Sequence record: MW598459
Reading direction: 5' to 3' (one strand)
Length of the DNA stretch: 64,000 nt
Source: Escherichia phage vB_EcoM_RZ
Shown here: in pieces, positions 1-64,000 of the stretch
How positions within the stretch are numbered: the first letter of the stretch is position 1
Layout of the letters: each line of letters opens with the position of its first letter
Notes under the pieces: generated by a model
What the model saw: the letters and a program-made list of their open reading frames with translations, nothing else
Told to the model about the DNA's origin: nothing
The model's database searches: none
Position numbers and translations under genes: made by a program

Positions 1-2
1 CT

Positions 3-941
<939 letters not shown>

Positions 942-970
942 AAGTAAAGCAAACTATTAGAGGACTCAAA

Positions 971-2950
971 ATGGCTTTATTATCTCCGGGCATTGAGCTC
1001 AAAGAAACAACGGTCCAAAGCACTGTTGTTCGTAACGCGACGGGTCGTGCGGCGCTGGTTGGTAAATTCCAGTGGGGCCCAGCTTTCCAGGTAACTCAGA
1101 TTACAAACGAAGTTGAACTTGTTGATTTGTTTGGTGGTCCGAATAATGAAACAGCAGATTACTTTATGAGTGGGATGAACTTCCTGCAATATGGTAATGA
1201 CCTCCGTACTGTACGTGTTGTTAACCGTGACGAAGCTAAAAACGCATCCCCGATTGCTGGCAATATTGAAACTACCATTGTAACTGCTGGTACAAACTAT
1301 GCTGTCGGTGATGTTATTCAGGTTAAACACAACCAGACTGTTGTTGAACCAGCTGGCCGTGTGACCAAGGTCGATGTTGATGGTAAAATTCTGGCAATCT
1401 TTATTCCTACCAATAAGATTATTGCATTTGCTAAAACTATTAATCAGTATCCTAATTTGGGCAGTGCATGGACTGCAGAAGTTACGACCACTTCTTCCGG
1501 TGTATCTGGTACCATCACTGTCGGGAAAATTGTTACCGATTCTGGCATTCTGTTGACTGAAGCAGAAAACAGTGAAGAAGCAATTACTTCTCTGGAATTC
1601 CAGGCATCATTGGCAAAATATGCAATGCCGGGTGTTGTTGCTCTTTATCCTGGTGAAATTGGTTCGACTCTTGAAGTTGAAATCGTATCCAAAGCTGAAT
1701 TTGAAAAAGGCGCAACTGCAAATCTGGATATTTTCCCCGGTGGTGGTTCCCGCGCTTCTATAGCTCGTGCAGTGTTTAACTATGGTCCTCAGACCGAAAA
1801 CCAATATGCAATTATCGTTCGCCGCGATGGTGCAATCGTCGAAAACGTTGTTTTGTCTACTAAGCAGGGCGAAAAAGATGTTTATGGTAATAACATTTAC
1901 CTGGATGACTACTTTGCAAAAGGTACTTCCAACTACATCTATGCAACATCTCGCAACTGGCCTGTAGGCTTCAGTGGTATCATCAATCTGTCTGGTGGTA
2001 TTTCTGCAAACGATAAGATTACCGCTGGTGATTTGATGCAAGGTTGGGACCTGTTCGCTGACCGTGAAGCTCTGCATATCAACCTGCTTATCGCTGGTGC
2101 TTGTGCTGGTGAAGGTGATGCGACCGCTTCCACTGTTCAGAAGCACGTAGTTTCTATTGCTGACGAACGTCAGGATTGCTTGGCATTCATTTCCCCGCCG
2201 AAAGGTCTGTTGGTTAACGTTCCTCTGACCCGTGCAGTGGATAACCTGATTGACTGGCGTACAGGTGCTGGTGCATTTGATACTGATAACATGAATATCA
2301 GCACGACTTATGCAGCGATTGATGGCAACTATAAATATCAGTATGATAAATATAACGACGTTAACCGTTGGGTTCCTCTGGCAGCTGATATGGCTGGACT
2401 GTGTGCTCGTACTGATGATGTTTCTCAGCCTTGGATGTCTCCGGCAGGTTATAATCGTGGTCAGATTCTGAACGTTCTGAAATTGGCTGTTGAACCACGT
2501 CAGACCCAACGTGACCGCATGTATCAGGAAGCTATCAACCCGGTTGTTGGTTTCGCAGGTGGTGATGGTTTTGTTCTGTATGGTGATAAGACTGCAACTA
2601 AAGTTCCATCTCCGATGGACCATATCAACGTTCGCCGTCTTACGAATATGCTGAAGAAAAATATCGGTGACGCATCCAAATATAAACTGTTTGAGCTTAA
2701 CGATAACTTCACTCGTGCATCATTCCGTATGGAAACTTCTCAATACTTGGATGGTATTCGTGCGCTCGGTGGCATTTATGAAGGTCGTGTGGTTTGTGAT
2801 ACTACTAACAACACCCCGGCGGTTATTGACCGAAATGAGTTTGTTGCTAGCATTTATTATAAACCTGCCCGCAGTATTAACTATATACAGCTTAATTTCG
2901 TTGCCACTAGCACTGGTGCTGATTTCGATGAGCTGATTGGGCCACAATAA
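971..2950 (+). CDS. 18: Tail sheath protein gp18
   Basis: 659 aa, same length as T4 gp18; N-terminus MALLSPGIELKETTVQS matches T4 gp18; position after gene 17. Confidence 0.95.
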   Translation: MALLSPGIELKETTVQSTVVRNATGRAALVGKFQWGPAFQVTQITNEVELVDLFGGPNNETADYFMSGMNFLQYGNDLRTVRVVNRDEAKNASPIAGNIETTIVTAGTNYAVGDVIQVKHNQTVVEPAGRVTKVDVDGKILAIFIPTNKIIAFAKTINQYPNLGSAWTAEVTTTSSGVSGTITVGKIVTDSGILLTEAENSEEAITSLEFQASLAKYAMPGVVALYPGEIGSTLEVEIVSKAEFEKGATANLDIFPGGGSRASIARAVFNYGPQTENQYAIIVRRDGAIVENVVLSTKQGEKDVYGNNIYLDDYFAKGTSNYIYATSRNWPVGFSGIINLSGGISANDKITAGDLMQGWDLFADREALHINLLIAGACAGEGDATASTVQKHVVSIADERQDCLAFISPPKGLLVNVPLTRAVDNLIDWRTGAGAFDTDNMNISTTYAAIDGNYKYQYDKYNDVNRWVPLAADMAGLCARTDDVSQPWMSPAGYNRGQILNVLKLAVEPRQTQRDRMYQEAINPVVGFAGGDGFVLYGDKTATKVPSPMDHINVRRLTNMLKKNIGDASKYKLFELNDNFTRASFRMETSQYLDGIRALGGIYEGRVVCDTTNNTPAVIDRNEFVASIYYKPARSINYIQLNFVATSTGADFDELIGPQ

Positions 2951-2992
2951 GACTTTACTTCTGATTTAACTTGGGTTATAATGCGCGTATAA

Positions 2993-3000
2993 TATAAATA
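2993..3000 (+). promoter_or_regulatory. T4-type late promoter TATAAATA upstream of the HNH gene
   Basis: Exact TATAAATA 18 nt upstream of the GTG start at 3018. Confidence 0.5.
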
Positions 3001-3017
3001 CGCGCAAGGATTTACAA

Positions 3018-3623
3018 GTGATTATTTCTAAATTTGTTGAAGTTAAAATACGAAATCATGCAAAATGGTGGAGTGAATACTTAGGTAAAACTCTAACATA
3101 CCATGATGTAATTTCTGTTCCAGTTGAACAAATGCCAGATAATAGTAATAAAAAGATTGAGTGTTCCTGTGATGAATGTGGGGTACATTTTGAGCGCGGC
3201 ATTCAGCTGCTTCGTCGTGTTGATAAACATTTATGTAAAGCATGTTCAAGAAAAGATATTGGACAAAAGAATGTTATTGCGCAAGGTGGTGTACCAAGAC
3301 CATGGCAACGCGGTGAAAAACATCATAGCTGGAAGGGTAATAAGCGCGAATTCTATTTGTATGCTCAACGCGTTCATGCATTGACAAGAGCAAAACATCT
3401 AAAGAATATTTGGTCAACATGGGAAAATGCAGATAAGATAGGAAAATGTGGAGAAGATGGTGCATATCAACTTGACCACAAAGTTTCTATTGCATATGGA
3501 TTTTATAATCACATACCAGAGACTGTTATCGCTTCGCTCAACAATTTAGAAATAGTCACTTGGGAATCTAATAGGTCCAAAGGAAAATCAAATAGTATTG
3601 ACTTATGGGATATATTATCCTGA
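3018..3623 (+). CDS. Free-standing HNH homing endonuclease (GTG start) inserted between genes 18 and 19
   Basis: 201 aa ORF; N-terminal CxxC...CxxC zinc-finger-like motif (ECSCDECG...LCKACS); GEKHHSWKG motif; C-terminal HNH-like motif (QLDHKVSIAYGFYNHIPETVIASLNNLEIVTWESNRSKG); AAGGA ribosome-binding site before the GTG; T4 has no gene at this position. Confidence 0.7.
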   Translation: MIISKFVEVKIRNHAKWWSEYLGKTLTYHDVISVPVEQMPDNSNKKIECSCDECGVHFERGIQLLRRVDKHLCKACSRKDIGQKNVIAQGGVPRPWQRGEKHHSWKGNKREFYLYAQRVHALTRAKHLKNIWSTWENADKIGKCGEDGAYQLDHKVSIAYGFYNHIPETVIASLNNLEIVTWESNRSKGKSNSIDLWDILS

Positions 3624-3647
3624 CAGTAAATGTAATTAAGCAGTAAA

Positions 3648-3700
3648 CCGTAGAACCATTATACAATGCTATAAATAAAAGCATATCATCGGTTCTACGG
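3648..3700. repeat. Inverted repeat with 10 bp arms (CCGTAGAACC / GGTTCTACGG) enclosing a 33 nt loop that carries promoter-like elements
   Basis: Arms at 3648-3657 and 3691-3700 are perfect reverse complements; the loop contains TATAAATA on the plus strand (3670-3677) and TATAAT plus a TGCTTTT box on the minus strand. Confidence 0.55.
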
Positions 3701-3758
3701 ACTCCTCAGAGCTCCTCCAGCGACCTAAATACATTTATTGATGAATCATATTACCTAG

Positions 3759-3766
3759 TATAAATA
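3759..3766 (+). promoter_or_regulatory. T4-type late promoter TATAAATA upstream of gene 19
   Basis: Exact TATAAATA about 50 nt upstream of the gp19 ATG at 3819. Confidence 0.6.
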
Positions 3767-3818
3767 CATGCATCAGGGACGCGTTCGCGCGACCTGTGTC
3801 TATAAAGAGGATTCCTTA

Positions 3819-4310
3819 ATGGAGTTGACCGATATCACACGCGCTTTCGAATCCGGCGACTTTGCTCGCCCTAACCTGTTCGAAGTCGAAATCCCATTCC
3901 TGGGTAAAAACTTTGCTTTCCATTGTAAAGCAGCCCCGATGCCTGCTGGCATTGTAGAAAAAGTTCCTGTTGGTTACATGAACCGTAAAATCAACGTTGC
4001 GGGCGACCGTACATTTGATGACTGGACTATTACGATTTATAACGACGATGCTCATAAAGTTCGTCAAGCAATTGTTGATTGGCAAAATCTGTGTCACGGT
4101 ATGACTAACGAAATCACCGGTGCAGCTCCTGCTGATTATAAGAAAACCGCTACTGTCCGCCAGTTCCATCGTGATGGCAAGACCGTTACGAAAGAAGTTG
4201 TTATTACCGGCATGTGGCCAACCAACGTTGGGGAAGTCCAGATGGATTGGGACTCCAATAACGAAATTGAAACGTTCGAAGCGACGTTCGCAATTGACTG
4301 GTGGGAATAA
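3819..4310 (+). CDS. 19: Tail tube protein gp19
   Basis: Translation from the internal ATG (MELTDITRAFESGDFARPNLFEVEIPF...) matches T4 gp19; AAAGAGGA ribosome-binding site 8 nt upstream; the upstream in-frame ATG at 3768 lies inside the promoter region. Confidence 0.9.
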   Translation: MELTDITRAFESGDFARPNLFEVEIPFLGKNFAFHCKAAPMPAGIVEKVPVGYMNRKINVAGDRTFDDWTITIYNDDAHKVRQAIVDWQNLCHGMTNEITGAAPADYKKTATVRQFHRDGKTVTKEVVITGMWPTNVGEVQMDWDSNNEIETFEATFAIDWWE

Positions 4311-4311
4311 G

Positions 4312-4319
4312 TATAAATA
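4312..4319 (+). promoter_or_regulatory. T4-type late promoter TATAAATA upstream of gene 20
   Basis: Exact TATAAATA immediately after the gp19 stop. Confidence 0.55.
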
Positions 4320-4327
4320 AAGTTATT

Positions 4328-4345
4328 ATGAGGCTTCGGCCTCAT
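4328..4345 (+). other. Stem-loop (ATGAGGC-UUCG-GCCUCAT) between genes 19 and 20
   Basis: 7 bp stem with UUCG tetraloop; not followed by a T-run, so more likely an RNA stabiliser or attenuator than a strong terminator. Confidence 0.45.
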
Positions 4346-4367
4346 TTCCCAAACTTCGGAGACTCTA

Positions 4368-5942
4368 ATGGCAGGTTTTAATACAATACTAAATTTTCTT
4401 AAGCCTTGGGCTAAAGAAGATGAACAAGAATATAAGCAACAAGAAAAAAATAATTTAGAGTCAATGACCGGGCCGAAGTTTGATGATGGGGCTCGCGAAA
4501 TTGAGTCACAAGAACAAAACGTCCCGTATAATGCATTGATGCAACAGATGTTCGGGAGCAATGAACCTGAAGTAAAAAATACCAGGGAATTAATTGACAC
4601 CTACCGCAACTTACTAAATAATTATGAAGTTGATAACGCAGTGCAAGAAATTGTGTCTGATGCTATCGTTTTTGAAGACGGTAAAGATGTTGTAGCTCTT
4701 AACCTTGATGCTACCGAATTTAGTCAGAAAATTAAAGACCGAATCCTCGAAGAATTTTCGGAAGTCAATAACCTCCTTAATTTCGAGCGCAAAGGTTCTG
4801 ACCACTTTAAACGTTGGTATGTGGATTCTCGAATTTTCTTCCACAAAATTATCAACCCATCAAAACTTAAAGATGGAGTTCAAGAACTTCGTCGCCTTGA
4901 CCCAAGACAAATCCAGTTCATCCGTGAAATCGTTACACGCATGGAAAACGGTACAAAAATTGTCGACGGTTACAGAGAATATTTTGTATACGATACTGGC
5001 CATGAAAGTTATTGTGCCGATGGTCGTATATATGAAGCAGGTACTAAAATAAAAATTCCTCGTGCGGCGATTGTATATGCGCATTCTGGATTACTTGATT
5101 GCTGCGGCAAGAATATCATCGGATACTTGCAACGAGCAATTAAACCTGCAAACCAATTAAAACTATTAGAAGATGCTTTAGTCATTTATCGTATAACTCG
5201 TGCTCCAGACCGCCGAGTCTTTTATATCGATACCGGGAATATGCCGTCCCGTAAAGCAGCAGCACACATGCAACATATTATGAACACGATGAAAAACCGT
5301 GTCGTATATGATGCAACTACGGGTAAAATCAAAAACCAACAGCACAACATGTCAATGACGGAAGACTATTGGTTGCAACGTCGTGATGGTAAAGCAGTCA
5401 CTGAAGTTGATACACTCCCGGGTGCACAAGGCATGTCGGATATGGACGATGTTCGCTGGTTTAAGAACAACCTATATCAGGCTCTCCGAATTCCATTATC
5501 TCGTATCCCTAATGACCAAAACAGTGGTGTTATGTTTGATGCGGGCGCGACAATTACTCGCGATGAATTGAATTTCTCTAAATGGATTCGACAGCTACAG
5601 AATAAATTTGAAGAAGTTTTCCTCGACCCACTTAAAACCAACCTTATCCTGAAAAAAATTATTTCAGAAGAGGAATGGGAAAAGGAACTAAATAATATTA
5701 AAGTTACGTTCAACCGTGATAGCTATTTCACTGAAATGAAAGATGCAGAAATCATGGAACGCAGAATCAATATGCTAACGATGGCTGAACCGTTTATCGG
5801 TAAATATATTTCGCATCAAACGGCTATGAAGGATTTCCTCCAGATGTCTGATGAAGAAATTAATCAAGAAGCTAAGCAAATTGAATTGGAGTCCAAAGAG
5901 GCTCGTTTCCAAAACCCTGAAGAAGAAGAAGAGGATTTCTAA
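4368..5942 (+). CDS. 20: Portal vertex protein gp20
   Basis: 524 aa, same length as T4 gp20, with extensive identity (e.g. ...[34 protein letters not shown]...); GGAG ribosome-binding site. Confidence 0.95.
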
Positions 5943-6202
5943 TGGATGATTTATTTGAAGCCATTAAATCAAACGACCTCGTAGCCGTTCGCAAATATTT
6001 TGCTGAAAACATTGGCCCAGTATGCGGTAGTTTGATTGAAGAACGTAAGATTGAAATTGCACGTTCCATCATGATTGAAGGCGAAGAGCCTAAAGATGAT
6101 GAAGATGAAGACAAGGACGACGGTAAAGCAGAAAAGAAAGACAAAAAAGAATCTGATGACGCTGACGAAGGCGACGATGATGAAGATGAGGACGATGAAT
6201 AA
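5942..6202 (+). CDS. 67: Prohead core protein gp67
   Basis: 86 aa with acidic D/E-rich C-terminus; TAATG overlap with gp20; T4 gene order 20-67-68-21. Confidence 0.8.
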
Positions 6203-6630
6203 TGTTTATTATCCCTGATGATTACGAATTAACTCTTGAAAACATCGAAAGTGTTTCCGAAGAAGCTCAGGGACAATTTGATTCATTATCTGAAGCCTTA
6301 GAAAAAGACGATATAAATATTATTGTAGAAAACATGTTTGCAGCCGGTGAATACGAAAAAGCAACGGTTATCGGCGCTCTGAATGAAGGTGTTCAGCTTA
6401 ACGAATTTATCGTTAAACATGTATCGTCTCGCGGTGAGTTAACCCGCACAAAAGACCGAGCTACTCGTAAGCGTAATGCTTTCCAAACAACTGGTCTTTC
6501 TAAAGCTAAACGTCGTCAAATTGCCCGTCTGGCTACTAAAACGAAAAGAGCAAACCCATCTACGCAAATCAGAGCAGAGCGCAAGCGCAAAAAAGCTCGA
6601 GCTAAGCGTAAAGCATTCGGACTTGATTAA
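6202..6630 (+). CDS. 68: Prohead core protein gp68
   Basis: 142 aa with basic C-terminal tail; position between 67 and 21 as in T4. Confidence 0.75.
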
Positions 6631-7268
6631 TGGAACAGAAACCAGAGTTACTAATCGAACACTGGGGTCAACCGGGCGAAATTAAAGATGGTGTACCGAT
6701 GTTGGAATCTCATGATGGTTCCAGCAGCGGTTTAAAGCCAGGACTTTATATTGAAGGTATTTTCCTACAAGCTGAAGTTGTTAACCGTAATAAACGACTT
6801 TATCCTAAACATATTTTGGAAAAAGCCGTTGCGGACTATATCGCCGAACAGGTTGAAACCAAGCAGTCTCTTGGAGAATTAAACCATCCACCTCGTGCAA
6901 ACGTTGACCCTATGCAGGCGGCAATTATTATCGAGGAAATGTGGTGGAAAGGGAATGATGTATATGGCCGCGCTCGTATTATCGAAGGCGACCATGGCCC
7001 AGGTGATAAACTTGCTGCGAATATAAGAGCAGGTTGGATTCCTGGTGTATCTAGTCGTGGACTTGGTTCCCTGACTAAATCAGCAAAAGGTTATAGCATC
7101 GTTAATGAAGGTTTTAAATTGACGGTTGGAGTAGACGCAGTATGGGGGCCAAGTGCTCCGGACGCTTGGGTCAAACCAAAGCAGATTACAGAATCACAAA
7201 CGGCTGTTGCCGATACCAGTGCCGATGACGCCTTTATGGCTCTCGCAGAGGCTTTAAAGGCGTTATAA
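6630..7268 (+). CDS. 21: Prohead core scaffold protease gp21
   Basis: 212 aa, same length as T4 gp21; near-identical core (GQPGEI.DGVPMLESHDG...ELNHPPRANVDPMQAAIIIE.MWWKGNDVYGRAR). Confidence 0.95.
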   Translation: MEQKPELLIEHWGQPGEIKDGVPMLESHDGSSSGLKPGLYIEGIFLQAEVVNRNKRLYPKHILEKAVADYIAEQVETKQSLGELNHPPRANVDPMQAAIIIEEMWWKGNDVYGRARIIEGDHGPGDKLAANIRAGWIPGVSSRGLGSLTKSAKGYSIVNEGFKLTVGVDAVWGPSAPDAWVKPKQITESQTAVADTSADDAFMALAEALKAL

Positions 7269-7271
7269 ATA
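7264..7271 (+). promoter_or_regulatory. T4-type late promoter TATAAATA upstream of gene 22
   Basis: Exact TATAAATA right after the gp21 stop. Confidence 0.55.
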
Positions 7272-7300
7272 AATGTATATCTTAACAACAGGACTACAAA

Positions 7301-8119
7301 ATGCTTAAAGAACAACTCATTGCCGAAGCTCAGAATATCGATGCTTCCGTTGCTCTCGATAGTATTTTCGAATCAGTTAATTTGTCCCCGGAAGCGAAAG
7401 CTACCTTCGGCACTGTATTCGAAGCTACCGTCAAGCAACACGCCATCAAACTGGCAGAATCTCACATTCACGCCATCGCTGAAAAAGCTGAAGAAGAAGT
7501 CGAAAAGAATAAAGAAGAATCCGACGAAAAAGCAGAGAAAAAACTGAAAGAATCTGCAGCTAAATTCCTGGACCACGTTGCTAAAGAATGGCTTGCTGAA
7601 AATAAACTGGCTGTCGACCGTGGCATTAAAGCTGACCTGTTCGAATCCATGTTCACCGGCATGAAAGAACTGTTCGTTGAGCACAACGTTGTTGTTCCGG
7701 AAGAATCTGTCGATGTTGTCGCAGAAATGCAGGAAGAACTGGCTGAACAGAAAGAAGAAACCGCTAGCCTGTTCGAAGAAGTTTCTAAGCGTGATGCTTA
7801 TATCAATTATGTCCAACGTGAAGTTGCGTTGACTGAAGCAACTAAAGACCTGACTGAATCTCAGAAAGAAAAAGTTGGTTCTCTGGTAGAAGGCATGGAA
7901 TACTCTGATGCATTCGGTACCAAAATTGGCGCTATCGTTGAAATGGTTAAAGGACAGGTAGAACCCACCGACAAACCAATCACCGAAGCCGCTATAAATA
8001 AAAATGTAGACGATGCTGCGGCACTGAATTACATTTCAGAAGCAGTTGAAGAAAAAGGCGCCAAGCCTACCCTGTCCTTCGCGGACTTGTCTGCTCTCGC
8101 AGCATCACGAATTTCTTAA
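7301..8119 (+). CDS. 22: Prohead scaffolding core protein gp22
   Basis: 272 aa, acidic and coiled-coil-like (E/K/A-rich); position between 21 and 23. Confidence 0.85.
   Translation: MLKEQLIAEAQNIDASVALDSIFESVNLSPEAKATFGTVFEATVKQHAIKLAESHIHAIAEKAEEEVEKNKEESDEKAEKKLKESAAKFLDHVAKEWLAENKLAVDRGIKADLFESMFTGMKELFVEHNVVVPEESVDVVAEMQEELAEQKEETASLFEEVSKRDAYINYVQREVALTEATKDLTESQKEKVGSLVEGMEYSDAFGTKIGAIVEMVKGQVEPTDKPITEAAINKNVDDAAALNYISEAVEEKGAKPTLSFADLSALAASRIS
7993..8000 (+). promoter_or_regulatory. T4-type late promoter TATAAATA inside the 3' end of gene 22, upstream of gene 23
   Basis: Exact TATAAATA about 140 nt upstream of the gp23 ATG; T4 likewise has a gene 23 late promoter within gene 22. Confidence 0.55.
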
Positions 8120-8140
8120 TTTAATAAGGTTATACAACAC

Positions 8141-9700
8141 ATGAAAAAGAATGCATTAGTTCAAAAATGGTCCGCTCTGCTGGAAAACGAAGCTCTTCCG
8201 GAAATCGTTGGTGCTTCTAAACAAGCTATCATCGCTAAAATCTTTGAAAACCAGGAACAAGATATTCTGACCGCTCCTGAATACCGTGACGAAAAAATCT
8301 CCGAAGCATTTGGTTCTTTCCTGACCGAAGCTGAAATCGGTGGTGACCATGGTTATGATGCTACCAATATTGCTGCTGGCCAGACCTCTGGTGCAGTAAC
8401 TCAGATTGGGCCGGCAGTTATGGGTATGGTTCGTCGTGCTATCCCGCATCTGATTGCGTTTGATATTTGTGGCGTACAGCCTCTGAACAACCCGACTGGC
8501 CAGGTATTTGCACTGCGTGCAGTATACGGTAAAGACCCTGTCGCTGCTGGTGCTAAAGAAGCTTTCCATCCGATGTATGCTCCGAACGCTATGTTCTCTG
8601 GTCAGGGCGCTGCTCAGACTTTTGAAGCACTGGCTGCAAGCAAAGTTCTGGAAGTTGGTAAAATTTATTCTCACTTCTTCGAAGCAACCGGTTCTGCACA
8701 CTTCCAGGCTGTTGAAGCTGTAACTGTTGATGCTGCTGCTACCGATGCTGCTAAACTTGACGCTGCTGTTACCGCTCTGGTTGAAGCTGGTCAGCTGGCT
8801 GAACTGGCTGAAGGTATGGCTACCTCCATCGCCGAACTGCAAGAAGGTTTTAACGGTTCCCAGGATAACCCGTGGAACGAAATGGGCTTCCGCATCGACA
8901 AACAAGTTATCGAAGCTAAATCCCGTCAGCTGAAAGCAAGCTACTCCATCGAACTGGCACAGGACCTCCGCGCTGTTCACGGTATGGATGCTGATGCCGA
9001 ATTGAGTGGTATTCTGGCTACCGAAATTATGCTGGAAATCAACCGCGAAGTTATCGATTGGATTAACTACTCCGCACAGGTTGGTAAATCTGGTATGACC
9101 AACACCGTTGGCGCTAAAGCTGGTGTGTTTGACTTCCAGGACCCGATTGATATCCGTGGTGCTCGTTGGGCTGGTGAAAGCTTCAAAGCTTTACTGTTCC
9201 AGATTGATAAAGAAGCCGCTGAAATCGCTCGTCAGACCGGTCGTGGTGCAGGTAACTTCATCATCGCTTCCCGTAACGTAGTTAACGTGCTGGCTGCTGT
9301 TGATACTTCTGTTAGTTATGCTGCTCAGGGTCTGGGTAAAGGTTTCAACGTTGACACCACTAAAGCTGTGTTCGCTGGTGTACTTGGTGGTAAATACCGC
9401 GTATACATCGACCAGTATGCTCGTGCAGATTACTTCACCATCGGTTACAAAGGCGCTAACGAAATGGATGCTGGTATCTACTACGCACCATATGTTGCAC
9501 TGACCCCGCTGCGTGGTTCTGACCCGAAAAACTTCCAGCCGGTTATGGGCTTCAAAACCCGTTACGGTATCGGTATCAACCCGTTTGCTGACCCTGCTGC
9601 TCAGGCTCCGACCAAGCGCATTCAGAACGGCATGCCGGACATCGTTAACAGCCTTGGCTTGAACGGTTACTTCCGCCGCGTATATGTTAAAGGAATTTAA
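8141..9700 (+). CDS. 23: Major capsid protein gp23
   Basis: 519 aa (T4 gp23 is 521 aa); strong match to remembered T4 gp23 throughout. Confidence 0.97.
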   Translation: MKKNALVQKWSALLENEALPEIVGASKQAIIAKIFENQEQDILTAPEYRDEKISEAFGSFLTEAEIGGDHGYDATNIAAGQTSGAVTQIGPAVMGMVRRAIPHLIAFDICGVQPLNNPTGQVFALRAVYGKDPVAAGAKEAFHPMYAPNAMFSGQGAAQTFEALAASKVLEVGKIYSHFFEATGSAHFQAVEAVTVDAAATDAAKLDAAVTALVEAGQLAELAEGMATSIAELQEGFNGSQDNPWNEMGFRIDKQVIEAKSRQLKASYSIELAQDLRAVHGMDADAELSGILATEIMLEINREVIDWINYSAQVGKSGMTNTVGAKAGVFDFQDPIDIRGARWAGESFKALLFQIDKEAAEIARQTGRGAGNFIIASRNVVNVLAAVDTSVSYAAQGLGKGFNVDTTKAVFAGVLGGKYRVYIDQYARADYFTIGYKGANEMDAGIYYAPYVALTPLRGSDPKNFQPVMGFKTRYGIGINPFADPAAQAPTKRIQNGMPDIVNSLGLNGYFRRVYVKGI

Positions 9701-9720
9701 TCCTAGATTAAATTAAATAG

Positions 9721-9751
9721 AAAGGGACCCTTGAGGTCCCTTTCTTGTTTT
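9721..9751. terminator. Bidirectional intrinsic terminator (GGGACC-loop-GGTCCC flanked by A- and T-runs)
   Basis: 6 bp GC stem at 9724-9729 / 9735-9740, followed by TTTCTTGTTTT; A-run upstream allows function on the minus strand too. Confidence 0.7.
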
Positions 9752-10032
9752 CATACCATACCATTTAAATGAACTTCTACCCGGCGCTTGATAAGGTCTC
9801 TGAAGTTAACATTGTTTTCTTGAAGTTTCAACCAGTTACCATTTTTATCTTTAGTGTGAGTAGAATAATTACCATTCCACCAGAAATCAGTGTCATATGC
9901 TAAGTTTTCATATTTTTTAACTAGTTTGTTCAGAGCATTACCATTAACACCATTTGGGTATTTGTTGACCAAGGCAATAACTTCAATTTCCAGATTTTTA
10001 AAGGTGTTCAGAAGGAAAGTTGCTTTGTTCAT
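9751..10032 (-). CDS. Hypothetical early protein (93 aa) embedded between genes 23 and 24
   Basis: Minus-strand ORF with its own early promoter and conserved leader (CTGGAG...ATG); T4 carries segD at this position instead. Confidence 0.5.
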   Translation of the reverse strand: MNKATFLLNTFKNLEIEVIALVNKYPNGVNGNALNKLVKKYENLAYDTDFWWNGNYSTHTKDKNGNWLKLQENNVNFRDLIKRRVEVHLNGMV

Positions 10033-10073
10033 TTTTAAACTCCAGGTTTTGTTTGTTAACTCAGTATGGAATC

Positions 10074-10103
10074 ATTATGTCTTATCTTAATCTGGTTGTA
10101 AAC
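10074..10103 (-). promoter_or_regulatory. Early-type promoter (GTTTACA -35, CATAAT -10) with conserved leader
   Basis: Minus strand reads GTTTACA, then a 17-18 nt spacer, then CATAAT; followed by the ACTGAGTTA(A/C)CA leader and CTGGAG ribosome-binding site shared with cassettes at 31988 and 48868. Confidence 0.55.
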
Positions 10104-10109
10104 AACTTT

Positions 10110-10117
10110 TATAAATA
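10110..10117 (+). promoter_or_regulatory. T4-type late promoter TATAAATA upstream of gene 24
   Basis: Exact TATAAATA about 25 nt upstream of the gp24 ATG. Confidence 0.55.
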
Positions 10118-10142
10118 AAGTATATCACAAAAGGAAATAGCA

Positions 10143-11423
10143 ATGGCTAAAATTAACGAACTCTTAAAAGAGTCGACCACGACCACAAGTTCTTCGATTG
10201 GTCGACCGAATCTAGTAGCTTTAACCAGAGCTACGACTAAACTGATTTACACCGATTTAGTAGCACAACAGCGCACATCCCAGCCACTGGCGGCATTATA
10301 CGGTCTTAAATACCTGACTCAGCAAGATGAATTATCTTTCCAGACTGGTGCAACCTATTCCGGTGCAGTATCAGCAAAAGACCGTGCGACCATTCCGGTT
10401 TTTGTTGCTGGCACAGTTTATGCTAAAGACGATTTGTTCCAGTTTGAAAATGTAGTTTATAAAGCGCTGGTAGCAACTCCATTTGCTGGAGCAACGGGCG
10501 ATGAGTATGACCAGCTTCAAGAAGCGATGGTTAAATTGACCATCCGTATTATGTCCGAAGCTGCAATCACCGAACGTTTTGAAGGACCACAGGAAGTCGA
10601 AATTGCCGAAGCTAAATTTTTGGTTAACAAATGGAATGCTCCGGTTAAATCTCGTAAGCTGAAAAGCACTGTTACAGTGGAACTGGCCCAGGACCTGGAA
10701 GCAAATGGTTTTGACGCTCCAAACTTCCTGGAAGACCTGTTAGCTACCGAAATGGCTGATGAAATTAACAAAGATATCCTGCAATCCCTGGTAACAGTTT
10801 CCAAGCGTTATAAAGTTGCTGGGCTCTGTGATGATGGCCTGATTGACCTGTCTTATACTAACTCTCCGGAAGCTTCACGCAAGTTGTACGAAATCATGTG
10901 TGAGATGGTCTCCCATATTCAGCGGGCAACTTCTTACACCGCAACATACGTTGTTGCTTCTACGCGTGTAGCTGCAGTTTTGGCTGGTTCTGGTTGGTTG
11001 AAGCATCGTCCACAAGATGAGAAATATCTCTCCGATAATGCGTATGGTTTCTTGGATAATGGTCTACCGCTTTATTGCGATACGAACACTCCATTTGATT
11101 ATGTGACTGTTGGTGTTAAAGAAGATTTCGGTGGGAAAGAGATGGTGGGTTCACTGTTTTATGCACCTTATACCGAAGGTCTTGACCTGGAAGACCCTGA
11201 ACATGTTGGTTCGTTCAAAGTTGTCGTTGACCCAGAAAGTTTGCAGCCGTCTATTGCATTAATGGTTCGTTATGCGTTAGCAGCTAACCCTTATACAGTG
11301 ACTGCTGATGATAAACAAGCTCGTATTATTGATGCAACAAATATGGATTTGATGGCAGGACGTTCAGATATGTCTGTACTGCTTGGTGTGAAACTTCCTA
11401 AAGTTCTGACTGAAATAAATTAA
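10143..11423 (+). CDS. 24: Capsid vertex protein gp24
   Basis: 426 aa (T4 gp24 is 427 aa); gp23-like paralogue at the expected position. Confidence 0.93.
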   Translation: MAKINELLKESTTTTSSSIGRPNLVALTRATTKLIYTDLVAQQRTSQPLAALYGLKYLTQQDELSFQTGATYSGAVSAKDRATIPVFVAGTVYAKDDLFQFENVVYKALVATPFAGATGDEYDQLQEAMVKLTIRIMSEAAITERFEGPQEVEIAEAKFLVNKWNAPVKSRKLKSTVTVELAQDLEANGFDAPNFLEDLLATEMADEINKDILQSLVTVSKRYKVAGLCDDGLIDLSYTNSPEASRKLYEIMCEMVSHIQRATSYTATYVVASTRVAAVLAGSGWLKHRPQDEKYLSDNAYGFLDNGLPLYCDTNTPFDYVTVGVKEDFGGKEMVGSLFYAPYTEGLDLEDPEHVGSFKVVVDPESLQPSIALMVRYALAANPYTVTADDKQARIIDATNMDLMAGRSDMSVLLGVKLPKVLTEIN

Positions 11424-11455
11424 AAAGGGACCTTCGGGTCCCTTTATTTTTATTC
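11422..11455. terminator. Bidirectional intrinsic terminator (GGGACC-UUCG-GGUCCC)
   Basis: GC stem with UUCG tetraloop, A-run before and TTTATTTTTATT after; sits between convergent genes 24 and rnlB. Confidence 0.75.
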
Positions 11456-12457
11456 ACTAACTAATGCAATCCAAACATGTCTTAATGTTTCTCTTACATT
11501 TGCGATGAGTTGCTTTTTAACTTCAACAGGATTTTCCGTCAGGGACAATTCAAGACCTTCGCGCCCCGCTTCTTCCAGAATATCTTGGACTGTTAACCCC
11601 ATTACTTTTCCAAAATCCTTCGGTGTTACTTCCCCAATTTTACTGATAACATTGTTGATACGGTTAACAGTCACATAATCAGTGAAATTCCACAGTAAAT
11701 CCATATCATTTTGGCTCAGAACCACTGCAGCCTTAATAGGCTTATCAGACTTTTTCTTTTCACTGAATTTAGAGTTCTTACATTTAATCGCTACACGCTC
11801 GCCGTTAGGTAACCATGCAGGAACATCAGGTTTTAATACAAATCCTTCAGCAGTGAATACTTTACCTTCCACCTTTGCATCAAAATCAGTGGTATTTGCT
11901 GTAGTCAAACCTGCGTTATCCACTGTAAAATTGTAATCAGGGACAACAGAATCCAGGTCATTAGGGAGCTTAATTAATTCTTCAAAACTACCTGTAGCCA
12001 GGCGCGGCGCAACCTTAAACTTATGGATAATACAGAATGCTTCCATCAGGGTGTCAGTCAGGACGGATTCAAAACCATCTTCTTTAGTAACGCGGATATC
12101 AAATACATAAAAATCTTTATCACCGTAATCCACATTCTTCTGGATACCTGCCCCGGCAAACTCACCATAAATCTGGTATGCCTGGTAATTAATATCCTGC
12201 AAAAGTTTCTGCACAGATTTAATAGAATCTGCATAGTTCTTTAATACAATTTCATAACCATAGAAATCTTCTGCAGGCAGGATAGGTCCAGTGCGTTTCG
12301 CACATGTTACATTGTCTTGTTCAATGATTAATGAAAAGTTGGTACCATGAATCTTCTCGCGAGCTACCCATTCACCGCTGGTGAAGCCTTGCAGGCGAAT
12401 CTTTTCAATGAACTTGTTGTTATAGTGATTTTCAAGGCTGTTGTATTTCTTAAACAT
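11450..12457 (-). CDS. rnlB: RNA ligase 2 (RnlB)
   Basis: 335 aa; near-identical to remembered T4 Rnl2 (MFKKY.SLENHYN.KFIEK...[25 protein letters not shown]...); contains the ligase KxHG lysine motif. Confidence 0.92.
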
Positions 12458-12555
12458 AATCTCTCACTTTTGATGTTATAAATATCATTATAAATTAGAC
12501 CCACTATACTTTCTTTCTCTGAAAGGAATTAATAGTCGCAAAGGGGTCTAGAACC

Positions 12556-12584
12556 ATTATACCACAATTTTATTTGAAGCAAAA
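12556..12584 (-). promoter_or_regulatory. Middle promoter with MotA box (TGCTTCA, 13 nt spacer, TATAAT) upstream of rnlB
   Basis: Minus strand reads ttTGCTTCAaataaaattgtggTATAATgg. Confidence 0.55.
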
Positions 12585-12587
12585 AGG

Positions 12588-12851
12588 TCAGAATTTTACA
12601 TACAGCATTGGCTTGGCTTCTTGCCAATCATAATTCCAGGTAAATGATGTAAATTTTTCTGCTCGCAGAAATTCAGATATCTTTGCGCGGTTTCCTTCTT
12701 CATACTCTTTTTCAGAAACTGCCATATTAACAGCATCTTTGCCATTTTCAGCGGCGGCAATAGCCACTTTGCGGAATATAGCAATAAAGTCATTTGCAAC
12801 TTTATCTTGTGACTCTTTGGCCATTTGACGTAGTTCTTCTGCGAATGTCAT
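12588..12851 (-). CDS. Hypothetical protein (87 aa), T4 24.2/24.3 position
   Basis: ORF in the gap between rnlB and hoc; ATGA-type overlap with the upstream gene. Confidence 0.5.
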   Translation of the reverse strand: MTFAEELRQMAKESQDKVANDFIAIFRKVAIAAAENGKDAVNMAVSEKEYEEGNRAKISEFLRAEKFTSFTWNYDWQEAKPMLYVKF

Positions 12852-13051
12852 TTCTTCACCTTTTTGTTATTCAAACGTTTACGATAAACAATCTTTTCTT
12901 TCGCTTTAAATTTAGCTTTAGCTTGTTCTACATCAACCCAGGCCTTTGCCATCTCTTTAGCAGTCCCGCCTAATACCTTGGCAATTTCAATAAATGTCAT
13001 ACCAGATTCATGCAGAAAATGTACTTTAACCTTATCCATAATGATTCTCAT
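12848..13051 (-). CDS. Hypothetical small protein (67 aa) with a possible helix-turn-helix
   Basis: Segment SGMTFIEIAKVLGGTAKEMAKAW resembles a helix-turn-helix; basic C-terminus. Confidence 0.45.
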   Translation of the reverse strand: MRIIMDKVKVHFLHESGMTFIEIAKVLGGTAKEMAKAWVDVEQAKAKFKAKEKIVYRKRLNNKKVKK

Positions 13052-13140
13052 GTTGAGTTAGTGAAGCTATCTTAACATGGAATTTTTAACTTGTAAACAG
13101 GGTTTTTATGCCAGGCAACGTTTGTACAGTACCATAAAAA

Positions 13141-13166
13141 CAAAGGGACCCGAAGGTCCCTTTTTA
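13141..13166. terminator. Bidirectional intrinsic terminator (GGGACC-CGAA-GGTCCC)
   Basis: GC stem with tetraloop, A-run upstream and T-run downstream, immediately after the hoc stop on the minus strand. Confidence 0.7.
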
Positions 13167-13167
13167 A

Positions 13168-14016
13168 TTAATAAACGTAATCGTATATAATACCAGCTTC
13201 TAAAGCGGTGCGATGAATAATTCGACCATTACGAGATTCTTGTACATCAACCTCTGGATAGTCGGTAATCATTTTTTGAAGGGTATATCGGTGCAAATAA
13301 TACGGGCTATCTGGAGCATCAGTTTTCCAGTCTTGCCCAGCAAGAGTCATTTTCTGAATTTCGTCCATAACCCACCAACCACACCAGATATAAGCTGAAT
13401 TACGAACTGGCAGCGGATGAACGTAAGGTAGTTCGCCCTCTGGTTCAGGAGCTACTTTAGCCGTGACTGTTACATTACCAGTTTTTGTAACGGTTACAGG
13501 GTTATAATCAGTAGCAGATACAACAACAGAAACTTCAATTACCTGGGAACCTTCGGTGCTTGTATCGATTGCTAGAGTATCCGTGGTGTCAACTACAGGA
13601 GAACCGTCTTTCTTCCATGAATAGGCAAAAGTAGCACCAGCAGGCGCGCCAACTACATCTGCTTTAAATGAAGCTAGGGTGTCTTCCGGAACATTAATCG
13701 AAGCTGGAGTTAATGTCACAGAAACACCAGACATTGTTTTATTCTGGATAGTTAAAGTTGTTTCGGCTTCAGCTGTTTCTGGTTCGCCGTCCGCTGGTGT
13801 AGTTGTTGCAACAACTTTAATAGTCTTACTGTCTGCTGGACCAACAGCAACATAATCCATTGCAGCAGTCACAGAAGATTGAGGAACGCCATCAACGGTC
13901 CAGACAAATGATTCGGTACCTTCAGCTGCAGCACCGGAACCGGTCGCAGTGAAATTGGTTGTTGCTCCAATAACGGCCGTAGCCGTCAAAGGAGCAATAG
14001 TTACGGTATAAGCCAT
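13168..14016 (-). CDS. hoc: Hoc outer capsid protein (shorter than T4 Hoc)
   Basis: 282 aa; C-terminal capsid-binding region matches T4 Hoc (YNPVTVTKTGNVTVTAKVAPEPEGELPYVHPLP...SAYIWCGWWVMDEIQKMT...); fewer Ig-like repeats than the 376 aa T4 protein. Confidence 0.85.
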   Translation of the reverse strand: MAYTVTIAPLTATAVIGATTNFTATGSGAAAEGTESFVWTVDGVPQSSVTAAMDYVAVGPADSKTIKVVATTTPADGEPETAEAETTLTIQNKTMSGVSVTLTPASINVPEDTLASFKADVVGAPAGATFAYSWKKDGSPVVDTTDTLAIDTSTEGSQVIEVSVVVSATDYNPVTVTKTGNVTVTAKVAPEPEGELPYVHPLPVRNSAYIWCGWWVMDEIQKMTLAGQDWKTDAPDSPYYLHRYTLQKMITDYPEVDVQESRNGRIIHRTALEAGIIYDYVY

Positions 14017-14025
14017 AATAAACCC

Positions 14026-14691
14026 TTATTTTAAAGTGACAAAAGATGAGTTACGAGTTTCTCGTACTAGAACAGACCCATTACGATTGATGTAATAAAT
14101 CAAACTGAATAGAGTTTGGTGTGCGGTGGGATGTGGGAAAGCAGTTGGACGTTCTTTCCAATCTGGAGTCTCGGCAATCCACTGATAAATCCACCATGGA
14201 ACAGTGCAGAATCCAGGGTTCTTACCAATAAGCATTAAATTCGGGCTAAAGTTTTTTGGCAGAGCAAATACGGGTTTTTCAGATTCGATAACCTTAGCAA
14301 CAGCAGCTTCGAACCTTTCTTCGACAAAAGGAATATCTTCTTCAACCACAACAACTGGTTCTTCGATTTCAACAACTTCAACCTTTGCTTCGGTTGGAGC
14401 ATCAAATAAGAGTTTAGCTTCTTCTTTAGCTGACTCATCGCCATCAAATTTAGCACCTGACAATTCATCATCGGCATCGATAAGGTCAGTGATGCTCAGG
14501 CCTTCATTATCATCAGGCATAGGCATGTCAGCAAATGCTTTAAGTCCTGCTTCCAGGTCAGCCAACATATTATCAAAGGTTTTTGTTTTCTTAACATCAA
14601 CACCAAGTGATGCTGCATATTCGGCTAATTTTTCTTTGGCTTCTTTTTTCTCGAGGACACGAATTTCCTCAATGTAGTTCTTGTCAATCAT
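14026..14691 (-). CDS. inh: Putative Inh (inhibitor of prohead protease)
   Basis: 221 aa acidic protein at the T4 inh position between hoc and uvsW; assignment by synteny and size rather than by motif. Confidence 0.55.
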   Translation of the reverse strand: MIDKNYIEEIRVLEKKEAKEKLAEYAASLGVDVKKTKTFDNMLADLEAGLKAFADMPMPDDNEGLSITDLIDADDELSGAKFDGDESAKEEAKLLFDAPTEAKVEVVEIEEPVVVVEEDIPFVEERFEAAVAKVIESEKPVFALPKNFSPNLMLIGKNPGFCTVPWWIYQWIAETPDWKERPTAFPHPTAHQTLFSLIYYINRNGSVLVRETRNSSFVTLK

Positions 14692-14709
14692 GATGAACCT
14701 CGGTTAGTG

Positions 14710-14717
14710 TATAAATA
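14710..14717 (+). promoter_or_regulatory. T4-type late promoter TATAAATA upstream of uvsW
   Basis: Exact TATAAATA about 30 nt upstream of the uvsW ATG at 14746. Confidence 0.5.
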
Positions 14718-14745
14718 TAGATATATTTATTACCTTGGAATCATC

Positions 14746-16245
14746 ATGGATATTAAAATCAACTTTCTAAATTTTAGTCACGTGCATGTTGAATGTGAAG
14801 ATGGAATCTTCTACGAACTCCGTGATTACTTCAGCTTCGAAGCTGAAAACTATCGCTTCAATCCAAAGTTCAAGCAGGGAGTTTGGGACGGACGAATCCG
14901 CCTCCTGGATTACAACCGTAAATTACCATACGGTTTGGTTAATCAAATTAAAAAGTTCGCTGACCAGTTTGGCTATTCATTCTGGATTGACCCACAAATC
15001 ACCGAGAAAGAAGAAATCTCTCGCGAAGAATTCAACAAATGGGTCGAGTCAAAAGAAATCTATTCAGGCAATACCAAGATAACGCCCCATTGGTATCAAT
15101 CTGACGCCGTATATGATGGTCTGGTCAACAGAAGAAAGATTCTGAACTTACCTACGTCTGCAGGTAAAAGCCTCATCCAGGCGCTTCTGGCGCGATATTA
15201 TCTCGAGAACTATGAAGGCAAGGTGCTTATCCTTGTTCCTACAACTGCGCTTGTTGACCAGATGATTAATGACTTTGTTGATTATCGGCTTTTCCCTCGT
15301 GCAGCTTGTCTGGGTATTCGTTCTGGGACTAAACGCGATTCTGATGCGATGATTTATGTATCGACTTATCAGACGGCTGTAAAACAACCTAAAGAATGGT
15401 TTGAACAGTTTGGCCAGTTTATGAATGACGAATGCCACATGGCTACAGGTAAATCGATTTCGACGGTTATCGAAGGCCTTACGAATTGCATGTTTAAATT
15501 TGGTCTGTCAGGTTCACTCCGTGATGGCAAAGCCAACCTTATGCAATATATGGGTCTGTTTGGTGATATCTTTAAACCAGTATCAACATCTAAATTAATG
15601 GAAGATGGCCAGGTTACTGACCTTAAAATAAATAGTATTTTCCTTCGTTACCCTGATGAATTCACCGTTAAAATGAAAGGTAAAACTTATCAGGATGAAA
15701 TCAAGGTAATTACAAAAGCTACACGCAGAAATAAATGGGTAACAAACCTTGCCCTCAAGCTTTCTAAAAAAGATGAAAACGTCTTTTTGATGTTTAAGAA
15801 TATCGAGCACGGTAAATCGATGTTTGAAATGATTAAGGAAGCTGGTCATGAAAAAGTGTATTATGTTTCTGGGGAAGTCGATACCGAAACTCGTAATGCT
15901 CTGAAGGTCATGGCAGAGAATGGAAAGGGAATTATTGTTGTAGCTTCATATGGTGTATTCTCGACGGGGATTTCCGTTAAAAACCTCCATCATATTATTT
16001 TCGCTCACCCAGTCAAGTCAAAGGTAATTGTACTCCAGACAATTGGTCGTGTGCTTCGAAAACATGAATCCAAATCGACCGCAAACGTGTGGGACATTGT
16101 GGATGATATGGGGGTCAAACCCAAATCAGCAAACGCTAAAAAGAAATATGTTCATATTAACTTTGCGCTTAAACATGCACTAGAACGTATTCAGCGGTAT
16201 GCAGACGAAAAATTCAATTATGTAATTAAACAGGTGGAAATATAA
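14746..16245 (+). CDS. uvsW: UvsW DNA/RNA helicase
   Basis: Translation from the ATG at 14746 (MDIKINFLNFSHVHVECEDG...) matches the T4 UvsW N-terminus; helicase motifs present (LNLPTSAGKS Walker A, DECH box); the GTG at 14707 in the ORF track lies inside the promoter. Confidence 0.92.
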   Translation: MDIKINFLNFSHVHVECEDGIFYELRDYFSFEAENYRFNPKFKQGVWDGRIRLLDYNRKLPYGLVNQIKKFADQFGYSFWIDPQITEKEEISREEFNKWVESKEIYSGNTKITPHWYQSDAVYDGLVNRRKILNLPTSAGKSLIQALLARYYLENYEGKVLILVPTTALVDQMINDFVDYRLFPRAACLGIRSGTKRDSDAMIYVSTYQTAVKQPKEWFEQFGQFMNDECHMATGKSISTVIEGLTNCMFKFGLSGSLRDGKANLMQYMGLFGDIFKPVSTSKLMEDGQVTDLKINSIFLRYPDEFTVKMKGKTYQDEIKVITKATRRNKWVTNLALKLSKKDENVFLMFKNIEHGKSMFEMIKEAGHEKVYYVSGEVDTETRNALKVMAENGKGIIVVASYGVFSTGISVKNLHHIIFAHPVKSKVIVLQTIGRVLRKHESKSTANVWDIVDDMGVKPKSANAKKKYVHINFALKHALERIQRYADEKFNYVIKQVEI

Positions 16246-16472
16246 TGAAATCCTTCGAAGAAATTATGTACGAAGCATCAATTGAAGGCTTTATGGCTAA
16301 GATTGGTTCCTGTCAGACCATGGACGGTCTGAAGGAGTTGGAAGGCTATTATAAGAAACGCAGCAAAGAAGCTGAACTGAAAGATTCCGATGATATCAGT
16401 GTTCGCGATGCTCTTGCCGGTAAACGCGCCGAGCTTGAGGATATGGACGACGAAGAAGACGAAGATTTCTAA
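16245..16472 (+). CDS. uvsW.1: UvsW.1 small acidic protein
   Basis: 75 aa; overlaps the uvsW stop (ATAATG); acidic C-terminus (DMDDEEDEDF); T4 has a 76 aa UvsW.1 here. Confidence 0.75.
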   Translation: MKSFEEIMYEASIEGFMAKIGSCQTMDGLKELEGYYKKRSKEAELKDSDDISVRDALAGKRAELEDMDDEEDEDF

Positions 16473-16529
16473 ATAAAAAGGCCCCAACCAAAAGGAAGGG
16501 GCAAAACCAAAAATGGTTAACAACACTAG

Positions 16530-16697
16530 CTAAATTAAAAGTTGGGTCTCGTTCAGTTGCTCTTCTGTATTTTCCGTAACTGGCAAACTCTGAACATAAT
16601 TATAACAGGCGCCCGGATGCACCGGACCTTGGTCTGTATCCACAACCAATGCAGAATCGATTGGAGTTTTACAGACAACACAAATCTTATCTGACAT
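16530..16697 (-). CDS. Small Cys-containing protein (55 aa), uvsY.-2 position; possible zinc ribbon
   Basis: Below the 60 aa ORF-track cutoff; hand-translated MSDKICVVCKTPIDSALVVDTDQGPVHPGACYNYVQSLPVTENTEEQLNETQLLI; strong GAGGAG ribosome-binding site; CxxC...HxxxC spacing. Confidence 0.55.
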   Translation of the reverse strand: MSDKICVVCKTPIDSALVVDTDQGPVHPGACYNYVQSLPVTENTEEQLNETQLLI

Positions 16698-16725
16698 GAT
16701 TGTCTCCTCAGTTAAACTTACATAT

Positions 16726-16836
16726 CTATTTAGTGCTCTTCATAATAGCAGCACGAGCTTTCATCTCATTAACAATTTCGGTTATTCGGTTTGCAGAGAT
16801 AACCATCTCGTCGAGAATCTTACTAATATTTTTCAT
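16726..16836 (-). CDS. Candidate micro-ORF (36 aa) directly after uvsY.-1
   Basis: Hand-translated MKNISKILDEMVISANRITEIVNEMKARAAIMKSTK; the ATG abuts the upstream stop (TAAATG) with AAGGAA ribosome-binding site 8 nt upstream. Confidence 0.3.
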   Translation of the reverse strand: MKNISKILDEMVISANRITEIVNEMKARAAIMKSTK

Positions 16837-17070
16837 TTAATTTTCCTTAAAGTATCTCATACCGGTATCTATTCCCATATTGTGAGAATAGAACGCATCA
16901 TCGATGTATCCTGCAAATTTACCTTTAACATAGATAACATCTTCACCACAAGGGTGGTCAGCGCAGATACGAATATCTGCACGATTCAATTTCCATTCCT
17001 TCATCATATACTTAATTTCTTCTTCGAACTCTTCGTCTTGGTTAAACGCATCGTCGATAGAATATCGCAT
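16837..17070 (-). CDS. Hypothetical protein (77 aa), uvsY.-1 position
   Basis: ORF directly downstream of uvsY with 1 nt start/stop overlap; Cys/His-containing. Confidence 0.55.
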   Translation of the reverse strand: MRYSIDDAFNQDEEFEEEIKYMMKEWKLNRADIRICADHPCGEDVIYVKGKFAGYIDDAFYSHNMGIDTGMRYFKEN

Positions 17071-17504
17071 TACTTGCCCGCCTCAAATTGTCTTATTTCT
17101 AACATATGTTTAAGTGCGAAACTTCGTGACTTAACACCATCTAATGCAGCGCTACAGAAGTCCTGGAGCAGTGTCCAATACTGAATTGACGTATCAATCT
17201 TCAGTACGCTTGAATCTGCGGCCATGACTGTTTTCAATTCTGACTTCTCGTACACATCCATGCATACTTCTTCCCCTGGGTCACCCCTTCCTGTATAATG
17301 GTCTAGTCGTTTTTTCAGTGCAGTTTTCTTCTGAATCTCAAGACGCATTATTTCTTTCTTGCAGTTGGTATACAATCTCAACCATTTGCTATGCAACAAA
17401 ACGTTGTTTTGTGTTTCATATTGAAGTTGTGTACCATCAATTTTTAAATCTGCATCTAACTCATCCTGAAAGACTTCTAACTTATATTCAATCTCTGTTT
17501 TCAT
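17070..17504 (-). CDS. uvsY: UvsY recombination mediator
   Basis: Translation from the ATG at 17504 matches T4 UvsY (…LQYE..NNV.L.SKWL……RGD…DVYEKSE.KTV..AD..VLK.DTS.QYW..L.DFCS.ALD..KSR.FA.KH…FEAGK); the upstream ATG at 17534 sits inside the promoter -10. Confidence 0.85.
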   Translation of the reverse strand: MKTEIEYKLEVFQDELDADLKIDGTQLQYETQNNVLLHSKWLRLYTNCKKEIMRLEIQKKTALKKRLDHYTGRGDPGEEVCMDVYEKSELKTVMAADSSVLKIDTSIQYWTLLQDFCSAALDGVKSRSFALKHMLEIRQFEAGK

Positions 17505-17532
17505 AATGTATCCAATGTAAGGGTCTAGAACC

Positions 17533-17560
17533 ATTATACAGCCATAAAATTAAAGCATTA
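17533..17560 (-). promoter_or_regulatory. Middle promoter with MotA box (TGCTTTA, 12 nt spacer, TATAAT) upstream of uvsY
   Basis: Minus strand reads aaTGCTTTAattttatggctgTATAATgg; T4 uvsY is likewise transcribed from a middle promoter. Confidence 0.6.
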
Positions 17561-17947
17561 ACCGTTTTGACTTAGCTGAATCCTGATTTGTTCGAGGGTA
17601 TCAGGGTCATCAACAATGCTGAACTGAACTGTTACGATAATGGAGTTATCATCATACATAGGGACAACTGCCACCTGTAGATTGCTTATCCTTGGTTCGA
17701 AGTTCCGCACCGCGGAGACGATGTTGCGTTTAATGGTATCTGTGATTAATGGAGTGATATTCTCGAAAAGCTGATTACTTATATCACATCCAAATTCAGG
17801 CATAAAAGGCCTTGACCCTTTTCTTGTGGTGATTATTCCCAAAAGACTGTTCTTAACAGACCTTGCACCAGTTACTTTAGCAACGTCTTTATCCCAACTT
17901 GTAGATAAGTCGGGAGACACATCGCTATACATTTTGTTTATATTCAT
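17558..17947 (-). CDS. 25: Baseplate wedge protein gp25
   Basis: 129 aa; strong match to T4 gp25 (SLLGIITTRKGSRPF.PEFGCD.S.QLFEN.TPL). Confidence 0.9.
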   Translation of the reverse strand: MNINKMYSDVSPDLSTSWDKDVAKVTGARSVKNSLLGIITTRKGSRPFMPEFGCDISNQLFENITPLITDTIKRNIVSAVRNFEPRISNLQVAVVPMYDDNSIIVTVQFSIVDDPDTLEQIRIQLSQNG

Positions 17948-18604
17948 TTACATAAACTTAAAGAATTCTTTAAGCCCCTTAATTACATGGACAGAATGTG
18001 CTCCGCACTCGCAAGAGATAGGAATAGCCATTTGGACCTGTGGCTTGAGAAGTTCTTCTGTTAGTGCATTTATATCATCGAGGGTAATTGCATTGTACAG
18101 GTCCTCGATTTCAGCTTCATTTAAGTCATCAACAACGATGCGCTCACCGCCTTCCGTGATAATATATTCGATACAACAAGCAATCATTTTTCCTTTATCA
18201 CCATCTTCAAACAGTCCAGGATAACGGAATTTAATTTTAAACGCCCCGAAATCACGAATAACTTCAGACTCATCCACGATGCTTGCGCGACTTATAGTCA
18301 CAGGAATATCTTGTTCCTTTCCGCACTCACATACCCATGTATGCTCGACGTTAACAGCTCCGAGACTATTTGCCCAGAGATTAATAAGAAGCAGCTCGGC
18401 TTCCTGTTTGTTTAACCCTTTAGCATCAGTGCATTTATTAAGCAGTTCAATTATTGCAGGTTCCATACGCTTTTCTAATTTTGCCTGAAGCAAATCTTTG
18501 TATTCGCGCAAGGTAAAAGCCCTACAATTTATAGTTTTATTTTTAATTTGGACAATAAATTCATAAGTCATAATTTGCTCCTTTACTGTATTTATAAATA
18601 TCAA
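17948..18604 (-). CDS. 26: Baseplate hub protein gp26
   Basis: 218 aa ORF immediately upstream of gene 25 on the same strand, divergent from gene 51 as in T4. Confidence 0.8.
   Translation of the reverse strand: MIFINTVKEQIMTYEFIVQIKNKTINCRAFTLREYKDLLQAKLEKRMEPAIIELLNKCTDAKGLNKQEAELLLINLWANSLGAVNVEHTWVCECGKEQDIPVTISRASIVDESEVIRDFGAFKIKFRYPGLFEDGDKGKMIACCIEYIITEGGERIVVDDLNEAEIEDLYNAITLDDINALTEELLKPQVQMAIPISCECGAHSVHVIKGLKEFFKFM
18589..18600. promoter_or_regulatory. Palindromic bidirectional late promoter (TATTTATAAATA) between divergent genes 26 and 51
   Basis: The 12-mer is its own reverse complement and contains TATAAATA on both strands (plus 18593-18600, minus 18589-18596). Confidence 0.55.
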
Positions 18605-18624
18605 TAAAGATAAAAGGGGATTCT

Positions 18625-19377
18625 ATGGCCAATATCGTAAGATGTGAAATGCCAGACGGAGTTCATCGTTTCAAACCGTTTACAGTCGCTGATTACCGTG
18701 ATTTACTGCTTGTGCGAAACGACATGAACAACAAACCCGTCGAAGAACAAAAACAATTATTAGACGAACTGTTGGAAGATTATTTTGGAGAGTATCCAAA
18801 AGCATGGAGGCCTTACATATTTCTGAAGGTATTCACTTCCTCTATCGGTAAGACAAAAGTCCCGGTAGCGTTTGAATGTCAAAAATGTAAAAAGACAAAG
18901 CAGACTTTGTTTAACCTGAATCAGGGTCCATTAGTAAATCCAACGATGGAAACCGCCGGGATAAAAATACAATTTAAGTTCCCTGAAGTGGAATATAAAG
19001 ATAAGTCAGAGCTTGTCTTGAATACCATCCAGACTGTCGAAGACTCGGAACAAAAATACAATTGGGAAGACCTTCCTGAAGAAACAAAGATGCAGGTTAT
19101 CGATGCAATTGATATAGAGAGCCTCGAAGCACTCCTTAAGAAAATGCATTCGGTTTATATTCCATTTACATATGGCTGTTGTGAAAAGCACAAAACCGAA
19201 TACACTGACCTGCTTGACGTCTTTAAGCTTATCCTTAACCCGGATGAAGTCTTTGTATTTTATCAAATTAACCACTTGCTGGTAAAGAATCAATATTCGC
19301 TGGATAGCATCATGCATATGATTCCTATTGAACGAGGTATTGCTTTATCACTAGTTGAGAAGGACTTGAAAAAATGA
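18625..19377 (+). CDS. 51: Baseplate hub assembly catalyst gp51
   Basis: 250 aa (T4 gp51 is 249 aa); Cys-rich; position and orientation match T4. Confidence 0.8.
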
Positions 19378-20543
19378 CAGTTAAATCTATGCAGCGCGAA
19401 GGCTTTCCTAATATCAGCATCCGCCTTTACGAAGATTATGATGCATGGCTTGAGCACCGTTTTGTGGAACTAGCTGCTACCTTTACAACGTTAACCATGC
19501 GCGATTCCCTTTACGGAAGAAATGAAGGTCTCTTGCAATTCTATGATACGAAAAACCTACATACAAAAATGAATGGTGAACAGGTTATTCAGATTTCCGT
19601 TAAGAATGCCAACTCTGACCGAACCCAATCTAGAATATATGGAAGTAAACACTTTGCCGTTTCCGTGGATTCAAAGGGTGATAACATAATTACAATTCAG
19701 TTGGCTCCTATTCACGAAATTGAAGACTTGAAATTTAGTCGTATGTTTTACCCGAGCGTACAGGAAACATTAGTCGAAATGGCCGGGGTAATTTATCAAG
19801 ATAGACCATTACTTTCCCCACCAATAAACGGCATAAACGTTTATGCTCCTAACGTTCCATGGTGTGATTCGATGCACCAATATATGGAATTCATAAGGGA
19901 AGTTGGCCTGTCGGTAGAAACTGATAAATTTGTTTTTGTATGGGAAGATATTGATGGGATAAGTATCCAGGATTATGAATGGTTAACATCACAAGAGCCA
20001 ATTAATTTTGTGGTGGGGGAACCTCGATTGGTTGGGCAATTTGTACAAAACCTGACTACTCCTTTAGCCTTCGATTTTGAATGGTTAACAAAGGCAAACC
20101 AACACACAAGAAAACCATACGAAAACGCAACTGTGTATGCGCATTCATTCCTTGATAAGAACGCAACCAGAATAACTTTTGGGGAAGGACAAAACAGTAT
20201 TCTGGTATCTCGTTCCGGTGGCTATGCAGATTACACATACCGAAATGGTTTCGAGGAAGCACAACGATTGATAACTATGTCACAATACGACGGTTACGCG
20301 CATTGCAAAACATACGGGAACTTTGAACTGACCCCGGGTGATAAGATAAATTTCTTTGACCCTAAGAACCAATTCAAATATGATTTTTACGTAGACGAAG
20401 TTATTCATGAAGTGAGTAACAATACATCAATTACAAACCTCTATATGTTTACCAATGGTAAGCCTATCGAAGTTGAAGAACCACCGAAGGTTAAAAATGA
20501 ACTTAAAACTGATTCTGCCGACGAAGAAAATACAGCTGGGTGA
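19374..20543 (+). CDS. 27: Baseplate hub protein gp27
   Basis: 389 aa (T4 gp27 is 391 aa); ATGA overlap with gene 51. Confidence 0.88.
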
Positions 20544-21015
20544 TAAAGAGATTCATGTTCCTAAGCTTGGTCTCAAGCATCACAATCTGATTAAAAACGA
20601 ACCTAACCCATACGCTGCATTAAGAAAGATTATGCAATCGATATTCCCTAATCTTACAGCAGCCGAATCCGACTTTGTATCTTTACATCTCCTGGAATTC
20701 AATGGTAAGCTAAAAGACAAACGCGAGATTAATGGATTTACATATAAGCTGGATGATGTTTATATCTGTCAGCGCCTTGAATTTTCTTATCAAGGGAAGA
20801 CATTTAAATTCCGCTCCAATAAACCGTATGAAGAATTCGGACCAGTTGACAATCTCCTGGAGACCCTTTATCTCGGGGAAGATGTTCCAGACTTTCTGGA
20901 TATGCCTGCTTTTGTTGCTAAGTGGGCAGACGATATCACAAGCACATTAGCAATCCCGGGCCCGAATGGTCCTGTTAAGGGGTTACTGAAAATAATGGAA
21001 CTCCTAAATGAATAA
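20497..21015 (+). CDS. 28: Baseplate hub distal subunit gp28
   Basis: Start taken at the ATG at 20497 (GAAGG ribosome-binding site), giving 172 aa (T4 gp28 is 177 aa); the upstream in-frame ATG at 20455 is an alternative start. Confidence 0.75.
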
Positions 21016-22753
21016 GAACTCCGAACAAACGAGCTTCAGACGCGGTGGACCGAATAAAAAGCTTATTGAAGAATTAGCACCACAAAGGAGGGCGGAAGCC
21101 CTCTCTGCCGAACAGAATGACGAACTATCGAATCTGAATACAACTCTTACAAATACTCAGGCCGCAACCGAACTTGTGTCGGAAGCTATTGAGGATAAGG
21201 GTAATCAGATTATCGAGAATATCCAAACCAATAATGGAGTCCTCCAGGATATCAGTGCTGGGGTCGAACTGACGGCCGAAGCCACCGAGAAGACTCAACA
21301 AGGGATTAAAAACCTCACGGATATTCTCTCGGATAAACTCGACAAACTCAGTGCAATGATAAGCGGTAAACTAGGCGTCACGTCTCCTGTGGCTGGTTCT
21401 GAAAGCCTTAAACCTGTGGAGGATGCATTACCAGAGCCTGAAGAGAATAAGCCCACGGCGAGCGTTCCAGAGCTCATACCGCCAGAAGAACAAAAGCCAG
21501 ACGCAGACTTCATTCCAGAACCAGAACAGCCAAAAACCGATGCAGAAGGTAAAGAGACTAATACCTGGTCACTTGGTGATAAGCTTGATACCCTTTCGAA
21601 GATAACCGAAAAAGGATTTAAGGCATCGGTTTCTGTTGCTGACCGAATCTCCGGGATGCTGTTCAAATATACAATTACGGCAGCAGCCGAAGCAGCCAAG
21701 CTTATTGGTGGATTATTGTTGTTGGTATTCGGTATCGATGCGATACGAGTTTACTTCCAATATTTCATGAAGCAATTCGAAAAAGGATGGGCCGAATTTA
21801 ATGACAAGTTCAAAGAATGGGGACCGTTACTCGAAGGACTAATGACTTGGGCTAAGAATGCTGAAGCGATGTTTAGTGAAAGGAACTGGTTGGGATTAGC
21901 TGAAGCTATTATCCGTGGGATGGTTAACTTAACGAAGAACATGGCTCAACTTCTTATGCTTGGGATTTCGAAACTGATTTCAGCTATCTTAAACAAAATC
22001 CCTGGGATGGGTGATTTAGCAGATAATGTGGAAGCCTCGGCTTTGATGTCTTATCAGCAAAATACAGGGGCAACTCTGGATGATGAAGACCAAACCAAGA
22101 TAGCAAAATATCATGACAAACGTTCGGCCGAAGCAATGGAAGCTGCAGAGAAGATGAATAAGAAGTATAAGGATAAACCTGAACTAATTAATCAAGCCGA
22201 AAAATATGGTAACCTTACCAAGGAACAAGCTGACCAGCTTCGCGCGGGTGGTATTGACACAAGCTTCAGAGACCTTCCAGAAGAAGAACGTCTGGACTAT
22301 TTCAAGAAGCGTGACAAAGCGCAGGCTGATATTATTCGTTTGACCCAAACTGCTGACAACCTAATGAAGCCAGATGCGACCGATAAAAAGAATGCGCTGG
22401 AAATGAGAGCTAACATTGAAAAACAATTAGCTGACCCTGCTATGGCAAAAGGTGGAGCTCCGAAAGACTTGAATATACGTGCTCTCCTGGAAAAACTTGA
22501 TAAGTCTCTTGAGAAGTTCAAAGATGAACCGAAGGTTAAACCGCCAGACATTAAGACTTCTCCGGATGCGCAACAAGCCGCGAAGGTTGATGAAGGCATG
22601 AAGGCCAAAGAAAATAAATACAAGGATGCACCGGCCCAGGCCCAAATTAACACAGTCAATAATATTCAGAAGACTTCCAGGACGCAATACAATATGCCTC
22701 CCCAAAGTTCAACCCCTGCCCCTGGCATGAGACAGGCTACGAGAATTAACTAA
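21008..22753 (+). CDS. 29: Baseplate hub and tail length determinator gp29
   Basis: 581 aa (T4 gp29 is 590 aa); position between 28 and 48. Confidence 0.85.
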   Translation: MNKNSEQTSFRRGGPNKKLIEELAPQRRAEALSAEQNDELSNLNTTLTNTQAATELVSEAIEDKGNQIIENIQTNNGVLQDISAGVELTAEATEKTQQGIKNLTDILSDKLDKLSAMISGKLGVTSPVAGSESLKPVEDALPEPEENKPTASVPELIPPEEQKPDADFIPEPEQPKTDAEGKETNTWSLGDKLDTLSKITEKGFKASVSVADRISGMLFKYTITAAAEAAKLIGGLLLLVFGIDAIRVYFQYFMKQFEKGWAEFNDKFKEWGPLLEGLMTWAKNAEAMFSERNWLGLAEAIIRGMVNLTKNMAQLLMLGISKLISAILNKIPGMGDLADNVEASALMSYQQNTGATLDDEDQTKIAKYHDKRSAEAMEAAEKMNKKYKDKPELINQAEKYGNLTKEQADQLRAGGIDTSFRDLPEEERLDYFKKRDKAQADIIRLTQTADNLMKPDATDKKNALEMRANIEKQLADPAMAKGGAPKDLNIRALLEKLDKSLEKFKDEPKVKPPDIKTSPDAQQAAKVDEGMKAKENKYKDAPAQAQINTVNNIQKTSRTQYNMPPQSSTPAPGMRQATRIN

Positions 22754-22761
22754 GGAATAAC

Positions 22762-23856
22762 ATGAAAGTAAAAGAACTCGATATTGATATTGCGGGTTTG
22801 TTTAACGGAGGTTCTAAGACCTCTGCGGGGCAGTCAAAAGCTGCCCCGACTCAAGCTACTATTGTGGCGCAATATCCAGCAGAACGAGCTTCCGGTAATG
22901 ATTCTTCAGATGATATGCGAGTTAATGACCTTTATAAAAATGGTCTGTTATTCACGGCATACAATTTCAGTTCAAGAACATCTCCGGAATTACGCTCAGA
23001 TAGGTCAAGCCAATTGACTTCATTAAAGAACGTTTCAAATGGTGCTTCATTTAACCCGGTTAAAAGTTTAACATCTTTTGCTAAATCGAAATTAACCGGC
23101 GCAGGCTCAACGGGTAAAAGTTTTGATTCAAACGCTGTTGCAAATATCCTATTGCCTCGTTCGAAGTCTGATGTAGAATCCGTGTCGCATCGATTCAATG
23201 ATGTTGGTGAATCTCTTATTACGAAAGGGGGCGGCTCAGCCACCGGTATTCTTAGTAACATCGCATCGACTGCAGTTTTTGGCGCACTCGAATCAGTTAC
23301 AAACGGTGTAATGGCCGACCACGGTGAACAGATTTATACAACCGCACGAAGCATGTATGCTGGCCCGGATAACAGGACAAAAGTTTATACCTGGGAAATG
23401 ACTCCACGTTCGGCCCAGGACTTAATCCAGATAGTGAAGATATACGAGATTTTTAACTATTACTCCTATGGGGAAACAGGTAAAAGTTCGTTTGCTTCCG
23501 AGTTGAAAGATAAAATCGACACATGGTATAAATCTACCTTCAAAAAAGAAGCAATTGATAACTTTGATGGTAAGTTACTCGGTGAAGAGATAACAAGCTT
23601 CCTAACGAACGTTCTGGTGGTCTCTAACCCTACTATCTGGTATATCCGCAACTTCGGTGATACAAGCTCGTACGATGGTCGTGGGGAGCTATTTGGGCCA
23701 TGTCAGATTCAGAGCATAAGATTTGATAAATCTCCGGATGGTCATTTCGGCGGATTAGCTATTGCTCCTAACCTGCCATCGACTTTTGTACTTGAAATCA
23801 CTTTCCGTGAAATCATTACGCTTAACCGTGGCTCGTTATATGCGGAGGGTTTCTAA
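22762..23856 (+). CDS. 48: Baseplate tail tube cap gp48
   Basis: 364 aa, same length as T4 gp48; synteny. Confidence 0.85.
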   Translation: MKVKELDIDIAGLFNGGSKTSAGQSKAAPTQATIVAQYPAERASGNDSSDDMRVNDLYKNGLLFTAYNFSSRTSPELRSDRSSQLTSLKNVSNGASFNPVKSLTSFAKSKLTGAGSTGKSFDSNAVANILLPRSKSDVESVSHRFNDVGESLITKGGGSATGILSNIASTAVFGALESVTNGVMADHGEQIYTTARSMYAGPDNRTKVYTWEMTPRSAQDLIQIVKIYEIFNYYSYGETGKSSFASELKDKIDTWYKSTFKKEAIDNFDGKLLGEEITSFLTNVLVVSNPTIWYIRNFGDTSSYDGRGELFGPCQIQSIRFDKSPDGHFGGLAIAPNLPSTFVLEITFREIITLNRGSLYAEGF

Positions 23857-24815
23857 TGTTTACTTTACAAGAATTCCAAACGCAGGCGATTAATATCGAC
23901 TTACAAAGGAATAACCTTTTTAGTGTGGTCTTCGCGACCACACCTTCCTCCAAATCTCAGAATCTTCTGGACCAGTTTGGTGGCGCATTATTCAGCAACC
24001 TTCCTGTTAACTCAGATTGGTTTGGTTTAACGCAAGGCGACTTAACTCAAGGGATAACAACTCTTGTTACTGCTGGGACACAAAAGCTTATTCGCAAATC
24101 AGGGATAAGCAAATATCTTATCGGGGCAATGAGTAACCGTGTTGTGCAATCATTATTGGGGGAATTCGAGGTTGGTACTTACCTGCTTGATTTCTTTAAT
24201 ATGGCCTATCCAACGGCTGGTCTATTGGTCCACTCTGTTAAGCTTCCGGATAACACGTTGAACTACGAAATGGACCTCAACCATAACGCACCAAATATCA
24301 AGATAACAGGAAGAGAATATTCTCCATTGGTATTGAGCTTTAGAATGGATTCAGAGGCAGGGAACTACAGAGCATTTAACGATTGGGTCAACTCTGTACA
24401 GGACCCAGTTACCCAGCTAAGGGCTTTGCCTGAAGACGTTGAAGCTGATATTCAGGTTAACCTTCACTCACGAAATGGTTTGCCCCATACGGTTGTTATG
24501 TTAACTGGTTGTGTTCCTGTAAGTGTATCAGCGCCTGAATTGAGTTATGAAGGGGATAATCAGATAGCTACATTTGATGTGACTTTTGCTTATCGCGTTA
24601 TGTCAACTGGTGCGGTGGGAAGAGCTGCTGCATTGGAATGGTTAGAAGATAAGGTTATTAAGGGTGTATCCGGTATTAGTTCAGATAACAACTTGAACGC
24701 AGAAGTTGCCAAATTGAGCCGCTTGTCTGGTGCCCAATCTGGATTAACAAGTCTGTACAATACGTTCACTGGTTCTGGGAGAACAGTCTCTGGTGGAAGT
24801 CAACGTATATTATAA
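23856..24815 (+). CDS. 54: Baseplate tail tube initiator gp54
   Basis: 319 aa (T4 gp54 is 320 aa); gp19-like tube-fold protein; synteny. Confidence 0.85.
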   Translation: MFTLQEFQTQAINIDLQRNNLFSVVFATTPSSKSQNLLDQFGGALFSNLPVNSDWFGLTQGDLTQGITTLVTAGTQKLIRKSGISKYLIGAMSNRVVQSLLGEFEVGTYLLDFFNMAYPTAGLLVHSVKLPDNTLNYEMDLNHNAPNIKITGREYSPLVLSFRMDSEAGNYRAFNDWVNSVQDPVTQLRALPEDVEADIQVNLHSRNGLPHTVVMLTGCVPVSVSAPELSYEGDNQIATFDVTFAYRVMSTGAVGRAAALEWLEDKVIKGVSGISSDNNLNAEVAKLSRLSGAQSGLTSLYNTFTGSGRTVSGGSQRIL

Positions 24816-24848
24816 AAAGAAAGGGACCCGAAGGTCCCTTTTTATTTG
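24816..24848. terminator. Bidirectional intrinsic terminator (GGGACC-CGAA-GGTCCC)
   Basis: GC stem with tetraloop flanked by A- and T-runs between convergent gene 54 and the alt.-1-like gene. Confidence 0.75.
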
Positions 24849-25132
24849 CGGAATGAAATGAAACCTGCTGCAGTCATTACAGCTTCTTTCTTAGCAAAGA
24901 CTGTAATTGCAATTGGTGCTTCAGATTCAAGTTGTCCAGTTACTACACCATTAAAAATATTTTCTGTTTGTTCAGAATTTACAAAGTTTTCAACAGGGCG
25001 AAGGTCAAACTTCTTATCTTCACCAAATACACGGCGCAATTCATTACCCACCGCGCTGTCAAACTCTTCTGAAGCCGGGATAACATTCTCAACTACCAGT
25101 TCCTGACCATTAAAGCGAAAAGATGATTTCAT
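24842..25132 (-). CDS. Hypothetical protein (96 aa), alt.-1 position
   Basis: Start taken at the ATG at 25132 preceded by GAGGAAAACAAA; the longer ORF-track start at 25165 falls inside the promoter -10. Confidence 0.5.
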   Translation of the reverse strand: MKSSFRFNGQELVVENVIPASEEFDSAVGNELRRVFGEDKKFDLRPVENFVNSEQTENIFNGVVTGQLESEAPIAITVFAKKEAVMTAAGFISFRK

Positions 25133-25163
25133 TTTGTTTTCCTCATGTGCAATTGATATGAAC

Positions 25164-25193
25164 ATTGTATCGCACTTCCTTGTGCTTGTAAAC
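25164..25193 (-). promoter_or_regulatory. Early-type promoter (GTTTACA, 17 nt spacer, TACAAT) with conserved CATGAGGAAAACAAA-ATG leader
   Basis: Minus strand reads GTTTACAagcacaaggaagtgcgaTACAAT; the same leader precedes the gene at 35663. Confidence 0.55.
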
Positions 25194-25195
25194 CC

Positions 25196-27256
25196 CTACG
25201 AAAGGAATTTAGGAGGAATAGCTTCCAAATTAATACAACTAGCAAGAATACCAAGACCTTGATTGACTTTCTTCGTTACCCCAGAGGATGCAAACGATGC
25301 AAAGTCAACAGATTCTACTGGCTCTTCTGTTTCCTCGCCCTGATAAACGACAAGCTCACCAGTTTCCATCAACACATCACCATCATAGATAACTGCATTT
25401 TCATCCAGTTGGTCCGTAGTCTGGATATCAGCTTCCAGCATTTTGACGTTCGCGTTTCCTTGATACGAAGCATCAGTAATTTTGGTAATCTTAACTACAG
25501 TCCCACGAGGAAGAATAACTTCCTGCTCGGACGGGTTGCTTGACAATTCCCCAGGAACAATTACGTTAATTAAGTCCGCCCCAGAAATTTTCCAACCAAC
25601 ATGCATCATTACGTGGTCGCGGCGTGCATCCGGCATATCTGGTAAAACAATTTCGTCATCAGCCTGGAAAGATGTCCCATCACGATAGTCCTGATGAACT
25701 GCAGCCATAGCAACGTTCGCCACCCAGCCACCAAAGATAATCGGTTTAAACGACGTTGATACATAGTTCCTGAAATAAAATAATTTAGATTTCTTAATTT
25801 TATCAAATGTAGGAACGTTTAAATATTGACCACGCCAAAGAGTTGTATTAGGCGGCAACTTATGTCCAATTTCAAAGGCCGAATCCAATTCCTTAATTGT
25901 TTCGACAACTCTGTCTAGATTTAGGAATTCAGCTTCTTCTTCATAATATTTGCCCATCAAATAATTATTAATATCGACATAGTTTGCTCCACAATAATCT
26001 GCAATTGCTTCTCGCTGACCATAATGGAAACGGTTGTCAGTATACCCTGCTGTGAAATTAAGAGTATTTTCTGATGCTTCTTCGGCAAAGTCTTTAACTG
26101 CAACACGAATGGCGCTTGTGTATTCTTTTTCCCAGAGCGAGGCTGCATAAGTGGCTGCATCCAGGTTAGGAGGAGCATCATTCATTTTTCTTTCGATAAA
26201 TGCGGCTTTGCGAAGGTTAAGAATCTCTGCACATGATTCGGCAAAAATCTGCATCTGCTTCATACTGCCAACAGGAGCACGTTTAAGTTCACGATGCATA
26301 CGGTTAAAAATTGGGTCAGAGTCTTCAACACGAATTTCTTCTTTCCAAACACCATTTGCTCGCATAGCCTCATCTGCTGCGCGCATACGAGCCATAGTAT
26401 TCGTTTCGGAAGGTCGAACAAAAATTTCCAGTTCTTCATAATCATCGATAAGTTCTGCCGTAGCCGGTCGACTAAACTTAGCAGCTTCTGCATCAATTTC
26501 GTCCCAACCGTCTGGTACGGAATCACTTGGAGCGTACTGGGCTTGCGCAATAGCTCGGCGACTGATTTTAGTTTTCTGGGCAACAGCAGCATCGGTCTTT
26601 TTGTTTGCTGCGTCAATCAGAACTTCGGCTGCGATTTCTTGTTTGGAGACTTGTGCGCCTGTATCTTTATTAGTGAATACATCGCCGACTTTAGTTTCAA
26701 CTTTTTGATATTTCTCAGGGACCGGTGGCATACCATCAACCGAAAGCAGGTCAACACCCTTTTTGTACATAATTACATAAGCGTTCTTTTTACCGAGGCC
26801 AGAAGCATTCGGAAGAACATGATAACGCCCGCTGGTTTTCATTTGAATCAGTCGATTCATAATACGAATAACAGCTTGGTCTTGTCCTTTCATCTTTTTG
26901 GATGGGAAACGGAACAAGACTACATCAGGTTTGCCTAGTTTAATGCTTTCCCAGACTGTAACAAAAATCAGGTTAATTGCATCAAGAGGTTTTTCACCTA
27001 GACCACCCTTCAGAGGAACAGCATGGCCATGTGAAGTCCCGGAGAGCAGGAATACCTCGGCAATTGCATCACCGCGTTTATACTGTTTAACTGTTTCTTT
27101 GCCCGTGAATTGCATCAAACGTGCCATAAGAGAATTGGTCCCAGGAACACCGAATTGCCAAACCTGTGGGACCTTGTATTTTGGATTCATATTAATGACA
27201 GGATAACCGAAGGCTTCGATATATTTGTCAAAGAGTTCATTTAATTGTTCAGACAT
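25196..27256 (-). CDS. alt: Alt ADP-ribosyltransferase
   Basis: 686 aa (T4 Alt is 682 aa); C-terminal ADP-ribosyltransferase signature (YVSTSF... SEQEVILPRG, i.e. STS and ExE motifs); position matches T4. Confidence 0.85.
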   Translation of the reverse strand: MSEQLNELFDKYIEAFGYPVINMNPKYKVPQVWQFGVPGTNSLMARLMQFTGKETVKQYKRGDAIAEVFLLSGTSHGHAVPLKGGLGEKPLDAINLIFVTVWESIKLGKPDVVLFRFPSKKMKGQDQAVIRIMNRLIQMKTSGRYHVLPNASGLGKKNAYVIMYKKGVDLLSVDGMPPVPEKYQKVETKVGDVFTNKDTGAQVSKQEIAAEVLIDAANKKTDAAVAQKTKISRRAIAQAQYAPSDSVPDGWDEIDAEAAKFSRPATAELIDDYEELEIFVRPSETNTMARMRAADEAMRANGVWKEEIRVEDSDPIFNRMHRELKRAPVGSMKQMQIFAESCAEILNLRKAAFIERKMNDAPPNLDAATYAASLWEKEYTSAIRVAVKDFAEEASENTLNFTAGYTDNRFHYGQREAIADYCGANYVDINNYLMGKYYEEEAEFLNLDRVVETIKELDSAFEIGHKLPPNTTLWRGQYLNVPTFDKIKKSKLFYFRNYVSTSFKPIIFGGWVANVAMAAVHQDYRDGTSFQADDEIVLPDMPDARRDHVMMHVGWKISGADLINVIVPGELSSNPSEQEVILPRGTVVKITKITDASYQGNANVKMLEADIQTTDQLDENAVIYDGDVLMETGELVVYQGEETEEPVESVDFASFASSGVTKKVNQGLGILASCINLEAIPPKFLS

Positions 27257-27282
27257 AATAGGTTCCTTATAAAATATGATGT

Positions 27283-27290
27283 ATTTATAC
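27283..27290 (-). promoter_or_regulatory. T4-type late promoter TATAAATA upstream of alt
   Basis: Exact TATAAATA on the minus strand about 25 nt upstream of the alt ATG; Alt is a packaged late protein in T4. Confidence 0.5.
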
Positions 27291-27291
27291 T

Positions 27292-27320
27292 AAAAAAGGG
27301 CCGAAGCCCTTTTGTTATTT
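27292..27320 (-). terminator. Intrinsic terminator (GGGC-CGAA-GCCC plus T-run) after DNA ligase
   Basis: GC stem with tetraloop followed on the minus strand by TTTTTTAG. Confidence 0.65.
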
Positions 27321-28853
27321 TAACCCGGTCTTTGACCAGTCGCCAAATACATCTTCGAATGTGTCTGCATGGTCTTTATCGAAACGGAACCCTTTGATAA
27401 TCGGCAGGAACAATGCAACCGTATTATCTTTACGAGTTTCGGAAGTCAACCAACCATTACATTCACAGTCAGCAATCATTCCAACCAATTCACCTTTACG
27501 AGCTTTAACCATTAAGGCTTCACGGTCCATTTCATGACGCTCATCAATCGGAATAGAAACCCATTTTTTGGTTTTCTTATCTTTAACTTGAGTTGTGTCT
27601 TTAAAACCAGAACCACAGTTATTTCTAATCTTACCACAAGAAGAACGAAGCACAACACCGCCAATCTTATTCGGGTCTTTATCGTGCTCGTAATATTCAA
27701 TGATTTCCATTGCAATGTCAATTACTTCTTTGAACTTATACAGGTTCTTTGAGCGCTTGTTTTCCCAAATCGATGCCATGTTCTTAAGGATAATACCTTC
27801 AAGACCTTCATCCACATATTTCTTATAGATAACCTTCGCTTCATCGAGATTGTTAACAACATGGTTTTCAATCAGAATCATGCGGTCGAAACCATGTAGC
27901 ACCACGTTATCTGCAATCATCTTTTCCAGAACAGCAAAACGCACATCATATTTCAACGGATTGAGAATCTTAACATCAGAATAGACTTCAATCAGTGGAA
28001 CATAATCCCAAACCTGGAATTTCATGCAAGAAGCTTCTGTTGCAGAAATAGTTCCTTTCAATGATTTGTTTGCCAGACCATTTGAAAAGGTTCTTGATTC
28101 CGCAGTTTCTTGTACAGGGGCAATCTCATCTGAATCGTCAAAAAGGAAGCCCAAACCGTCATTCTGGGGAGCTATTTTCTGTTCATGATATACTAACTCA
28201 CCGTCAATCAAAACGCCCTCAGGATGTCTCTCACGCGCTTCACGGGTAGCTTCAATCAATTCCTTTTTAAGGAGGTCAAGCTTGAGGTATTCGTTGCCAG
28301 CTCGGGATAACAATCGAACATCATCCAACTCATCGCCACGAACTTCTGCAAAACACCGAGCGCCGTCGGCTTTCAATTGCGCAAAGGCCGGGAACTTAAT
28401 GTTCTTGGCAATACCAGCTTCATCATAGGAAGAAGCGAGCATCTGCGGTTGTTCAGGAATTAAACCTTTCCAAACCTTATTTGCAATTGATACGGATGCC
28501 CCGCATTCCAGGTCACGCATCATCACACGGCGAAGAACTTCAACATCTGCTTTTTTACCATCAGCAATATAGCCAGATAATTCCTCGATTGCAGCATTAC
28601 CTGTTAATTTACGAGAGGCTAATGTAAATTCGATAAAGTCAAGCATATCATCAATATTCAACATGCCAAAGCTTTGAGACGTTGTACCAGGTTTAGGCCA
28701 TTTCTTAATATAGAACTGGATGCCTTTGGAATATGTCAAACGATACACACGTTTGAGGGTTTCATTGTCAGAATACGATTCCAGAATAGCTTGTTTCTCT
28801 TTAGTGGAATCGGTTGCAGCAATTTCATTTAAAATATCTAAAATCATAATCAC
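27315..28853 (-). CDS. 30: ATP-dependent DNA ligase gp30
   Basis: 512 aa; extensive identity to remembered T4 DNA ligase including the adenylation motif KADGAR. Confidence 0.95.
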   Translation of the reverse strand: MIMILDILNEIAATDSTKEKQAILESYSDNETLKRVYRLTYSKGIQFYIKKWPKPGTTSQSFGMLNIDDMLDFIEFTLASRKLTGNAAIEELSGYIADGKKADVEVLRRVMMRDLECGASVSIANKVWKGLIPEQPQMLASSYDEAGIAKNIKFPAFAQLKADGARCFAEVRGDELDDVRLLSRAGNEYLKLDLLKKELIEATREARERHPEGVLIDGELVYHEQKIAPQNDGLGFLFDDSDEIAPVQETAESRTFSNGLANKSLKGTISATEASCMKFQVWDYVPLIEVYSDVKILNPLKYDVRFAVLEKMIADNVVLHGFDRMILIENHVVNNLDEAKVIYKKYVDEGLEGIILKNMASIWENKRSKNLYKFKEVIDIAMEIIEYYEHDKDPNKIGGVVLRSSCGKIRNNCGSGFKDTTQVKDKKTKKWVSIPIDERHEMDREALMVKARKGELVGMIADCECNGWLTSETRKDNTVALFLPIIKGFRFDKDHADTFEDVFGDWSKTGLK

Positions 28854-28856
28854 CTC

Positions 28857-29138
28857 TTAGTCGTTGGCTCTATTATATGCCACATCTTCCAAAAGCAAAT
28901 CCAGGCGTTTGTGATAAGTGAACACAAATTTAGTCGACCCATCCGGTTTCATTTTAGTCATGAAGTGAACATAGATAAATCCTTGCTCAACGCATTCACG
29001 CCAAACGGGGTTATCTTTAGCCGGATTAATATCAAACGAGTAATTATGATTCACATGACGAATAAACTGGTTAACATGACCGTAATCCATCGTGGTAGTT
29101 GGACCACGGTCAGAAATAGTATGAACGACAAACATCAA
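28857..29138 (-). CDS. Hypothetical protein (93 aa), 30.1 position
   Basis: ORF with ATGA overlap to the upstream gene. Confidence 0.5.
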   Translation of the reverse strand: MMFVVHTISDRGPTTTMDYGHVNQFIRHVNHNYSFDINPAKDNPVWRECVEQGFIYVHFMTKMKPDGSTKFVFTYHKRLDLLLEDVAYNRAND

Positions 29139-29959
29139 TTACCCCCTTGGCCACCGGTCGGTTGATTGTACCAGTATTCAATACCAGTACCTACACGCTG
29201 GCCATATTGATATGGATATGCTGGATTATATCCAGGAGTCCACGGTTGACCAGGCTGCCAGCCTTGCTGCATTTGTTGTTGAAGGCGTCGAGTTTCACGA
29301 AACAGCTCTTCCAGTTTACGGAGTTCATCTGGAGTGAATTCTGGTTTGACCGGTTCATCTTTGTGTTTCAGTTTAAGCTGTCCAGCAACATCGTCCCAAT
29401 TAAAAACTTTGGAAGCTGTTTTAGGAATAGCATCACGTTCGCCGCGGGCCATCCAATAAACCGGAACCTCAAGAATTTCACTCGCATGGTCGCAATGGTG
29501 TGCAAGGTCATCAATATAACAAATGACATTATATTTGTTTTTTGCCTTCTGAAACAAATCCTCTTTAGAGGCTGTATGACCACACATCATCACTTCTTTA
29601 AACGCTCCAGGGAACAAAGCATTCAGGTTAAATTGACGATTCAAGCGTGCGTCAATGGAATCACCCAGGGCTGTAACAGCCACAAAATCATATTGCTCTT
29701 TGAGGTTATTAATAACCCTTAATGCATCCGCATAAGGAGACAAATAGCGAATAAAGTCTGAACAGTTATATTTTTCAATTAACTGCGCGCCTAACTCTTC
29801 ATCACAATTGAAAAGTTTACCAGGGGTCACAAATTTTTCATCCTGAATCATCTTAAGGATATGTTCCAGGGGTAAATTATATTTTTGGGCGAAATAAGGT
29901 AAGCCAGACTGCCATGACAAACATACGCCATCAATATCTGTTAAAATAACGGGTTTCAT
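29135..29959 (-). CDS. HAD-like hydrolase-fold protein with Q/P/Y/G-rich C-terminal tail
   Basis: 274 aa; N-terminal LTDIDGV (HAD motif I, DxDG), later VTALG and YIDDL motifs; last ~50 residues are low complexity (QQQMQQGWQPGQPWTPGYNPAYPYQYGQ...GGQGGN). Confidence 0.5.
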   Translation of the reverse strand: MKPVILTDIDGVCLSWQSGLPYFAQKYNLPLEHILKMIQDEKFVTPGKLFNCDEELGAQLIEKYNCSDFIRYLSPYADALRVINNLKEQYDFVAVTALGDSIDARLNRQFNLNALFPGAFKEVMMCGHTASKEDLFQKAKNKYNVICYIDDLAHHCDHASEILEVPVYWMARGERDAIPKTASKVFNWDDVAGQLKLKHKDEPVKPEFTPDELRKLEELFRETRRLQQQMQQGWQPGQPWTPGYNPAYPYQYGQRVGTGIEYWYNQPTGGQGGN

Positions 29960-30423
29960 AATGCATCTCTCAATTGGTTAAGTATGTCAATAAATTCTTG
30001 TTCAGTCAATATTGTATCATGAACAGTAAGGTGGCTCGCCATCGAATGCTTTAAAACTTTGCCTTTTGTAGCTTGTAATGCGTCGCGGAATCCTTTGTTT
30101 TGGAGCGCTGCTTCAAAATATGCATTTGTATACAACTCTTTCCATGCTGCAGAGTATCTTGAAAAGGGAATTCCAAGCCAGAAAAGCGTCCCACGGTCCG
30201 CAGCTCTTGCATAAGCTCTTCCACTTTGCTGGGCGGCCAATCCGGACATCCCAAATATACGTTTTTGTTGTTCATGATTTCTCACCTTGCACCCTTGTAG
30301 GAAACCTTCGAGACCTCCAAACTGGATACCCTCCATAACAAAAGGCCATTTGGCAAAGTTACTTAATGCACATGATGGCCACGGGAAATTGCTTCTTATT
30401 TCTAACTCAGACATCTTTGACAC
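29956..30423 (-). CDS. NADAR/YbiA-like domain protein
   Basis: 155 aa; LSNFAKWPF...G..F...E....Q..K pattern resembles the N-terminal motif of E. coli YbiA (FSNFAAWPI...EHYFQAQKF), plus similar downstream helices. Confidence 0.55.
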   Translation of the reverse strand: MSKMSELEIRSNFPWPSCALSNFAKWPFVMEGIQFGGLEGFLQGCKVRNHEQQKRIFGMSGLAAQQSGRAYARAADRGTLFWLGIPFSRYSAAWKELYTNAYFEAALQNKGFRDALQATKGKVLKHSMASHLTVHDTILTEQEFIDILNQLRDAL

Positions 30424-30619
30424 TGATAATATCTACATCAGCCCAATGACCATAACCAGGTAGACGGTCTTTAATAGATAATCCGCCGTCAGATTTCAGC
30501 ATTTTAATTGTTTTAGTATATGGTTCAATATTTCGGGCCCATGGACTTACGTCAGTCACGCGATAAGTAACTTCAACCATTTCTGTTCCCAAAATTTTCT
30601 GAATCAGTTTCTTAAACAC
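30407..30619 (-). CDS. Hypothetical protein (70 aa)
   Basis: Tightly packed early-region ORF on the coding strand. Confidence 0.45.
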   Translation of the reverse strand: MFKKLIQKILGTEMVEVTYRVTDVSPWARNIEPYTKTIKMLKSDGGLSIKDRLPGYGHWADVDIISVKDV

Positions 30620-30620
30620 A

Positions 30621-30815
30621 TTATCCTCGCTTTAAACATTTGATTACAGACAACTCACCACCCATGCGAACGTCTTCAGTTCCATCAACCCACAAGACTG
30701 CATATGCTTCTTTAATTTGGGTATTGCCTAATTTAAACGCAGGCAGGACCTTTGAAATCATTCCAGGAATACCCACACCTTTTAACTGAACAGTTTGTGA
30801 TAAGAATAATTTCAT
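30621..30815 (-). CDS. Hypothetical protein (64 aa)
   Basis: Tightly packed early-region ORF on the coding strand. Confidence 0.45.
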   Translation of the reverse strand: MKLFLSQTVQLKGVGIPGMISKVLPAFKLGNTQIKEAYAVLWVDGTEDVRMGGELSVIKCLKRG

Positions 30816-31102
30816 TAGAACCTCATCTGGAAACCGTGTGATTTAACATTACCGCCATTAATATCAGATGAATTAATTTCACGTGCTGCAATTGGGGCAA
30901 TATCAATGTCGCGTCTAAGCTTGGTGATTGCCAGAGTATCGCGTCCATTAACAGTCCGGAATTCTAGTGGGCAAACTACATCAACATAGTTCTTAATGGA
31001 ATCACGTGTTGGTTCACACCCAGCAGGAACATTAGGGCCTTTTTTAGAGAAAACAACTTCACAGAAATTTTTACGTGTATCAAAGTAAGTAGTCATAAAC
31101 AT
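30815..31102 (-). CDS. Hypothetical protein (95 aa)
   Basis: ORF with 1 nt stop/start overlap to the downstream gene. Confidence 0.5.
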   Translation of the reverse strand: MFMTTYFDTRKNFCEVVFSKKGPNVPAGCEPTRDSIKNYVDVVCPLEFRTVNGRDTLAITKLRRDIDIAPIAAREINSSDINGGNVKSHGFQMRF

Positions 31103-31140
31103 AGTATTTTACTCAAGGGGGCTTTCGCCCCCATTTAAGA

Positions 31141-31506
31141 TTAGATATCAAATTCATTAAGAACTACATCAAAGATTGCTTCCAGGTGTTCAGGTTTTGC
31201 TTTGTTGCTCAGGATATGACGAATCCAAGTTTTAACCAGAAGCTTGCGATTAACACCATTCCAGCAAGGATGAGTCCCTAAATCACGCTCACGGAAATCA
31301 TCATCTAATGCGATTTTGAATACCGAACCTTCCATCGTGATTGAAAGAGTGATACCATTTTCAAATCGCATATAAACGTAGTTAGGAGTCATATACTGTT
31401 CAATTTCACACACTGAACCGTTTTGATGTTTCCACAAGCAAATAACTTCAGAAGAACCTGGGATGCAGTTAGAAACATATTTGCGTTCAAAGTTGATGTA
31501 GTTCAT
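31141..31506 (-). CDS. Hypothetical protein (121 aa)
   Basis: ORF preceded by the conserved CTGGAGAATAAA-ATG leader. Confidence 0.5.
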   Translation of the reverse strand: MNYINFERKYVSNCIPGSSEVICLWKHQNGSVCEIEQYMTPNYVYMRFENGITLSITMEGSVFKIALDDDFRERDLGTHPCWNGVNRKLLVKTWIRHILSNKAKPEHLEAIFDVVLNEFDI

Positions 31507-31577
31507 TTTATTCTCCAGTTGTTTTCATTTGTTGGTACAGGTCTATAATATCATAACCTGTACCAAAGTAAACTGTT

Positions 31578-31946
31578 TTATGCGACTTTAATCCAATTAT
31601 CTAAATTTAATTCACCCTTAGCTTTCATTTTTTCAATCAGAAGGTCTGCAGTGGTGCGACCATTTTGATACCATGTAACATCTTCAGAATAACCAGTTTC
31701 TTCATCTTCATAGGTCTTACAACGAATCTTACCAATAATCAAAGTTTTCAGTTCGTAGGTATCACCAGTAAAAAAGTTTGTTACCATAATTTTCCAAGAG
31801 AAGTCATCAGAAGGACCTTCTGGAGTCATGCAACCTACAAATTCAAACTGCTCTTTATACAAGTGCCATTGCATCTCTTTAGTTTCGATTGCTTTGTAGC
31901 CGTCGTGGTCTTTACCTTTGATGTATGAGTTAAGATTGATTTTCAT
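31578..31946 (-). CDS. Hypothetical protein (122 aa)
   Basis: ORF preceded by the shared promoter-leader cassette. Confidence 0.5.
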   Translation of the reverse strand: MKINLNSYIKGKDHDGYKAIETKEMQWHLYKEQFEFVGCMTPEGPSDDFSWKIMVTNFFTGDTYELKTLIIGKIRCKTYEDEETGYSEDVTWYQNGRTTADLLIEKMKAKGELNLDNWIKVA

Positions 31947-31987
31947 TTTATGCTCCAGTGTTTTATTGTGTAACTCAGTATGAAATC

Positions 31988-32017
31988 ATTATGCACTGGA
32001 CCAACCCTGTTGTAAAC
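31988..32017 (-). promoter_or_regulatory. Early-type promoter (GTTTACA, 17 nt spacer, CATAAT) with conserved leader
   Basis: Near-identical to the cassettes at 10074-10103 and 48868-48897, including the CATACTGAGTTACACAA leader. Confidence 0.55.
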
Positions 32018-32029
32018 CCCTTTATGGAA

Positions 32030-32057
32030 AATAAAAAAGGGACTCCGAAGAGTCCCT
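32030..32057 (-). terminator. Intrinsic terminator (GGGACTC-CGAA-GAGTCCC plus T-run)
   Basis: 7 bp GC stem with tetraloop followed on the minus strand by TTTTTTATTTT; directly after the 53 aa gene. Confidence 0.7.
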
Positions 32058-32061
32058 GAAC

Positions 32062-32223
32062 TTATGCTTTCGGCTTACCAAAGCAAGCTGCATCGGCGCG
32101 CAATACCGCACGAGCACGAGCCTGAAGTTTATCAGTCACCTGATTGATTCGCTTGTTGGACGCACGCTTGTAACCAGCGCGTTTGGAGGAGCCATCAACA
32201 ACTTTAACTTCTTTCTTAGCCAT
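32062..32223 (-). CDS. Small highly basic protein (53 aa)
   Basis: Below the ORF-track cutoff; hand-translated MAKKEVKVVDGSSKRAGYKRASNKRINQVTDKLQARARAVLRADAACFGKPKA; flanked by a strong terminator. Confidence 0.5.
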   Translation of the reverse strand: MAKKEVKVVDGSSKRAGYKRASNKRINQVTDKLQARARAVLRADAACFGKPKA

Positions 32224-32621
32224 ATTAAATTCTCTTTAAAATAGAATGCAGGACTTATTGGCATTGCCTGCGCAAGCCCTCGAAGGGAACATTAGGTTTC
32301 GGATATTTAACGACAGGATAACCATAAACCTCGTCATCATACCTTATAGCTCTTATCTGTTGCACACCGTTAGCTTAAAGGTTCCGGGTTCGATTTCTCG
32401 AGGATAAGATATATACTGATGGATATATAGGCCTTGAGGCGTACTCCCGATTGGCCATCACCTCGGGGTAGCATGCACTTGCCGCTATAAGAATAACATT
32501 CAAGAGGTACACCGTAAAACTGCCGGGGTCTTAAAACTATAATGATTCGCAAATCATTAATCAGACGGTTCGACGGCTCCTCGATTTTCTAGCCGCACTA
32601 AGGTAGCGAATCACCTACAGC
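32224..32621. other. GC-rich ORF-free island (~400 bp), candidate structured non-coding RNA or decayed insertion
   Basis: No ORF of 60 aa or more with a credible start on either strand; a 100 nt stretch (32431-32530) counts 54% GC against an AT-rich genome; contains local hairpins (TAATGATT-CGCA-AATCATTA at 32539-32558; CCCT-CGA-AGGG near 32277-32287). Confidence 0.4.
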
Positions 32622-32876
32622 TTACTTCAGGGTTACGACAAAATGGCGAACAGCTTTACGGGCAGCAGATGCCAGCGGCTTAGCAAATTTCAGTTCATCT
32701 TTTGCTTCGAGCACTGCGCGAAGGTCGGTTTGAACCGGGTTAAGATGTTTGAAATACTGCAGAATTTCCAGTGCTTCGGCTTCAACATCAATAGATGCGC
32801 CGTAGTTTTCGTGACCGTTATTCCATGCAGTGCGTTGCAGTTCGAGAGCGTGTTGTAATTGTTTGTTTAAAGACAT
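32622..32876 (-). CDS. rIII: Putative rIII lysis-inhibition accessory protein
   Basis: 84 aa from the ATG at 32876 with GAGG ribosome-binding site; position immediately downstream of gene 31 as in T4; the TTG start at 32945 in the ORF track is less likely. Confidence 0.6.
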   Translation of the reverse strand: MSLNKQLQHALELQRTAWNNGHENYGASIDVEAEALEILQYFKHLNPVQTDLRAVLEAKDELKFAKPLASAARKAVRHFVVTLK

Positions 32877-33030
32877 TTTAGAAGCCTCAATATGAAGTGA
32901 ATATTTGGTGGACACGTTCTTCTGAATTTCACTTCCTTTCGGCAAGTCTCTCAGTTGTAGTCCACCGTTTAGGATTGGCTAACCCCATACACCAGCAAAG
33001 CTCTGTATGACATCAACCAATCCATATTAT

Positions 33031-33038
33031 TATTTATA
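33031..33038 (-). promoter_or_regulatory. T4-type late promoter TATAAATA upstream of rIII
   Basis: Exact TATAAATA on the minus strand between gene 31 and rIII. Confidence 0.45.
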
Positions 33039-33047
33039 ACGCTAATT

Positions 33048-33395
33048 TTACTTATAAAGACAAGGAACAGCTTTATAATGACAAGTCACAAATTTCTGCT
33101 TAACTTCTTTAGCCTGCTTAAGTCCCAGTGCAACCAGAGGATGTGGAACGTTTGCAATCTTGCCAACCGGAAGAGGAGTCAAATCACCTACTTCGCAGAA
33201 TCCTTCAGGAACATCCGGACCAACCGAAAATACTTCACACATCTCCGGGATTTCACCCTGATGGAGTTTTCCGATAACGATACCTGATGCCGTAGTTTCT
33301 TCATCACCAGCTTGCTTTGGCTCAGAAACCAAAATAATATATTCACCTACTGCTTTAATTGGTAATTCCATATTTAATCCATGTTGTTTGGTCAT
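33048..33395 (-). CDS. 31: Co-chaperonin gp31 (GroES-like)
   Basis: 115 aa; near-identical to T4 gp31 (LPI.AVGEY.ILVSEP.QAGDEE.T.SG...[20 protein letters not shown]...[30 protein letters not shown]). Confidence 0.92.
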
Positions 33396-33426
33396 GTATT
33401 AATAATAGCATGCATTGTTTGAAGCA

Positions 33427-33726
33427 TTAAAGGACGAGCAGAGTCTCGGTCTGCAGTCCATTCACGGAAATCAATTTATTGAAACAGAATGAACGCCATT
33501 CATTAAGCTTGGTATCAAATACCCGGATATAGCTAACTGGTTCTTTATTGGCTTCTGGTCCAGGGGCCTGGATTTCTTTATACGGTAGCAGGTCCAGGTC
33601 GCGAGTACAAGTCATACGACGGATGCTACCATCTGCTTTTTCAAACAGAACTTCGTGAAAACCAACAGACAAAATAGTCTTGACTTTTTCACGGAGACGA
33701 ATTGTTTCTTGTTCAGTTAAAATCAT
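33427..33726 (-). CDS. Hypothetical protein (99 aa), 31.1 position
   Basis: ORF between cd and gene 31. Confidence 0.5.
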   Translation of the reverse strand: MILTEQETIRLREKVKTILSVGFHEVLFEKADGSIRRMTCTRDLDLLPYKEIQAPGPEANKEPVSYIRVFDTKLNEWRSFCFNKLISVNGLQTETLLVL

Positions 33727-33728
33727 AA

Positions 33729-33962
33729 TTATTCCAGAATAGTTTTGATAGTGGTTGCATTACGCTCTTTTAGAGCTCTTAATAGGCTATGGCAATTATC
33801 AAGAATAGGCACCGTTTTATATTTCATTTCGGGGCGAACCCACTCGGATTTATAGTACGATTTCCAACGAGAGAAAAAGTATTTTTTATATTCTACTGAA
33901 TAGGCTACCAGGTTTTCACCTTTTGAGTTCAGACCTGAAAACTTAACTAGACGAAATTTCAT
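33729..33962 (-). CDS. Hypothetical protein (77 aa), 31.2 position
   Basis: ORF immediately downstream of cd with overlapping stop/start. Confidence 0.5.
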   Translation of the reverse strand: MKFRLVKFSGLNSKGENLVAYSVEYKKYFFSRWKSYYKSEWVRPEMKYKTVPILDNCHSLLRALKERNATTIKTILE

Positions 33963-34543
33963 TATTCACCACAAAATTCGTTAATGTTTTCCCAGTTCAA
34001 TTTGTCTAGACTACGCTTAGGCACATTGAACACCTCAATTCCCGCGTTCTTCAGGATATCATCCCAACCAGGAATATTCTTATCATACGTTTCACAGTAA
34101 ACCAATTTCTTGATTCCTGATTGAGAAATTGCCTTTGCACAATCAGGACAAGGAGAAAGCGTCACATACATAGTAGCGCCTTCAATTGACGAACCCATTC
34201 TGGCTGCGAACAGAATCGCATTAAGCTCAGCATGAATTTCGTTGTTCTTTGACCATGCAGAATGTTCTTCGCGATGAGCTTTCGCCAATACAAAACGGTC
34301 AACCTGACTGAATCTCACGCATTCTGGCTTATGACCAGGGATGAGAACAGGTTTAGGTTTATTCAGTAACCAACCTTGCTCTTCCGCATGCTCGCAACAG
34401 TTAACCCCACCTGCAGGGGAACCATTATACCCTGTAGAAATAATGCGGCCATTCTTTTCAATAACAGCTCCCACTTTCCAGGAGCAACATTTGGATTCTT
34501 GAGATACAAGGTATGCGATTTGCAGAACAGTAGTTGGTTTCAT
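33962..34543 (-). CDS. cd: dCMP deaminase
   Basis: 193 aa, same length as T4 Cd; zinc-binding deaminase motifs HAE (CEHAEEQ) and PCxxC (SPCPDCAK). Confidence 0.92.
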   Translation of the reverse strand: MKPTTVLQIAYLVSQESKCCSWKVGAVIEKNGRIISTGYNGSPAGGVNCCEHAEEQGWLLNKPKPVLIPGHKPECVRFSQVDRFVLAKAHREEHSAWSKNNEIHAELNAILFAARMGSSIEGATMYVTLSPCPDCAKAISQSGIKKLVYCETYDKNIPGWDDILKNAGIEVFNVPKRSLDKLNWENINEFCGE

Positions 34544-34879
34544 TTACATCACCACGAGATAATTGGTTTTAATAGTTTCAACACGATATAATTCATGTCG
34601 CAATTTAGTAATGCTCTTAACATGTGTTGTAATTATACTATCACCGTCGCTGAAGCGTTTTTTCTTATCGCCAAAAATCACCCCAAACATTCGCTCACCA
34701 ATTTCTACAGGAGCTTCTGTGATAACAACCGCATCATAATTACTTGGGTGAATACTTTTAAACAGAGCATCATTCACAAGCGTTACTTTGATAAATGCAG
34801 CTGTCTCCGGGTCCAACTTACGATGGTCACCCAAATCATTTTTAAGTGCTTCCTGAAAAATATCCATTAAATTCATCAT
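34544..34879 (-). CDS. Hypothetical protein (111 aa)
   Basis: ORF in the cd-pseT interval. Confidence 0.5.
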   Translation of the reverse strand: MMNLMDIFQEALKNDLGDHRKLDPETAAFIKVTLVNDALFKSIHPSNYDAVVITEAPVEIGERMFGVIFGDKKKRFSDGDSIITTHVKSITKLRHELYRVETIKTNYLVVM

Positions 34880-35121
34880 TGAATATACACTCGCTGCGCT
34901 TCAACCAGACCGTCAGAACCCAATTTCAGTTGGGTCAACTGGTCACCACCTTTTAGAGTAATTTTCGGATTAATGACAATCATAAAACTGCGTGCAGATT
35001 CCTGAATAACTTGCAAAGTCGCAGCAGGGAATCGCTGTGATACGCGGTTAATCATCTCTTGAGCAAATGCCTTCACTTTTTCGTGGAACTCTTCAACAGT
35101 AATTGGGGTTTCGCTAAGCAT
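34876..35121 (-). CDS. Hypothetical protein (81 aa)
   Basis: ORF in the cd-pseT interval with ATGA overlap. Confidence 0.5.
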   Translation of the reverse strand: MLSETPITVEEFHEKVKAFAQEMINRVSQRFPAATLQVIQESARSFMIVINPKITLKGGDQLTQLKLGSDGLVEAQRVYIQ

Positions 35122-35663
35122 CAGATTGTCTCCTGTTTTACTTGTTTAACGATAGAAGCTTTTGTGATATCACCTTTGATAATATAACAATCTTCTGCAG
35201 TACCGCGGTTTAACAGGCGCTCTGCTTCGTCTTCCGCATATTCTTTTGACACATGACGAGAGTTAATCTCAATCTTGCCATTTTTAACCACAAGCAATTT
35301 CCAAACTGATGCAAGTTTTACTGGCACAGGTTCAACTTCTGGCTTAACACCAACTTCTGCCTGGATGAAATAATCAAATTCATCAGACAATGGACCAGCA
35401 GAAACAAACATTGCCCCATGATGCCTGTTCTGTGTGCCAGATATTTTTGGCAAATCCACAAAATCATTTTCATCAATCAAACGAATCTCACAAACTTTTT
35501 TACCGCCGCTGATGTCATCGGATAAAATCTTAACTTCAAACGGAGTCATACCGATGTATCCAGCAATTTGGTAATTGGCTGCCCAGCCTCCGGCAATAAA
35601 CTGTTTTTTGGCATTTTCAGATACAAATTTGTAAAACTTACCTTCTTCAAAGAAATCGCTCAT
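35121..35663 (-). CDS. Hypothetical protein (180 aa), member of a three-gene paralogue family
   Basis: N-terminus EGKFYKFVSENAKKQFIAGGW resembles the genes at 49160-49528 and 49878-50240; GAGGA ribosome-binding site. Confidence 0.55.
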   Translation of the reverse strand: MSDFFEEGKFYKFVSENAKKQFIAGGWAANYQIAGYIGMTPFEVKILSDDISGGKKVCEIRLIDENDFVDLPKISGTQNRHHGAMFVSAGPLSDEFDYFIQAEVGVKPEVEPVPVKLASVWKLLVVKNGKIEINSRHVSKEYAEDEAERLLNRGTAEDCYIIKGDITKASIVKQVKQETI

Positions 35664-35692
35664 TTTGTTTTCCTCATGTGTTGATGAAATTC

Positions 35693-35721
35693 ATTATACA
35701 CCATCCATGGTGAAAGTAAAC
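35693..35721 (-). promoter_or_regulatory. Early-type promoter (GTTTAC, 17 nt spacer, TATAAT)
   Basis: Minus strand reads GTTTACtttcaccatggatggtgTATAAT, followed by the CATGAGGAAAACAAA-ATG leader. Confidence 0.6.
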
Positions 35722-35723
35722 AC

Positions 35724-36002
35724 TTAAATTGCTTCGACAACTACCGTTTGTTTCTGGAAGTCCATTTTGCATGAAATAGCCAAAATATGGTTATCAATTT
35801 TAAATGGAACAATTGCAAATGCTGCACCAGGCGTGAGTTGAACAGTGATTGCATCAACTGCATCCGGGAACATGATTTCCAGAATAGCAGACAAACGACC
35901 GTGCACTTTTAGTTCAGTCGACACGTCGACGCTTTCGTATAGATAATCAGATACAATCTGACTAAAAAGTACTTTAACAATTTCAGAATATGTAGGAAAC
36001 AT
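35724..36002 (-). CDS. Hypothetical protein (92 aa)
   Basis: ORF downstream of a MotA-box middle promoter. Confidence 0.5.
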   Translation of the reverse strand: MFPTYSEIVKVLFSQIVSDYLYESVDVSTELKVHGRLSAILEIMFPDAVDAITVQLTPGAAFAIVPFKIDNHILAISCKMDFQKQTVVVEAI

Positions 36003-36048
36003 TTCTTTTCTCGCTTAGTTATTGGGGTATCCAAAGGACCTAGACCCC

Positions 36049-36076
36049 ATTATACCATAAAATTTTTAAAGCGTTA
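36049..36076 (-). promoter_or_regulatory. Middle-type promoter (CGCTTTA box, 12 nt spacer, TATAAT)
   Basis: Minus strand reads cGCTTTAaaaattttatggTATAATgg; one mismatch to the MotA-box core TGCTT. Confidence 0.45.
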
Positions 36077-36289
36077 ATGGACGGTATGCACCTTGACATT
36101 AACGATAAATCGGTCAATGACTTCAGTCAGCGGAACGAATTCAACATAATATTCGCCCTTGTACCGTTCGTTGATGTCATTACGCAGTGCAGCCAGGTTA
36201 TTGATAAGAGCAGGAGACATATTCTGACCTACCAGTTTCTGAAGCTCTTTATAAGCTTCTTCTTCAACTTCATGGTGTTTGTTATACAT
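36074..36289 (-). CDS. Hypothetical protein (71 aa; the alternative upstream ATG at 36358 would give 94 aa)
   Basis: The ATG at 36289 has a GGAAG ribosome-binding site and overlaps the upstream stop by 8 nt; the longer version would overlap the upstream gene by 77 nt. Confidence 0.4.
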   Translation of the reverse strand: MYNKHHEVEEEAYKELQKLVGQNMSPALINNLAALRNDINERYKGEYYVEFVPLTEVIDRFIVNVKVHTVH

Positions 36290-36479
36290 AATGTTCTTCC
36301 AAGAAGGCCAAGAGTTCTGGAGCGGATTTAAAGATACCGCCATCGACCTTGTCTTCATCTTTATAGTCCATTACATCCAGGCCAATACGTCCATCAGTTA
36401 AAGGCCATACGCTGAAAAAGTATTCGTAACGTTTTTCAATCTCTTCGATTGTGCGAAAAATTTTTTCAATGTTATTCAT
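36282..36479 (-). CDS. Hypothetical protein (65 aa)
   Basis: ORF in the pseT upstream cluster. Confidence 0.45.
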   Translation of the reverse strand: MNNIEKIFRTIEEIEKRYEYFFSVWPLTDGRIGLDVMDYKDEDKVDGGIFKSAPELLAFLEEHYV

Positions 36480-36671
36480 AAGTTTTCCATGGTAATTGGA
36501 TTCGAGTTTGTTTTACAGTAAGCTCGACCTCGGGATTCAATTTTTTCAATCGGAGACATTCTTCCCAGGCGTCTGATTCGTTACTGAACGTATAGAAACG
36601 GCCGTCAATAACTACAATCTTTTTCTGATTGGTAATATTAACAATGGCCCAGGTATCGCAATAATAGCCCA

Positions 36672-36672
<1 letters not shown>
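36472..36672 (-). CDS. Hypothetical protein (66 aa)
   Basis: ORF immediately downstream of pseT with 1 nt overlap. Confidence 0.45.
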
Positions 36673-37890
<1,218 letters not shown>

Positions 37891-37894
<4 letters not shown>

Positions 37895-38373
37895 ACACCA
37901 AGCTCCTTATAAAGTTCTTCGCGGCAAGTTTTAAGGATTTTACCAGTTTCATAAGCTGCACTTTCAGAAACATCACCAAGTGCAGCGGCAGATTGCATTT
38001 GACCATGGCGTTTAGCTGCATATTCAAAACTTTTTACTAGCTCACGAATACGTTCTTTTTCATTGTACTCTTCAATGAATTCAGGGTATTCCCAAACTGG
38101 GCGCATCATACGATACCACTGTTGGATGGTAATATAATTACTTCCATCCAGATTAATAATTTGCGAAGGCTTAATAGCGCCCGGAGCATAAAAAGTTACC
38201 TGTCTTACTACATCAATACCGTCCACCATAGCCCAAGCAAAATCGAAAGTTGCCTTCTTTTCAATTGGTGTACTTGCACAGGACCCTAATTTTAAGAGCT
38301 TTTGTAATGCAGGGGATTTAACACCTGAAATGTATTCAGGCTTAGCCACAAAACTGTTATCACGTAATGTCAT
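37891..38373 (-). CDS. Hypothetical protein (160 aa), pseT.1 position
   Basis: Start taken at the ATG at 38373 with strong GAGGA ribosome-binding site; the longer ORF-track version begins with TTG inside the promoter region. Confidence 0.5.
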
Positions 38374-38409
38374 AATATTTTCCTCAAATATTTTATAATC
38401 CGTGGGAGC

Positions 38410-38439
38410 ATTATACTCTGCTCCCATAAGTTTGTACAC
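38410..38439 (-). promoter_or_regulatory. Early-type promoter (GTGTACA, 17 nt spacer, TATAAT) with the -10 in a hairpin loop
   Basis: Minus strand reads GTGTACAaacttatgggagcagagTATAATgctccc; GGGAGCA / TGCTCCC inverted repeat flanks the -10. Confidence 0.5.
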
Positions 38440-38542
38440 TACTTTCCAAAAAGACCTTGGACACATAAAGTGGCCGCAATTCCAAAACAAAAACAGAATG
38501 CACCAAATCTAACAATATCCCAACCAAGGCTACAGGTCTCAA

Positions 38543-38833
38543 TCATTTACAACGTTCCTCTTTTAGTTCAGAACGATAATAACATAACATACCTTTTTGG
38601 TCATGTACATATCTTTTTACATCATTCATCCAAATCCTGAATTCTTGCGATGCTTCAAAAGGCATACCAACCCAGGCTTGACCCTCAATTACCTTAACTT
38701 CCCATTGCTGTTTGTAATCAGCCAATGCAACAGGCCAATTAGGATGAACTTGGATTGTGGGCTCCACAACGGGCTTCTGGGCACATGAAACGAGTCCAAT
38801 AGCCAAACATACTGCCATGATAGATTTCATCAT
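38543..38833 (-). CDS. Outer-membrane spanin (o-spanin lipoprotein), pseT.2 position
   Basis: 96 aa; N-terminal signal peptide with lipobox-like LVSC (MMKSIMAVCLAIGLVSCAQ); lies downstream of an i-spanin-like gene, as for T4 pseT.3/pseT.2. Confidence 0.65.
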   Translation of the reverse strand: MMKSIMAVCLAIGLVSCAQKPVVEPTIQVHPNWPVALADYKQQWEVKVIEGQAWVGMPFEASQEFRIWMNDVKRYVHDQKGMLCYYRSELKEERCK

Positions 38834-39183
38834 TTGGTGAGCTCCTGAAAGTCCTGGGCGAACTTATCAAAAGACTGATTAATCTGTTTTTCAACTAATT
38901 TAGGCTTCGCAGCCACAACCTTAGTACGTTTTGCATCTGCACGAAGTTTATCATTTTCCTTCTGTAGGTGTTCAACATATTCCTGACGCTGTTGGTCAAG
39001 GAGATTAATTTGATTAACCTGGTCTTTTATTGATTGCAGATTTTTCGCATTATCTTCTGCGACTTTGGTGACTTCCGCCACCGCTGTCTTGAGATTATCC
39101 ACTTTTGCTTTTAGATAGAAACCACTACCAGCAGTTACTACCAGGGCGAGCATAAGCCCTGCAGTGAGATTACTTATTTGCAT
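38830..39183 (-). CDS. Inner-membrane spanin (i-spanin), pseT.3 position
   Basis: 117 aa; N-terminal transmembrane helix (LTAGLMLALVVTAGSGFYL) followed by a coiled-coil-like K/E/Q-rich region; ATGA overlap with the o-spanin gene. Confidence 0.65.
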   Translation of the reverse strand: MQISNLTAGLMLALVVTAGSGFYLKAKVDNLKTAVAEVTKVAEDNAKNLQSIKDQVNQINLLDQQRQEYVEHLQKENDKLRADAKRTKVVAAKPKLVEKQINQSFDKFAQDFQELTK

Positions 39184-39677
39184 AACTTGATGATTACCTC
39201 AACAATATCATCCTGGGATAAACCATTCAGGAGGATGTGATTTGTACTGTCAGATGCTGAAATGCGGAACTGATTACCAACTTCATCCGCCATATCATCC
39301 TGGGTTAACACTGGGTGTTTAATTCCCAGGCGGTGTTGAAGTGTCAGGGGTTCAACCACAACATAACAAACACATCCATTGATATGCACATTAGGTTGGG
39401 TCTGATTGATGAACACTTCTGCATCATATTTAACCAAATGGTTCTTTAAGAAGTCAACCATTTCAGGAACAGATTCATGCAGTGCTTCTTTCCGCTCTTC
39501 TGATTTTTTATCGCGATATTCTTTTTGTTTCGCCTTCAACTTTTTGTTAGAGGCGAGTTTTTTCCGCAGGTCAGTCATAAGACCAATTTTCTTGGTCCCT
39601 TTATAGACATAAATTCCGTCATGACGGTCACCATATTCATTGACAATCATTTCATTTGAAATCAGTTGCATATCCAT
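39174..39677 (-). CDS. alc: Putative Alc (inhibitor of host transcription on cytosine-containing DNA)
   Basis: 167 aa from the ATG at 39677 (GAGGA ribosome-binding site), same length as T4 Alc; position between pseT.3 and gene 63 as in T4; assignment by size and synteny. Confidence 0.6.
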   Translation of the reverse strand: MDMQLISNEMIVNEYGDRHDGIYVYKGTKKIGLMTDLRKKLASNKKLKAKQKEYRDKKSEERKEALHESVPEMVDFLKNHLVKYDAEVFINQTQPNVHINGCVCYVVVEPLTLQHRLGIKHPVLTQDDMADEVGNQFRISASDSTNHILLNGLSQDDIVEVIIKLCK

Positions 39678-39924
39678 AATATTTTCCTCATTAGTAGCGG
39701 TTATAACCCCGGGGACCAAAAGAGTTGGCACCCAGGCGCTCATCTTTCTTTTTGGCTCTTGCTCTAAACCCGGAATCACCTGTTTGAGCTTTCAGTTCTT
39801 TTAACAATTTGGCCTTTAGGTCAGTAATGAAACCAATCCGGCGGTCTCCCTTATAGACATAGATTCCATCATTTCTGTCACCATATGCCTTTGTAACTCT
39901 GTCATTTGTAATTAAGTTTAACAT
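39569..39924. repeat. Direct repeat (~105 bp, period 250 bp) duplicating the alc 5' coding region
   Basis: Copy 1 at 39569-39677 and copy 2 at 39819-39924 share blocks such as GGTCAGT.AT.A.ACCAAT and CCTTATAGACATA.ATTCC.TCAT...GTCACCATAT; the encoded peptides share ...YGDR.DGIYVYKG...IG..TDL.AKL.K.LKA. Confidence 0.6.
39691..39924 (-). CDS. Hypothetical protein (77 aa) paralogous to the Alc N-terminus
   Basis: Start at the ATG at 39924 downstream of an early promoter; MLNLITNDRVTKAYGDRNDGIYVYKGDRRIGFITDLKAKLLKELKAQ aligns with Alc residues 1-50. Confidence 0.5.
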   Translation of the reverse strand: MLNLITNDRVTKAYGDRNDGIYVYKGDRRIGFITDLKAKLLKELKAQTGDSGFRARAKKKDERLGANSFGPRGYNRY

Positions 39925-39955
39925 GTTTTGGTCCTCATCAGTAGTTGATGGAACC

Positions 39956-39985
39956 ATTATGTATAGAAAGAAGGGGCTTGTACAC
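39956..39985 (-). promoter_or_regulatory. Early-type promoter (GTGTACA, 17 nt spacer, CATAAT) with the -35 in a hairpin loop
   Basis: Minus strand reads aaggGGTGTACAAGcccctt...CATAAT; AAGGGG / CCCCTT stem at 39971-39990; conserved GGTTCCATCAACTACTGATGAGGA leader follows. Confidence 0.5.
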
Positions 39986-39994
39986 CCCTTTTTA

Positions 39995-41131
39995 TTATTC
40001 AGGAAGGATTACTTCCGCCTGGTAGTCTAACGGAATGTAAAGTTTATGATTTTTAAGGAAAACTTTATTGATTTGAGCAATCGTTTGTTCAGTTTCCTGT
40101 GGGCGTTGATAGGTGTTCATTAATACGGAGAACAATCCCGGATATGGTTTACATAACTCTTGACCTTTAATCGCAAACTCGCGACGGTCTTTTCCTGCTA
40201 ACTGTTTTTGTGCATCAAGCAACAGTCCAAGAGTGTTGGACAGATAATCCAGATGTGTTGCAGTAAAGGCAGTAACTTTTTCACGAGCATAAGTATCGCC
40301 AGTAAACATGGCAATAACATCATCCGCGCCGCCAGCAACAACAACTTCAAACAGTCGCTCATTATTATTAATGGAGTCTTTAGTATGATGCAGAGCACAA
40401 TACCATTCTGTTTTCATCTTGAACTTCTGACCGTTAGCCATCTCATAGACGAAGCCTTCAATCTCTTTCATACCGCGAACATTCTCAATGGTTGCCGGGT
40501 CATATGCTTCAACCAGGAAAGGACGAAGCGCTGCATCTTTGAACAGCTCCTGATAAGGAATATATTCACCAGTTTCATTATGACGAACGTTCAGTAAAAT
40601 CAGGTCACGTTCCTGGTAAGGCAAAACAATGCGGTTGGTCGGTGCAACATATTCCATGTTGCATGTATAACCAGCTTCAGTGATTTCAGTCACACGAGCC
40701 CTGAATGCACTGCGATGTTCTTGTTTAAACACCTGCAAGGATTCAGCTGCTTGGGAGCTTTTGATTGACCCTTTGGATTTAAAGGCGATATTGGTCTGGT
40801 CCATATAAGTGGAAACCAAACTACCATCAGCTTTTGCAGTAACCAGGACAACTTCATCAAGGTTAAGGTCCATGGTCATTGGATTCTCACCCAGATTAAA
40901 GAATTTTTCCATAGGACGAGCAGCAATGCGAACTGGACCATTGTCATCCATTTCAAACATAATGCCACGGCACTCCAGCGCATCATCAAGAAGCCAATCA
41001 CTATAGGAAGCATAGTTATAGCTAAAGATGCGGAACTTAGTTTCAAATGGAGAAACAAAATCCGTATAGAAAAACTTACCTTTATCGGATTCGGCACAAA
41101 GCTTCATTAAGTTATCATATAATTCAATCAT
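39995..41131 (-). CDS. rnlA: RNA ligase 1 (RnlA, gene 63)
   Basis: 378 aa (T4 Rnl1 is 374 aa); strong match (YRIFSYNYASYSDWLL.DALECRGIMFEMD...VRIA.RPMEKFFNL.ENP.TM...DGSLVSTY). Confidence 0.92.
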   Translation of the reverse strand: MIELYDNLMKLCAESDKGKFFYTDFVSPFETKFRIFSYNYASYSDWLLDDALECRGIMFEMDDNGPVRIAARPMEKFFNLGENPMTMDLNLDEVVLVTAKADGSLVSTYMDQTNIAFKSKGSIKSSQAAESLQVFKQEHRSAFRARVTEITEAGYTCNMEYVAPTNRIVLPYQERDLILLNVRHNETGEYIPYQELFKDAALRPFLVEAYDPATIENVRGMKEIEGFVYEMANGQKFKMKTEWYCALHHTKDSINNNERLFEVVVAGGADDVIAMFTGDTYAREKVTAFTATHLDYLSNTLGLLLDAQKQLAGKDRREFAIKGQELCKPYPGLFSVLMNTYQRPQETEQTIAQINKVFLKNHKLYIPLDYQAEVILPE

Positions 41132-41544
41132 TTCTTCACCTTATGTTGGTAATTCCACGGGGGATTAAAAAGCTTGATGAACATCGGCTCTTCCAGAGAC
41201 ATCGTTTCGACTGACATTGTGCCAAGTTCATTGGTCATTGACAGATTGAAACATTGTCGTGCATAGAATACCACCTTTTTGCCTTCTTGTAAAGCTTCAT
41301 GTATCATCCGGGATTTGTTTGAATCACTCGTCTGTTCGATTCGGTTAATTGCAGTCCGGTAATAGTTGATACGCTTCTTAAGGTTGTTCGTCTTACCAAT
41401 ATACACTAGTTCATCATCAACTGAAATAGCATAGATAACATTTTTCTTGTTTGCGAGAGTAAGGATAGGGATTTTATCATCGACTAACTCTAACTCCGCG
41501 TATTTTATAAAACTGTATTCGTCAGCGATTTGTTTCATAGACAA
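41128..41544 (-). CDS. denA: Endonuclease II (DenA), GIY-YIG family
   Basis: 138 aa (T4 EndoII is 136 aa); near-identical (EYSFIKY.ELEL...NVIYAI...DELVYIGKT.NL.KRINYYRTAINR...FYARQCFNLSMTNELGTM...FIKLFNPPWN.QHK). Confidence 0.9.
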   Translation of the reverse strand: MSMKQIADEYSFIKYAELELVDDKIPILTLANKKNVIYAISVDDELVYIGKTNNLKKRINYYRTAINRIEQTSDSNKSRMIHEALQEGKKVVFYARQCFNLSMTNELGTMSVETMSLEEPMFIKLFNPPWNYQHKVKK

Positions 41545-41566
41545 AAAGGGCCGAAGCCCTTTCCTT
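41541..41566 (-). terminator. Intrinsic terminator (GGGC-CGAA-GCCC plus T-run) after nrdB
   Basis: GC stem with tetraloop followed on the minus strand by TTTTTGT. Confidence 0.6.
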
Positions 41567-42743
41567 ATAGATATTTACGGAAACCAGCAAGAACGTTCTC
41601 ATCGACGTCATTGTCAATCTGGGCTACCAGGTAAGCAGACAACTCAACTTCTTGTGGTGCTGATTGCACATTATCAGAGTTAAGATATTCGCGAATCCAT
41701 GGAATCGGGTGCTTAGTAGATTCTAACACGATTTCACACGGGAGACCGCATTGCTTCATACGAGAAACCGTCAGGTAATCGATGAACCGGTTAAGAATCT
41801 CGACGCTCAGCCCAGGGAGTCCACCATCTTTAAACAGATGCACGGCCCATTCTTTTTCCTGGCGATTAACTTCCATGAAAATGGCTGCGGCTTCTGCTTC
41901 ACATTCGTGAGCGATTTTAACCCATTCGTCACCGTCAACACCAGTCTGCAGCTGACGAAGAATATATTGGGTCCCCTTAAGGTGGAGCTGTTCATCACGG
42001 GCGATGAACTTCATTATCTTCGCATTGCCTTCCATGATTTCCATGTTCTTATGGAAGTTGAAAGTGCAAGCAAAAGATACATAAAAACGAATAGCTTCCA
42101 GGGCATTAATGACATGCAGACAGAGATAAAGAGACTTCATCAATGCTCGTTTGGCGATAGCTTCTTGTTTGATAGCTCGTTCCAAACGTTCGTCCGCTTC
42201 GGGAGTTTCTTTGGCCAGTTCAACAAAAGCAATCTGGTTTTGCCATTGACGAGTTTTATTCAGAACATCATCATAGTAATGGCCAATGGATTCTGCACGC
42301 TTCATGATTGCATCATCTAACAGGATTTCGTCGAATACCTTCGCCGGGTCCGTATAGAGATTTCGCATGATGTGCGTATAAGAACGAGAGTGAATTGTCT
42401 CGCTGAATGTCCAGGTCTGAATCCATGTATCAAGACTTGGGTCAGAAACTAATGCGGCTAATGCTGCAGCTGGAGCACGACCCTGGATACTATCCAGAAG
42501 TGATTGGTATTTCAGGTTGTTGGTAAAAATATTTTGTTGATGTTCAGGAAGCTTATTAAATTGAGCTCCGTCCATCATCAGGTTTACTTCCTCTGGACGC
42601 CAGAAGAATGATAATTGCTTTTCTGTTAATTCTTCGAAAACTTTATGACGCTGGATATCATAACGGGCAATCCCCAATCCTGAACCGAAGAACATTGGCT
42701 CGGCTAAAACATCCACCGGAGTGGTATTAAAAACTGTACTCAT
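41565..42743 (-). CDS. nrdB: Ribonucleotide reductase beta (small) subunit NrdB, intron-less
   Basis: 392 aa continuous ORF (T4 NrdB is 388 aa after splicing); di-iron class Ia features; T4 nrdB carries a group I intron, absent here. Confidence 0.93.
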   Translation of the reverse strand: MSTVFNTTPVDVLAEPMFFGSGLGIARYDIQRHKVFEELTEKQLSFFWRPEEVNLMMDGAQFNKLPEHQQNIFTNNLKYQSLLDSIQGRAPAAALAALVSDPSLDTWIQTWTFSETIHSRSYTHIMRNLYTDPAKVFDEILLDDAIMKRAESIGHYYDDVLNKTRQWQNQIAFVELAKETPEADERLERAIKQEAIAKRALMKSLYLCLHVINALEAIRFYVSFACTFNFHKNMEIMEGNAKIMKFIARDEQLHLKGTQYILRQLQTGVDGDEWVKIAHECEAEAAAIFMEVNRQEKEWAVHLFKDGGLPGLSVEILNRFIDYLTVSRMKQCGLPCEIVLESTKHPIPWIREYLNSDNVQSAPQEVELSAYLVAQIDNDVDENVLAGFRKYL

Positions 42744-43468
42744 TTATTAACCTTTATCCTTCCTCTGACCCATCCATCGGGGATAATTTCAGAGGATTCA
42801 ATTAATTTATTTGTAAACCCGTCATTAATACAGATTTTACCACGGGCACCTTTATATTGTCGTGGAGTTATTTTATCAAATGTGGGTTGAAGCGAATATG
42901 ACCATCTAAATCCATAGGCATATTGAAATTTTCCACTCGCACAATACTTGATGTTTGATGCGTTTCCATTTACGGACCGAGCTGCTTCTTGCAATGACCT
43001 AAATTTTTCAACAAATTCACCATCAAGAGTAAATTGATAAATTTCTGTAGATGGAACAGCTAACTTATTCTTTTCACTTACAATTTGCTTAGATTCTTCA
43101 CTGTGATGCTTACCCAACATACCACGGGGATGTGGGTTATTTTTCCAGTGTTCCTTAAAGAATTCAGAATTTGCTTTGGCAAATAGCTTTCGATGGAAAC
43201 TATACAAGTTATTATTAATACGATTTCCAGCTTTATCCGTTGCCATTAAAGTTAGGGCCGAGACCAATCCAAAATGACCGGGATTTATTTTGCATAAAAG
43301 CAAATGAGCAATAAAATGTTCTCGAGCTGTTAACTCGACAAGGTTTGTTCTTTCATCAGTACCGCCCATACATCTTGGGATAATATGATGAATCTCTTTA
43401 TATTCGGTTAAAGGTTCCCGGGTTTTACCCCGGGATATTAAATTATTATAAATGTTTTGATAATTCAT
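42740..43468 (-). CDS. mobE: Free-standing HNH homing endonuclease between nrdA and nrdB (MobE-like)
   Basis: 242 aa; HNH motif EIHHIIPRCMGGTDERTNLVELTAREHFIAH; same intergenic position as T4 mobE; TAATG overlap with nrdA and ATGA overlap with nrdB. Confidence 0.8.
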   Translation of the reverse strand: MNYQNIYNNLISRGKTREPLTEYKEIHHIIPRCMGGTDERTNLVELTAREHFIAHLLLCKINPGHFGLVSALTLMATDKAGNRINNNLYSFHRKLFAKANSEFFKEHWKNNPHPRGMLGKHHSEESKQIVSEKNKLAVPSTEIYQFTLDGEFVEKFRSLQEAARSVNGNASNIKYCASGKFQYAYGFRWSYSLQPTFDKITPRQYKGARGKICINDGFTNKLIESSEIIPDGWVRGRIKVNK

Positions 43469-45723
43469 TACAGTTTACATGCCGAGCAATCATCAGCTTT
43501 TGGCATTTCCAATTCATAATCGTCAGTTCCCGAGCCATCACGAGTATTGTGATAGTAAAAATTCTTGATTCCGTAGTACCAACCATACATCAAGTCGTCA
43601 AGCATAACTGACATCGGAACTTTTCCTTTCGGATAATTCTGCGGGTCATAATATGTGTTTGCTGATGCTGACTGACAAATCCATTTCAACATAATCGCAA
43701 CTTGGGTCAGATAAGGTTTGTTACCTTGCTTAGCTAACACCCATGCGTAATCGTACAATCCTTTATTGTGCTCAATATTGGGCACGACTTGATTAAAGGA
43801 ACCCTCTTTTGACTCTTTAATAGAGACTGGTCCACGCGGAGGTTCGATACCGTTTGTACTGTTAGAAACTTGGGAAGATGACTCACAAGGCATAAGTGCT
43901 GATAATGTGCTATTACGGATGCCATGTTCAACCAGGTCTTCCCGCAACTGCGCCCAGTCACAAACGTAGTTTGGAGCTGCGATTTGGTCAATCTTTTTAT
44001 TGTACCAGTCGATAGGTAATTCGCCTCGAGCCCAACGAGTGTCTGAATAATATTCGCAAGGTCCTTTTTCTTTGGCGAGCTTGATTGATGCTCGGATAAG
44101 GCCATATTGTAATCTCTCGAACAGTTCATGTGTTAAATCGTTTGCATCAGCATAGGAAGCGAAATTGCTTGCCAACCATGCAGCATAGTTAGTAACCCCA
44201 ACACCCAGGTTGCGCCGTTTTTTGGCTTTCAGAGCTTCTTTAACCGGATAACCCTGGTAGTCCAACAGATTATCAAGAGCACGAACTTGTACTTCGGCCA
44301 GCTCGTTAATTTTATCTTGGTCCTGCCAGTCAAAACTATCCAGAACAAATGCAGACAATGTGCACAATCCGATTTCAGCATCTTCGCTGTTCACATCAGT
44401 AGTCGGGATTGCAATTTCGCAGCAAAGGTTTGATTGACGAATCGGAGCCTTATCACGGATGAACGGAGTGTAGTCATTCACGTTATCGACGAACTGCGGA
44501 TAAACCCTGGCTGTACCGGAACGTTCGGTCATGAATAATTCAAATACATCTTTTGCTTTGATGCGTTTCTTACGAACCGTCGGGTCTTTTTCTAAAGCTT
44601 CATATAACTCGCGGAATTTATCTGGGTTATCAAAATATGAATAATACAATTCCCCGCCAGCTTCGTGTGGACTAAACAGGGTGATGTAATCATTCTTAGC
44701 CAGTCGTTCCATCATCAGGTTATTCAGCTGGACACCATAGTCCATATGTCTGATGCGGTTTTCTTCAACGCCCTTGTTGTTCTTCAGAACGAGTAAATTT
44801 TCAACTTCCAAATGCCAAATAGGATAATAAGCAGTAGCAGCGCCGCCACGGATTCCACCTTGTGAACATGATTTAACAGCTGTTTGGAAATGTTTCCAGA
44901 ACGGAATAACACCAGTATGCTTGACTTCGCCCATACCGATTTTAGAACCTTCAGCACGAATCATGCCAACGTTGATACCGATACCTGCACGCTTACTGAT
45001 ATATTCGATGATTGAATTAGCAGTTTTATTAATTGACTTCAGGGAGTCCGCCGCTTCGATAACCACACATGAACTGAACTGCCTGGTAGGTGTTCTGGCG
45101 CCCGCCATGATAGGTGTGGGCAACGAAACCTGTCGGGTGGATACTGCATCATAAAAACGGCAAACGTGCTTCAGACGGTCCGTTGGTTCATCCTGGTGCA
45201 GTGCCATGCCAATGGCCATGATAGCGAACTGTGGAGTCTCATAGATTTTCCCAGTGGTTTTATCTTTAACCAGGTATTTCTCTTTAAGCTGCATTGCGCC
45301 TGCATAAGTCAGGTCAAAATCGCGTTCGTGCTTAATACGAGATTCCAGGTAAGTAATCTCTTCAGCGGAATAGCTTGACAACAGCTCCGGGTCATATTTA
45401 CCTTCATTAACACAATAAGAAATCTGGTCAATAAAAGAACGTGGCTCAAATTGTCCATAAACATCTTTACGCAGAGCAAACATCGTAGCCTTCGCTGCAA
45501 CGTATTGGTAATCTGGTTCTTCAACCGAGATAAGCCCAGCAGATACTTTGATGATAACCGTCTGAATATCGCGAGTAGTCATACCATCGCGCAGATGTGG
45601 TTTAATTGTTTCGTATAATTCGTATGGGTCGATATTAGTTCCTTCACATGACCAGGAAAGAACTTTAATAATTTTTTGGCCATCAAAATCTTGAGATACA
45701 CCACTACTTTTTTGTACTTGCAT
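43468..45723 (-). CDS. nrdA: Ribonucleotide reductase alpha (large) subunit NrdA
   Basis: 751 aa (T4 NrdA is 754 aa); N-terminal ATP-cone-like region and active-site cysteine context (NLCCEI). Confidence 0.95.
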   Translation of the reverse strand: MQVQKSSGVSQDFDGQKIIKVLSWSCEGTNIDPYELYETIKPHLRDGMTTRDIQTVIIKVSAGLISVEEPDYQYVAAKATMFALRKDVYGQFEPRSFIDQISYCVNEGKYDPELLSSYSAEEITYLESRIKHERDFDLTYAGAMQLKEKYLVKDKTTGKIYETPQFAIMAIGMALHQDEPTDRLKHVCRFYDAVSTRQVSLPTPIMAGARTPTRQFSSCVVIEAADSLKSINKTANSIIEYISKRAGIGINVGMIRAEGSKIGMGEVKHTGVIPFWKHFQTAVKSCSQGGIRGGAATAYYPIWHLEVENLLVLKNNKGVEENRIRHMDYGVQLNNLMMERLAKNDYITLFSPHEAGGELYYSYFDNPDKFRELYEALEKDPTVRKKRIKAKDVFELFMTERSGTARVYPQFVDNVNDYTPFIRDKAPIRQSNLCCEIAIPTTDVNSEDAEIGLCTLSAFVLDSFDWQDQDKINELAEVQVRALDNLLDYQGYPVKEALKAKKRRNLGVGVTNYAAWLASNFASYADANDLTHELFERLQYGLIRASIKLAKEKGPCEYYSDTRWARGELPIDWYNKKIDQIAAPNYVCDWAQLREDLVEHGIRNSTLSALMPCESSSQVSNSTNGIEPPRGPVSIKESKEGSFNQVVPNIEHNKGLYDYAWVLAKQGNKPYLTQVAIMLKWICQSASANTYYDPQNYPKGKVPMSVMLDDLMYGWYYGIKNFYYHNTRDGSGTDDYELEMPKADDCSACKL

Positions 45724-45756
45724 GTTTTCCTCTATAGTTCAAAAGGGTTGGGAACC

Positions 45757-46002
45757 TTAAATTGTCTCTGGTAGTTCCGAAGTCATTTCATCATTATATT
45801 CTTCTTCTGACTGGACAGTGATGTCAAAATATGACTGGACGTCACCGGCTGAATCATGACAGTAGACACGTTCATGTCTTTTGGCCAGAAATTTGATTCC
45901 GTCAATAGTGATATAAGAATTTGGGGCAGGTAAATCCTGTTCGGTAAATTGTGGCATTTCAAAAATGACTTCGCCTGACTGGCGTTTAAATCGTAAATTC
46001 AT
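45757..46002 (-). CDS. Hypothetical protein (81 aa)
   Basis: ORF in the td-nrdA interval. Confidence 0.5.
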   Translation of the reverse strand: MNLRFKRQSGEVIFEMPQFTEQDLPAPNSYITIDGIKFLAKRHERVYCHDSAGDVQSYFDITVQSEEEYNDEMTSELPETI

Positions 46003-46061
46003 AATTTCCTCTCATTAAATTTTAAATAATTATATCACGGTGTCCTGGAGCGGAATCGTAT

Positions 46062-46361
46062 TTATGTACCCAAATCCTCGAGCGAAAAGGTGTCTTTGAA
46101 AAGTTTGTTAACGACCAGAGCGATAATATCACCATGACATGACTTCGGTTTGCATGTGCAGGCTAATCGCATTCCGCGGAGAGTTTCAAGGTGTTCTCTT
46201 TTGATTTCACCCGATTTAATCTTTGCTATGAAATATTCTTTAAAGTTTTTTATGTTTTCTTCTCGGGTACCATCTTTATATGGGTTTCCCCACATGGTAC
46301 CCCGTTGAATATTCACATCAAAGTCGGATTGATATTTGTTAACAACCCGACAGGCTTTCAT
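46062..46361 (-). CDS. Hypothetical protein (99 aa), possibly DUF4326-like
   Basis: Motifs GNPYK...R and L.CTCKPKSCHGDII recalled as typical of a phage family found near nrd genes; recollection only, not searched. Confidence 0.45.
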   Translation of the reverse strand: MKACRVVNKYQSDFDVNIQRGTMWGNPYKDGTREENIKNFKEYFIAKIKSGEIKREHLETLRGMRLACTCKPKSCHGDIIALVVNKLFKDTFSLEDLGT

Positions 46362-46423
46362 AATAGGAAGTTAAGCCCGACCATTACGGCCAGAAATAAA
46401 ATACCGGCAATTTGAATTTTCAT
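46358..46423 (-). CDS. Candidate hydrophobic micro-protein (21 aa), translationally coupled on both sides
   Basis: Hand-translated MKIQIAGILFLAVMVGLNFLL; its ATG overlaps the upstream stop (TAATG) and its TGA overlaps the downstream ATG (ATGA). Confidence 0.35.
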   Translation of the reverse strand: MKIQIAGILFLAVMVGLNFLL

Positions 46424-46619
46424 TATACCTCGACAATAAACCAGATAGACCGATTGAAATCATCATATTCATACGATTTAATCACACGCATAACATAAAG
46501 TTCTTTGTTCTGGACAAAAATCGTTGTTTTCTCTTTAGGCAGTTCATCGAGACTTATGTTCATTTTTTCAAACAGCACCTCATTGGTGCCGTATCTATTG
46601 TTTACTATACGAATATTCA

Positions 46620-46620
<1 letters not shown>
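46423..46620 (-). CDS. Hypothetical protein (65 aa)
   Basis: ORF immediately downstream of td with 1 nt overlap. Confidence 0.45.
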
Positions 46621-48395
<1,775 letters not shown>

Positions 48396-48396
<1 letters not shown>

Positions 48397-48587
48397 TATA
48401 TTTTCCTCAAATATTTTTTAACCATATAATATTGAAATTCAAACATTTTGGAATCAATTACCCAAATCTGACGTTTAGGACACTCATTCAAACGCACCGC
48501 GGAACATCCAGAGGAAAGGAATGAATACTGTTCCTTTTCTGTTTCAGAAAGACATGTTCTTAAAAAGCGGAAAAATAAATCATGCAT
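48396..48587 (-). CDS. Hypothetical small protein (63 aa)
   Basis: Start taken at the ATG at 48587, overlapping the stop of the upstream 82 aa gene by 8 nt; the 139 aa ORF-track version would run out of frame across that gene. Confidence 0.35.
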
Positions 48588-48828
48588 TTTTATTTGCCTT
48601 AACGACTTTCCAGTCAGCTTTAAATTGGTCAACATCAGAGTGGTGAATCCAGAAACCAGATGAGCTACCATCTTCATAAAGAGGACAACCATCACACTCA
48701 TCTTTCCAACCCATTGCACACAAAGTTTCTTCAGCTTTTTCCAGAGCTTCTGGATTGTTACCCTGGATTGTGAAATACCATTTACCTTTAACTTCTGAAT
48801 CTTTGATGCTCTCACGTTGTAATTTCAT
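48580..48828 (-). CDS. Hypothetical protein (82 aa)
   Basis: Preceded by the shared early promoter-leader cassette with CTGGAGAATAAA-ATG; Cys-containing (CAMGW...ECDGC). Confidence 0.5.
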   Translation of the reverse strand: MKLQRESIKDSEVKGKWYFTIQGNNPEALEKAEETLCAMGWKDECDGCPLYEDGSSSGFWIHHSDVDQFKADWKVVKANKNA

Positions 48829-48867
48829 TTTATTCTCCAGTTTTGTTGTGTAACTCAGTATGGGACC

Positions 48868-48897
48868 ATTATGTCATAGCCCCATTTGGTTGTACAC
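48868..48897 (-). promoter_or_regulatory. Early-type promoter (GTGTACA, 17 nt spacer, CATAAT) with conserved leader
   Basis: Near-identical to the cassettes at 10074 and 31988 through the ribosome-binding site. Confidence 0.55.
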
Positions 48898-48903
48898 TAC
48901 TTT

Positions 48904-49170
48904 TTAAATTTTATCAAGCCATTTTCCAAGTTTAGTCATTTCCTTGGTGGCCTTTTCCATACTTCTGAACTTAATTAATAAAGGATGAACATCCATACCC
49001 ATCACCAGATTGGTTGCAAGACTGTGCTCACCAACAAGCCATAATGAGTATGTTTGAACATCCAGACCATAATTTCTGTCTTTATGAACTCGTACACCCA
49101 TTACTTCAAACTGTTCGCTTGCTTTTTCTACTGCATCCAGGAAATCATCTTTAGTCATGTTAGACCCCAA
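48904..49170 (-). CDS. Hypothetical protein (88 aa)
   Basis: ORF in the frd-32 interval. Confidence 0.5.
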   Translation of the reverse strand: MGSNMTKDDFLDAVEKASEQFEVMGVRVHKDRNYGLDVQTYSLWLVGEHSLATNLVMGMDVHPLLIKFRSMEKATKEMTKLGKWLDKI

Positions 49171-49528
49171 AAGTTGCTTTAATCAGTGCAATGACTTCTG
49201 CTGCATTTTTGTGATTGACTTGCACATGAATGGTTTGGGTATCAACATCAGGAGCATCACCATCAACTTCCAGGAAGTGACGGAATTCCCATTCACCAAG
49301 TTCAAAGTACTCATCAGAATCACCCATACTATTCAGGATGGTGCCATCTTTCATTTCAACTTTTTCAACAAAATAATCGCCATCAATAAAGCACATGTCC
49401 AGGACTTTGAAGGAACTACCATGTTGTTCCATCAACTTAATCATACGCGAATTGTCATCAGGACTACCAGCGATGAATTGTTTTTTGGCAGCAGGGTCTA
49501 ATACGTAAAATTTACCAGTTTCCATCAT
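49160..49528 (-). CDS. Hypothetical protein (122 aa), paralogue family member
   Basis: Shares GKFY...KKQFIAG and D(S/D)(D/E)YFEL(G/S)E(W/E)EF blocks with the genes at 49878-50240 and 35121-35663. Confidence 0.55.
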   Translation of the reverse strand: MMETGKFYVLDPAAKKQFIAGSPDDNSRMIKLMEQHGSSFKVLDMCFIDGDYFVEKVEMKDGTILNSMGDSDEYFELGEWEFRHFLEVDGDAPDVDTQTIHVQVNHKNAAEVIALIKATFGV

Positions 49529-49587
49529 TTTAATTTCCTCATATTCAATTGAGGGAACATATTATCATGTTCCAGTTGGTTTGTATA

Positions 49588-49815
49588 CTAAGCTTGAATC
49601 AAGCCCATATAAAATTCAGCATCTTCCGGGTGCATCCCTTCGCAATATTCATTTTGCATAAAGCGGGTAAGGTCTTTGAGAGGACCTTGAACTTCAATTT
49701 GAATACTAAAGAATTGGGTATCTTTAATGTAAGTCATACACAAAGAAGGATACCGATTACGAATAACTTCGTAAGTGTATTCAAAATCAACGATATCAAT
49801 ATTAACCTTGGCCAT
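49588..49815 (-). CDS. Hypothetical protein (75 aa)
   Basis: ORF preceded by a GAGGAAAATAAA-ATG leader. Confidence 0.5.
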
Positions 49816-49877
49816 TTTATTTTCCTCATGTAGTTGATGGGTCTATAATAACATAATCATAGACCCGTTGTAAACTG

Positions 49878-50240
49878 CTATTTGAAAGCTTTTTGTAGAA
49901 GTTCAATGATTTGGTCGACGTTATTAGCATCTACAACACAATTAATAGAAACCGCCCCCGAAGGTGTTTTTGTATAATTGGAGTATTCACGGAAGCAATA
50001 AAACTCTTCTTCGCTAAGTTCAAAATAATCATCACCCATGCCATCATCATTATAGATTGCACCATTAGCACAAATGATTTCGGTTACATAATCATAGCCG
50101 TCTGCACTTGATATTGATTTAACTTCAAACCAACCGCCATTTTCTTGGATGATGTCGACCATACTAGCATTCGATGAACTAATATCAATGAAAGATTTAA
50201 TACGATGTGGATTGAACTCATATTTTTTGCCGATTTCCAT
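49878..50240 (-). CDS. Hypothetical protein (120 aa), paralogue family member
   Basis: Paralogue of the gene at 49160-49528 (GKKYEFNP...; DDGMGDDYFELSEEEF). Confidence 0.55.
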   Translation of the reverse strand: MEIGKKYEFNPHRIKSFIDISSSNASMVDIIQENGGWFEVKSISSADGYDYVTEIICANGAIYNDDGMGDDYFELSEEEFYCFREYSNYTKTPSGAVSINCVVDANNVDQIIELLQKAFK

Positions 50241-50278
50241 TTTTATTTCCTCAGTTGTTATCAGTAGTTGATGGAATC

Positions 50279-50308
50279 ATTATGCCTTAGCTCAAAGGAC
50301 TTGTACAC
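50279..50308 (-). promoter_or_regulatory. Early-type promoter (GTGTACA, 17 nt spacer, CATAAT)
   Basis: Minus strand reads GTGTACAagtcctttgagctaaggCATAAT, followed by the CCATCAACTACTGATAACAACTGAGGA leader. Confidence 0.5.
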
Positions 50309-50320
50309 TACTTTTTGAAA

Positions 50321-50347
50321 ATAAAAAGGGGACCCGAAGGTCCCCTT
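50321..50347 (-). terminator. Intrinsic terminator (GGGGACC-CGAA-GGTCCCC plus T-run) after gene 32
   Basis: 7 bp GC stem with tetraloop followed on the minus strand by TTTTTATTTTC; the gene 32 stop is at 50351. Confidence 0.75.
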
Positions 50348-50350
50348 ATA

Positions 50351-51262
50351 TTAAAGGCCAGCCAGCAGGTCATCAAGACCATCATCGGAAGGCTCTGGAG
50401 TGCTTGGGGCAGTCGCAGTGCGTTCAGACTTAGCAGGTTTGCTGGAAGTGAAGTCTTCCATATCTTTATCGAAATCGTCCAGGTCAGCACCCAGTTTATC
50501 GGCTTGTGCAGCAGCTTTAGAAGCAGCGCCACCGAGAGCAGCTGTGCCCATTACTTTAGAGAATTTCTTCTGATTCTCTTCAAGAGATTTAAATACCAGC
50601 AATTCATTCAGGTCAGACATGTCGTCCCAAAGTTTTTTCTGGAATGCTTCATCATTGATACCGGCGATTTCAGACTGGTTCATGAATTTGGAATCATCGT
50701 AGTTTTTATAACCGGAAACCAGTTTAGATTTCAGTACGAAGTTTGCACCATCAAACGGACAAGTTACATCAACAGCTTCTTCGCCCATGTCAACATCAAC
50801 TTCAACCATCTGGTTGATTTTGTCCATGATTTTCTTACCAAAGCGATATTTGAATACTTGGCCTTCGTTAGACGGAACAGCAGGGTCTTTAATGACCAGG
50901 ATGTTAGCCCAGTAAGAAGTATTACGCTTCAGTTTACGATATTCAGATTCGTTTGTATTGTACAGGTCATTCTTATTCATGTACGCACACACAGGGCAGT
51001 TTTCATAATCGCCGTGAGTAGAAGTACAGTTTTCAATATACCATTGACCAGCATTTTTAAAGCCGTGGTTAACGAGCTTGATGAATGGAGATGGATTTTC
51101 TTCATTCTTAGAAGGCAGGAAACGAATAACCGCAGAGCCGACGCCATCAGTATCTTTCAGTTTCCATTCTTTTTTATCGTCAGAAGAGAAACCAGCGCCA
51201 CCTTTCAGAGCGTTAAGGGAAGCAGCCAGGTCAGCAGGGTTTTTACGTTTAAACATAGACAT
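50351..51262 (-). CDS. 32: Single-stranded DNA-binding protein gp32
   Basis: 303 aa (T4 gp32 is 301 aa); strong match (VIRFLPSKN...HGFK..G.WYIE.C.STHGDY..PV.C.Y..KNDLYNT...[34 protein letters not shown]); acidic C-terminus. Confidence 0.95.
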
Positions 51263-51311
51263 ATGATTTTCCTTAGATTATTTGATTTTTAGCAGTTGTT
51301 TTGATTACGTA

Positions 51312-51950
51312 TTAATTATACTTCAAAGTGATTGAAGCGATAAACTTTTGAAATTCAGAATCAAGATGGGGATTCCATCCTAATTTGAATTTATTTATAA
51401 TGGAAATACCGGTCGTGTGTGTACACGGTAAACCAGTTTCTCTTGCCATAATAACTGGACCAAGTCTGGAAGTTCTATGCGGTCCTATATACCAGTCATA
51501 ATATATTCCAGCATTTAACCAAACTAAATGAGCACCTTTAGCTATTGTATTAGGATGTTCCCAAGGCAATAAACCTTTAAGGTGAGAATTTAATTTCATA
51601 TTTATTTTATGTGATTCTGATTTTGGTTTACCTTTTAATGAAGACTTAAAGGTTCCACGAGCACTCGCCTTATTGAAAAACAATGGCGATTTAACCACAT
51701 TATAGTGTTGATGGTAAAACTCTTCTTCTGACAACACATCGTCACACACATGCAGAATTTTAACGGTTGGTTTTTCAGACAATGCCTCAATAAAACGAGA
51801 TTGTTTGCATGAAGACCAGTATTCTTTATTATGTGAATCAATTATAACACCATTTTCAAAAGCACAATTATGCTTTGACCCAATGTAAAAATAAGGAGGC
51901 GTTTTATTTTTCAGACGAGTTTCAAATGTAAACCAATATACAACATTCAA
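51312..51950 (-). CDS. GIY-YIG homing endonuclease-like protein (Seg-like), TTG start
   Basis: 212 aa; N-terminal VVYWFTFETRLKNKTPPYFYIGSKHN resembles a GIY-(10-11 aa)-YIG motif; no in-frame ATG upstream of the motif, so a TTG start overlapping the gp59 stop (TTGA) is required; T4 has segG at this position. Confidence 0.6.
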   Translation of the reverse strand: MNVVYWFTFETRLKNKTPPYFYIGSKHNCAFENGVIIDSHNKEYWSSCKQSRFIEALSEKPTVKILHVCDDVLSEEEFYHQHYNVVKSPLFFNKASARGTFKSSLKGKPKSESHKINMKLNSHLKGLLPWEHPNTIAKGAHLVWLNAGIYYDWYIGPHRTSRLGPVIMARETGLPCTHTTGISIINKFKLGWNPHLDSEFQKFIASITLKYN

Positions 51951-52600
51951 AACTTACACCCTTTAACAGTCTCGATGAACAATTTACGGGCTTCAAGAGA
52001 ATCGATATTTAAGATTTTCTTATAAGCATTTAGTTTAGTTGAATACTTTTCCCAAACCAAGTCGTTAGTCTGTTCATCATGTTGGTCTATTATACCTAAA
52101 AATGAATCAAGCAAACAAAACGTTTCAAATGAAATAACATTCGATTGGAGAAGTTTGAAAATATAACTTGTATTCACTTTAGTATTATACTCGAAAATCT
52201 CTTGGAGCGATTTGACTTCGACTTTCTTACTGAAGTAATAGATGTTCTTTATATCATCTTCGTATACTTGTCTAATTCTTTTAAGTCGGCCAATGTATTC
52301 TCTATAAAATATCAGAGCATCGGCATCACTTATATCGCCTATCCATGCATCCTGGTTCGCAACCAGGTTTGACATGAATATTAACGTTAATTCTTTAAGA
52401 GTGTACTTATCGCTAAGCTTTTCGAAAAAATACTTATCGCGACGTTTTTGATAAGCACTATCGGAGATTCGCATGGTCCAGTTATATTTGATAATATCAT
52501 AACGACCCGAAAAATGCTGTTTGATGGATAAGTACAGTTGGTATACTGATTTACCATTTATATATCGGTTGTTATTTGGAGGCATGCGAATCGTAATCAT
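51947..52600 (-). CDS. 59: Helicase loader gp59
   Basis: 217 aa, same length as T4 gp59; near-identical (DGKSVY.LYL.IKQH..G.YD.IKYNW.MR.SD.AYQKRRDKYFF.KLS.KY.LKEL.LIF.SNLVANQDAWIGDISDADAL.FYREYIGRLK). Confidence 0.93.
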   Translation of the reverse strand: MITIRMPPNNNRYINGKSVYQLYLSIKQHFSGRYDIIKYNWTMRISDSAYQKRRDKYFFEKLSDKYTLKELTLIFMSNLVANQDAWIGDISDADALIFYREYIGRLKRIRQVYEDDIKNIYYFSKKVEVKSLQEIFEYNTKVNTSYIFKLLQSNVISFETFCLLDSFLGIIDQHDEQTNDLVWEKYSTKLNAYKKILNIDSLEARKLFIETVKGCKF

Positions 52601-52917
52601 AACAAAAAGTCCAGCGTATTAGTTTTCTGTGTACGAGACATACTCGGGCGAAGCAAGTTATCATCATATGCTTCATTCATAATCTTATCGACGATTCCCG
52701 CAGGGATATATCGCGCAAAATTACCTTCAGGAATTCCACGTTCTTCCAACCAGGCAGTCGCAGCTTCCAGATAAGACATTTCAGTTGTCTCGACCATGGC
52801 TTCAATATCAAGCCCGTTTTGCTGCTTACTAATCGCCCCGGAAGGCGATTCAGTTTTCTGTGTATCAAAATTAACTAAAGAGGACATCATAGAGCTCCAC
52901 AGCTTCGGTTTTTTCAT
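52597..52917 (-). CDS. 33: Late transcription accessory protein gp33
   Basis: C-terminus ...RYIP.G...KI.NEAY.DNL.RP......K...LDFL matches remembered T4 gp33; start is ambiguous (ATG at 52917 gives 106 aa; ATG at 52890 with GGAG ribosome-binding site gives 97 aa). Confidence 0.7.
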   Translation of the reverse strand: MKKPKLWSSMMSSLVNFDTQKTESPSGAISKQQNGLDIEAMVETTEMSYLEAATAWLEERGIPEGNFARYIPAGIVDKIMNEAYDDNLLRPSMSRTQKTNTLDFLL

Positions 52918-53140
52918 CTTCAAAACGCTCACGAGTGCCTTTATGATACAGGCCGAGCTGTGTATTGAACATCTTACCGTCAACGCCTAATTCGGTTTTT
53001 GCCTTGTCTTTAAGGTCTTTAATTTCGTCTGCATATGCTTCCATTTTTAATTTGGTATCGGAAGCAGCTTTAATCAGCTTGGCTAGTTCAGCACCATGAG
53101 TATCAGGACAAAATTCAACTTTCACTTTTTTCTCTTTCAT
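52871..53140 (-). CDS. dsbA: dsDNA-binding late transcription enhancer DsbA
   Basis: 89 aa, same length as T4 DsbA; position between rnh and gene 33. Confidence 0.75.
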   Translation of the reverse strand: MKEKKVKVEFCPDTHGAELAKLIKAASDTKLKMEAYADEIKDLKDKAKTELGVDGKMFNTQLGLYHKGTRERFEDEKTEAVELYDVLFS

Positions 53141-53148
53141 AATATACC

Positions 53149-54093
53149 TTAATAAAATTCAGCAATATTTGCAGTTAGTTTAGACAGACCAGACTTAACA
53201 AAGTAAGGATAAACTTTACTTTTGGCTGGGATAACGTAGTTATTATATCGTTCTAATATTGAAGCGGATATTTCCGTTGGGATAAAGTCCATATCAATCA
53301 ACAATTGGTTTTCACAGAATCTATTATATTGCTCTTCTGTTAAAAGCGTTTTCAAAACGTCATGGTCGTAATAGTTGAGTGCAATTTGTTCAAGCTCAGC
53401 TGCACGGGTTGGCGGAGTACGTTCACCTTCTTCATGAGTGTAATAAAAATCACCACGAACCTTGATGCTCGACACGTTATCTTTTTTGTCGCCTTTAACA
53501 ACCTTTGTCACGCAATCCATAAGGGCATCGCCTGATTTAGTTTTGACATATTTTTTCTGCATCGGGGACCATTGTTTCACCCCAGGGAATTTATGCAACT
53601 GGGTAAAGTCACCATCCGAAGAAACAACCATAACCGGATGTCCGAGACTGGTGAGCAACTTCGTTAATACTGCAATATGGTCGTCTGCCTCGACTTTATC
53701 AATATTCATCACGATGTAAGGCATGTATTTTTCCATTTCATCGATGATGATGTGCATGGCAGCATGTAGACCTTCCCAATCGAATTGAGACTCTTCACGA
53801 GCCTTTGCACGGTTTTTCTTATAATAATAAGATTTAGTCCGGCGCCAATAGCCATTCTTCGAGTTATCAACACAAATAATTGGAATTGTATAACCAAGCT
53901 TTTTGAACTGTACGATATTTTTTCGGATAGAGTTCAGAACCAAGTGTCTGGTCATTGCAGTTGTTACTTTCGGAAAGCCTGCGTCTTTGCCGAATTCCTG
54001 AAAGGCTGCAGCCATGATGAGCTGACTAAAATCGAGTAACTGAAAACCTTCTTTTTGACGGTCTTCTTCAGGGAGTAAAAAATCTAAATTCAT
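53149..54093 (-). CDS. rnh: RNase H (5'-3' exonuclease / flap endonuclease)
   Basis: 314 aa (T4 RNase H is 305 aa); strong match (GYW.RR...YYYKKNR.KAREES..DWEG...MPYIVM.IDK.EADDHIAVL...SSDGDFTQLHK.P.VKQWSPM.KK). Confidence 0.92.
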   Translation of the reverse strand: MNLDFLLPEEDRQKEGFQLLDFSQLIMAAAFQEFGKDAGFPKVTTAMTRHLVLNSIRKNIVQFKKLGYTIPIICVDNSKNGYWRRTKSYYYKKNRAKAREESQFDWEGLHAAMHIIIDEMEKYMPYIVMNIDKVEADDHIAVLTKLLTSLGHPVMVVSSDGDFTQLHKFPGVKQWSPMQKKYVKTKSGDALMDCVTKVVKGDKKDNVSSIKVRGDFYYTHEEGERTPPTRAAELEQIALNYYDHDVLKTLLTEEQYNRFCENQLLIDMDFIPTEISASILERYNNYVIPAKSKVYPYFVKSGLSKLTANIAEFY

Positions 54094-54124
54094 ATGAACC
54101 TCTGTTCAATTAGTTGACTCGATT

Positions 54125-54151
54125 ATATTAGCATAAAATTTTTAAAGCAAT
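54125..54151 (-). promoter_or_regulatory. Middle promoter with MotA box (TGCTTTA, 12 nt spacer, TAATAT) upstream of rnh
   Basis: Minus strand reads tTGCTTTAaaaattttatgcTAATAT. Confidence 0.5.
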
Positions 54152-54158
54152 ATAAATA
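54151..54158 (+). promoter_or_regulatory. T4-type late promoter TATAAATA upstream of gene 34
   Basis: Exact TATAAATA about 30 nt upstream of the gp34 ATG; the divergent rnh middle promoter shares the same intergenic region. Confidence 0.6.
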
Positions 54159-54188
54159 CACATATACCAATCAATAAGGATAAAGCAC

Positions 54189-57100
54189 ATGGCCGATATT
54201 TTAAAACCAGCATTCAGAGCAACATCCGGTCTCGATGCTGCTGGTGAGAAAGTCATTAATGTCGCAAAAGCTGATTACTCAGTTTTATCAGACGGCGTTA
54301 ACGTAGGTTTCTTTATAGAAGAAAACACAATTCAACAATATGATGCGACGCGCGGATACAAAAAGAACTTTGCGGTTATTAATGATAACCGTATTTGGGT
54401 TGCTCAACGTGATATTCCGGCACCAGCTGGAGCATTTACCCCTCAGTATTGGTTAGCAACTCGTACTGACCCTAAATGGGAAACTGTTGCATCTCCAACT
54501 CGTCAGCTTAGCTCCGGGGAATTTATCGCAGTCGACTCAGCTGCAAGCTTTACCACATTTACATTGCCTCCGAACCCGACTGATGGTGATACCATCGTTA
54601 TTAAAGATATCGGCGGTAATACCGGTTATAATGAAATTAAAGTTCAATCGAGCAATGTGCCTGGTCAAGGTAACCAAAAGATTGTTCGCTTTGGTAATCA
54701 GTATTCAGAAGTTTTAATTACCAAACCATTCTCTTATAACATGCTTATCTTTTCAAACCGCTTATGGCAATTTTGGGAAGCAGGTAACGAAGAACGTGGT
54801 ATCAGAGTAGAACCGTCGACCGGACGTTTCCATGCACAAGCTGGCGACTTTATTATGCGTCGTTATACAACTGGTGCACCGATTACTTTCATTCTTCCTA
54901 AGTATGCAAACCAGGGTGATATTGTCAAATCTGTTGATATCGATGGTATGGGACCAACGTTCCACCTGATGGTTGAAACCTTTGACACTAGTTCCAGTCT
55001 TGATAAAGCTGGTCAGCATCAAATGGAATTCCGTACCACAGGTGATGGTTTCTTCGTTTATGATGCTGCCGAAAAACTCTGGCATGTTTGGGACGGTGAT
55101 TTTAAAACTCGTCTGCGCGTTATTCGTGACAGCGTTAAACTTTTACCAAACGAAAGCGTCATTGTATTTGGCGAAGATAACTCAACTCCGGCAACGATTA
55201 ATATCGATTTACCGACTGATGTTTTACAAGGTGACATTGTTAAAATTGCATTGAACTATCTCCGTAAATCGCAGACTGTTAATATAAGAGCTGCTGTTGG
55301 CGATAAGATTGCATCTGACATTAAATTGCTGCAATTCCCTAAACGTTCCGAGTATCCACCAGATACAACTTGGGTGTTGGTTGATTCATTGACCTTTAAT
55401 GGCAACATCAGTTATACTCCGGTTATTGAATTATCATATGCAGAAGATACAGTGTCTGGAACAAGTTATTGGGTTGTCGCTCAGAACGTCCCGACTGTCG
55501 AACGAGTTGACTCATTAAATGATTCCACGCGCGCACGTCTTGGTGTTATTGCTCTGGCAAACCAGACTCAGGCAAACGTTGACCATGAAAATAACCCAGA
55601 GAAAGAACTTGCAATTACCCCTCAGACTTTGGCCAACCGTGTTGCTAAAGAGAACCAACGAGGTATTGCCAGAATCGCAACGACTGCTCAAGTAAATCAG
55701 AACAGCGATTTTGCATTTGTTGATGATGTAATTATTTCTCCGAAAAAACTCAATGAACGTACGGCAACAGAAACGAGACGTGGGCTCGCAGAACTCGCCA
55801 CACAGCAAGAAACCGATGCAGGTGTAGATGATACCACAATTATCACTCCGAAGAAACTACAAGCGCGCCAGGGCTCAGAATCGCTATCTGGTATTGTAAC
55901 TTACGTTTCAACAACCGGTGCAACTCCTGCTGCTTCGCGTGAATTAAATGGTACAAACGTTTATAATAAAAATACGGTTAATCTGGTTGTTTCTCCGAAA
56001 GCTCTTGACCAGTACAAAGCTACTTACACCCAACAAGGTGCGGTTATTCTTGCGGTTGAAAGTGAAGTAATTGCTGGTACTTCTCAATCTGGATGGGCAA
56101 ACGCAGTCGTTACTCCAGAAATGTTACATCGCAAAACTGCTCTTGATTCCCGTATCGGTTTAATCGAGATTGCAACTCAAGTGGAAACAGATGCAGGAAC
56201 CGATTATACCAGAGCTGTGACTCCTAAAACGTTAAATGACCGTAAAGCATCAGAAACGTTAACCGGCATAGCCGAGATTGCTACGCAATCAGAATTTGAT
56301 ACTGGAACTGATGATACTCGTATCTCAACTCCATTAAAAATTAAAAATAGATTTAATAATACTGCTCGTACTTCTGTTAATGCATTAAGTGGTTTAGTAG
56401 AAACAGGGACGCTCTGGGACCATTATAGCCTGAATATTCTTGAAGCAAATGAGACTCAGCGTGGTACAGCAAGATTAGCAACTCAGGGTGAAGTCAATAC
56501 CGGCACTGACGATAAAACAATCGTTACTCCGCTTAAATTGATGTCGAAAAAAGCCACTGAAAATGCCGAAGGTATTGTTCGCATCGCGACAAACGCAGAA
56601 GCAACAGCAGGCACATCAAAAGTCTTGGCCATCAGTCCGTCAGCGCTGAAATATATTGCACAAACGGAAACAACCTGGGAAGCATCTGAAACCCTACGTG
56701 GATTTGTTCGTTTATCTTCTGGTACAGCTACTTCGGCTGCAACTACAACGACTGGTGCAGGATTTACATATGCAAATGGTGTGTATACTCCGGACCCAAG
56801 TAAACTGGTTAGCTATTCAAAATCTGGTTATGCAGTTTCACCTTACGAATTAAACCGCGTATTGCAAAACTTCTTACCGATAAATGCGATGGCTGTTAAT
56901 GCTGAAAAACTGGATAACCTTGATTCGACCCAGTTTATTCGTCGTGATATTGCTCAGACTGTTGAAGGTGTGTTAACTCTTACTAAACAGACAAATATAT
57001 CTGCTCCGGTTGTATCGACGAGCACTGCAGTGTTTACTGATGTAACGGCTGGCACTTCGACGTTCGGAACTGTGAACGTTGTTAACGGAACTAACAAGTG

Positions 57101-58145
57101 GAAAATCACCGCTCCTTCCACCGGAACGACAATGACTATTGGCGATACGACTAACGTATTGACATTAAACACCGCCTCGGGTAATGCTGCTGTACTGAAC
57201 AACCTTAGCGCCGGAAATGATGTTCAAGCCAAAAATAATTACGTTCTAAATGGTCGTACTATCGCAACCACAACGGGTGAAGCTTCTGGTGCAACTCTGG
57301 CTCTGGGTGATAACTCGCAGAATTTAGTGCTTAAAACTCTTGATGCTGGTAATATCATAGCAAATGGTGGCGGTGCATTTAAAGTCCTGACCGAGAAAAA
57401 CGCTGTTGAGATTGTAGATAGAAACTTTGTTAACCAAGGCGGTGATACAATGTCTGGTGTGCTCCATGTGAATGCTCCGGTCCGTGTATTCGGTACGAAA
57501 CCAAGTCTTATCGCACAAGCTCCGACTGCAGATACTGTTGGCTTCTGGTCTGTCGATATCAATGATGAACCGACTTATAGTCAGTTCCCTGGTTATTGGA
57601 CAATGAAGTTAAAACGTCAGGTAAACATTGATACAGTTCAAACTAAACCTGCTGGGGTAACTGATGAAGTTTGGAATGCTTCTGGTTGGTTAACTGAAAA
57701 TGGAACTTTCGCCTCGCCTGTTATTCGTTATCGTAATGACGATGGTACACTCGGTGATGAAGTATTAGGTAGCTCTGGCCAAAAACTGCGCGGAACCTGG
57801 TTTGACTATTCGGTTCGTGATAAACAAATTAAATATCCTGGTACATTAACTCAGTTTGGTAATACGCTGGATTCATGCTATCAAGATTGGGTTTGTTATC
57901 CAACTGGATTGAACGGTGGTACTATTCGTTATACTCGTACATGGCAGAAAAATAAATCTGCATGGACGACTTTCGCAATGGTTTACACCGCGGATAACCC
58001 TCCGTCTGCAGAGGATGTTGGTGCATTACCGGCCGACAACACAACAATGGGGAACTTAACCATTCTCGATTGGTTGCGTATCGGTAACGTGCGCATCATC
58101 CCAGACCCGACCACTAAATCCGTTAAGTTTGAATGGGTTGAATAA
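54189..58145 (+). CDS. 34: Long tail fibre proximal subunit gp34
   Basis: 1318 aa (T4 gp34 is 1289 aa); repetitive beta-rich fibre sequence; position after rnh. Confidence 0.9.
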   Translation: MADILKPAFRATSGLDAAGEKVINVAKADYSVLSDGVNVGFFIEENTIQQYDATRGYKKNFAVINDNRIWVAQRDIPAPAGAFTPQYWLATRTDPKWETVASPTRQLSSGEFIAVDSAASFTTFTLPPNPTDGDTIVIKDIGGNTGYNEIKVQSSNVPGQGNQKIVRFGNQYSEVLITKPFSYNMLIFSNRLWQFWEAGNEERGIRVEPSTGRFHAQAGDFIMRRYTTGAPITFILPKYANQGDIVKSVDIDGMGPTFHLMVETFDTSSSLDKAGQHQMEFRTTGDGFFVYDAAEKLWHVWDGDFKTRLRVIRDSVKLLPNESVIVFGEDNSTPATINIDLPTDVLQGDIVKIALNYLRKSQTVNIRAAVGDKIASDIKLLQFPKRSEYPPDTTWVLVDSLTFNGNISYTPVIELSYAEDTVSGTSYWVVAQNVPTVERVDSLNDSTRARLGVIALANQTQANVDHENNPEKELAITPQTLANRVAKENQRGIARIATTAQVNQNSDFAFVDDVIISPKKLNERTATETRRGLAELATQQETDAGVDDTTIITPKKLQARQGSESLSGIVTYVSTTGATPAASRELNGTNVYNKNTVNLVVSPKALDQYKATYTQQGAVILAVESEVIAGTSQSGWANAVVTPEMLHRKTALDSRIGLIEIATQVETDAGTDYTRAVTPKTLNDRKASETLTGIAEIATQSEFDTGTDDTRISTPLKIKNRFNNTARTSVNALSGLVETGTLWDHYSLNILEANETQRGTARLATQGEVNTGTDDKTIVTPLKLMSKKATENAEGIVRIATNAEATAGTSKVLAISPSALKYIAQTETTWEASETLRGFVRLSSGTATSAATTTTGAGFTYANGVYTPDPSKLVSYSKSGYAVSPYELNRVLQNFLPINAMAVNAEKLDNLDSTQFIRRDIAQTVEGVLTLTKQTNISAPVVSTSTAVFTDVTAGTSTFGTVNVVNGTNKWKITAPSTGTTMTIGDTTNVLTLNTASGNAAVLNNLSAGNDVQAKNNYVLNGRTIATTTGEASGATLALGDNSQNLVLKTLDAGNIIANGGGAFKVLTEKNAVEIVDRNFVNQGGDTMSGVLHVNAPVRVFGTKPSLIAQAPTADTVGFWSVDINDEPTYSQFPGYWTMKLKRQVNIDTVQTKPAGVTDEVWNASGWLTENGTFASPVIRYRNDDGTLGDEVLGSSGQKLRGTWFDYSVRDKQIKYPGTLTQFGNTLDSCYQDWVCYPTGLNGGTIRYTRTWQKNKSAWTTFAMVYTADNPPSAEDVGALPADNTTMGNLTILDWLRIGNVRIIPDPTTKSVKFEWVE

Positions 58146-58153
58146 GAGGTAAT

Positions 58154-59284
58154 ATGGAAAAATTTATGGCAGAGTTTGGACAAGGATACGTCCAAACGCC
58201 AGTTATATCAGAAAATAATGCCGTTAAATTTAAAATGAGTATAGCAGGGAGCTGTACTCTTTCCACGGTGAAATCGTATATCAAATTTCAGGATGAACAA
58301 ATCGGACCAACTACTTTTGGCAATGGTTTGACTCTATTAGAAATTGATACAACTACGAATAAAATTGTTAACACGAAAAACTATTCATTGACCAGCACAC
58401 ACGATGTAATCAGTCAGGCATTAATCACCTTTGTGGAATCTGTTCCAGCTGGAAGATTGATTGCTTTTATTTCTTCTGGGAAATTAAATGCTTCACAGAC
58501 ATTAATTGACTGGTTTCGTAAATGCGGTTCAAGAGCATTCCCCGAGAAATGGTTGATTGATAAAGTTGATACATCGTACTCGGCTTTTTACATAACCGGC
58601 CGGAACGTAATTGTTTCGGAGCATGTTAAGTATAATGACGGAATGTTAGTTGAGGATGTTTCAACTCCGCTTGAAGTCATTTATGATACCTTTAGTGATA
58701 TAGGAGCAACAGGCTATCCTGTGCGCATAACGGAAGACGAGAGCACGTATTCATCAACAGGTGATGGAACATCAACCGCGATTAGAAGGTTCCCCACAGA
58801 GGACCTAGTGACTCCTATGAGCACATATAACCTTTTACCTTTGGATGTGCTTTACCTGAAGTTTCAGATGTCATTTGACGCTGAACTGAAAGCCGCCGGG
58901 ACTGTAAGGACTTCGGTTCGATTCTTTAAAAGTCCTAGCACTTCTCCAATATCAAATACAAACATCGATATTGCAGCGAACGTTCCAGCTGGTGCATGGG
59001 CAAGTTTCGAAAGATATGTCGAGATTCCAGCGGGAGCCGATGGCTTTACAGTAGTAACATCAAGGACTGTAGCTGTGGGAACTGGGTCAATACGTAATAT
59101 TGTTATTGGTGAGATAACCAGAGGTGACTCGGCATTCAAACCAGCTGAATTTGGTGTCAACGGCATAAGGATGTCATATGCAAACGATGCAACAAATACA
59201 GGCAATACAATTGTAACATTACCAGATGCACAAGCTCCGAGAGCCGGCAAGATATACGCAGCCGAACTACGAGAAAAACAATAG
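58154..59284 (+). CDS. 35: Long tail fibre hinge connector gp35
   Basis: 376 aa (T4 gp35 is 372 aa); synteny 34-35-36-37. Confidence 0.85.
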   Translation: MEKFMAEFGQGYVQTPVISENNAVKFKMSIAGSCTLSTVKSYIKFQDEQIGPTTFGNGLTLLEIDTTTNKIVNTKNYSLTSTHDVISQALITFVESVPAGRLIAFISSGKLNASQTLIDWFRKCGSRAFPEKWLIDKVDTSYSAFYITGRNVIVSEHVKYNDGMLVEDVSTPLEVIYDTFSDIGATGYPVRITEDESTYSSTGDGTSTAIRRFPTEDLVTPMSTYNLLPLDVLYLKFQMSFDAELKAAGTVRTSVRFFKSPSTSPISNTNIDIAANVPAGAWASFERYVEIPAGADGFTVVTSRTVAVGTGSIRNIVIGEITRGDSAFKPAEFGVNGIRMSYANDATNTGNTIVTLPDAQAPRAGKIYAAELREKQ

Positions 59285-59306
59285 GACTCTTCGGAGTCCT
59301 TTTTTC
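59284..59306 (+). terminator. Intrinsic terminator (GGACTC-UUCG-GAGUCC plus T-run) after gene 35
   Basis: 6 bp stem with UUCG tetraloop followed by TTTTTT. Confidence 0.7.
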
Positions 59307-59308
59307 GT

Positions 59309-59316
59309 TATAAATA
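59309..59316 (+). promoter_or_regulatory. T4-type late promoter TATAAATA upstream of gene 36
   Basis: Exact TATAAATA directly after the terminator and about 35 nt upstream of the gp36 ATG. Confidence 0.6.
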
Positions 59317-59351
59317 CAAAATATCATATGCCGGTTGAAGAGGACTTATAA

Positions 59352-59999
59352 ATGGCAGATTTAAAACTAGGCTCAACAGCTGGAGGTTCGGTCCTCTGGC
59401 ACCAGGGTAATTTCCCATTAACACCAGTCAGTAATGACTTATATTTCAAAACTTATAAAATTTATTCCGAATATAACAAGCCACAAGCAGTCGATAACGA
59501 TTTCGTTTCTAAAGCTCTTGGCGGTAATTATAAAGCAAACGTATATTTCGAACAAGGCCTGACATTTAACGATTCAAATGGTTACGGGATTAAGTTGGGA
59601 GCGAGAACAGGTGGTGCACCATTTACTGCATCTTTCCGTATTAAAGGGCCGTTTGGATTTGAGACTGAAACGGGAACACCATTCGTTATTTTTGACCCTG
59701 ACACTACGACGGGAGTAAAACGTCTTATTGTTATGGGTGATACGTTAGCTCGACAGATTTATGATGAAACAGGGCGTGTATTTTCTCCAGGGAATACTCC
59801 GTCAAAAGCTCAAGTTGGTCTTGGTAATGTAACTAACCAGCAACAGGTGGAACTAAATAATAGTACATTGCAAACAATGACAGGTAACTTGTCAGCACCT
59901 AATTTCTTCTCTAGGAACCCAGCATCAGACCCGGCTCACGTGCCCCGTTTTGACCAAATCGTTCTTAAAGACTCCGTACAAGATTTTGGATATTATTAA
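59352..59999 (+). CDS. 36: Long tail fibre distal connector gp36
   Basis: 215 aa (T4 gp36 is 221 aa); synteny. Confidence 0.85.
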   Translation: MADLKLGSTAGGSVLWHQGNFPLTPVSNDLYFKTYKIYSEYNKPQAVDNDFVSKALGGNYKANVYFEQGLTFNDSNGYGIKLGARTGGAPFTASFRIKGPFGFETETGTPFVIFDPDTTTGVKRLIVMGDTLARQIYDETGRVFSPGNTPSKAQVGLGNVTNQQQVELNNSTLQTMTGNLSAPNFFSRNPASDPAHVPRFDQIVLKDSVQDFGYY

Positions 60000-60007
60000 G
60001 AGGCATT

Positions 60008-63000
60008 ATGGCTACTTTAAAACAAATACAATTTAAAAGAAGTAAGGTTGCCGGCGTTCGTCCGGCGCCAACAGTTCTTGCTGAAGGTGAACTGGCTATC
60101 AACCTGAAAGACCGCTTACTTTTTACTAAAGATGACACCGGCGCCATCATCGACCTTGGCTTTGCTAAAGGTGGTAATATTGACGGTAACGTTATTCATA
60201 AAGGAAATTACAATCAAACCGGCGCCTATACTATAGCCGGAGATATTTCACAAACGTCTGGACATTTTACTACTACTGGTAATATAACAGCAAATGGTGA
60301 TATTACTGCAAAAGCCCGTTTAATGACAGATAACGGTGAAGTTCTTGTACGAGGTACAGGAACCACTCATGTTCGATTCCAGGATTTGGCTGATGCTCGC
60401 GAAAGAGGTATAATTTATTCTCAAAACCGTACTGGGGATACCAAGCAAATCTTGAACGTTCGTGTCCAGGATTATACTAATTCAACATCTAATATTTTTG
60501 CATTCAACGGTGACGGTTTATTTTATGCTCCATCTATTTCCGGTGGAACATCAATAAAATCTCCGGTAATTTATACTAATACCGTTGATACCGGTAATAA
60601 ATCAGCTCTTGATTATGATATATCTTCATTGGCAAATAATAATCCTGCAAGTTCAAGTGCAACATCTATTAACTATCTTAGAATAAGTAGACATGCTGTC
60701 GATGGAATTAGGTATCGTGAACTTAATAATGTAAATGGTATTTCATGGCATTCTATTTCTACAGCCGGAACAGCTAAGTATCTTTGGTCATTTAATGCAG
60801 ATGGAGATGTCAAAACATCAAATTCTCTTTCCGTTGGCCTACCTGGGGATAGCTCAGGATACTCAACATTAGGTCCGTCTGCTATCGCACTTGGCGACAA
60901 TAACACAGGTTTGAAATGGAGACAAGACGGCCAGTTCCATATAGTTAATAATGGAGCTTATACTTTACTTACAACTCCGACTGAAGTTACAAGCCTTAAA
61001 CAGTTAGTTGCGGGTTATTCAACCAACGGTTCTGATTTAATTCTCCCTACAGCCCAAAACTATCCATTAGTTATTGTTAATACTACTAATGATAAAAACG
61101 GCTTCGGTGACGGTCAAACTCTTTTAGGATATCACCAAAGCGGCAAATATCACCATTATTTTCGTGGCAAAGGTGTAACAAACGTTAACACCGATGGTGG
61201 GTTGTTGGTTACTCCTGGTAACGTTGAAGTCCGTGGTGGTTCGGTTAATATTGATGGTCTCAGTAATGCTTCGACAGTGCTTTTTAAAGGAAATACAACA
61301 GGAAGTAGTTCAGTTGATAATATAGAGCTCAAAGTTTGGGGTGACACTTTTAATACGGTAGATGGTTCTCGTAAAAACGTAATGGAAACATCTGATGCTA
61401 CCGGCTGGATGCATTATATTCAACGAACTACAGCAGGTAAAGTCGAATCCTATTTAAATGGTACCATGAATGTAATTGAAGGATTGACTGTCAATCAAGA
61501 TACATCCTTAAAACGCAATCTGTATGTTTCCAATGAAATTAAAGTTCGCGCTGCTAGTGGTCTTCGTATTTGGAACGATAAGTACGGTGTTATTTTTCGA
61601 AATTCGGAAGACCAGCTGCATATTATCCCGACCAATGTTAATGCCGGCGAAAGTGGCGGATTAGGCCCATTACGCCCATTAAGTATTACGTTAGACACTG
61701 GTCAAGTTAAAATCCCTAATTTAGCGGCTGACCAAGTTTCTTTTATTGCTAACAGCGTATTAGAATTCCCTGCTGGTAATGGTGCATCTTATGCCAACCA
61801 GAATACGACTAAAGCTCCGTTGTATCAAACACTTGGTGCAGCAACCCAAGCATTCTATCCAATTACCAAGCAGAAAAATACAGTTTCTAATGTAACTATT
61901 ACTCAAGGTATGGACCGCGCTACAAGCGAATACCGAATTGTTGCTCAAGGCGATTTGCTTGGTGATGGTGATGCTACAGGATTAAAATATTGGCGCTTTA
62001 CCAAAGAAGGTAACTTCATGGCTCAGAACCGCTTATATGCCGGTACAGCTTATATGAATACCGATGGTAATATTGCAGGTTCTATTTGGAAAAAGTATAG
62101 CGGTGCTACTAACCTTGATGCAGCAGTGAATACTCGTGTCGGTAAAAGTGGTGACACAATGACCGGGCGTTTAACTCTTAATGCAAACTCGGATGCTATT
62201 GTTATTAACAGTGCTGCAACCGAATCTGGTTATATGAAAGGACAAAAAGCTGGTATTGATAACTGGTATGTAGGTAACGGCGGTGCCGATAATGCTGTAT
62301 CAATTTATAGTTTTCAAACTAATTCAGGCGTAAATATTAATGCAGACGGCGATATTGCTTTAAACCCACAAGGTTCAGCCACTTTTAATTTTAATAGGGA
62401 CCGTCTTTTTATTAATGGCTCTGTCTGGGCATCCCACCAGGCTGGCGATTGGGGAAACCAATGGAAGCAAGAAGCACCGGTATTTGTTGATTTTGGTAAT
62501 GTTGGTAATGATAGTTATTATCCGATTATCAAAGGAAAATCTGGTATTACTAACGAAGGATTCATATCAGGTGTAGATTTCGGTATGCGTCGTATCACTA
62601 ATAACTGGGCGCAAGGTATTATTCGTGTAGGTAACCAGGAAAACGGTTCTGACCCACAAGCTATCTATGAATTCCACCACAATGGAGTTCTGTATGTTCC
62701 TAACATGGTTAAAACTGGAGCAAGATTATCAGCTGGTGGTGGTGACCCTGTATGGACCGGTCCGTGTCTTGTTATTGGTGATAATGATACAGGATTAGTT
62801 CATGGTGGTGACGGCCGAATCAATATGGTTGCAAATGGTGCACATATTGCATCTTGGTCTAGCTCTTACCATATCCATGAAGGTCTTTGGGATACTCATG
62901 GTGCTTTGTGGACTGAAACAGGAAGAGCTATTATTTCTTTTGGTCATTTAGTCCAACAAAGTGATGCCTATTCTACATATGTTCGAGATGTTTATGTCCG

Positions 63001-63337
63001 TTCTGATATTCGTGTTAAAAAAGACCTTGTTAAATTTGAAAATGCTTCTCAGAAGCTTTCTAAAATTAACGGTTACACTTATATGCAGAAACGTGGCCTG
63101 GATGAAGAAGGTAATCAGAAATGGGAACCTAACGCTGGTTTAATTGCTCAAGAAGTTCAATCTATTTTACCTGAATTGGTTGAAGGCGACCCTGATGGCG
63201 AAGCTTTACTTCGTTTGAACTATAACGGTGTAATTGGTTTAAATACAGCTGCAATCAATGAGCATACTGCAGAAATTGCAGAACTTAAGTCAGAGATTGA
63301 AGAACTTAAAGCATTAATTAAATCATTGTTAAAATAA
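60008..63337 (+). CDS. 37: Long tail fibre distal subunit gp37 with a C-terminal intramolecular-chaperone-like domain
   Basis: 1109 aa; N-terminal part gp37-like; the last ~120 aa contain an SDIRVKKDL motif followed by a coiled-coil ([22 protein letters not shown]), resembling auto-cleaving chaperone domains of other phage fibres. Confidence 0.88.
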
Positions 63338-63342
63338 TAAGA

Positions 63343-63358
63343 GGGGCTTCGGCCCCTT
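63343..63358 (+). other. Stem-loop (GGGGC-UUCG-GCCCC) between genes 37 and 38
   Basis: GC stem with UUCG tetraloop, no clear T-run; overlaps the GGAGG ribosome-binding site of gene 38. Confidence 0.4.
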
Positions 63359-63368
63359 GGAGGTTTAT

Positions 63369-64000
63369 ATGGCAGTTCAAGGACCGTGGGTAGGGTGGTC
63401 TGCAGTAGTTAATACTGGACAAAATTGGATGGGCGGCGCCGCCCAGCGATTGAGAATGGGTATTCCGTTTTGGATGAGTAATATGAACGGTCGGTCTGTT
63501 GAAGTAATTCACACACTTGGAGCAGACCATAACTTTAATGGGCAATGGTTTAGGGACCGCTGTTTTGAAGCAGGTGCTGCCCCTATTGTGTTTAATATCA
63601 CAGGTGATTTAGTATCTTATACTAAAGATGTTCCATTGTTCTTTATGTATGGTGATACTCCTAATGAATATGTTACTTTGAATATTCATGGTGGGGTTCA
63701 TATGTGGGGACGTGGTGGTAATGGTGGGACCCGTGTTTGGATAGCAGGTACAAATGGTGGTGATGTAATTCAAAACGACATTGGAGGCAGACTCCGTATC
63801 TGGAACTATGGCGTTATAGCTTCAGGTGGTGGCGGTGGTGCCGGATGTGCTTCAAATAACTCTTGGCTTGCAGCTGGTACTGCCGGTGGCGGCGGCGGTA
63901 GACCATATGGATTAGGTGGTGCTAATGGTGCCGTAAACCCAGGTGGCAACGCTAGTTATACAGGCCCTGGTGGCGGCGGTAGCTTTGGCGGTCAGTGGGG
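63369..64000 (+). CDS. 38: T2-type gp38 receptor-recognising adhesin with glycine-rich motifs (3' end outside the window)
   Basis: Open frame from the ATG at 63369 to the window edge; N-terminus matches remembered T2-type gp38 (...[59 protein letters not shown]); poly-Gly stretches (GGGGGAG, GGGGG) follow. Confidence 0.8.

Follow-up and report, generated by a model that had tools for sequence, protein, structure and literature searches.

A palindrome with back-to-back promoter motifs in the gene 18–19 spacer of Gapriverviruses, kept with and without a neighbouring HNH gene

We analyzed a window of 64 000 nt from Escherichia phage vB_EcoM_RZ (sequence record MW598459; all positions count from the first letter of this stretch), in which the tail sheath gene (18) and the tail tube gene (19) are separated by an inserted HNH-family cassette, a palindromic element and two late-promoter boxes. 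The features of the locus are the following:

2951..3628, plus strand: inserted HNH-family cassette, with its ORF at 3018–3623 and its own promoters and hairpin
3624..3634, plus strand: 5' strand of the basal helix of a predicted RNA rod, CAGTAAATGTA (from folding)
3645..3706, no strand assigned: conserved island of 62 bp, AAACC...palindrome...ACTCCT, common to HNH-plus and HNH-minus haplotypes (from alignment)
3648–3657, no strand assigned: 5' arm of the palindrome, CCGTAGAACC (read directly from the sequence)
3658..3686, minus strand: MotA-type middle-promoter-like site, with TATAAT at 3663..3658, the box ATATGCTTTT at 3686..3677 and a 13-bp spacer
3666..3684, plus strand: inner 5-bp stem, ATGCT (3666–3670) with AGCAT (3680–3684), closing a 9-nt loop
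3670–3677, plus strand: box of the putative distal late promoter P1, an exact match to TATAAATA; predicted start ~3683
3691–3700, no strand assigned: 3' arm of the palindrome, GGTTCTACGG (read directly from the sequence)
3707..3738, no strand assigned: 32-nt block in which HNH-plus and HNH-minus sequences are unrelated and equal in length (from alignment)
3730..3740, plus strand: 3' strand of the basal helix of the predicted rod, TACATTTATTG, mostly inside the haplotype-specific block (from folding)
3759..3766, plus strand: TATAAATA box of the putative proximal late promoter P2; gene 19 follows after ~60 nt
3774..3796, plus strand: hairpin with a UUCG tetraloop, located 5'-terminally in predicted P2 transcripts (from folding)
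3807–3811 and 3819, plus strand: Shine–Dalgarno (SD) sequence GAGGA and ATG of gene 19, downstream of the UUCG hairpin

The 201-aa ORF of the cassette ends with its stop codon 24 nt before the palindromic element begins. Its arms are 10 bp long, perfectly complementary and enclose a loop of 33 nt (3658–3690), as an earlier note made from the letters of this DNA had described; inside the loop, the late-promoter box is enclosed by the inner 5-bp stem. We counted all perfect inverted repeats with arms of at least 10 nt and loops of 3–40 nt in the window and observed 3 compared to 3.1 ± 1.7 expected from first-order Markov simulations, and a 10-bp palindrome alone is within chance expectation. We therefore take the palindrome to be real on account of its conservation and not of the rarity of inverted repeats. 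A search for further copies, which the earlier note had proposed, found the palindrome at a single place per genome in all 30 genomes searched, and the arms with the loop core occur once in the complete genome of phage DK-13 (172 kb). An Rfam scan of positions 2800–4500 returned no relevant family.

The arms are identical across 15 distinct Gaprivervirus spacer sequences, 11 of which come from phages without the HNH gene, and they stay invariant while the spacer flanks vary or are replaced. In HNH-less phages, which include VR20, VR25, SP18, PSD2001 and P479, the same palindrome lies ~35 nt downstream of the gene 18 stop codon, so that it is kept in relatives both with and without the insertion. 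Because identical arms also occur in phages without the HNH gene, the palindrome is native to the gene 18–19 spacer, and the HNH cassette was inserted upstream of it. The suggestion of a transplanted promoter module is refuted by the identical arms at the same place in HNH-less genomes and by the single copy, and on the same grounds the palindrome did not evolve to control the HNH gene. Within the island, the only variable columns are 3666, 3669, an indel at 3686–87, 3701 and, in one metagenome contig, 3656; none of the natural variation falls in either −10 box or in the MotA box. The sole natural arm variant (CCGTAGAATC, metagenome contig OBRI01000011.1) retains a U·G wobble in the plus-strand RNA, and a search for further arm variants with the loop pattern only yielded one new metagenomic contig and two known IMG/VR genomes. 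The inner-stem variants A3666G and C3669T lead to G·U and U·G pairs in the plus-strand RNA, while a G at 3669 in phage M719 breaks the inner-stem pair. In the two haplotypes 10 of the 10 nt of the 3' arm are identical although the adjoining 32 nt are unrelated; since neither promoter has core elements within 3691–3700, the conservation of this arm is best explained by pairing.

The cassette next door replaces ~14–17 nt of native spacer. Homology to HNH-less genomes ends at the gene 18 stop codon and restarts at 3629, and the left junction of the cassette is this stop codon and not a second copy of the element. Relative to HNH-less DNA of the VR20 type, TTATCATCGCTTAG is lost alongside the replacement of the 32 nt. 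The 201-aa ORF shows a beta-beta-alpha-metal fold with a His...Asn...Asn/His motif. Its presence among close relatives is sporadic and tied to one intergenic site (5 of 30 Gaprivervirus records carry it), and across genera members of its family occupy the 18–19 junction in no fewer than 10 loci; we consider it a candidate HNH homing endonuclease. Pfam does not pick up this ORF family, and all records looked at annotate it as 'hypothetical'.

The earlier note had also proposed opposing promoter-like elements within the loop, and both are borne out: the plus strand carries TATAAATA, the minus strand TGCTT-N15-TATAAT. T4 late promoters are defined by an 8-bp box, directly followed on its 3' side by an A+T-rich segment, and are oriented with the late genes (PMC2988020). 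The P1 box is followed by the A+T-rich AAAGCATATCAT, agrees in orientation with the late genes and is invariant in 15 distinct relatives. TATAAATA occurs at 20 sites in the window compared to 4.0 expected, and all 13 boxes in the late cluster lie on the plus strand. The P2 position is also used in JS98-like phages and in L045/L083. A gp55 gene is present in DK-13, a phage 99.9% identical to the one analyzed here, and so are the genes for AsiA and MotA.

For the minus strand, the published middle-promoter geometry consists of a MotA box WWWTGCTTtA located 12 ± 1 bp upstream of a −10 element TAtaaT (PMC2988021). The −10 element of the site in the palindrome is a perfect TATAAT, 13 bp is a canonical spacer length and ATATGCTTTT matches the MotA box at 9 of 10 positions, the last A being a T; the site does not match the stricter pattern TGCTTNA. 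TGCTT-N14–16-TATAAT was observed 6 times in the window compared to 0.22 expected, each time on the minus strand, and 12 of the 13 sites in the whole genome are on the minus strand with 1 on the plus strand. The minus strand is the strand of all early and middle genes, and the site shares the polarity of the other strong middle sites of the genome, in line with the polarity rule for early and middle transcription units (PMC2988020). On these motif counts the earlier idea of an antisense middle promoter holds, as a prediction at motif level. The predicted minus-strand start, ~3651, lies inside the 5' arm and directs transcription leftward. In three lineages GTATAAT keeps a distance of 147–159 nt to the gene 19 ATG, and nGCTn accompanies it in unchanged register. 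A sigma-70 promoter consensus scan of the minus strand gave no hit at the palindrome and no −35 element. Unlike the T4 MotA/AsiA middle promoters, which it resembles in −10, box and spacer, the site sits in the late structural cluster (in T4, no middle promoter is mapped in the late cluster from 75.4 to 109.8 kb) and has no gene downstream: it faces the HNH ORF or gene 18, and we found no credible minus-strand ORF downstream of it. Our literature searches on T4 antisense or transcription-start transcriptomics found nothing usable, and those on VR7 and Gaprivervirus found nothing addressing the gene 18–19 spacer.

Folding placed the palindrome at the tip of a predicted rod of ~115 nt (3624–3740). 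For positions 3625–3725 we obtained −21.1 kcal/mol (z −3.1) on the plus strand and −30.8 kcal/mol (z −3.6) on the minus strand; the longer stretch 3624–3745 has a minimum free energy of −31.1 kcal/mol (z −5.7) and 0 of 200 shuffled sequences fold as well. The HNH-less spacer fold has a z-score of −3.9, and the assignment of the structure to a strand by z-score is inconsistent between the haplotypes. The first 5 nt of CAGTAAATGTA still belong to the HNH cassette, which ends there, and the remainder is native spacer. Both haplotypes close the basal helix with unrelated sequence: in HNH-less phages the block pairs with the 5' flank (CTTAGAA with TTCTGGG, TTAATCA with TGGTTGA). Haplotype chimeras with swapped flanks lose 3–15 kcal/mol, and shuffled flanks fold as well in only 4–5 of 500 cases when one flank is shuffled and in 19 of 500 when both are; the flanks are co-adapted. 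This apparently compensatory replacement of 32 nt suggests selection on RNA structure. Variation at predicted pairs is mostly wobble-compatible in the plus-strand RNA, including the sole arm variant. As the core helix never varies it gives no covariation signal, and over 11 HNH-less spacers 99.3% of the predicted pairs are paired compared to 99.2% in shuffles (302 of 500), which is not significant. JS98-like spacers fold differently and have no positionally equivalent hairpin with compensated arms.

The reading we prefer, to which we would give an even chance, is that a native control region lies in the spacer between the sheath and tube genes of Gapriverviruses, with the palindrome as its core, back-to-back late and middle promoters and a rod in the read-through RNA, and that the HNH-family mobile gene was inserted later, directly upstream, between the gene 18 stop codon and 3629. 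The 62-bp island would carry two back-to-back promoters whose predicted starts both lie inside the palindrome. P1 would be a late promoter of the gp55 type, reading rightward and feeding gene 19 together with P2, while a MotA/AsiA-type middle promoter would read leftward; its product, a non-coding RNA, would be antisense to the HNH ORF in the phage analyzed here and, in the HNH-less phages and thus in most relatives, would oppose the 3' end of gene 18. Because the P1 start is predicted at ~3683, P1 transcripts would lack the 5' arm, and since both predicted starts are internal, both arms would be found only in RNA that reads through the whole element, chiefly the plus-strand late message of gene 18 or the HNH gene. 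In this RNA the arms would form the tip of the rod, which would fill the intercistronic space and, by analogy, may act as a structural barrier or processing element that separates the gene 18 and gene 19 messages. Firing of either promoter and formation of the rod in vivo are what we infer from the motifs and the predicted folds.

The rod may be the local version of a 'hairpin next to a late promoter' module that belongs to this spacer throughout the T4 superfamily. In T4-like spacers a hairpin abutting a late promoter is almost always present, often as two modules. Compared with the modules on T4-like, RB69-like, Aeromonas and Vibrio phage contigs, the element studied here occupies the same position, with a stable hairpin beside a TATAAATA-type box, and the tandem pair often seen elsewhere has its counterpart in P1 and P2. 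However, the other modules consist of a short G+C-rich hairpin with a tetraloop that ends just before the promoter box, whereas the Gaprivervirus element holds the promoter inside a 33-nt loop, between A/T-mixed 10-bp arms at the tip of the ~115-nt rod.

An alternative that we regard as unlikely, but that has to be taken seriously, is that the island is kept for its one or two promoters only and that the 10-bp repeat is a chance occurrence with no structural role. The chance-level number of inverted repeats (3 against 3.1), the missing covariation in the core helix and the non-significant shuffle control for the extended fold all agree with this, and so do the JS98-like phages and L039/L044, which keep GTATAAT while the hairpins around it are different or weaker. 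Against it stand the 3' arm, which is outside the promoter cores and nevertheless fully identical beside unrelated sequence, the closing helix that both haplotypes rebuild from different sequence, and the wobble-compatible nature of the sole arm variant.

The gene-less middle promoter might instead serve replication. In T4, P34i coincides with oriG, also named ori(34) (PMC3016281; rep_origin in NC_000866), and its homologue lies at 56422–56447 of our window. Like P34i, the site in the palindrome has a strong middle-promoter motif, runs antisense to a late structural gene and has no gene to express, so that both are the same exception among middle promoters in not preceding a middle-class gene; the P34i homologue is the only other gene-less site in a late-gene context in the window. 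An R-loop origin of the oriF/oriG kind, in which the transcript of the gene-less middle promoter stays on the A+T-rich DNA downstream as a persistent R-loop and primes early leading-strand synthesis, would also accord with the middle-mode features of the site, at motif level only, and with the 50 bp downstream of it (3591–3640), which are among the 0.6% least stable in the window. However, the unstable stretch belongs to the inserted cassette, of which it forms the end, its equivalent in HNH-less VR20 is only at the 10–16th percentile, and low melting stability fails to separate P34i from ordinary middle promoters. P34i, moreover, is not in a palindrome, has no paired late promoter and differs in location, and the palindrome site is not near a transcription-strand switch. 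In T4 no rep_origin is annotated at genes 18–19, and no T4 origin is known to map there. We therefore consider a second oriG-like origin in the Gaprivervirus tail cluster improbable; it could extend to the JS98-like phages and L039/L044, which have the same −10 element at the same distance from gene 19. If it were true, the overlapping late promoter would take over the DNA after middle shut-off, a hand-over from origin-off to late-on.

A function of the palindrome at the DNA level, as a cruciform or as the site of a dimeric protein that modulates the loop promoters, is suggested by the perfect symmetry of the core and by the rod, which folds with DNA parameters as well (z −4.65). We hold it to be very improbable, for in HNH-less phages G·U makes up 17.7% of the pair cells of the extended helices, which DNA would hold as mismatches, and a distance of 33 bp between the arms is unlike a usual dimer site. 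A 33-nt loop makes cruciform extrusion unfavourable, and we know of no candidate protein that binds the arms.

That the palindrome serves the candidate homing endonuclease next door as its target, or marks immune alleles, is scarcely to be expected. It does adjoin the insertion point, and the HNH-plus haplotype differs in the 32-nt block and at positions of the loop. However, HNH-plus and HNH-less genomes have the same arms and share most of the loop, so that these parts cannot tell target from immune alleles, and the same ORF family follows gene 18 in genera with unrelated spacers, which suggests that the target lies in conserved coding sequence. There is equally little reason to expect a transcription terminator, be it of the plus-strand gene 18 message or of the minus-strand antisense RNA. 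The hairpin is stable and is followed on the minus strand by UUUAC or UUUCU, but on the plus strand the tail is ACUCCUC, the loop is large and a terminator scan calls nothing at the palindrome; without a U-tract, it is not a classical terminator. In T4, short homology between the terminase gene 16 and gene 19 underlies the amplification of genes 17–18; we looked for a link to this homology and rejected it, as only chance 9–10-mers were found and none with the palindrome.

A late promoter inside a hairpin that sequesters a ribosome-binding site (RBS) is the hallmark of a translational switch and is known from T4 I-TevI, I-TevII, I-TevIII and segB, Aeh1 mobE, e and soc (PMC2988022). The element shares with these hairpins the internal late promoter, late transcripts that lack the 5' arm and read-through RNA that can fold, and in the predicted P1 transcript ACUCCUC pairs with the gene 19 SD (duplex of the 3' arm and the RBS −19.5 kcal/mol, in the 1% tail), which gives an unpaired probability of 0.06 compared to 0.29–0.55 in the other transcripts. 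However, the gene 19 ATG lies 119 nt downstream of the 3' arm, which does not occlude the SD or AUG of this gene, and no long-range occlusion is conserved: sequestration is absent in VR7 and TH57 (~0.5) and in the HNH-less phages (0.29–0.55), and over 10 phages SD accessibility shows no consistent difference between the transcript types. Sequestration of the gene 19 RBS by a freed 3' arm is confined to the exact sequence analyzed here and absent in nine relatives, and we rejected it; of the regulatory switch that the earlier note had suggested, this is the one mechanism that the analysis covered. A switch of gene 19 translation of the I-TevI, e or soc type has next to no chance of being right.

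There is just as faint a chance that the element is a mobile promoter cassette resembling PeSLs and PmSLs, some of the latter based on a TGCTT box (PMC4122927), or a module that arrived with the HNH gene, since the likeness of a promoter with a stem-loop beside a presence/absence polymorphism is outweighed by the identical arms in genomes without the insertion, by the lack of a sigma-70 −35 element and by its single copy in the core structural cluster with or without the neighbouring ORF, at one place per genome in 30 genomes and not in the many dispersed copies that PeSLs form in hyperplastic regions with early or middle promoters and terminator-like stems (PMC2839356, PMC4122927).

Taken together, the element would be a modest variation on known phage regulatory elements. 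If both promoters fire, it would be a very compact node in which the middle and late classes use overlapping DNA in opposite directions, and the palindrome would mark only read-through RNA with a hairpin. This would give a simple, testable case of the insulation of neighbouring late messages in T4-like phages. The role that gene-less middle promoters play in late clusters, be it as a source of antisense RNA or in the priming of replication, would become visible as well; oriG is the only characterised gene-less middle promoter of this kind. The locus shows as well that a free-standing gene of the candidate endonuclease type can insert beside a structured regulatory element.

The window comes from a T4-like Gaprivervirus phage and spans its structural and early/middle region; over the queried stretch it shows 99.9% identity to Escherichia phage DK-13 and ~96% to vB_EcoM_VR7. 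The features at and around the spacer between genes 18 and 19 are as follows:

971-2950, plus strand: gene 18, tail sheath
2954-2982 and 2966-2993: sigma-70-like promoters of the HNH cassette
2982-3006: 9-bp inverted repeat TGCGCGTAT / ATACGCGCA, overlapping a late promoter box at 2993-3000
3018-3623, plus strand: 201-aa ORF, annotated 'gp19.1 hypothetical protein' in VR7 and DK-13
3648-3657: 5' arm of the palindrome, CCGTAGAACC
3658-3686, minus strand: promoter-like element in the loop (TATAAT at 3663..3658, a 13-nt spacer, then ATATGCTTTT at 3686..3677)
3666-3670 with 3680-3684: inner 5-bp stem surrounding most of the late promoter box
3670-3677, plus strand: late promoter box P1, TATAAATA
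3691-3700: 3' arm of the palindrome, GGTTCTACGG
3819-4310, plus strand: gene 19, tail tube
4368-5942, plus strand: gene 20, portal

A mechanical ORF call extends gene 19 to 3768-4310, with its ATG in the promoter/leader region; the true start is almost certainly ATG 3819, since GAGGA lies upstream at 3807-3811 and the same start is annotated in all relatives. The stem-loop with its 33-nt loop and the opposing promoter-like elements are all present as the earlier note had described them, and on folding the region as RNA both strands performed better than shuffled sequence (z -3.1 and z -3.6). We found three perfect inverted repeats of at least 10 bp with loops of 3-40 nt in the window, where 3.1 +/- 1.7 are expected for the same size and composition. 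The palindrome by itself is statistically unremarkable, and as it occurs at chance frequency the case for a function must come from other evidence. A perfect 11-bp palindrome at 31532-31566 (TTGGTACAGGT, 13 nt, ACCTGTACCAA) is a second case of a promoter-like hexamer within a palindrome loop, its loop CTATAATATCATA including TATAAT. Another perfect 11-bp palindrome (9719-9745, AGAAAGGGACC-CTTGA-GGTCCCTTTCT) begins 19 nt past a 519-aa ORF (8141-9700), by its position probably the major capsid gene, and resembles a terminator or stabiliser hairpin.

Thirty phage records match the palindrome region. Five carry the ORF (DK-13, two records of VR7, TH57 and DCP80), and the remaining 25 lack it, with only a ~200-nt spacer between gene 18 and gene 19. 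As these HNH-less loci pass from gene 18 into native spacer and their homology to the window picks up again at 3629, the inserted cassette can be delimited as 2951-3628, in place of about 14-17 nt of native spacer. Both arms are the same as those of the window in 14 of 14 loci retrieved, HNH-plus and HNH-less alike; the distance from the gene 18 stop codon to the palindrome downstream of it is ~35 nt in HNH-less phages. The element occupies one place per genome in 30/30 records, and a search for the same palindrome elsewhere showed arms and loop core to be unique in the entire DK-13 genome. While the observation of the earlier note stood and its interpretation held in part, its suggestion of a transplanted promoter module is refuted by the identical arms in HNH-less phages and the single copy per genome. 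Over 15 distinct spacer sequences with a variable 5' flank, a 62-bp island (3645-3706) is almost unchanged, and the only variants are 3666 A/G, 3669 C/T/G, a 2-nt indel at 3686-87 and 3701 A/G. A loop-only search of a metagenome collection yielded one additional genome with C-to-T at arm position 3656. In plus-strand RNA the changed position still pairs as a U.G wobble, whereas minus-strand RNA or DNA would have a C.A mismatch there. None of the observed variation touches the MotA-like box or either of the -10 boxes.

The HNH cassette has its own control region (2954-3017), in which the inverted repeat and late box are directly followed by the SD AAGGA and the GTG start; the cassette hairpin adjoins the RBS without covering it and resembles the seg43(25) case (PMC2988022). 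The ORF belongs to the family phrog_5104, which has an HNH-like fold and motif, no Pfam domain and the label 'hypothetical' in every record. Several genera have members at the junction of genes 18 and 19 (related loci L003, L005, L013, L016, L022, L024, L025, L038, L046 and L050), which marks the junction as an insertion hot spot. In DCP80 (L005, PQ671644) the ORF allele has only 54% protein identity, but over the final ~60 nt of the ORF and the flank beyond it the match to the window is 100%, suggesting allele exchange by recombination within the ORF. That record (140,978 bp) falls about 30 kb short of its relatives in length, and its annotation changes to minus-strand hypothetical ORFs right after the gene 19 start, which suggests a rearrangement or assembly problem there. 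At L016 (IMGVR_UViG_2706795394_000001; 893-nt spacer) a more distant phrog_5104 ORF (36% identity) stands in place of the whole native spacer, and a TATAAATA box lies in the 3' coding end of the ORF, 70 nt upstream of gene 19. Published cases of a host-gene promoter located, as here, within a mobile endonuclease gene are segG and mobB.

The palindrome forms the tip of a predicted rod of ~115 nt, closed in the window by CAGTAAATGTA (3624-3634) paired with TACATTTATTG (3730-3740), with -31.1 kcal/mol and z -5.7; 0 of 200 shuffles was equally good. HNH-less rods are closed by other sequences (CTTAGAA/TTCTGGG, TTAATCA/TGGTTGA and TTATCATC/GATGATGA). The insertion took away part of the former 5' partner of the closing helix, and a 32-nt block at 3707-3738 is equal in length but unrelated in sequence between HNH-plus and HNH-less phages; this replaced block provides the new junction with a new partner, which has the look of compensation. 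The block of each haplotype finds its complement in the 5' flank of the same haplotype. Within each haplotype the flanks are co-adapted: when the window flanks were shuffled singly an equally good fold arose in 4-5 of 500 trials (19/500 with both shuffled), all three flank shuffles in HNH-less phages gave 1-32/500, and exchanging the 3' flank between haplotypes cost 3-15 kcal/mol. Across 11 HNH-less sequences the variation is almost all one-sided wobble and the core helix is invariant; the shuffle control for the extended structure in these 11 was not significant (302/500). The rod folds with DNA parameters too. From the G.U pairs (17.7% of pair cells in HNH-less phages), the wobble-compatible inner-stem variants and the single wobble-compatible arm variant we lean weakly towards a rod in plus-strand RNA.

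A T4 late promoter is defined entirely by its 8-bp box (PMC2988020). We counted 20 TATAAATA boxes in the window versus 4.0 expected, and those within the late cluster are on the plus strand only. We regard P1 as a real late promoter in addition to the proximal P2 (3759-3766), which lies about 60 nt from gene 19, as it does in JS98-like phages and the related loci L045/L083. In 55 related loci, with gp19 identity from 100% down to about 55%, a stable hairpin in the 18-19 spacer almost always directly abuts a late promoter box, as in AGCCCC|TATAAATA or, in the T4-like locus L049, ATGGGCTA-TTTCGG-TAGCCCAT|ATAAATA. Tandem pairs of such modules are common, and L045 and L083 have the layout of the window, with one box within a hairpin at -138 and a second at -60. 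In the window, 4-5 of 16 plus-strand late boxes have an associated inverted repeat. Judged by these layouts, the palindrome element is an enlarged local version of the common hairpin-promoter module. Predicted P2 transcripts carry a 5'-end hairpin (3774-3796) with a UUCG tetraloop, which is UACG, likewise of the UNCG type, in several relatives and UUCA in two; a few stem changes are wobbles or mismatches.

MotA-dependent middle promoters combine an excellent -10 with the box WWWTGCTTtA, 12 +/- 1 bp away (PMC2988021). The minus-strand element agrees with this box at 9/10 positions and has a perfect TATAAT at a spacing of 13 bp, but it does not match the strict TGCTTNA pattern. We counted six TGCTT-N14-16-TATAAT sites in the window, where 0.22 would be expected, 6/6 of them on the minus strand; genome-wide the minus strand has 12 such sites and the plus strand one. 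Four of the six window sites lie directly upstream of minus-strand ORFs; the two without such an ORF are the palindrome site and 56422-56447. A minus-strand GTATAAT at 147-159 nt from the gene 19 ATG is also found in JS98-like phages and the loci L039/L044 (background 0.14 per kb), with nGCTn in the same register in each of these lineages, and DK-13 encodes AsiA, a MotA homologue and gp55. No mapped T4 middle promoter lies anywhere in the T4 late cluster, and there is no gene for the minus-strand promoter of the palindrome to express. We put the odds that this predicted promoter fires in vivo at even or slightly better. In L019, L049 and L066, TGCTAC-N-TATAAT-like strings on the minus strand of the last ~100 nt of gene 18 mimic the relaxed pattern; they are the opposite strand of the conserved gp18-end peptide ...NYITLNFVAT..., so relaxed MotA-box searches yield coding-driven false positives here.

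By sequence as well as by position, the site at 56422-56447 (minus strand, TGCTTCAAGAATATTCAGGCTATAAT) is homologous to P34i, the T4 middle promoter that belongs to replication origin oriG/ori(34). It falls within a 1318-aa plus-strand ORF (54189-58145, gene 34 homologue) at about codon 742 (codon 734 in T4), and both are antisense to the tail-fibre gene. That the palindrome site is an oriG-like origin is very improbable. Translational control as in I-TevI, e and soc needs an occluded downstream RBS (PMC2988022); we rejected it since 119 nt separate the 3' arm from gene 19 and the one predicted long-range occlusion occurs in the exact window sequence only. An endonuclease target or immunity site does not fit the same arms in HNH-plus and HNH-less phages, nor an ORF family at this junction across genera with unrelated spacers. 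Membership in the PeSL/PmSL cassettes is ruled out, as these are multi-copy whereas the element is single-copy. A classical terminator was rejected because the U-tract is absent, and there is no terminase pac-like homology.

The predicted starts at ~3683 (rightward) and ~3651 (leftward) both fall within the palindrome, so that locally initiated RNAs would contain one arm, and hairpin and rod would form only in read-through RNA, mainly late gene 18/HNH message. There the rod may serve as a stability or processing element, or as an insulator, separating the gene 18 and gene 19 messages, while P1 and P2 would supply gene 19 messages without the rod, those from P2 starting with their own UUCG hairpin. 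If the minus-strand promoter is active at middle times, its product would be a non-coding antisense RNA. For this mechanism as a whole we see the chances as evenly balanced. What the sequence shows directly is the anatomy, the native origin, the motif statistics, the conservation and the co-adapted flanks; from these we infer promoter firing, the fold in vivo and the function. The palindrome is a native, conserved, single-copy regulatory island of known part types, and a palindrome that caps a longer rod and encloses late and middle promoters facing apart is an arrangement that we have not seen described; its interest is modest, unless the antisense promoter turns out to be active.

Follow-up and report, generated by a model that had tools for sequence, protein, structure and literature searches.

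Capsid genes 23 and 24 of this phage are separated by a short spacer which was found to hold a self-contained cassette, probably an early gene whose 93-amino-acid (93-aa) product is an accessory protein binding a host macromolecule, either in host takeover or in counter-defence. The window (the whole stretch of 64,000 nucleotides that was analysed) is, judged by its letters, a Gaprivervirus of the SP18/DK-13 type. The 651 bp spanning the locus (9600-10250) show 99.5% identity to DK-13 and 99.4% to SP18 (Gaprivervirus, Tevenvirinae), and the same stretch has full-length matches in 26 more records at 87.7-93.6%. In SP18 this open reading frame (ORF) is annotated as hypothetical protein SP18_gp189, and the protein of the window is 100% identical to it. 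Being already hypothetical in dozens of public records, the 93-aa gene is little new in kind; the locus does provide evidence that it and the homing endonuclease gene segD stack as independent modules. An earlier note on this DNA had described the ORF as a minus-strand early gene replacing segD, and the coordinates and orientation that it gave proved exact, the ORF lying inside the interval between the two capsid genes (hereafter the slot). The features of the locus are as follows.

8141-9700, plus strand: gene 23 for the major capsid protein, bounding the slot on the left (ORF list, SP18 annotation)
9719-9745, both strands: G+C-rich hairpin, predicted terminator of gene 23 (plus) and of the 93-aa ORF (minus) (terminator scan of both strands)
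9751-10032, minus strand: 93-aa ORF, stop included, with ATG start and TGA stop (ORF list)
10033-10067, minus strand: predicted 5' leader, its 5' end placed from the -10 element; Shine-Dalgarno GGAG at 10043-10040, with the ATG 7 nt on
10074-10102, minus strand: early-type sigma-70 promoter, -35 (G)TTTACA, 17-nt spacer, -10 CATAAT (scan, 10 of 12 matches)
10110-10117, plus strand: gene 24 late promoter TATAAATA (from the sequence)
10143-11423, plus strand: gene 24 for the capsid vertex protein, bounding the slot on the right, a single divergent allele (ORF list, SP18 annotation, allele comparison)
11450-12457, minus strand: rnlB (ORF list)

Promoter, leader and terminator of the cassette

The promoter elements of the 93-aa ORF are located at 10102-10097 (-35, TTTACA) and 10079-10074 (-10, CATAAT) on the minus strand, along which the order is AAAAGTTGTTTACA-N17-CATAAT, a leader of ~35 nt, GGAG, 7 nt and ATG. 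A generic sigma-70 scan over 1 kb was not significant alone (3 sites vs 2.3 expected). The extended motif TACA-N17-CATAATG was counted five times in the 64-kb window, always on the minus strand, against 0.19 sites expected.

10073-10100, minus strand: TACA-N17-CATAATG site of the 93-aa ORF
31987-32014, minus strand: TACA-N17-CATAATG site
39955-39982, minus strand: TACA-N17-CATAATG site
48867-48894, minus strand: TACA-N17-CATAATG site
50278-50305, minus strand: TACA-N17-CATAATG site

A leader of the type GATTCCATACTGAGTTA...AAAAC..CTGGAG..ATG is common to the copies near 10.08, 31.99 and 48.87 kb, that of the 93-aa ORF being 92-96% identical to two other copies, and a second leader type is common to the copies near 39.96 and 50.28 kb. 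All five copies run to an ATG after a purine-rich stretch resembling a Shine-Dalgarno sequence, which is GAGG in the second leader type and GGAG otherwise. The excess of the extended motif over expectation and the leader held in common with other copies establish that the promoter-leader cassette is real. The earlier description of an antisense gene with early-type signals is borne out. The conservation of the leader among the cassettes could be due to gene conversion between them or to a shared translational signal. Two of the other promoter copies lie between gene 32 and frd, a region whose T4 counterparts, frd.1-frd.3, are early genes. A G+C stem or a T-run is present upstream of the copies near 32.0, 40.0 and 50.3 kb, and these appear to resemble classical PeSL (promoter-early stem-loop) elements.

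Early promoters of the T4 type consist of a GTTTAC -35 element, a 17-nt spacer and a sigma-70 -10 element, with neither a MotA box nor a late element. The promoter of the 93-aa ORF has the sequence characters of this class, and inspection of the minus strand upstream of the ORF revealed no MotA box and no TATAAATA. The leader folds with a minimum free energy of -1.6 kcal/mol (z +1.8, i.e. less structured than shuffled controls), and such an open, unstructured leader would suit efficient translation.

Upstream, the early and late promoters stand back to back, with only 7 nt between the late element of gene 24 and the early -35. The A/T-rich late-promoter sequence sits at the place of an UP element for the early promoter and may have that role. 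The TATTTATA element forms the boundary of the slot in occupied and empty slots alike. The -35 AAAGTTGTTTACA is kept in VR7, JS10, PhAPEC2 and RB69, and both the -35 and the point at which it joins the late promoter of gene 24 are conserved across Gaprivervirus, Dhakavirus and Mosigvirus. The -10 and leader are genus-specific, with CATAAT and GATTCCATACTGAG in Gaprivervirus and TACTAT and AGACCTATCAA in Dhakavirus and Mosigvirus.

The folding energy of the downstream hairpin (9719-9745) is -18.6 kcal/mol for the plus strand and -19.6 kcal/mol for the minus strand (z -3.9 and -3.3, respectively), and both tails are T-rich. The gene had been said to be flanked by a bidirectional terminator; the hairpin does fold on both strands, but it is present on the 3' side of the ORF only. 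Since a homologous hairpin is found in empty slots too, it is the ancestral terminator of gene 23. Rfam returned sub-threshold matches only for this hairpin.

From these elements a course of expression can be proposed. Host RNA polymerase with sigma-70 would start at GTTTACA-17-CATAAT soon after infection, and the ~35-nt unstructured leader and the 93-codon ORF would be transcribed away from gene 24. Transcription would then stop at the terminator hairpin of gene 23 read in reverse, and because of this stop little antisense RNA to gene 23 would be produced. The location of the gene among head genes may instead suggest a capsid-associated or head-assembly accessory protein which is expressed with them. 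Such a role is extremely unlikely, as the gene is on the opposite strand under an early-type promoter instead of a late one, is missing from most T4-like phages that share these capsid genes, and has distant homologues in early-like arrays. In the preferred reading, that of a host-binding accessory early protein, the product would be unneeded for the building of the capsid.

Cargo of the 23/24 slot and the relation to segD

The slot was surveyed, as the earlier note had proposed, in 78 T4-like loci retrieved from IMG/VR by means of the gp23 C-terminus, and 64 of these loci had gene 24 downstream. The contents of these 64 slots are as follows.

Empty spacer: 41 loci
93-aa ORF family alone: 7 loci
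93-aa ORF family and a segD-like gene: 2 loci
segD-like gene alone, minus strand: 3 loci
segD-like gene alone, plus strand: 3 loci
ORF of ~500 aa, minus strand: 4 loci
Plus-strand ORFs with an Sf6 tail-needle-knob domain: 3 loci
Small ORFs, as in phage phi1: 1 locus

The 41 empty slots have a spacer of 77-153 bp, and the occupied ones (23 of 64) hold at least six types of cargo, which upholds the view of the slot as a hotspot for different cargo. The 93-aa ORF family is present in 9/64 slots and absent from 55/64, segD-like genes are present in 8/64 in total, and cargo other than these two is found in another 8/64. An empty slot is made up of the late promoter of gene 24 with the terminator hairpin of gene 23 directly after it, and in an occupied slot a promoter and its cargo lie exactly between the two. 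The locus is a well-defined case of cargo set precisely between a late promoter and a terminator within a capsid block that is otherwise conserved.

Two of the other cargo types were looked at individually. The minus-strand ORF of ~480-500 aa is conserved in four loci (L051 3638-5140, L074 3639-5075, L078 3639-5153 and L079), and only weak sub-threshold Pfam matches (DUF7487, WSC) were obtained for it. The plus-strand ORFs with the Sf6-type tail-needle knob are located at L065 3944-4837, L062 3820-4092 and L061 3821-4027; PF16532 matches in L065 with an E of 4e-27, and the ORFs in L061 and L062 are cut down to the C-terminal part.

In T4, segD lies in the same slot on the minus strand, and this part of the earlier description is confirmed. 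Its further claim, that the 93-aa gene replaces segD, is not supported: the two genes occur in tandem in two loci, 41 of the 64 slots are empty and most T4-like phages have neither gene, and the ORF is the usual occupant in three genera. The tandem loci are Dhakavirus-like (L023 3659-4615 and L086 3527-4471) and have, under one promoter and one terminator, the order early promoter, ORF-family gene, TAA-AAT-ATG (3 nt gap), segD-like GIY-YIG gene and terminator. This order indicates that the segD-like gene was added behind the ORF and not swapped for it, and since they coexist in tandem, the ORF and segD do not represent alternative alleles of a single element. In its last codons the ORF encodes KAA in L023 and L086 and KIA in segD-free relatives, a difference as would be expected for co-conversion at the insertion of an endonuclease gene. 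The 93-aa ORF family and the segD-like genes are best described as independent, stackable modules.

Directly before segD of T4, a TTTACA-17-TATTAT sequence with an upstream TG was found (L014 2454-2482; T4 ~107253-107281, minus strand), and T4 and other segD-only phages have TTTACA-17-TATTAT or TATAAT where the promoter of the 93-aa ORF sits. In a 2010 review, a segD-specific promoter could not be identified (PMC2988022). The slot, antisense orientation, terminator and position of the promoter-like site are the same for T4 segD and the 93-aa ORF, whereas the 93-aa protein is unrelated to SegD and is without a nuclease domain. Comparison with T4 SegD by hhalign gave a probability of 0.6%, and kinship of the two proteins was rejected. 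This result also bears on the idea of a remnant or accessory domain of a segD-related homing endonuclease element, which would agree with the common slot and with the co-transcription that is predicted in L023 and L086 for the ORF and a segD-like gene. That idea is largely refuted and keeps next to no probability, given the hhalign result and the presence of the gene in three genera without an endonuclease; moreover, genuine SegD-like slot cargos do match GIY-YIG/NUMOD-type families and the 93-aa protein does not.

The relatedness of the window to VR7 drops sharply at the slot, being close on the gene 23 side and distant in gene 24. For gene 23 a dS of 0.17 and 98% amino acid identity were calculated and for the 93-aa ORF 0.22 and 94%, while gene 24 has only 69% identity and a saturated dS. 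The gene 24 allele of the window is matched at 99.5% or more in DK-13, P479 and SP18 only, and at 91-92% in some Dhakavirus. VR7, EAWsc9, JS10 and L017 carry two tandem copies of gene 24, as against the single copy of the window. In view of this break in relatedness between gene 23 with the ORF and gene 24, the slot is also a recombination boundary.

The 93-aa gene family and its predicted fold

The 93-aa ORF is a real gene under selection. By tblastn, it was found in 236 phage records, each covering at least 80% of the protein. The dN/dS ratios (Nei-Gojobori) are 0.08-0.19 within Gaprivervirus and 0.16-0.27 on other branches, the latter from the two pairs with unsaturated dS. The 90% identity clusters of the three genera have 27, 48 and 62 members, and the variants listed are all full-length; in the 27-member cluster the 15 listed members all have 93 aa, apart from one of 97 aa which uses an upstream start. 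Disruption in close relatives, which had been named as evidence against the gene, was not seen, and the ORF is intact in every Gaprivervirus locus read. Its low GC content (33%) resembles that of the small ORFs which follow further promoters of this type, and the capsid genes have 44-49%. No paralogue of the protein was found in the 64-kb window.

Wherever it was seen in Gaprivervirus (90-100% identity), Dhakavirus (~63%) and Mosigvirus (~37%), the gene is placed between genes 23 and 24 in antisense orientation. The protein matches PHROG 6003 with an E of 3.6e-47 (residues 1-90 on profile positions 1-90 of 90), a family to which no function is assigned and whose members include SP18_gp189, VR7ORF190c, JS98 ORF173c / JS10_0170 and RB69ORF188c+189c. 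The copy of the window has the same antisense 23/24 position, promoter -35 and terminator as these relatives and does not differ from them in kind. Decayed copies also occur: among more distant carriers, that of RB69 (L100 5205-5640) is interrupted by two frameshifts, its fragments being annotated as ORF188c and ORF189c, the Tequatrovirus 310Ecol104PP (L007 2501-2800) has a frameshifted copy of a Dhakavirus-type allele, and the copy in mogra is decayed as well. As it is frameshifted in RB69 and 310Ecol104PP, the gene is dispensable. Outside the T4-like phages, homologues were found in Acinetobacter phage ABPH49 and two metagenomic contigs, all unrelated myoviruses, where they are not beside capsid genes and belong to long arrays of small ORFs on a single strand, adjoining T7 gene 0.6-like, DUF7222 and Phage_g100 families. 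Such arrays have the usual look of early regions and are probably early-like. An ABPH49-type query gave no match in IMG/VR.

The decayed copies in RB69, 310Ecol104PP and mogra, and a slot which takes many unrelated cargos, would also agree with a passenger ORFan on a recombinogenic promoter cassette, giving little or no benefit and kept since the slot tolerates it. This appears quite unlikely in view of the purifying selection (dN/dS 0.08-0.27), the full-length state of the listed variants in the clusters of three genera and the retention of the fold down to 32% identity, and an accessory early protein which is of use to the phage is preferred.

The protein has a mass of 10.9 kDa and a pI of 9.4 (8.0-9.6 across the family), and its description as N/K/W-rich agrees with the composition (N 17, K 10 and W 3 per 93 residues). 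AlphaFold2 with a 19-sequence alignment gave a model with a pLDDT of 93.6 and a pTM of 0.80, in which three helices (residues 3-24, 31-48 and 77-90) and two strands (52-61 and 67-71) forming a hairpin are seen. The product would be soluble and basic, the beta hairpin packing with the three helices. The protein aligns over its whole length with its homologues, and the invariant positions of the family alignment include M1, K3, F6, N30, G31, N32, K40, A45 and Q71; the N-G-N motif (residues 30-32) precedes helix 2, for which it would form an invariant cap, and Q71 ends the hairpin. The BFVD model of a 32%-identical homologue superposes on this model with a TM of 0.86-0.90, and the sole return of a structure search of BFVD was the family's own member. 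Foldseek gave no match in the PDB below E = 2.9 and a profile search of PDB sequences gave chance matches only (E >= 0.12), and the predicted fold appears not to be seen elsewhere.

The product had been described as without a recognised motif, and every search agrees in giving no function. Pfam gave no match at E values up to 10 (neither GIY-YIG nor NUMOD), and NCBIfam and PADLOC gave 0 families each, with no match in either to a curated model of known defence or anti-defence proteins. An exhaustive HMM search of 1.84 billion representative proteins returned 9 matches, made up of the family's own members and of repeat artefacts. The named members listed in the Gaprivervirus, Dhakavirus, Mosigvirus and ABPH49-type clusters are all hypothetical. 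A literature search on the ORF names of the family found nothing relevant, and no transcriptome of Gaprivervirus, Dhakavirus or Mosigvirus covering the gene was found.

Several candidate matches and labels were discarded. The long HMM matches P0025 and P0026 were rejected as repeat or low-complexity artefacts, and P0023 as a chimeric short contig. The label 'glycosyl hydrolase family 25' on L002 1652-1933 (EAWsc9) and the JGI name 'NADPH-dependent curcumin reductase CurA' on P0016 are without any profile support.

The basic charge of the protein leaves room for nucleic-acid binding or for a role directed at the phage itself. A small basic nucleic-acid-binding regulator acting on the expression of genes 23 and 24 or on phage DNA, hence its position at the capsid locus, would be in line with the basic pI across the family, the invariant lysines K3 and K40 and the fixed 23/24 position in three genera. 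The fold and structure comparisons, however, recognised no DNA- or RNA-binding fold, the homologues in unrelated myoviruses are not beside capsid genes, most T4-like phages are without the gene, and its frameshifted copies occur in viable phages. Such a regulator appears unlikely.

Probable function and comparison with known modules

The early-type signals, the small size, the dispensability and the early-like arrays elsewhere argue for a host-directed accessory early protein and against a structural one, and the product is most likely a host-binding protein of this class. The near-universal retention of the gene in three genera beside the capsid genes speaks against the accessory reading, and a function at the capsid locus could account for it. 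It can also be speculated that the protein is a counter-defence factor kept beside the capsid genes, which is made early and pre-empts a host abortive-infection system sensing the major capsid protein or the vertex protein. Its tight linkage to gene 23 would then keep an antidote allele with the capsid allele that it matches when they cross the recombination boundary at the slot. This proposal is considered highly improbable.

The host-binding accessory protein would be carried on a promoter-bearing ORFan module shuffled by recombination, for which the 23/24 spacer is one landing place, as it is for homing-endonuclease genes. T4-like phages carry and shuffle many small early ORFans.

For PeSL elements, cassettes with an ORFan have been described by Arbiol et al. 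2010 (PMC2839356) and Comeau et al. 2014 (PMC4122927), ORFan shuffling mediated by them is documented in T4-like phages (PMC2839356, PMC4122927), and mini-circles are excised through recombination between flanking PeSLs (PMC2839356). The anatomy of the 93-aa locus fits a promoter-bearing ORFan cassette of the PeSL-module kind. Like PeSL cassettes, it has a repeated sigma-70-type early promoter, A/T-rich upstream, before an ORFan, and insertions, deletions or replacements distinguish related phages at its site. Against a PeSL-type reading, this copy is without the upstream stem-loop which defines the classical PeSL and has the late promoter of gene 24 there instead. Its only hairpin is downstream and is borrowed from gene 23, and its site is within the conserved head-gene block and not in a hyperplastic region.

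In case of small early proteins, Alc and Emp (Gp94 of Mosigvirus AV110; bioRxiv 10.64898/2026.09.14.751387) are host-reprogramming proteins of T-even phages. The 93-aa protein is comparable to them in size class, predicted early expression, phage-restricted occurrence and a fold without known relatives. On the other hand, Emp of AV110 has 109 aa, adjoins motA and differs in gene and fold, and it was rejected as the identity of the 93-aa gene. The AV110 screen took only proteins with T4 homologues (bioRxiv 10.64898/2026.09.14.751387), and the 93-aa protein has none. If the 93-aa protein is a host-takeover or anti-defence factor, it would bring a new fold to that repertoire. With a confident predicted fold without structural relatives and with selection in three coliphage genera, it is a clean target for study.

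Follow-up and report, generated by a model that had tools for sequence, protein, structure and literature searches.

Two small open reading frames between uvsW.1 and uvsY.-1 of a T4-like coliphage are genuine phage genes, one of them uvsY.-2

In phage T4, uvsY.-1 lies 26 bases upstream of uvsY.-2, with a perfect TATAAATA late-promoter box there. The product of uvsY.-2 belongs to DUF2685, one of the small-protein families with the widest conservation in T4-like phages, and the fitness cost of its knock-down in T4 is measurable. Knock-down of T4 uvsY.-2 was classed as "Semi-Fit" and gave smaller plaques, and the main text of that study reports complementation (PMC11879866). The CRISPRi-ART effect was weak (pooled score of 1.12, KS p = 0.12), and the plaque-assay titer was about half that of the negative control (PMC11879866). 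In the same screen, uvsY, uvsY.-1, and uvsW were classed as "Not Fit", such that a fitness cost was seen with uvsY.-2 and none with uvsY or uvsW (PMC11879866).

The window analyzed here is a stretch of 64,000 nucleotides from Escherichia phage vB_EcoM_RZ, a Gaprivervirus and T4-like coliphage with 99.9% identity to phage DK-13 and 98% identity to phage SP18. The initial annotation had placed two small open reading frames (ORFs), of 55 and 36 amino acids (aa), between uvsW.1 and uvsY.-1, and a check of the coordinates confirmed their location. The features of the locus, in window positions, are the following.

16245..16472, plus strand: uvsW.1, the convergent neighbor (Pfam PF11637 at E 7e-25)
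16471..16502, minus strand: terminator-like hairpin (GCCCC...GGGGC), then CUUUUUAUUU, 28 bases past the uvsY.-2 stop (from the RNA fold)
16530..16697, minus strand: uvsY.-2 orthologue (DUF2685), 55 aa (Pfam PF10886, phrog_1043, and identity to T4)
16704..16709, minus strand: Shine-Dalgarno sequence GAGGAG of uvsY.-2, six bases 5′ of the ATG (read off the sequence)
16726..16836, minus strand: 36-aa gene, predicted single heptad-repeat alpha-helix (pN/pS, AlphaFold2, and DK-13 annotation QMV33820.1)
16837..17070, minus strand: uvsY.-1 homologue, 77 aa (phrog_1541 at E 7e-41; named uvsY.-1 in SP18)
16844..16848, minus strand: Shine-Dalgarno-like AAGGA of the 36-aa gene, within the last uvsY.-1 codons and seven bases before the ATG
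17070..17534, minus strand: uvsY, recombination mediator and first gene of the unit (phrog_231 at E 1.9e-46; annotations in relatives)

The genes on the minus strand are tightly packed. The TAA of uvsY overlaps the ATG of uvsY.-1 (TAATG), and no base separates the TAA of the 77-aa uvsY.-1 homologue from the ATG of the 36-aa ORF, as had been described. The true start of uvsY may be an internal ATG at 17504, and one metagenomic copy of uvsY.-1 bears the label PF26882 Phage_T4_Y11B. Downstream of uvsY.-2, RNA folding of positions 16470-16535 of the minus strand gave −19.3 kcal/mol (z = −3.65), and 0 of 200 shuffled sequences folded as well; the predicted hairpin is terminator-like and would close the uvsY unit between the convergent genes. 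A consensus promoter and terminator scan of positions 16200-17700 returned counts at or below shuffle expectation and missed the hairpin, probably because the loop region inside the outer G+C pairs (12 bases in the fold) exceeds the 3- to 8-base limit of the scan. We conclude that uvsY, uvsY.-1, the 36-aa gene, and uvsY.-2 very probably form a four-gene minus-strand unit, the last two genes of which are a uvsY.-2 orthologue and a coding frame under purifying selection, and which is closed by the hairpin and U-run opposite the convergent uvsW and uvsW.1. Neither ORF is new, as both are annotated coding sequences in phage DK-13.

The initial annotation had suggested that the 55-aa ORF be compared with T4 uvsY.-2, and the ORF proved to be uvsY.-2 itself. 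The ORF (16530-16697, minus strand; MSDKICVVCKTPIDSALVVDTDQGPVHPGACYNYVQSLPVTENTEEQLNETQLLI) encodes a product of 6.0 kDa with a pI of 4.1, in which a predicted CCHC zinc finger precedes a conserved C-terminal tail. Residues 3-54 matched positions 1-54 of the 55-position Pfam profile PF10886 (DUF2685) at 101.7 bits (E 2.4e-29), where the gathering cut-off is 25 bits, and the ORF matched positions 1-55 of 55 of phrog_1043 at E 2.6e-29. Because of these two matches, the 55-aa ORF is considered real beyond chance. The protein is 82% identical to T4 UvsY.-2 (NP_049797), with which it shares a length of 55 aa, the C-x2-C ... H-x3-C ligands, and the EEQLNETQLL tail. Both genes also have the ribosome-binding site GAGGAGACAATCATG and come last after uvsY, where they face uvsW. 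Moreover, the strong GAGGAG ribosome-binding site that had been noted is present at 16704-16709, and the sequence AGGAGACAATCATG at the Shine-Dalgarno position was invariant across 7 of 7 aligned phages and was found in T4 too. The difference from T4 lies in the neighbors only: here an additional 36-aa gene sits in between, and the late-promoter box is degenerate.

DUF2685 was matched in 1,188 phage records, and its gene almost always ends the uvsY unit and is convergent with uvsW.1/uvsW. The family formed 76 representative clusters among 1.84 billion proteins, nearly all with lengths of 51 to 60 aa. Three longer matches (P0028-P0030) look like frame-shift or chimera artifacts, and two further matches (P0072 and P0073) were rejected as repetitive false positives. 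Apparent upstream extensions found by tblastn were rejected too, as the one in Ec_O157kw runs through stop codons and the frame in Muldoon is an unrelated 80-aa ORF. The order 25-uvsY-DUF2685, convergent with uvsW.1-uvsW, was found in Tequatrovirus, Jiaodavirus, Krischvirus, Tulanevirus, and Biquartavirus, and the position as last gene after uvsY, facing uvsW.1/uvsW, was found in the window and in phages T4, JEC, G2248, 60AhydR15PP, avDM10, and Pm5461. An exception is Acinetobacter phage Melin, in which DUF2685 comes after gene 25 and neither uvsY nor uvsW.1 is annotated beside it.

The Cys/His pattern CxxC...HxxxC, which had been called zinc-ribbon-like, is present in the 55-aa ORF as C6-x2-C9 ... 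H27-x3-C31. Across 61 diverse members of DUF2685, residues C6, C9, C31, and E42 were invariant, and K10, V26, H27, G29, L53, and L54 were conserved in at least 90%; UvsY.-2 of the window carries all of the conserved ligands and the L53/L54 of the tail. Judged by this alignment, the pattern is a conserved set of candidate metal ligands. An AlphaFold2 model (mean pLDDT of 76) had residues 1-40 folded and the tail disordered at a pLDDT of about 50. In the model, C6 and C9 lie on a knuckle, H27 lies after the second hairpin strand (residues 24-26), and C31 is at the start of a helix (residues 30-37), such that residues 1-40 are predicted to form a treble-clef-like zinc finger. We infer zinc binding from the conservation of the ligands and a model of moderate confidence.

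The class of finger was considered by comparison with known folds. A zinc ribbon has two beta-hairpin knuckles with two ligands each, and in the model only C6/C9 are on a knuckle (pLDDT of 76). A LIM domain has two tandem sites with eight ligands in about 55 residues, and UvsY.-2 has four candidates, three Cys and one His, for one metal site rather than two. The first zinc site of LIM domains is spaced C-x2-C-x16-23-H-x2-C, to which the C-x2-C-x17-H-x3-C of UvsY.-2 is close. Treble-clef fingers such as the first LIM half, the GATA finger, and the C-terminal finger of Vps39 share with the model a CxxC knuckle, a beta-hairpin, and a His/Cys pair at the start of a helix. Consistent with a finger, the top Foldseek matches in the PDB were all zinc fingers (LIM halves, GATA, and RING) with alignments of 26-33 columns, the span of one finger, at non-significant E values of 0.22 or higher. 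A search of PDB sequences with the UvsY.-2 profile matched the Vps39 zinc finger (PDB 6ZE9) at E 0.0027. Only uncharacterized members of its own family were returned by a BFVD fold search, and NCBIfam and PADLOC searches gave no match for either ORF. Likeness to eukaryotic treble-clef fingers implies no homology and says nothing about the function of UvsY.-2. The label of a zinc-ribbon-like pattern is thus approximately right: the four ligands are conserved, but the predicted fold is nearer to a treble clef or half-LIM than to a two-knuckle ribbon.

After the metal ligands, the best conserved part of DUF2685 is its C-terminal tail, an acidic and hydrophobic, near-invariant peptide, LxE[TV][QE]LL, that is preceded by a poorly conserved linker and ends 0-2 residues from the C terminus in nearly all members shown. 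One way in which such a protein could act is as a zinc-stabilized mini-adaptor, with the finger as a rigid binding surface and the C-terminal peptide fitting into a pocket on a partner. Because the T4-like phages of Escherichia, Klebsiella, Acinetobacter, Aeromonas, and Vibrio would all need to find this partner, a core protein of phage DNA metabolism or a universal host protein would be a better candidate than a strain-specific defense factor. A CCHC finger combined with a disordered, near-invariant, putative docking peptide suggests concrete mutants, namely, ligand substitutions and a tail deletion.

One candidate for the partner is the gp45 sliding clamp, with UvsY.-2 as a further client that carries a divergent clamp-binding motif on a flexible linker, as in gp43, gp33, and gp55. 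UvsY.-2 resembles those proteins in having a short acidic and hydrophobic peptide at the extreme C terminus of a variable disordered linker, and its tail is C-terminal, highly conserved, and disordered in the model. The T4 clamp-binding motif is (S/T)LDFL(F/Y/L), seen in T4 gp43 (ending in ASLDFLFG) and gp55 (ending in PSLDFLYEAND) and, in this phage, in gp33 (ending in NTLDFLL) and RNase H (beginning with MNLDFLL). The tail of UvsY.-2, LNETQLLI, does not match this motif, as it ends in NETQLLI without the Asp-Phe core or an aromatic residue, and we consider a clamp-client role very unlikely. A broader version of the adaptor idea is that the tail might plug into a replication/recombination hub (the gp45 clamp or a protein that partners the acidic tail of gp32) and so tune recombination-dependent replication, in which case the 36-aa protein and an N-terminal extension found in Bragavirus (see below) could be exchangeable partner subunits; this proposal is quite unlikely.

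The 36-aa ORF (16726-16836, minus strand; MKNISKILDEMVISANRITEIVNEMKARAAIMKSTK) was examined for evidence of coding. When six frames were compared across eight DNA versions, the summed pN/pS was lowest in the 36-aa frame at 0.147, followed by the mirror antisense frame at 0.278 and the remaining frames at 0.94-1.81; the family is small and shallow (80-100% amino-acid identity), such that the selection test rests on few independent substitutions. Pairwise dN/dS ranged from 0.02 to 0.25, and 20 of 33 variable sites fell at third codon positions (P = 0.0012). Moreover, 14 of 30 codon columns varied in DNA only, and synonymous-only columns numbered 14 in the sense frame compared with 0-2 in shifted sense frames and 1-10 in antisense frames. 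The start, stop, and Shine-Dalgarno sequence of the gene are kept both after uvsY.-1 (the window and VR26) and directly after uvsY (VR20, LH2, and Dhakavirus). In 4 of 4 upstream contexts read as DNA, the Shine-Dalgarno sequence is 6-10 bases 5′ of the ATG; VR20, LH2, and the Dhakavirus phages have GAGG motifs at this spacing. Two metagenomic contigs have the gene abutting or overlapping its upstream neighbor, and two metagenomic variants read through the TAG for six more codons.

An alternative is that the 36-aa ORF is untranslated. The stretch would then be a noncoding spacer or cis-element, for instance a structured RNA or what is left of a late promoter for uvsY.-2, or its open frame would be a by-product of an ORF on the plus strand (16696-17184 or 16700-16840). 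The ORF is very short and is unannotated in SP18, VR20, VR26, VR5, and ECML-359. Its last codons overlap the position of the perfect T4 TATAAATA box upstream of uvsY.-2, but the window has ACTAAATA, with 6 of 8 matches to the box, and no exact TATAAATA near; none was found on the minus strand from 16500 to 18588. An RNA structure is disfavored by the lack of a significant Rfam match, as a search at a permissive threshold returned only GA-cis below threshold (E 0.82). Two antisense frames are open across the ORF, one with a pN/pS of 0.28, but the length of the plus-strand ORFs depends on context (162 aa here and 85 aa in VR20), and these ORFs are antisense to the established uvsY.-1 and uvsY. 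Finally, an untranslated ORF is at odds with a sense frame that has both the lowest pN/pS and the 14 synonymous-only codon columns and with an ATG, a stop, and a well-spaced Shine-Dalgarno sequence that are kept in four contexts. We regard this alternative as highly improbable.

Because the 36-aa ORF is conserved with a coding pattern of substitution, it is considered more than a chance frame. We conclude from the substitution pattern that it is a protein-coding gene under purifying selection and that both small ORFs, the 55-aa one by its Pfam and PHROG matches, are genuine phage genes. The initial annotation was correct in this respect, and the result is largely ordinary, uvsY.-2 being already catalogued in T4.

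The 36-aa protein is small (4.1 kDa) and basic (pI 9.8), and AlphaFold2 predicts a single helix over residues 2-35 (pLDDT of 93) with a heptad of I4/M11/I18/M25/M32 together with L8/A15/V22/A29. No match to Pfam, NCBIfam, or PADLOC was found for it at E values up to 1, and the best PHROG had an E of 0.078. With a query padded by four X residues, protein searches found seven clusters in a collection of 5.8 billion proteins. The frames are not interrupted in close relatives: each of the 35 phage records with a coverage of 80% or more has them intact, and the 36-aa ORF is kept in each of its four upstream contexts. Equivalents of DK-13 QMV33820.1 occur in UPEC01/07, P479, MN01, LH2 (WJJ57228.1), ABTNLsp5 (QPI13303.1), and CLB_P2 (UNI73274.1) as the same gene of 36-38 aa with 80-100% identity, always between uvsY or uvsY.-1 and uvsY.-2, and the records call it hypothetical, with no name, family, or function. 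The gene is lineage restricted and patchy over three genera, including a single Tequatrovirus (LH2), and is absent in T4 and many relatives.

The site between uvsY and uvsY.-2 is a hypervariable slot. Depending on lineage, the slot holds uvsY.-1, the 36-aa gene, an unrelated 34-aa ORF (VR7 type), a 232-aa GIY-YIG-like (homing-endonuclease-like) ORF, or nothing, and the flanking DNA is conserved whereas the insert differs. The junction is thus a clear small example of a recombination-prone slot with micro-gene swapping in T4-like phages. In Bragavirus, Proteus phage Pm5461 has a long form of DUF2685 (YP_009195603.1, 126 aa, phrog_26998), which likewise follows uvsY and faces uvsW.1 and the C-terminal 54 residues of which are DUF2685. 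It differs in that a helical N-terminal extension of 72 residues, fused in frame, takes the place of the separate upstream small gene, and this fusion is a hint that slot products could act jointly with UvsY.-2. BLASTP found no similarity among the 36-aa protein, the VR7-type 34-aa ORF, and the Bragavirus extension, and one divergent family for all slot products was rejected at that sensitivity. A shared function of the slot products is a conjecture, since there is no sequence similarity among them. Because the slot content is freely swapped between relatives, the 36-aa gene looks more like an accessory gene than like a core regulator, and its helix could be an accessory binder or modulator that would act via a coiled-coil-type contact. 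We tentatively propose, as a mechanism that may well be wrong, that UvsY.-2 is a mini-adaptor and the 36-aa protein an accessory binder or modulator.

Alternatively, the 36-aa helix, like other slot occupants, could be an exchanged accessory peptide for host interaction or counter-defense that is functionally unrelated to uvsY and uvsY.-2. Many phage inhibitor peptides are small, basic, and helical, and by analogy the 36-aa product resembles them. Cargo that differs between close relatives, a patchy distribution across three genera, and a differing insert between conserved flanks are all consistent with such a role. Nonetheless, PADLOC, Pfam, NCBIfam, and PHROGs gave no match for the protein, and a sequence that is 80-100% conserved across genera varies less than fast coevolution should produce, although the latter is a weak argument. 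We consider this alternative unlikely.

The initial annotation had suggested that the two ORFs are small regulators, given their location among recombination and repair genes, and the sole argument for a regulatory role would be the synteny of DUF2685 with uvsY/uvsW across several genera. Both proteins could serve the UvsX/UvsY/UvsW recombination and repair pathway specifically, as regulators or as accessory factors; for example, UvsY.-2 could modulate UvsY or gp32 on single-stranded DNA, with an acidic tail imitating the gp32 C terminus. The two genes share a unit with uvsY in which stop and start codons abut or overlap, and uvsY-DUF2685 stands opposite uvsW.1-uvsW in at least seven genera at 40-85% protein identity, but DUF2685 of Melin is found without annotated uvsY or uvsW.1 alongside. 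UvsY.-2, with its tail EEQLNETQLLI, has in common with gp32 of this phage an acidic tail and a Leu-rich patch at its end, but the resemblance is loose and the Leu spacing differs. Moreover, "Semi-Fit" for T4 uvsY.-2 against "Not Fit" for uvsY, uvsY.-1, and uvsW would be unexpected if UvsY.-2 acts only in that pathway, and the 36-aa gene is missing from T4 and many relatives that recombine normally. A dedicated role of both proteins in recombination is therefore doubtful.

For annotation, the gain is a normal uvsY.-2 and a real 36-aa gene that is omitted from the SP18, VR20, VR26, VR5, and ECML-359 records. At 55 and 36 aa, both ORFs are shorter than the 60-aa default of an ORF list.

Over the 1.4 kb around the two small ORFs, identity is 99.9% with Escherichia phage DK-13 and 98-99% with further Gaprivervirus phages (Straboviridae, T4-like), among them SP18 and TH41. 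The genes of the locus are listed below, the last four in transcription order.

14707-16245, plus strand: uvsW
16245-16472, plus strand: uvsW.1
17534-17070, minus strand: uvsY, transcribed first
17070-16837, minus strand: uvsY.-1 homologue, second
16836-16726, minus strand: 36-aa ORF, third
16697-16530, minus strand: 55-aa ORF, fourth

The uvsY stop and the uvsY.-1 start overlap (TAATG), the ATG of the 36-aa ORF lies directly 3′ of the uvsY.-1 TAA, and a 28-base spacer carrying GAGGAG separates the 36-aa ORF from the 55-aa ORF. A GCCCC...GGGGC hairpin (fold of -19.3 kcal/mol, z = -3.65) followed by CUUUUUAUUU is located 28 bases past the 55-aa ORF stop. The initial annotation had reported the coordinates and lengths of both ORFs, the TAA-ATG junction, and a GAGGAG ribosome-binding site and CxxC...HxxxC pattern for the 55-aa ORF, all of which agree with the window sequence; GAGGAG lies six bases before the 55-aa ORF ATG, and the Cys/His pattern is C6-x2-C9 and H27-x3-C31. 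Because of the gene order, the stop/start junctions, the spacer and the terminal hairpin, the four genes seem to form a single unit, ending where the 55-aa ORF and uvsW.1 converge.

By homology, the 55-aa ORF is uvsY.-2, a gene family already known and catalogued. The ORF gave an end-to-end match to Pfam PF10886 (DUF2685; 101.7 bits, the cut-off being 25 bits; E 2.4e-29), also matched phrog_1043, and is 82% identical to T4 UvsY.-2 (NP_049797); relatives carry it annotated as uvsY.-2 or uvsY.2. It was found by tblastn in 1,188 records of phages whose hosts include Escherichia, Klebsiella, Acinetobacter, Aeromonas and Yersinia, and its profile, searched against 1.84 billion representative proteins, returned 76 clusters, almost all of 51-60 aa. 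The order gene 25-uvsY-DUF2685, opposite uvsW.1-uvsW, recurs in Tequatrovirus, Jiaodavirus, Krischvirus, Tulanevirus, Biquartavirus and Bragavirus, and Acinetobacter phage Melin is an exception to it. Across 61 aligned members (30-70% identity), C6, C9, C31 and E42 are invariant, and conservation of K10, V26, H27, G29, L53 and L54 is 90% or higher. Moreover, a tail, LxE[TV][QE]LL, sits 0-2 residues from the C terminus in nearly all members shown.

AlphaFold2 (18 sequences, mean pLDDT 76) predicted that UvsY.-2 residues 1-40 are folded, with a CxxC knuckle, then a hairpin (residues 19-26) and a helix (residues 30-37) that has C31 at its start and H27 immediately before it, and that residues 41-55 are disordered (pLDDT about 50). 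Foldseek against the PDB returned zinc fingers only (LIM halves, GATA, RING and ribosomal fingers), none significant (best E 0.22), a BFVD fold search returned only uncharacterized family members, and the UvsY.-2 profile matched the Vps39 C-terminal zinc finger among PDB sequences at E 0.0027. The pattern had been described as zinc-ribbon-like, which is right in spirit, since a putative four-ligand metal site is conserved; the topology predicted here is that of a treble clef and not of a ribbon.

In a CRISPRi-ART screen of T4 (PMC11879866), uvsY.-2 was classed "Semi-Fit" (pooled score of 1.12, three guides at 2.1-2.3), and in the plaque assay its knock-down gave smaller plaques and about half the negative-control titer. 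According to the main text of that study, the defect was complemented and the gene is "important for T4 infection"; uvsY.-1, uvsY and uvsW were "Not Fit" in the same screen. This pattern argues against the idea, raised in the initial annotation and favored by synteny, that both small proteins are recombination regulators. We infer from its build that UvsY.-2 could be a mini-adaptor, in which a metal-stabilized finger and a variable linker would present a docking peptide at the free C terminus. Because the tail hardly varies from coliphages through Aeromonas and Vibrio phages, its partner should be either a phage core protein or a host protein that is universal.

One candidate for the tail was a gp45 clamp-binding peptide, with whose published description the general architecture of UvsY.-2 agrees. 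UvsY.-2 ends in NETQLLI and so lacks the clamp-binding motif, whereas T4 gp43 and gp55 end in ASLDFLFG and PSLDFLYEAND and, in the window phage, gp33 ends in NTLDFLL and RNase H starts with MNLDFLL. The clamp-binding-type peptide is thus C-terminal in gp33 (52597-52983, minus strand) and N-terminal in RNase H (53149-54093, minus strand). The gp32 tail of the window phage (GLDDLLAGL) bears only a loose likeness to that of UvsY.-2.

The 36-aa ORF, already predicted in some GenBank records, is on comparative evidence a real, lineage-restricted micro-gene. It was intact in 35 phage records by tblastn (Gaprivervirus, some Dhakavirus and one Tequatrovirus, LH2), and a search of 5.8 billion proteins gave seven clusters of 36-42 aa. 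DK-13, UPEC01/07, P479, MN01, LH2, ABTNLsp5 and CLB_P2 annotate it as a hypothetical protein, and SP18, VR20, VR26, VR5 and ECML-359 omit it. Among eight distinct DNA versions, two of them from metagenomic contigs, pairwise dN/dS was 0.02-0.25 in its own frame, variation was synonymous only in 14 of 30 codon columns, and third positions made up 20 of the 33 variable sites (P = 0.0012); the window and LH2 differ by 15 synonymous and 5 non-synonymous changes. Summed pN/pS came to 0.147 for the sense frame and 0.278 for its mirror antisense frame, as expected of an echo, and ranged from 0.94 to 1.81 for the remaining four. Whether the ORF follows uvsY.-1 (window, VR26) or uvsY directly (VR20, with a four-base overlap; LH2, with its own GAGG; Dhakavirus phages), it retains its ATG, its stop and a Shine-Dalgarno sequence 6-10 bases ahead of the start. 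The plus-strand ORFs that cross this stretch vary in length with context and are antisense to established genes, and Rfam gave no significant family match there. Two metagenomic variants (P0020 and P0021) have a Gln codon in place of TAG and six extra residues (QICKFN or QICKIN), and therefore the C-terminal end tolerates extension.

The 36-aa protein is basic (pI 9.8) and was predicted to form a single helix from residue 2 to 35 (pLDDT 93) with a clean heptad (I4, M11, I18, M25 and M32, plus L8, A15, V22 and A29). No family was matched in Pfam, NCBIfam or PADLOC, and the best PHROGs match reached only E 0.08. The most plausible reading of the helix is an accessory binder of coiled-coil type, which might work with UvsY.-2, as a gene fusion in Bragavirus hints, or on a host target.

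From the end of uvsY to the uvsY.-2 ribosome-binding site, the cargo differs among phages.

Content of the slot between uvsY and uvsY.-2
T4: uvsY.-1 only
Window and VR26: uvsY.-1 plus the 36-aa gene
VR20, LH2, Dhakavirus ABTNLsp5 and CLB_P2: 36-aa gene only
VR7, VR25, TH15 and, more distantly, Enterobacter and Kosakonia phages: unrelated 34-aa ORF
IME08: unannotated 232-aa ORF resembling, by eye, a GIY-YIG homing endonuclease
Klebsiella phage JEC: nothing (30 bases)

Although the insert changes, its flanks are conserved (...GAGGCAGGTAAAT... and ...AAATAGATAT...GAGGAGACAATCATG). The slot of Bragavirus (Proteus phages Pm5461 and PM2, Shigella phage SdyM_006) holds a 72-residue helical extension that is continuous with DUF2685 in a single 123-126-aa CDS, an in-frame fusion, and phrog_26998 is a family of this long form. 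Pairwise BLASTP among the three kinds of helical slot product detected no similarity. The 36-aa gene is dispensable in many relatives, which further weighs against a recombination regulator. We conclude that the initial observation is confirmed and its interpretation partly supported. A T4 specialist would meet no surprise in either ORF; the gain lies in a corrected annotation, a concrete hypothesis on the structure of DUF2685 and the description of a gene-swapping slot.

The natural fusion (Pm5461, locus L021, 601-981; SdyM_006, locus L022, 601-972) sits where other phages have separate micro-genes, with DUF2685 as its C-terminal third and 72 N-terminal residues that are helix-like by eye. 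The unannotated 34-aa ORF, MMGCRKANIRKPLKPSEEKMREFQQFINAALKKH (pI 10.3; VR7, locus L003, 818-922, minus strand; also VR25 and TH15), stands in for both uvsY.-1 and the 36-aa gene, and the VR7-type ORF has a four-base overlap with the uvsY stop. Copies at 60-63% identity follow uvsY as hypothetical proteins in Enterobacter phages CIP9, Entb_45 and IME523 and Kosakonia phage 305. The 232-aa ORF of IME08, a Dhakavirus (locus L010, 174-872), is absent from the RefSeq annotation and has ..YVGSGNY.., many basic repeats and, by eye, a GIY-YIG/Seg-type look. In alignment, the last ~25 bases of the window uvsY.-1 (16840-16866), ATGAGATACTTTAAGGAAAATTAA, resemble the Dhakavirus uvsY end (loci L008 and L009, 660-700), ATGAGACAATTTGAGGCAGGTAAA, which gives the impression that the 36-aa gene moved together with part of its upstream junction.

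A perfect late-promoter box, TATAAATA, overlaps the uvsY.-1 stop in T4 (locus L005, about 2165-2195), ~20 bases ahead of the uvsY.-2 ribosome-binding site. In LH2 and Dhakavirus phages, the final codons of the 36-aa gene form AATAAATA at this position, and the window has ACTAAATA (16712-16735; 6/8 matches). Separate late expression of uvsY.-2 may, to judge from the boxes, differ among T4, LH2, Dhakavirus and the window phage.

The mechanically called uvsW ORF starts with GTG at 14707, yet TATAAATA occurs inside it at 14710-14717 (plus strand); the real start is probably the ATG at about 14746, giving MDIKINF... In the window, uvsW continues straight into uvsW.1 (16225-16245). In DK-13 (locus L001, 1-326), SP18 (locus L002, 1-326), P479 and UPEC01, similarity to the window begins only ~20 bases before uvsW.1, which is preceded by a different gene; SP18 annotates this gene as a homing endonuclease and DK-13 as a hypothetical protein, and the UPEC01 match lists a "group I intron endonuclease". 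The difference suggests a mobile-endonuclease insertion polymorphism at the uvsW/uvsW.1 junction.

Follow-up and report, generated by a model that had tools for sequence, protein, structure and literature searches.

Background

Divergent transcription of the base plate gene clusters of bacteriophage T4 from overlapping promoters was reportedly described, with mapping of the transcripts, by Scarlato, Storlazzi, Gargano and Cascino (Virology 171:475-483, 1989). Our literature search for the T4 26/51 promoters, or for divergent or overlapping late promoters, returned no mention of them, and no promoter features are annotated in the T4 GenBank record.

The late promoters of T4 are characterized by an 8-bp box, TATAAATA, located at -13 to -6 with respect to the transcription start (PMC1524935), and they possess no -35 element; among 50 listed sites, 32 carry the box in its perfect form (PMC2988020). 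The consensus tolerates A at the first position (PMC1524935, PMC2988020). The DNA that melts, just downstream of the box, is A/T-rich, and the gp45 sliding clamp is located at the upstream end of the activated complex, where it has been cross-linked at -39 and -36/-35 (PMC2988020). The clamp tracks along DNA, and its effect depends on which strand is nicked (PMC2988020). A different class of divergent promoters, which depend on sigma-70, has been characterized by Warman, Grainger and colleagues (PMC12825309). These bidirectional promoters comprise -35 elements and a pseudo-symmetric -10 element, mostly exhibit low basal activity, and are subject to steric competition only if activation in one direction is strong (PMC12825309).

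Here we analyse the junction between the homologues of T4 genes 26 and 51 in a stretch of 64,000 nucleotides from Escherichia phage vB_EcoM_RZ (record MW598459), referred to below as the window. The spacer between these two genes contains a 12-mer, TATTTATAAATA, which we interpret, with a probability of roughly 0.88, as a back-to-back pair of T4-type late promoters whose 8-bp boxes have the central TATA in common. This feature is the orthologous copy of a long-studied T4 element: it is real, conserved and already known, because T4 possesses an identical sequence at the orthologous site and because the arrangement is said to have been reported in the 1989 paper.

The likeness to the T4 26/51 pair comprises orthologous genes on both sides, an identical 12-mer, spacers of similar size (50 bp in T4 vs 53 bp here) and short leaders with a GGAG-type ribosome-binding site (RBS) in both directions. 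The two loci differ in the flanking intergenic bases and in the length of the predicted leaders (19 and 12 nt here vs 12 and 16 nt in T4), and there is no difference in kind between them. With T4-type late promoters in general, which depend on gp55, gp33 and gp45, the pair shares the exact 8-bp box, the lack of a -35 element and the location just upstream of genes for virion structure; most of those promoters, however, stand alone, whereas in this pair a box on one strand has four bases in common with a box on the other. The bidirectional sigma-70 promoters resemble the pair in that divergent starts (predicted in our case) flank a symmetric -10-type element, and in that polymerase can be accommodated in two orientations, of which one binding event would exclude the other (PMC12825309). 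In contrast to them, the 26/51 pair exhibits perfect symmetry, is of the type served by a phage sigma-like factor, has no -35 element and belongs with promoters activated by a sliding clamp. A specialist would recognise the pair at once, and its features are all as expected from previous knowledge of late transcription in T4.

Genes and spacer at the 26/51 junction

The protein encoded to the left of the palindrome exhibits 49.5% identity to T4 gp26 (tblastn), in an alignment that is collinear to within one residue, and the protein encoded to its right is 52% identical to T4 gp51. These homologies, together with the assignment of both proteins to Pfam family PF12322, bear out the first-pass annotation, which had named the genes as 26 and 51 and described them as divergent. 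The genes downstream of both boxes (Table 1) are late genes encoding virion components, with members of the gp26, gp25, gp51 and gp27 baseplate families among them.

The extent of the spacer was misjudged at first. A gap of 20 bp had been proposed, because the open reading frame of gene 26 was mechanically taken to begin at TTG 18604. The start supported by homology is the ATG at 18571 on the minus strand, which is preceded by AAGGAG, is used in the annotation of Escherichia phage DK-13, and agrees with the homologues of gene 26, all of which start at the equivalent position or at most three codons away. With the ATG of gene 51 at 18625, the intergenic region spans 18572-18624, i.e. 53 bp, and the palindrome is separated from gene 26 by 17 bp and from gene 51 by 24 bp. 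The annotation of gene 26 should be corrected to ATG 18571, as a start at TTG 18604 would swallow the promoter.

Table 1. Coordinates of genes, promoter elements and predicted transcription starts around the 26/51 junction of the window
Feature	Position	Strand	Remarks
Gene 25 homologue (baseplate wedge)	17558..17947	-	directly downstream of gene 26; PF04965; DK-13 annotation
Gene 26 homologue (baseplate hub / hub-assembly protein), 207 aa	17948..18571	-	PF12322, E 4e-57
Predicted leftward late start, A	18583	-	-13 to -6 rule (PMC1524935); 12-nt leader AAGGAGCAAATT
Palindrome TATTTATAAATA	18589..18600		two late-promoter boxes back to back, central TATA common to both
Late-promoter box TATAAATA, gene 26 > 25 unit	18589..18596	-	
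Late-promoter box TATAAATA, gene 51 > 27 > 28 > 29 > 48 > 54 unit	18593..18600	+	
Predicted rightward late start, A	18606	+	-13 to -6 rule (PMC1524935); 19-nt leader
Gene 51 homologue (hub assembly catalyst), 250 aa	18625..19377	+	PF12322, E 1e-58
Gene 27, 28, 29, 48 and 54 homologues	19374..24815	+	tightly packed behind gene 51

The two proteins encoded on either side of the spacer are paralogues, with 24% identity over 181 aa (E 1e-7) and an alignment that is collinear from residue 17 in both. Their genes are arranged head to head around the palindrome here and in tandem, in the order 51 > 26, in Pseudotevenvirus; an inversion separates the two layouts. We also considered the spacer as a mirror-image relic of an inverted duplication, and rejected this idea, as the two leaders align no better than shuffled sequences in seven out of eight lineages (for the window, 227 of 500 shuffles). 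The sole exception is Proteus phage phiP4-3, in which a 45-bp spacer (1153-1197 of the retrieved locus) is nearly mirror-symmetric, with AGTGTCTCCT and AGGAGACACT placed around the 12-mer, and in which none of 500 shuffles align as well as the actual leaders.

Two late-promoter boxes within one palindrome

The 12-mer occupies bases 18589-18600 and is its own reverse complement, i.e. a perfect 12-bp palindrome, which occurs once in the 64-kb window, compared to 0.01 copies expected from shuffles that preserve dinucleotide composition. An exact match to TATAAATA is present on each strand (Table 1), and direct inspection of the sequence and a motif scan have thus confirmed the earlier description of the element as self-complementary with a late box on either strand. 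Four bases at each end serve a single box: 18597-18600 belong to the rightward box alone and 18589-18592 to the leftward box alone. As a matter of string logic, TATTTATA can be followed by TATAAATA with at most four bases, TATA, in common, so the 12-mer is the tightest packing possible, and the pair provides a clean natural example of how closely two promoters can be placed. A form with a 2-bp insertion, TATTTATATAAATA, would keep both boxes intact, with a smaller overlap and with the palindrome broken.

Exact copies of TATAAATA are enriched five-fold in the window (20 sites vs 3.99 expected), and no shuffle reached 20. After each DK-13 gene had been mapped onto the window by BLAST to obtain box-to-gene distances, 12 of the 20 boxes were found 18-53 nt upstream of the start codons of homologues of T4 late genes, namely 18, 19.1, 19, 20, 22, 24, uvsW, 26, 51, alt, 34 and 36. 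The distances at the junction, 25 nt to the ATG of gene 51 and 18 nt to that of gene 26, are both inside this range. The six bases downstream of the box also comply with the A/T-rich stretch known from T4, with five A/T in TCAATA on the plus strand and four in CAGTAA on the minus strand.

Other candidates for transcription of the two units are scarce. Within about 2 kb upstream of gene 51 no alternative box with at most one mismatch was found, and in the 2 kb upstream of gene 26 the only minus-strand candidate at the same threshold is the weak TATAAACA at 20757. A plus-strand scan for TATAAATA revealed no further exact late box in the stretch of genes 27, 28, 29, 48 and 54, and the one at 18593-18600 is the only exact plus-strand copy between 14717 and 54151. 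As the next exact box in this direction is thus not reached before 54151, the rightward half of the palindrome is the only consensus late promoter for the six-gene hub and baseplate cluster. For genome annotation, the palindrome pinpoints the one consensus late promoter that each baseplate-hub operon possesses. The window also encodes a homologue of the late co-activator gp33 (PF16805, E 1e-25), and genes 55 and 45 lie outside it. The proposal of a late promoter in each direction, made in the first-pass annotation, is accordingly supported by exact boxes, by normal distances to both ATG codons, by the presence of the gp33 gene, by the shortage of alternative boxes near either gene and by the invariance among 11 lineages described below.

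Conservation of the 12-mer among T4-like phages

The window stems from a T4-like phage of the genus Gaprivervirus, and over 2 kb around the site it is 100% identical to DK-13 (Gaprivervirus, Tevenvirinae). Comparison with the T4 26/51 intergenic sequence had been suggested as a check from the outset, and the 50-bp spacer of T4 indeed contains the same 12-mer at the orthologous site (AF158101, 116450-116461). The same element has also been identified at the junction in RB69, in Dhakavirus UP19, in Marfa (Marfavirus), in Gelderlandvirus NP4, in Bragavirus, in Proteus phage phiP4-3, in Acinetobacter phage AM101 and in a record labelled Tegunavirus. In 31 retrieved loci it was found exactly once, at the 26/51 junction, and it is present in 20 out of 21 IMG/VR loci that had been retrieved by means of the gp26 protein, with no use of the motif.

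For a set of 11 non-redundant T4-like lineages (T4 and 10 others), aligned with the motif as anchor, the 12 core columns are 100% identical, compared to a mean pairwise identity of 34% for 60 flanking positions (55 pairs). The most informative columns are those that correspond to 18589-18592: they lie outside the rightward box, in the region from -17 to -14 that exhibits no conservation in T4 late promoters (PMC2988020), yet they are invariant in all 11 lineages, whereas the neighbouring columns vary. As these four bases belong to the minus-strand box only, their invariance directly indicates that the leftward box is also under selection, and hence that both boxes are.

Variant layouts at the junction in more distant relatives

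The survey of conservation extends to about 15 genera, and tblastn searches with gp51 of Aeromonas phages and of Pseudotevenvirus did not reach T4-like phages at a greater distance, for instance KVP40-like phages or cyanophages. Several arrangements other than the 12-mer were encountered. The 26/51 junction of Morganella phage MP1 contains a 14-mer palindrome, TATAAATATTTATA (866-879 of the retrieved locus), in which the boxes cross: the rightward box is located to the left of the leftward one, so that the two transcripts would cross each other. Acinetobacter phage Ac42 exhibits a hybrid of the 12-mer and the 14-mer, and in Aeromonas phages (Tulanevirus, Biquartavirus) the junction carries a 10-mer palindrome, TATTTAAATA. 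These layouts retain a box for each direction and differ in where the two are placed relative to one another. In the RB49-like phage Phi1 the rightward box alone is present in the exact form, and a search of its 26/51 junction with up to one mismatch allowed revealed no minus-strand box, which indicates that a leftward late promoter at this position is not universal. In Pseudotevenvirus, represented by Citrobacter phage Miller, genes 54 > 51 > 26 > 25 are all encoded on one strand, and there is no box at the junction.

The half-sites have thus been found as a 10-mer, a 12-mer, a 13-mer and a 14-mer. That their spacing and order are free in relatives fits two independent promoters and argues against the operator of a dimeric protein. 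The first-pass annotation had proposed a single element shared by both transcription units; the part of this claim which says that both directions are served has held, but the layouts of the relatives indicate two overlapping promoters and not one element. Among the relatives surveyed, at least three different palindromic packings have evolved at the 26/51 junction, and this comparative picture, including the co-directional and degenerate states, is the modestly new part of our analysis.

Alternative explanations

It could be argued that only the rightward box works, and that the leftward match arises simply from the A/T-rich palindromic sequence, with genes 26 and 25 expressed from elsewhere. 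Such a view would be in agreement with the very short leftward leader (12 nt), with the junction of Phi1, and with the Pseudotevenvirus order, in which gene 26 follows 51 on the same strand without a box between them. We regard it as improbable, because the four bases at -17 to -14 of the rightward box are invariant in 11 lineages, because within 2 kb there is no other minus-strand box with at most one mismatch from which gene 26 could be expressed, save TATAAACA at 20757, and because in MP1 the leftward box has changed sides with respect to the rightward one but has remained exact. Transcription of genes 26 and 25 might additionally be fed by a sigma-70 promoter, early or middle, inside the start of gene 51, where a sequence on the minus strand matches the consensus at 10 of 12 positions (-35 at 18648-18643, -10 at 18625-18620). 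This match, however, carries no weight, since there are five of its kind in the region and 6.6 are expected by chance. We find such a contribution no more probable than a one-directional promoter; even if it were present, it is in no conflict with the late-promoter reading.

The perfect dyad symmetry of the 12-mer also invites the interpretation that it is mainly the site of a dimeric DNA-binding protein, which would regulate both operons together. An obvious candidate is DsbA, as its gene is present in the window (PF11126) and as the protein has been reported to bind A/T-rich sites that overlap late promoters, with mention of two such promoters in T4 (PMC2988020). Yet relatives vary the spacing and the order of the half-sites, which the operator of a dimer would not tolerate; DsbA has a reported affinity in the micromolar range and its gene is non-essential (PMC2988020); and the two boxes fully account for the symmetry. 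We therefore consider this interpretation very unlikely, slightly more so than the two discussed above. The least credible explanation is that of a chance palindrome, or of a DNA or RNA hairpin, without any promoter role. The genome is A/T-rich and short A/T palindromes are common in such DNA, but an expectation of 0.01 per window, the invariance across lineages and the agreement with the late-box census all speak against chance, and the intergenic strand folds no better than shuffled sequences (-2.8 kcal/mol, z -0.21). The palindrome should be present in neither late mRNA, because it is located between the two predicted starts. Conservation and the census effectively refute this explanation. 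A hairpin or cruciform formed by the DNA of the spacer was likewise considered and dropped, as the fold is no better than that of shuffles.

Proposed mechanism of divergent late transcription

According to the reading that we prefer, i.e. two back-to-back late promoters, host RNA polymerase equipped late in infection with the sigma-like gp55, with gp33 as co-activator and with the gp45 sliding clamp as activator would recognize TATAAATA on either strand. Binding to the plus-strand box would lead to a start near 18606 and to transcription of genes 51-27-28-29-48-54, and binding to the minus-strand box, read from 18596 to 18589, to a start near 18583 and to transcription of genes 26-25. The rightward leader predicted in this way includes the RBS AAGGGG at 18614-18619. 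The leftward leader is short and its RBS, at 18583-18578, begins at about +2; leaders of similar length (11-16 nt) are predicted in T4, RB69 and others. The 12-mer is the most compact fit of two boxes, two short leaders and two RBSs into approximately 50 bp.

The predicted starts lie on either side of the shared element, at a distance of 23 bp from each other. An activated complex that extends to about -40 would, in either orientation, cover approximately 18563-18626, i.e. essentially the same 60 bp, so that, judging by the published footprints, the site should accept one polymerase at a time. Coupled or competitive expression of the two operons may follow from these footprints. Such exclusion need not have measurable consequences, as in the sigma-70 bidirectional promoters the competition is conditional on strong activation of one direction (PMC12825309), although an effect is possible. 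Since the action of the clamp depends on the nicked strand, a clamp loaded from a nick in one strand should activate one promoter, and a clamp loaded from a nick in the other strand its counterpart.

A bolder proposal is that the overlapped pair acts as a toggle, switched according to the orientation in which gp45 clamps arrive. As activation requires the non-transcribed strand to contain a nick or a primer end, opposite promoters would be fired by clamps that come from opposite sides, or from forks of opposite direction, and the two hub operons would fire alternately owing to steric exclusion. If this speculative and rather unlikely scheme were true, the ratio of gp26/gp25 to gp51/gp27-54 synthesis would be tied to the local polarity of replication, and the perfect conservation of the overlap would reflect selection for exclusion and not just for compaction. 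The T4 origin oriF(uvsY) is annotated at AF158101 115321, which places it about 1.1 kb away from the palindrome in T4, an observation that bears on the toggle idea only. The pair could help to address whether two clamp-activated promoters that overlap disturb each other's activity in vivo.

Other late boxes and differences between the window and related genomes

Divergent late genes separated by a gap of about 50 bp with two late boxes have been found at two further places. In T4, the 47-bp junction of gene 4 and gene 53 contains TATAAATA and TATTTATA in a crossing arrangement, 7 bp apart (AF158101, about 77350-77372). In the window, the 54-bp junction of inh and uvsW (14692-14745) carries TATAAATA on the plus strand at 14710-14717, 29 nt before uvsW, and AATAAATA, the commonest T4 variant, on the minus strand at 14724-14731, 33 nt before inh. 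At both of these divergent late/late junctions, the others that we examined, the layout is a crossing one, in which each box is located beyond the other as seen from its own gene, at a distance of 6-7 bp (6 bp at inh/uvsW). The crossing layout implies that the transcripts would overlap at their 5' ends; the 26/51 boxes, placed back to back, imply no such overlap.

Three exact late boxes, at 3670-3677, 3759-3766 and 4312-4319, are clustered before genes 19 and 20. Upstream of gene 19 there are two, at distances of 142 and 53 nt, and upstream of gene 20 there is one, at 49 nt; the cluster may include tandem late promoters for the tail-tube gene. Another exact plus-strand copy of TATAAATA is located at 12477-12484, in the gap between rnlB and small minus-strand ORFs. 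The next plus-strand gene, uvsW, is 2.2 kb away, and a transcript initiated there would be antisense to the minus-strand ORFs, hoc and inh.

In longer alignments the window exhibits 96-99% identity to phages DK-13, P479 and SP18, with several indels, and it is thus closely related to all three. The differences from DK-13 that involve indels or replacements are found at 16220-16241, 31193-31975, 42748-43304 and 48409-48598. Before position 16241 the coordinates of the two genomes are shifted by 693 bp, and a BLAST search of the window with the hypothetical 696-bp ORF that DK-13 carries downstream of uvsW returned no match. Approximately 780 bp of the window near 31.2-32.0 kb are without a counterpart in DK-13, and the nrdB-nrdA spacer also differs from that of DK-13, in which a homing endonuclease is annotated at this location.
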